Notes under the pieces: model-generated
Seen by the model: only the letters and a program-made list of their open reading frames with translations
What the model was told of the DNA's origin: nothing
Databases searched by the model: none
Source: Candidatus Iainarchaeum sp.
Lineage (GTDB): Archaea; Iainarchaeota; Iainarchaeia; Iainarchaeales; JAGVWC01
NCBI GenBank assembly: GCA_018304465.1
Contig: JAGVWC010000002.1
Location: 1-10,930, forward strand
Direction: 5' to 3'
Length of the DNA stretch: 10,930 nt
Shown here: positions 1 through 10,930 of the stretch, piece by piece
Numbering within the stretch: the first letter of the stretch is position 1
How the letters are laid out: each line of letters starts with the position of its first letter
Program-made: the position numbers and the translations under genes

Positions 1-1658
1 TTTTCGCCCGTAATCGGAATTTCCTTGACATTGTTTTGCAGTTTTCGGCCCAAGCTTCCTTCGCCCTGGTAACCGACGAAAATCAAGGTGTTGCGCGGAT
101 CTTCCGCCATTTTGTGGAAATACGCCAAGGACGCTCCGCCGGTCAGCATTCCGCTGGACGCCAACACGATGGCACCGCCTTCTTTTAGAATTTCGTCGCG
201 CTGGCCCGGCAACACGACTTTGAATAATTCCGACGTAAATGGAGAATCGTTTTGCAACACGCGGTTTTGCACGCCTTTTCGCAAATATTCCGGATACGCA
301 GTGTGAATCGCGCTGGATTCTTTGGTCATTCCGTCGACATACACTTTGGCGCCTTCCAGTTCTCCGCGGCGATACGCTTCTTCCAACACCAGCATGATTT
401 CCTGGGATCTTCCAACGGCAAACACGGGAATCAAGACGTTTCCGGCTTGACGAATCGTTTCGTTGATCACTTTCACGGTTTCCTGTTCCGAAACCATGCG
501 ATCCGGTTGAATGTCGTCTTTGGAACCATACGTGGCTTCAACAATCAATGTTTCCAAACGCGGATACTTCAAATCGATATTGTTGAACAATCGGCTGAAC
601 CCGTACTTGATGTCGGCTGAATACACCAGATTATGCTGGCCTTCGCCGATATGCAAGTGAACCGACGCGGATCCGAGGATGTGCGCGGCGTTATGAAACG
701 TCATGCGCACGTCGGGCGCGATGTCGGTGACTTCGCGGTACTCACGCGTGATCACATGTTTTAGGCATTCTTTCACGTCTTTTTCCGAATACAAGGATTT
801 TTTTCCTTCTTTAACCGCAATGTCGATATAATCGAGTTGCAACAACGTCATCAAGTCGCGCGTGGGCTTGGTACAGTACACCGGTCCCTGATAATTCATC
901 TTGAACAAATACGGCAAAAAACCCGCGTGGTCCATGTGTGCATGCGAAATAATCACGGCGTCAAGTTCGGAGAGCGGAAAATTCAAAGAATCCAGATACG
1001 GAAACGGCTTGTCGCTTACCGCGATGTCAAGTCCCACATCCATGATGATTTTGGTGTGCGGGGTTTCAAGTAAAATACAGCTTCGACCGACTTCCTGAAA
1101 GCCGCCAAGCGCGGTCAAACGAATCCAAAAATCCGAGGTTTGTTCCTTGTCGCGGTAAATCCTGTGCGCGGTTTCAGCGAGAAATTTTTTCCGCTCAGAA
1201 CTATACTTACTGACGTGATGGCGGATTCCGGTAAGGATTTCGCTTGGAGACGTCGGAGCCCGGATAATGTTCGGAGTCCAGCCTGTGTCCAAAATAATGC
1301 GTTTGGAGGTTTCGCCGCCTTTTCCGATCACAAGACCGGGTTTGATCGATTCAATCACGACTTCCGAAAACGCCGGGTTGAACCAAATATTCCGGATGTC
1401 GGCTTCGGTCGGAACGATTTTTGAAATCAGTTCGCGCGCTTCGGTTTCGTCTTTTAAAAGCGATTTGTCCGTTCGGATATTCACGCGTTTTTTGAGTTCG
1501 TACGCAAGCTTGGCCACGTAATTTTCGTTTTCGAAAAACGCTTTCGGGTTTTTCGTGTAAATCGCGACTTCGGGTCCTTCCATTTCAATTTTGGATACCT
1601 GGGTTTCAGGCGGCAAAAGCGTGTTAATGACCGAGTCGATTTCTTTCAGAATCTGCAT
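1..1658 (-). CDS. fttA: aCPSF1/FttA: KH-domain metallo-beta-lactamase/beta-CASP ribonuclease and transcription termination factor (3' end runs off the window)
   Basis: Manual translation from ATG at 1658 gives MQILKEIDSVINTLLPPETQVSKIEMEGPEVAIYTKNP. It contains the KH GxxG loop KPGLVIGKGG, MBL motifs LTALGGFQEVGRSC, IISHAHMDHAG and HNAAHILGSA, and the beta-CASP motif IFVGYQGEGSLGRKLQ. SD-like AAAGGA lies upstream. It is missing from the ORF track, presumably because its stop lies outside the window. Confidence 0.96.
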   Translation of the reverse strand, partial: MQILKEIDSVINTLLPPETQVSKIEMEGPEVAIYTKNPKAFFENENYVAKLAYELKKRVNIRTDKSLLKDETEARELISKIVPTEADIRNIWFNPAFSEVVIESIKPGLVIGKGGETSKRIILDTGWTPNIIRAPTSPSEILTGIRHHVSKYSSERKKFLAETAHRIYRDKEQTSDFWIRLTALGGFQEVGRSCILLETPHTKIIMDVGLDIAVSDKPFPYLDSLNFPLSELDAVIISHAHMDHAGFLPYLFKMNYQGPVYCTKPTRDLMTLLQLDYIDIAVKEGKKSLYSEKDVKECLKHVITREYREVTDIAPDVRMTFHNAAHILGSASVHLHIGEGQHNLVYSADIKYGFSRLFNNIDLKYPRLETLIVEATYGSKDDIQPDRMVSEQETVKVINETIRQAGNVLIPVFAVGRSQEIMLVLEEAYRRGELEGAKVYVDGMTKESSAIHTAYPEYLRKGVQNRVLQNDSPFTSELFKVVLPGQRDEILKEGGAIVLASSGMLTGGASLAYFHKMAEDPRNTLIFVGYQGEGSLGRKLQNNVKEIPITGE

Positions 1659-1744
1659 GAGTAGTCCTTTCTTTGTTGTTAATGTAGATGTGAATAAAAA
1701 TTCAGGTTTCTTTTCCAATCGAAAAGAACAATGTTTTTTTTGGT

Positions 1745-2374
1745 TTAGTTTCCTTCTTTGGAAATCTTTTCAACGGTTTTTTCGTCCAGTTCACGGATGC
1801 CTTTTTGGTCGATGACCATCACGTTCACGGAGCGACCGCCTGAAAAAATATCCCGGCGTTTTCCGGCGCTGATTGCGCGGATCGCGAGTTTGATTCCTTC
1901 TTTTTCCGACATGTTTTCGGAGTAACCCAAATCAAGCGCGGTCATCGCGGGTTCGGTTCCCGATCCCGAAACGGCAAACTTGTCGCGCTTTAGAATCGCG
2001 CCAAATGGCGTTACTTCGTAGAGTTCGGGCTGACCGGTGAATCCGCCGACCACAAACTGGACTTCGAACGGGTAATACCGGTTACCGGACAAAATATTGG
2101 CCATCAGCGTCACCAACGCTTTGGTGCTGATACGAATTTCGCGTTCAATCTCGTACATTTTGGCCTGGCTTTTCAAGTAACGCACGATCGTCATCGTGTC
2201 TCCCACGCTGCCGGCGTTCGTGACTCCGATAAAATCCGTGATCTTGGACAACTTGTTTGTTTCGTCGTCGTACGCGATGTGGCCCAGCGATACGCGCTGA
2301 TCCGTCGCCAAAATTACGGCTTCGGGCGTTAATACACCGACGGTGGTGGTCCCGGTCTTTAAGTCTAAAACCAA
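1745..2374 (-). CDS. psmB: 20S proteasome beta subunit (Ntn threonine protease)
   Basis: An 8-residue propeptide MVLDLKTG precedes TTTVG. Thr1, Asp17 and Lys33 are at canonical spacing, and SGSG and RRDIFSGG motifs are present. The TTG start has AGGTG (2380-2384) 5 nt upstream. Adjacency to aCPSF1 is a known conserved archaeal arrangement. Confidence 0.97.
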   Translation of the reverse strand: MVLDLKTGTTTVGVLTPEAVILATDQRVSLGHIAYDDETNKLSKITDFIGVTNAGSVGDTMTIVRYLKSQAKMYEIEREIRISTKALVTLMANILSGNRYYPFEVQFVVGGFTGQPELYEVTPFGAILKRDKFAVSGSGTEPAMTALDLGYSENMSEKEGIKLAIRAISAGKRRDIFSGGRSVNVMVIDQKGIRELDEKTVEKISKEGN

Positions 2375-2442
2375 TCCAACACCTGTAACCTAAAACAATA
2401 GTCGATAAATCAATTGTTCCACAAACGCTTTTTAAATCCCAT

Positions 2443-3231
2443 CTAAGCGGGTTTTTTGCGTCCATACACCCGCGGTTTTGCCGGGGCTTTTTCTTCGGTG
2501 ACCGCGTCGTTTTTCGTTTCCACAGCCGCGACTTTTTCCGTTTTGGCGGCGGTTTCTTTCTCTTGAGGTTTGGTGAACTTGACTTCTTTTACTCCCGTTA
2601 AATGCTCTTTGAGCACTTTGGTATACACCTGTTTTAAAATATCCAATTCGCGTACTTGCGCAGCGGACTCGGGAAGCGTGATTTCGATTTCGCCGTTTTT
2701 CTCTGAAACCTTTTTGTCTTTTTCCGCGACAAACGGAAAAAATTTGTCAAACAACGCATTGGCTTGTTCTTGCAAAGAATCGAATTTTTTCCGAATCGAT
2801 ACCTCGTATTCGAGTTCTTTTCCCGCCAACGGGTGATTAAAATCAATCCGCACGCGTCCGCCCGACACGCTTTGCACTTTGCCTTGCGCGCCGTTCACTT
2901 CGACGATCATTCCCGGATACGGCGCCAATTGGTGTTCGCGAAAATCCTTTAGCGACGCCAAACGAATGTTTCGCGCGTCGCGGTCGCCGAACCCTTTTTT
3001 GGGTGGCAACACGATTTTTTTGGTTTCTCCCACATTCATTTTTTCCAATTCGTCTTCCAGACTATTGAGCATTTCGTGGCGACCCAAAATAATCGGAACG
3101 GGTTTGTAAATGATTCGGGCATCAAACAGATTGGATTCCTTGGCTTTGGCTTCCACCGTGGTGTCGAATACGCGGTTTGAGATTAAGTCTTTACCCGTGT
3201 AATCGACTAAGATAACATCGCCTTTTTGCAT
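2443..3231 (-). CDS. slyD: Long-type archaeal FKBP peptidyl-prolyl cis-trans isomerase (SlyD-like, with IF domain and C-terminal domain)
   Basis: Motifs GDVILVDYTG, VFDTT, LPPKKGFGDRD and GRVRIDFNHPLAGKELEYEV. It has a C-terminal extension and a low-complexity K/E/A tail. Confidence 0.93.
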   Translation of the reverse strand: MQKGDVILVDYTGKDLISNRVFDTTVEAKAKESNLFDARIIYKPVPIILGRHEMLNSLEDELEKMNVGETKKIVLPPKKGFGDRDARNIRLASLKDFREHQLAPYPGMIVEVNGAQGKVQSVSGGRVRIDFNHPLAGKELEYEVSIRKKFDSLQEQANALFDKFFPFVAEKDKKVSEKNGEIEITLPESAAQVRELDILKQVYTKVLKEHLTGVKEVKFTKPQEKETAAKTEKVAAVETKNDAVTEEKAPAKPRVYGRKKPA

Positions 3232-3281
3232 GAAAAAAACCTATAAGAAACGAGAAAAAACGCGTATTTGGCTGAATACAC

Positions 3282-3295
3282 ACTTTTTAAACAAA
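3282..3295. promoter_or_regulatory. Putative archaeal TATA box in the divergent slyD / 3409-gene intergenic region
   Basis: ACTTTTTAAACAAA contains TTTAAA, readable on both strands, in an AT-rich divergent spacer. A similar CTTTTTAAA at 2428-2436 lies upstream of psmB. Confidence 0.45.
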
Positions 3296-3408
3296 AATAT
3301 TTTAATACCATGGGTGGGGTTTTTTGGCCGATTCCTTTGCTTTTGCCAAGCTATTTATTCTTTTCCGCGGTCAAGTAGGTAAACAAGCGTTTTTTGGAGA
3401 AAAAATCC

Positions 3409-4818
3409 ATGAATTTACAGTTTTCCCAGACCCAGTTATTTGCCATTTTCATTGTTTTGATTATGATGGCGTCAACAGTTTCGATCGCCTTGTTAAGCCA
3501 AGACCCAAATCCCCAACCCAATCCCAATCAACCGGACCAGCCGCTAAATCCCGGAAACCAAACGACCTTGCCGTATTCGGTCACGGTCAACGCCAGCGTA
3601 GTCCAACAACTCCCGCGCGTCATCCTCTTTGCCACTACCGACGAATCCGACATTCAAGTCATTGACACCCGACTGGTTTCGATTCCAGGAATTCGCCTGG
3701 ACAGTTTCAACAGTTATTTTCGAAACGATCCATCGACCGGCGGCCTGATTTATGTCGCCGAAGTATCGTTTGACCCCAACCAGACCAACACCCAAAAACT
3801 GATTTCCGACGCCGGAAACATCAACGTGTTCACCCAGCAACCCTTTGGCTTTGCCCAAGCCCTTGTTTCGGTTCCAAAAAACGTAACGTTTCACAACACC
3901 GATTTTGACGTAAATCACGCGTACACGTTTTTGGATCCATTGGTTCCCTCGTACGTTTCTCCCGAGACCCGGCCAAAAGACCAAATCCAGGTTCAACTGG
4001 ACGCGAAATTCACGGGCAACACGATTTCCGAACTGATCGCAAGCGAAGTATCCAATCCCCTAAATGATCCCAAGCAACGCTCGGCCACGCGTCTCTTGAC
4101 ACTGGATGAACTCAAACCCCTGCTCGTGTTTGGCGCCGACACCAATTACTCCGCGTCATTGGATGTCAACACGCTGTTACCGCGACTCGAACAACTGCCG
4201 GACGTCAACCAAGCCCAAGTCACGTATTCCCTGGTCGCCCCCGCCACGGTCCAGTTTTTTTTCCAGGACCAAAACACTCGCGATGACATCAACCAGTTTT
4301 TTTCCGATTACAACCGGATTTCGTCTTTCCAATTGCAGTCTTCCGCCACGGGTTTTGACATCGTGCTTGCGCTTCAAAACCCAACCGAATTCGAGTCCGT
4401 CAAAACCGATGTGACCGCCAAGCTTTCCGCCAAAGGAATGACGCCAAATCAAAGCTTTCGATTCGTTTCGCCGGTATACCGATTGCGCGGACAACTTGAA
4501 ACCACCAAAACCGATTTGAACGCGACCGCGACCCAACTGCGATCGCTACTGAATTTAGGCGACGGTTTGGAAGTGTACCAACTTGGCACGAGCAACACGA
4601 CCTATATTCAGGAAAGCATGCTCGACGAAAACTCGCAAAAATACTTTTTCGACCAGAACACGATGCCGATTCAGGTGTTGCCCGGAAAAACAGTCGGACA
4701 ACCCGTCGTGATCAAGATCGACTTCGTGACTGTCCGAGACAAAATCGTTCAATTGTTTAACGCAAGCGAAGTCAAAGGAATGGAAGGACAGCCCCTTCCA
4801 CTCGGAACCACGATCTGA
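3409..4818 (+). CDS. Hypothetical membrane-anchored or secreted protein with two homologous modules
   Basis: ATG 3409 is preceded by GGAGA (3396-3400). There is an N-terminal hydrophobic helix (LFAIFIVLIMMASTVSIALL), a Pro/Asn/Gln linker, several N-x-S/T sequons and an internal duplication, each copy ending in ASEV. Confidence 0.85.
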   Translation: MNLQFSQTQLFAIFIVLIMMASTVSIALLSQDPNPQPNPNQPDQPLNPGNQTTLPYSVTVNASVVQQLPRVILFATTDESDIQVIDTRLVSIPGIRLDSFNSYFRNDPSTGGLIYVAEVSFDPNQTNTQKLISDAGNINVFTQQPFGFAQALVSVPKNVTFHNTDFDVNHAYTFLDPLVPSYVSPETRPKDQIQVQLDAKFTGNTISELIASEVSNPLNDPKQRSATRLLTLDELKPLLVFGADTNYSASLDVNTLLPRLEQLPDVNQAQVTYSLVAPATVQFFFQDQNTRDDINQFFSDYNRISSFQLQSSATGFDIVLALQNPTEFESVKTDVTAKLSAKGMTPNQSFRFVSPVYRLRGQLETTKTDLNATATQLRSLLNLGDGLEVYQLGTSNTTYIQESMLDENSQKYFFDQNTMPIQVLPGKTVGQPVVIKIDFVTVRDKIVQLFNASEVKGMEGQPLPLGTTI

Positions 4819-4826
4819 ACAAACAC

Positions 4827-5165
4827 TTAGTCGCTTTTCAGTTTCAGGATCGCTTCGGCGATATCTCCGTCGGTTTCAACCAACGCTTTCTTTGCCTCGG
4901 CTTTCGTTTTTCCCGTTTGCTCGGCCACCATGGCCACGTCGTCCTCTGGAATCCCCGCTTTTTCCTTGCGCTCGGTTCCCATGACGCTGTAAATTTTCTG
5001 TCCCTGCATATCCATGGCCGTCACAGACGGATTATCAATGATGATGCGTTCGTCTTCCAGTTCGAACACCACGCGGCGGGCTTTGATTTCCTCGCTTTTG
5101 ATTCCGAATTGTTTTAGCATACTCTGCATTTGTTTGGGGTTCATACGACCCATTCCCGGAAACAT
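4827..5165 (-). CDS. nac: Nascent polypeptide-associated complex protein (archaeal NAC)
   Basis: MNPKQMQSMLKQFGI N-terminus, NAC domain (IIIDNPSVTAMDMQGQKIYSV) and C-terminal UBA (EDDVAMVAEQTG...GDIAEAILKL). SD GAGGTG at 5173-5178. Confidence 0.96.
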   Translation of the reverse strand: MFPGMGRMNPKQMQSMLKQFGIKSEEIKARRVVFELEDERIIIDNPSVTAMDMQGQKIYSVMGTERKEKAGIPEDDVAMVAEQTGKTKAEAKKALVETDGDIAEAILKLKSD

Positions 5166-5220
5166 CTTTTGGCACCTCTTTTAGTAACACTCTTCAATGC
5201 AAATCGTTTTATTTTTTCCT

Positions 5221-5778
5221 TTACGCTCCGCGAAAACGGCCCAGAACCCAATTCCATCCGAATCGCACCAACAGCTTGAAATCCGTGTACAACGGTTTTT
5301 CTTTCCAGTTCTTGAAATAGACTTCATACGCCTGTTTTAATTCGGTTTCGTTTTTCGGGCGGGTCTTTAATCCATTCACCAGCGAAATCAACGCGGGGCC
5401 CATTGTTTCCAAGTACATCTCCTGAAACCATTTCGGCATGTTTCGAAGGTCACGTTCCGTTAAGAGCCGCGGACCAAACAAACGCACTTTTTTCGTCCAC
5501 AACAATTTCAACTGGGGCAATTCGTCGATCCAAAACCGGCGAAGAAAACGCTTGGACGGCACCACGCGCCAATCGTTTTGACGCGGATCTTTTTTCCCGT
5601 CCCGGTACAATTCCGCTTTAACCGTCCGAGGCGGTCTAATGTTTCCCGGCTCGTCCGCGTCCATCCGCATGGTTCGAAGCTTCATGGTTTCAAGCCGCTC
5701 ACCGGTTTTTCCGATTCGCGTCTGACGAAAAAAAGAATTCCACGCCGCGCGTTTTCGACGGGGCTTTGGCAGGGTCAT
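5221..5778 (-). CDS. Phosphoglycosyl transferase-like protein (bacterial sugar transferase, PglC/WbaP catalytic core), 185 aa
   Basis: Motifs FRQTRIGKTG, KLRTM, DPR, FLRRFWIDELPQL and FGPR. ATG 5778 overlaps the HAD stop (ATGA), which favours this start over the 5973 start in the track. Confidence 0.8.
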   Translation of the reverse strand: MTLPKPRRKRAAWNSFFRQTRIGKTGERLETMKLRTMRMDADEPGNIRPPRTVKAELYRDGKKDPRQNDWRVVPSKRFLRRFWIDELPQLKLLWTKKVRLFGPRLLTERDLRNMPKWFQEMYLETMGPALISLVNGLKTRPKNETELKQAYEVYFKNWKEKPLYTDFKLLVRFGWNWVLGRFRGA

Positions 5779-6506
5779 TTTGACTGCTCTCCGACCCGCG
5801 CGGCTAACATTGCTTCGATTTTTGCAGAAATTTTCGTCAAATCCTCGAACGCCGAAATCATAAAATCGGCTTTGCTTTGCGGAAAATCCTCCGAAGAAAT
5901 CCAAACCGAGACGATTCCGGCGTAATGTGCTCCGATCACGTCGTCTTCGTACGAATCCCCTACCATCGCGCATTGCGTTGCGGAAAACCCGAAACGCTGC
6001 AAGGCATGTTCAAAAAAAGCCGCGTCGGGTTTTAGCAGGCGGGTTTCGCTTGAATACAACTCAAATTCGAAGAACTCTTCCGGTTGCACGCCCAGTAGTT
6101 GCCAGTCGTTTTTCGTCCATTGCCCGATGCCGTTCGAAAGCACGGCGAGGCGAAAAACGGTTTTTAATGAACGCAAGGTTTCGCGAAAACCAACGGGCTT
6201 TGTTATGTAGCGGTTTCGGGTGGCGTGATGCCGTTTCAAAAAATCCATCAACTCTTTTTCGGTCAAACTGATTCCAAGCAAACCGAACATCATCACGGCC
6301 CATTCCACATCGCCAGGAATCAAGCCGGACTGATATAATCCGTAACACTGGCCGTACACGCTTTGCATCTCATCAAACGAAACCGACTCGCATTTGGGGG
6401 TCTCGAGCATCACATCGTACAAGGTCGCCCACATCTTGTTAAAATCAAAGCACTGCAGCGTCTGCGTCAAATCCAACAACAAACCAAACTCGGGCGCCAT
6501 TCTCAT
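5775..6506 (-). CDS. HAD-superfamily hydrolase, subfamily IA-like
   Basis: Motif I LLLDLTQTL, motif II AVLSNG, motif III LLKPD and motif IV MVGDSYEDDVIGA. An in-frame stop just upstream limits the start to 6506 or 6500. Confidence 0.9.
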   Translation of the reverse strand: MRMAPEFGLLLDLTQTLQCFDFNKMWATLYDVMLETPKCESVSFDEMQSVYGQCYGLYQSGLIPGDVEWAVMMFGLLGISLTEKELMDFLKRHHATRNRYITKPVGFRETLRSLKTVFRLAVLSNGIGQWTKNDWQLLGVQPEEFFEFELYSSETRLLKPDAAFFEHALQRFGFSATQCAMVGDSYEDDVIGAHYAGIVSVWISSEDFPQSKADFMISAFEDLTKISAKIEAMLAARVGEQSK

Positions 6507-6647
6507 TTTCTGAACCGATCGATTTTAGAACCTGTTTTCTTCCGAACGCGGTTATACGCTGTGGGCGAATGCGAATCCCGTGACGACTCCGATTTCAAGT
6601 GAAATCATGTGTGATGGGAGAAAGCATTTTTGATATTTACTGTTTTC

Positions 6648-6656
6648 TGATTCGAA
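6648..6656 (+). repeat. Target-site duplication, left copy (TGATTCGAA)
   Basis: Identical to 7678-7686 and directly abuts the left TIR. Confidence 0.8.
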
Positions 6657-6704
6657 GGCTTTGTTTAAAAAGTTAGACTTTGATTACGATTTTGCTGTTT
6701 TCTT

Positions 6705-6723
6705 GGGCTTTTGTTAAAAAAGT
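6705..6723 (+). repeat. Inner (subterminal) inverted repeat, left copy
   Basis: GGGCTTTTGTTAAAAAAGT is a variant of the TIR in the same orientation as the left TIR. Confidence 0.7.
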
Positions 6724-6922
6724 CTTTTCCAAACCCAATTCGTAATAGGCGGTAATCAAACAAGCCTATGCGCGATCGCAACTAAAGTTCGATCATTATA
6801 TCCAAAAATACCAACGAGACGATGCCCCAATTGAAGCACAAAATATATTGCCAATCTTGTATTGGGACAAGATGATCCAAACAAAAATAAGCAACGGAAA
6901 ATAACGGCATAACTCTAAGCGC

Positions 6923-6950
6923 CTGTACCCGGGAGAATTTTCTCGGGCAG
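6923..6950. terminator. GC-rich hairpin, possible terminator downstream of the cargo gene
   Basis: CTG-ta-CCCGGGAGA-at-TTTCTCGGG-CAG pairs with G.U wobbles. On the minus strand a T5 tract follows the cargo stop codon immediately. Confidence 0.4.
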
Positions 6951-6960
6951 ATTGGAAAAA

Positions 6961-7578
6961 CTATATGTCGGTGGAACGGCGATCAATTTTCTGGCGCCTT
7001 TGTTTCGGGCCGCTCAAAGGGTAATCCATGTTCCGACTACTATCATATTCGATGGTAGACACTTGACTCAATCGTTTTGGGTTGGAAAAAAGCCAAGATA
7101 TTGGTACTTTTCGGTCAACAGTGTTAGCCTTATTTTTGGCATAAAATTGAATGTGGCTTCCTTCAAGGGGATAAGAATACAGATAGGCCTTCGTACCGTC
7201 TTTAAAATTTATAGTGTGAGTTCCCCGTATTTTTGTAAAATCTATTTTGGAGAACTCGGCGGGTACCACAGAAAACTGTATACGAGGGGTACCACTTTTT
7301 GTACCGATTTGTTGCTTTCGCCTTTCGTCCCCAACTCTACGCTCGTTAACGCCAAGTCTTCGATCAGCCGCTCCGATTCGTCTGTCTTGGTCGCTTCGTG
7401 TGTCCGTGGTAAGCTGATAAATTCTTTGCTTAACCGAACTGGGGTTTCGAAAATGAAATTGCACAAGATGGGTTCCTTTGGGGTTCTCGCCTGGTTCGTC
7501 CCCCACGTGCCCAAGATATACCACTCGTTTATTTCTTCTGTCCGCAAATCTTCGATTTCCGGGTCTTTTAGCAGGCAT
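6961..7578 (-). CDS. Hypothetical basic protein with tandem (D/E)RR repeats; passenger gene of the element (205 aa)
   Basis: ATG 7578 has SD GAGGT (7587-7591) 8 nt upstream. The protein begins MPAKRPGNRRFADRR, contains DRRIGAA-DRRLGVN-ERRVGD-ERRKQ and ends GPKQRRQKIDRRSTDI. Confidence 0.75.
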   Translation of the reverse strand: MPAKRPGNRRFADRRNKRVVYLGHVGDEPGENPKGTHLVQFHFRNPSSVKQRIYQLTTDTRSDQDRRIGAADRRLGVNERRVGDERRKQQIGTKSGTPRIQFSVVPAEFSKIDFTKIRGTHTINFKDGTKAYLYSYPLEGSHIQFYAKNKANTVDRKVPISWLFSNPKRLSQVSTIEYDSSRNMDYPLSGPKQRRQKIDRRSTDI

Positions 7579-7632
7579 TGGTTTTAACCTCGAAAAAACA
7601 TACACTCTTGCCAAATAAATACCCTTTGGTTG

Positions 7633-7651
7633 AACTTTTGAACAAAAGCCC
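7633..7651 (-). repeat. Inner (subterminal) inverted repeat, right copy
   Basis: The reverse complement reads GGGCTTTTGTTCAAAAGTT; the first 11 nt are identical to 6705-6715. Confidence 0.7.
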
Positions 7652-7677
7652 CCATTCAGAACTTTTTAAACAAACCC

Positions 7678-7686
7678 TGATTCGAA
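7678..7686 (+). repeat. Target-site duplication, right copy (TGATTCGAA)
   Basis: Identical to 6648-6656 and directly abuts the right TIR. It lies 6 nt beyond the stop codon of the 7693 gene. Confidence 0.8.
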
Positions 7687-7692
7687 GCGATT

Positions 7693-8628
7693 TCACGTAA
7701 AACGAGTGAATTCCATCAAAACCAAAAACAGAATCCCGACGGTCCACCAGAAAACCAGCATCAGTACGACAAAATCAACCAGTTTGGATTCGCGTTTGGG
7801 TTGAATCATCAGTCCCCGGTACAAAATCCAAATCAACGCGGGAATCAACAATACAAAACCCGCTCCGATCAAAAACAACAATCGTGTTCCAGGTTCGTTC
7901 GTCCAATCCAGCGAAAAAATCATTAACCCGACAAAAAAAACGGTGACGATCACGGAAAGAACTCCCGCGATTTTTAACGCAAGCGCGGCCTTACGAAACC
8001 ACGCGAACAAACCCGCGAAGGCCAGCGGAAGAATGATCAACAAAAGCACGATCCAGCTCAGTTCCACCAGCGCTTCTTCGTGTCTTTTTTGAATTTCGAT
8101 GCGTCCAATTTCATCTCTGTGTTCCACTAATTGCGCGACGGAACCTACAAACAAAGGCACTTCTTCCTCGGATTCTTGTGAAAGCAGCATGGAACAACAC
8201 GTTTCTTCAACGCATGCCCGGGCACAAGGTGCCGTTCGGCCGTTGACATCCGGAAACACATTTTCTTTCGAACAGCGCGCCGTAATGGCAAAAAAAACCG
8301 ATCGTTCGCTTCGATACACCAACACATAATCTTCTTCCGTTGTCAGTAAACCTGTCTGGTTTTTTTCGTCCTGAAAAAAACAAATGTCTTGGTTTTGATC
8401 CATCAAGCCGTTTCGAGAAACGGTTTCCAACACCAATGGCCAAACCCAACGGTTATGCTCCTGGTTTGAATCCAGCTTCGCTTGATACACCAGACTGTCG
8501 ATTCCAATACCCAATCCCATCGGCATCATGTCGGGGATTGATTCTTCGACACGGTCCAATACTCCCTGTCCCGTCACGGTACCGCTTGCAAACAAAATCA
8601 AACACAAAAAAATGGCCGTTTTTTGCAT
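7693..8628 (-). CDS. Hypothetical membrane protein: signal peptide, Cys-rich extracellular domain, about 4 C-terminal TM helices
   Basis: ATG 8628 is preceded by GGGGT. MQKTAIFLCLILFASGTVTG is signal-like, CARACVEETCC forms a Cys cluster, and four hydrophobic segments occupy the C-terminal third. Confidence 0.82.
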   Translation of the reverse strand: MQKTAIFLCLILFASGTVTGQGVLDRVEESIPDMMPMGLGIGIDSLVYQAKLDSNQEHNRWVWPLVLETVSRNGLMDQNQDICFFQDEKNQTGLLTTEEDYVLVYRSERSVFFAITARCSKENVFPDVNGRTAPCARACVEETCCSMLLSQESEEEVPLFVGSVAQLVEHRDEIGRIEIQKRHEEALVELSWIVLLLIILPLAFAGLFAWFRKAALALKIAGVLSVIVTVFFVGLMIFSLDWTNEPGTRLLFLIGAGFVLLIPALIWILYRGLMIQPKRESKLVDFVVLMLVFWWTVGILFLVLMEFTRFT

Positions 8629-8744
8629 GAAAACCCCATATTTTTCCGTGTTTATATGCATTTCGCTTTGATTCGGCGGATTTTTGGGTTTTGGTGCAAA
8701 GCCTTTTTTATTCCTTTAGCGCTGTCTTCTGTGAGGAATACAAA

Positions 8745-9407
8745 ATGCCCAATGAAGCGATTATTTCCAGTTTCCAAACTTTTAACCAAAAGTTCCCCCA
8801 ACTGGTGCAAACCCAAAAAGAATCCAAGCGCCTGATTGCCCTAAAACGCTATTTTGAACAAAAAATGGTGATTTCGCTTGGAACCATTCCCAAAGGCGAC
8901 GAATGGCCTGAAATCGTTTACCCCACCAAAATGAAACTGCGCAAAGACATGGATCGCTTGGAAAAAATGAAAGGCGATTTGTCCAAACGCCAAAACGACT
9001 GGCAAATGACTTTAACCAAAGCCAAACTTGAAGGCATTACCACGCAAGTCAAAAAATTTTCCGAACCCGCGTACTGGAAACACCTTTCCAAACTGGTCAC
9101 AGACGCGGATTACCGAAAAGACGCCGAAAGCGTCAATCTGCCGGTTCACTTGGTCAGCCACAAGCGCTACAAGCCCATGGTGGAAATGTTCGTCAACAAC
9201 CTTGATTACCGAAAACAACTCACCGAAACCGTTCAAAACTCGGTCGTATACCGGGACAACAAACAACTCGGACGCTACGCCGGCGAATTACAAGCACTTC
9301 GAACCCAACAAAGCCAGAAGACCCTCACACAAACCAAAAAATCGATTTCCGAAATCGACGCCGACATTTCGATGTACCGCGAACTCATGAGCTGGGCGAA
9401 GAAATAA
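8745..9407 (+). CDS. Hypothetical helical/coiled-coil protein (220 aa)
   Basis: ATG 8745 is preceded by GAGGA. Heptad-like K/Q/E-rich segments flank a duplicated DYRK motif. Confidence 0.85.
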   Translation: MPNEAIISSFQTFNQKFPQLVQTQKESKRLIALKRYFEQKMVISLGTIPKGDEWPEIVYPTKMKLRKDMDRLEKMKGDLSKRQNDWQMTLTKAKLEGITTQVKKFSEPAYWKHLSKLVTDADYRKDAESVNLPVHLVSHKRYKPMVEMFVNNLDYRKQLTETVQNSVVYRDNKQLGRYAGELQALRTQQSQKTLTQTKKSISEIDADISMYRELMSWAKK

Positions 9408-9408
9408 T

Positions 9409-10206
9409 TCAACGACGTTTTGGGCGGATCGGTCGAATCCGAACCGTTTTTCGATTTTTTCTTAATTGAATGAGACGCGGTCGGCTCCCACGCACGAAGT
9501 GATCGTTGATTACCGCGAACCCGTTTTTTGCCAGGCTTTTCCGAAGACTCTCTTTGTCCTCCGCTTGGAGTGGCAACGGAAAGCCCGCGGCGGGAATTAC
9601 CAGCACGTCTGCTTTCGAACGATTGAGTGCCACAACATCCGAACACACGCGTAGTTCCACGGTTTTTCCGCCGATTTTCACCCGCGGAAACCGGAACGTC
9701 GCTCCAAGCCACGTGTCCTGCAACTTGGGCGAAACGCTCGGAATGGCTGTTGCCAGTCGGCTGGTGCGTTTTCCGACGTGTTGAATGTCTTTTGCCTCCG
9801 CTCCGTAAAACGCATGCAACCGTGCATCAAAATCAGAAAACGAAAGCTTCGAATATGCCTTCCACTGCACGGGCTTTTGCGGATTGTCGTTAAAAGCATA
9901 GGGCGCAACCAAATACCCTGTGTTTGACAAGCCTTTTCCGGACCCAACTGATTCCATCACCGAGAAAAAAACGAATGCGTTTCCATGCCTATTCAGCATT
10001 GGCTGAACCGACCGGATCCACTCTTTCGTTTCGAAACGCTTGTGACCTGTAGTGGTTGATACCTCCGGGAACACAATGACCAGAGGCGTTTTCGGAAAAA
10101 GCGTCGAAAGCCGCCGAATTTTTTCTGTCAATCCTAAAAAATTCCGCGAGCGCCGATCCACCACCGCAAATCGGATTCCGCGTTTTTCGAGCACAATCAT
10201 TTTCAT
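9409..10206 (-). CDS. Carbon-nitrogen hydrolase (nitrilase superfamily)-like protein, divergent
   Basis: Catalytic triad contexts VIVFPE (Glu), SNTGYLV...YSKL (Lys) and LRVCSD (Cys), followed by ADVLVIPA. The start is probably 10206 or 10200 (GGGAG upstream) rather than 10290. Confidence 0.78.
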   Translation of the reverse strand: MKMIVLEKRGIRFAVVDRRSRNFLGLTEKIRRLSTLFPKTPLVIVFPEVSTTTGHKRFETKEWIRSVQPMLNRHGNAFVFFSVMESVGSGKGLSNTGYLVAPYAFNDNPQKPVQWKAYSKLSFSDFDARLHAFYGAEAKDIQHVGKRTSRLATAIPSVSPKLQDTWLGATFRFPRVKIGGKTVELRVCSDVVALNRSKADVLVIPAAGFPLPLQAEDKESLRKSLAKNGFAVINDHFVRGSRPRLIQLRKNRKTVRIRPIRPKRR

Positions 10207-10299
10207 TGACTCCCGTGAAAAACACTTCCAAACGGAATAAAAAACCACTGGCATTCCGGCCTCGAAAGCTTTTTCTTTTACTCTTTCCATCTGTTTTTC

Positions 10300-10824
10300 A
10301 TGCGCGAAATCGAAGTCAAAATCCTGGAAGTGGACAAAGACGCCGTGATCGAAAAACTCAAAGCCCTCGGCGCCAAAAAAACCTTCGAAGGAAAACTCGA
10401 AAACTATTATTTCGATCTTCCGGACAAATTGTTTTCAAACAACAAAACCGTGTTGCGCTTACGCCGCCAGAAAAACCAATCGATTCTTTGCCTCAAACAA
10501 TCCATTTCAAACATCGGTGCCAAACAAATGCACGAACACGAAACACCCGTTGATTATGCCAAAACCAAAAAACTCCTCACCGAACTCGGATTCGAAATCA
10601 TCGAATCGCTCGAAAAACGACGCGAAACATGGGTGATCGGAAAAATTCATTTTGATTTTGACCGCTACATCGGAAGCAAGAAAAAAATTCCCGAATTCCT
10701 CGAAATCGAAGTCCCTGACACGCGACAACTCTTTTCGATCGCCAAAAAACTCGGGTTCTCCAAAAAAGACCTCAAACCCTGGGGCGCCAACAAACTACTG
10801 CGATATTATGGGATCAAACGCTGA
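10300..10824 (+). CDS. cyaB: CYTH-domain protein (class IV adenylate cyclase CyaB-like / triphosphate tunnel metalloenzyme)
   Basis: ExExK signature REIEVK, plus LRLRR, EKRRETW, FDFD and FLEIE motifs. Confidence 0.92.
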   Translation: MREIEVKILEVDKDAVIEKLKALGAKKTFEGKLENYYFDLPDKLFSNNKTVLRLRRQKNQSILCLKQSISNIGAKQMHEHETPVDYAKTKKLLTELGFEIIESLEKRRETWVIGKIHFDFDRYIGSKKKIPEFLEIEVPDTRQLFSIAKKLGFSKKDLKPWGANKLLRYYGIKR

Positions 10825-10929
10825 TTATTTTTTGAAGTACTCGAATCCGATCGCGCCCAAGGCTAATACAATCACGCTAATTGAGACCCATAAAATCGGA
10901 TCGGATTCCGAAACCGGTTTTAGCTGCTG
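10825..10929 (-). CDS. 3' end of a protein with a C-terminal transmembrane anchor (partial)
   Basis: The minus frame reads QQLKPVSESDPILWVSISVIVLALGAIGFEYFKK-stop: a hydrophobic helix plus basic tail. Its stop abuts the cyaB stop. Confidence 0.65.
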   Translation of the reverse strand, partial: QQLKPVSESDPILWVSISVIVLALGAIGFEYFKK

Positions 10930-10930
10930 C

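Follow-up and report, generated by a model that had tools for sequence, protein, structure and literature searches.

The window analysed here is a stretch of 10,930 nucleotides at the start of one contig (C4) in an assembly of Candidatus Iainarchaeum sp., which comprises 1,246,008 bases in 15 contigs from a genome that is 91.9% complete. The window encodes archaeal FttA/aCPSF1, a proteasome subunit, FKBP26 and NAC. It also carries a HAD hydrolase gene (5775-6506) and a 322-aa open reading frame (ORF; 7693-8661), both on the minus strand, and between these two genes lies an element of 1021 bp at positions 6657-7677 (Table 1). The start of the HAD hydrolase gene is 150 nt to the left of the element. 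On the other side, the stop codon of the 322-aa ORF (7693-7695) is 6 nt beyond the end of the flanking duplication at 7686, so the intergenic insertion 6 nt past a stop codon described in the initial annotation was found as stated.

The 18-bp inverted ends of the element are complementary at 17 of 18 positions, with the mismatch at position 3, and follow the pattern GG[C/G]TTTGTTTAAAAAGTT. Both flanks carry the 9-mer TGATTCGAA as a perfect duplication. The direct repeat can be read as 11 bp (CTGATTCGAAG), the excess over the 9 bp found in register being due solely to a matching base at each inverted-repeat tip. The perfect target-site duplication and 18-bp terminal repeats reported earlier were thus both seen. 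The intact duplication makes a recent insertion plausible.

Table 1. Features of the 1021-bp element and its flanking duplication (window coordinates).
Feature	Positions	Strand	Evidence
Left copy of the 9-bp target-site duplication, TGATTCGAA	6648..6656		Read directly, register checked
L-end terminal inverted repeat, GGCTTTGTTTAAAAAGTT; the transposase gene stops here in autonomous relatives	6657..6674	+	Profile built without the window row: 6661-6776, E 5.9e-20
Transposase relic, last 29 codons, then a stop adjoining the repeat	6676..6762	-	tblastn, 76% to the G165 C-terminus
Inner (subterminal) copy of the end motif, L end, within the transposase relic	6706..6725	+	Conserved in 6 relatives
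Spacer from passenger gene to relic, deletion junction at its left edge	6763..6960		No transposase similarity in the frame and strand of the relic upstream of 6762
Passenger gene, 205-aa arginine-rich protein with [D/E]RR repeats and RRSTD-type tail	6961..7578	-	Intact ORF; ATG 7576-7578, stop 6961-6963
GAGGT, Shine-Dalgarno-like word 8 nt before the ATG (putative function)	7587..7591	-	Sequence only
R-end inner motif copy, some 60 nt upstream of the gene start; candidate TATA-like promoter	7632..7651	-	Alignment of R ends
R-end terminal inverted repeat, AACTTTTTAAACAAACCC	7660..7677	-	Profile E 7.5e-11; contigs from other samples diverge exactly at 7677
Right copy of the 9-bp target-site duplication	7678..7686		Read directly, register checked

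The genome was scanned for inverted pairs with perfect seeds of at least 11 bp, 60-4000 bp apart. Among 3169 such seeds in the 1.25-Mb genome, one had a flanking direct repeat of at least 8 bp, and this was the window pair; four others reached a flanking repeat of 7 bp. The scan for end pairs with flanking duplications that had been suggested as a check therefore returned the window pair alone, and a chance origin of the ends and their duplication is excluded. The full 18-mer, with up to two mismatches, was present in the genome at both window ends and once at contig C7. The element itself is single-copy: its sole other match was a stretch of 38 nt at contig C6, and neither an element search nor an end-profile search of the genome found a second copy. 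Its GC content of 0.42, against 0.479 for the genome, corresponds to the 6.8th percentile of 2470 windows.

The passenger gene is the one intact ORF inside the element, and together with the GAGGT word upstream it agrees with the earlier description of one complete gene with its own, here putative, Shine-Dalgarno site. The hairpin that had been placed downstream of this gene did not hold up. The short stem at the 3' side of the gene folded no better than shuffled sequences (z -0.62), 48 of 200 shuffles folding equally well. Inside each end of the element lies an inner copy of the end motif, which contains the TATA-like word TTTAAAAA. These inner copies were absent from the initial annotation.

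The element retains the remains of a transposase gene at its left end. When four transposases were compared by tblastn with a small database of 401 bases, 29 residues encoded on the minus strand matched the last 29 residues of the transposase from a related genome, G165 (E 4.6e-12, a value that refers to that small database). The relic ends with a stop at the same place as in the relatives, adjoining the repeat, and is immediately preceded by another stop in frame. Around 360 codons of the transposase gene are gone. The order of R end, passenger gene, transposase tail and L end is the same as in autonomous elements. The absence of a transposase asserted in the initial annotation is accordingly accurate except for these last 29 codons, and a Pfam search found no transposase domain in the 205-aa ORF.

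An intact cognate transposase was also sought elsewhere in the host's own 1.25-Mb assembly, and neither a transposase search nor the family profile (0 matches at E 1e-20) detected one. The transposase of another relative, G126, gave one weak match in the host genome, and this was inside the element itself at 6682-6762 (E 0.035). A transposase bounded by the same ends, which the initial annotation had proposed to look for, was thus not found for this family in the assembly; since the genome is 91.9% complete, such a gene may lie in the missing part.

Six other complete elements matched both window ends (Table 2), and each end of the window element has its homologous counterpart in autonomous elements from other genomes of the same archaeal order. 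The flanking repeat was 9 bp in register in all seven complete elements, the window element included, with a 10-bp match in one. These counts of complete elements are minimum figures, since contigs are broken at repeats in the draft genomes that make up most of the relatives. The initial annotation had envisaged a family of single-gene cassettes; the relatives are instead either autonomous transposons with several genes or deletion derivatives, each of them unique and with breakpoints of its own. In the autonomous members, the passenger genes vary by host and are located between the R end and the transposase gene.

Table 2. Complete elements of the family.
Location	Length	Contents besides the ends	Flank repeat
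Window (C4)	1021 bp		TGATTCGAA
G165:C1	3540 bp	Cargo DUF5320, DUF134, weak deacetylase-like ORF	TTTTGTTAT
G126:C55	4497 bp	Cargo 184-aa ORF without assigned family, 749-aa S8 subtilase	GAAAGCCGG
G017, across C1 end and C2 start (contig join)		Cargo N6/N4 DNA methylase, proteasome-type protein, two ParB-like proteins	GGGCGGGCC
G159, C50 to C60 (contig join)			10 bp
G068:C98	422 bp	Transposase-less	CTTGATTTA
G043:C10	597 bp	Transposase-less derivative; 100-aa MutH fragment and 78-aa transposase relic	TAATCAAAG

The two ends of the family have distinct architectures. In the R end, a spacer of about 9 nt separates the terminal repeat from the inner repeat, and this end is conserved in 13 aligned sequences. 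In the L end, about 32 nt lie between the two repeats and more sequence follows the inner one, with a mean column identity of 77% over about 140 bp in 7 sequences. Both alignments show homology from base 1 of the repeat onwards and none across the 12 flank columns. A degenerate end pattern was also applied to a set of 215 genomes of the phylum, in which the end variant GGGCTTGTTTAAAAAGT recurs, sometimes as inverted pairs a few kb apart; the sequences at these sites yielded complete elements with both ends like those of the window element.

The autonomous members encode an ORF of 390-395 aa at the L end, whose stop is at the terminal repeat. The product contains the DDE domain PF01609 (E 2e-17 and 3.2e-12) and, at the N-terminus, a zinc domain of the IS1/IS1595 type. 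The best curated model for this transposase was NF033579 (IS5 family; E 1.3e-32), and the best plasmid matches, with 23-24% identity across some 90% of the query, were annotated as IS903B (IS5-like) and ISAs4. Because the score of 113 bits for NF033579 is below the cut-off of 140 and identity to IS903B is about 24%, membership in the group is distant. A profile of three transposases detected the family transposase in 41 of the 215 genomes of the phylum set, corresponding to 26 of 79 genera. It was present in two of the three genomes of the host's own family and in none of the contigs of the host itself. A scan of genomes of all species with the transposase confirmed at least 7 loci, a figure that is little informative on distribution.

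The resemblance to IS903 noted in the initial annotation was tested on a plasmid copy of IS903B. Read directly, this copy has 18-bp ends starting with GGC/GGT-TTTGTT, of the form GG[T/C]TTTGTTGAATAAATC, and its flanks share the 9-bp sequence AGGTTCAGG. The window ends agree with those of this copy at 13-14 of 18 positions, and the duplication is likewise 9 bp, so the resemblance stands at the ends, with a transposase that is a distant relative. The family differs from IS903 in several respects. Its transposase is only about 24% identical and has the added N-terminal zinc domain within its 390-395 aa, a second inner repeat is present at each end, and the elements carry passengers and reach 3.5-5.3 kb, compared with about 1.06 kb for IS903. 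The window copy differs further in being without a transposase: an IS5-type DDE transposase (PF01609) is encoded by the autonomous relatives, whereas 29 codons of it are left in the window element.

The window element is a real transposition product without a transposase. We conclude, with a probability of about 0.86, that it is a transposase-deleted derivative of a passenger-carrying IS5-family DDE transposon with IS903-type ends and a 9-bp duplication, belonging to a family that has spread through the order of the host. By analogy with the family, the transposase would have bound each end at its terminal repeat and probably at the inner copy too. It would then have cut at the GG tips and joined them to the target with a 9-bp staggered cut, whose repair would yield the 9-bp duplication. 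Elements of the IS5 family are described, in the portion of the source available, as transposing both conservatively and replicatively (PMC11708052). Transcription of the passenger gene may be driven by the TATA-like word that the R-end inner repeat contains. The element could move at present only if a cognate transposase were supplied, and the assembly contains none.

The passenger protein could not be assigned to a known family. Its N-terminal 100 residues consist of [D/E]RR repeats and are without secondary structure in a low-confidence AlphaFold2 model, while residues 103-177 form a small beta-rich part in the model, ahead of a tail of the RRSTD type. The mean pLDDT of this model, made from a 10-row alignment, was 55.2, a quality insufficient for searching by fold. 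No usable match came from the ESM Atlas, whose own model had a pLDDT of 0.45. Searches of Pfam with the protein and 10 family members returned 0 families, and PHROGs returned 0 matches for the protein. From its composition alone, our best guess, held with low confidence, is that it may be a small nucleic-acid-binding protein.

Homologues of the passenger protein were found at 9 places in 5 of the 215 genomes, three of them in the host (C4, C6 and C11). Large protein libraries contributed two more, and a further profile search another two. The word-indexed database gave 1 match, which was the passenger protein itself, and 3 with a profile. An exhaustive search gave 4 matches, among them a 1710-aa repeat protein (P0004) that looks spurious. 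None of the other fetched elements of the family carried a homologue. No family ends were found near the homologue loci outside C4 and C6, that is, at C11 and at six loci in four other genomes, and for this reason the 205-aa gene was treated as a passenger.

The end profiles built without the window row matched only C4 and a solo R end at C6:108944. Since the C6 row was part of the R model, its profile match follows by construction; independent support for this R end comes from 87% identity over 38 nt and from agreement at 35 of 45 positions. The C6 paralogue of the passenger protein (32% identity over 90 residues, E 2e-6) abuts this only other R end of the genome, beside tRNA-Gly(TCC) and in the opposite orientation. 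We tentatively read the C6 site as an older decayed element or a capture site.

The runs that contain this stretch are labelled as groundwater and soil metagenomes. Contigs bridged the occupied form in two of them, at both junctions in X4 and at the left junction in X5. The empty site, which the initial annotation had proposed to look for in related genomes or reads, was not seen: among the contigs of X4, X5, X6 and X8 covering positions 5000-9500 there was no joint skipping the element, and the relatives searched offer no orthologous empty site, because the 322-aa flank gene is present in one of 31 genomes, namely the host's own. As contigs drop rare variants, the comparison of the four runs shows presence only. 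One X6 contig stops at 6655 but was given no weight, the depth at that point being below 4 and X6 also covering the interior of the element. The contigs of the four runs did not contain the cassette in another context. Two short X5 contigs and one X6 contig matched only 7642-7677 and were otherwise unlike the window on both sides, the match stopping exactly where the R end does, at 7677. Their foreign flanks indicate that other elements with this R end are present in the same communities.

Two histories would produce a transposase-deleted derivative at this site. In one, an autonomous element with passenger and transposase inserted here and a later internal deletion left the 29 codons; in the other, loss of the transposase gene came before the 1-kb cassette moved here as a true mobile insertion cassette, with a transposase acting in trans. 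Loss of the transposase after insertion, to which we give even odds, was judged somewhat likelier than transposition as a ready-made cassette, which we regard as a possible but less favoured course. Decay in place needs one element and no helper, and it agrees with the single copy, with the lack of a family transposase elsewhere in the genome and with an order of parts identical to that of the autonomous relatives. It is weakened in that no autonomous element with a passenger homologue was among those fetched, and the perfect ends and duplication would fit a recent movement of the cassette equally well. Arrival as a cassette is in keeping with the intact ends, inner repeats and duplication, and with the other transposase-less derivatives with 9-bp duplications that the family yields (422 bp in G068 and 597 bp in G043). 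It is also consistent with the occurrence in the same communities of other elements having the same 36-bp R end, and with the solo R end at C6 if this is taken as a second family element once in the genome. Against it are the single copy, the absence of the passenger protein from the other fetched elements of the family, the lack of a cognate transposase in the assembly and of any other context for the cassette in the four runs, and the fact that every deletion derivative seen was unique and had its own breakpoint.

The arginine-rich protein might serve the element itself, for example as a DNA-binding accessory protein or regulator recognising the end motif, rather than being a passenger. The protein is basic, with a 100-residue N-terminal part that the model, at low confidence, leaves without secondary structure, and two of the three host paralogues lie less than 100 bp from the only two R ends of the genome (C4 and C6). 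Nevertheless, the fetched autonomous elements contained no homologues, seven homologue loci (the six in four genomes and C11) lacked family ends nearby, and no similarity to any transposition protein was found, which makes such a role improbable. The cassette might also have been moved by a different, multi-copy insertion sequence (IS) that breaks the assembly, with one common end at the C15 end and C11 start and the common other end at the C2 start and C13 end. The ends of this IS agree with those of the cassette at 12-14 of 18 positions, and it too makes 9-bp duplications: the flanks at the C15 end and C2 start share the 9-bp sequence CTTGTTTCA, and a complete relative in G027, 897 bp long, is flanked by a 9-bp duplication and encodes an IS5-type transposase of 286 aa. 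However, this protein is only faintly similar to the transposase of the cassette family (E 0.0023, 13.9 bits) and was therefore not taken as the helper; the ends of the multi-copy IS have no inner repeat and differ at 4-6 of 18 positions, and we consider mobilisation by it very improbable. The initial annotation had itself named the alternative that the repeats are common promoter or regulatory words, never flanked by duplications, in which case the flanking 9-mer would be a coincidence. The TATA-like TTTAAAAA in the motif and the position of the inner copy about 60 nt before the gene start are compatible with this, and a degenerate 17-mer with one mismatch occurred in 101 of 215 genomes, the reversed control being common as well. 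Yet full ends were present in the genome at C4 only, apart from the solo end at C6, the homology among relatives starts at base 1 of the repeat, the left end encodes the transposase tail, and seven of seven complete elements were flanked by a duplication (10 bp in one), leaving this explanation a negligible chance.

As a transposase-deleted derivative, the element can be compared with several classes of non-autonomous or passenger-carrying IS. [quoted passage not shown] The G165, G126 and G017 relatives resemble transporter ISs in holding a transposase and unrelated genes within one pair of ends; the window element, being without a transposase, is a derivative and not a transporter IS. Like a MITE, it is non-autonomous and has arisen from an IS by deletion while retaining ends and duplication, a description that the 422-bp relative in G068 fits. 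With its 1021 bp, intact 205-aa ORF and one copy, the window element departs from the MITE type, which is short and non-coding and usually occurs in many copies. IS-type inverted repeats and a duplication with no transposase gene inside, as in a MIC, were all found in the window element, which is a MIC-like derivative of an IS5/IS903-type element.

The closest parallel is with MIC231 and IS231 of the Bacillus cereus group. MIC231 likewise has IS-type repeats and a duplication around passenger DNA and no transposase, and it has reportedly been mobilised experimentally. IS231 resembles the autonomous relatives in the extra DNA between one end and the transposase gene. In the part of the IS231 study available, a subgroup is described in which additional passenger DNA separates the left repeat from the transposase gene, a modular aspect then unseen in other IS families, and the repeats of IS4/IS231 are given as 10-12 bp (PMC2266710). 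The present element differs from MIC231 in its IS family (IS5/IS903-type with 9 bp, as opposed to IS4/IS231 with repeats of 10-12 bp), in its archaeal host and in its single copy, and its mobilisation in trans is no more than a possibility.

Archaea with very small genomes are believed to rely on gains and losses of genes, yet descriptions of their transposons are scarce. The literature searched contained no report naming passenger-carrying ISs or insertion cassettes in such archaea, and no archaeal 'mobile insertion cassette' was found by title and abstract; the family may already be catalogued, for example in ISfinder. In the available part of a 2026 survey of archaeal ISs, the words 'passenger' and 'IS903' are absent (PMC13343696). 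Within such a family the window element is nothing unusual, being a single copy that has either decayed or become dependent. As a vehicle by which accessory genes may travel in these lineages, the family is concrete and open to testing, and its clean ends lend themselves to transposition assays. It is tempting to extend this and to see in the family a general gene shuttle of this order of small-genome archaea, in which genes slot between the R end and a zinc-finger IS903-like transposase while transposase-less cassettes stay mobilisable and spread accessory genes between ultra-small genomes; we consider this extension doubtful at present. The genes concerned would be those for a methylase, ParB-like proteins, proteases, small DNA-binding proteins and the arginine-rich protein. 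If it were true, the arginine-rich genes at the only two R ends of the host genome would mark repeated capture of host genes through one-sided or alternative-end transposition.

Further occurrences of the end motif were recorded outside the genome set. A metagenome scan with a pattern common to the C4 and C6 ends returned 5 loci. Three of these (L007, L008 and L010) are real family ends on contigs too short to show cargo, and the other two (L006 and L009) were taken as chance matches because the inner repeat is missing. The 18-mer was also found on 9 viral contigs as a bare match without inner repeat or transposase, and these matches were likewise treated as chance. In the host genome, a weak inverted pair was observed at C7:65783-65972, and a third IS, with a 294-aa transposase, is located at C13:169.3-170.3 kb.

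A transposase-less derivative of the cassette's family was found in G043, another genome of the phylum set. The derivative is flanked by a 9-bp duplication, TAATCAAAG, and contains a 100-aa MutH-domain fragment together with a 78-aa transposase relic.

On host contig C6, tRNA-Gly(TCC) is followed, 65 nt on, by a solo R-type end, the type found at the cassette end near the start of the passenger gene. A paralogue of the passenger gene, which in the cassette encodes a 205-aa arginine-rich protein, lies there in inverted orientation, with its stop adjoining the solo end and a weak end-like word, without a duplication, on its far side. The whole locus is bracketed by imperfect 24- to 27-nt direct repeats, AATATTAC...CCCTTT. 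Two weak end-like words, inverted and 190 bp apart, were located on host contig C7 (65783-65972), with 4 and 2 mismatches to the 18-bp end motif of the cassette and flanks that match just partially. Either the decay of a miniature element or chance may account for this pair.

In genome G042, the passenger gene has a homologue that is enclosed, along with part of a neighbouring gene, by a direct repeat of at least 300 nt with 99% identity and a spacing of 2216 bp. Tandem duplication, double assembly of a small circular element and an artefact of the assembly are all possible explanations for this arrangement.

Coordinates of features outside the window
Feature	Location	Length or note
Transposase-less derivative of the cassette's family	L066 6423-7019 (G043:C10)	597 bp
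Solo R-type end and passenger-gene paralogue	L002 1361-2216 (G000:C6:108808-109663)	
Direct repeat pair	L011 840-1139 and 3056-3355 (G042:C69)	
End copies of multi-copy IS	C15:307374-307472; C11:1-99; C2:1-about 90; C13 3' end	G000 (host) contig ends
Complete relative of multi-copy IS	L025 631-1527 (G027:C3)	897 bp
Third IS	L019 about 1400-2385 (G000:C13:169.3-170.3 kb)	

Outside the window, the host assembly is interrupted by a multi-copy IS whose interior is missing from it. The end of C15 and the start of C11 are closed by one end sequence of this IS, GGCTCTGTTGAAAATGTC..., and the start of C2 and the end of C13 by the other, GGCTTAGTTGAAAATCTC...; the flanks on C15 and C2 have the 9-bp CTTGTTTCA in common. 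The complete relative in G027 is flanked by a 9-bp duplication, GGCAGGCCA, and encodes a 286-aa IS5-type transposase, whose ORF runs past the right end into flanking DNA. The third IS encodes a 294-aa transposase (PF01609, E = 4.6e-25; DUF772), and its ends start with GGCTGTT; a clear duplication was not seen at this site.

Beside the cassette, a contig from metagenome run X5 differed from the window at 26 positions in about 150 bp (8428-8581), within the neighbouring gene for a 322-aa membrane protein; no difference was listed in the part of the cassette covered by X5 (to 7526). The region at 8428-8581 may be a strain-variable patch.
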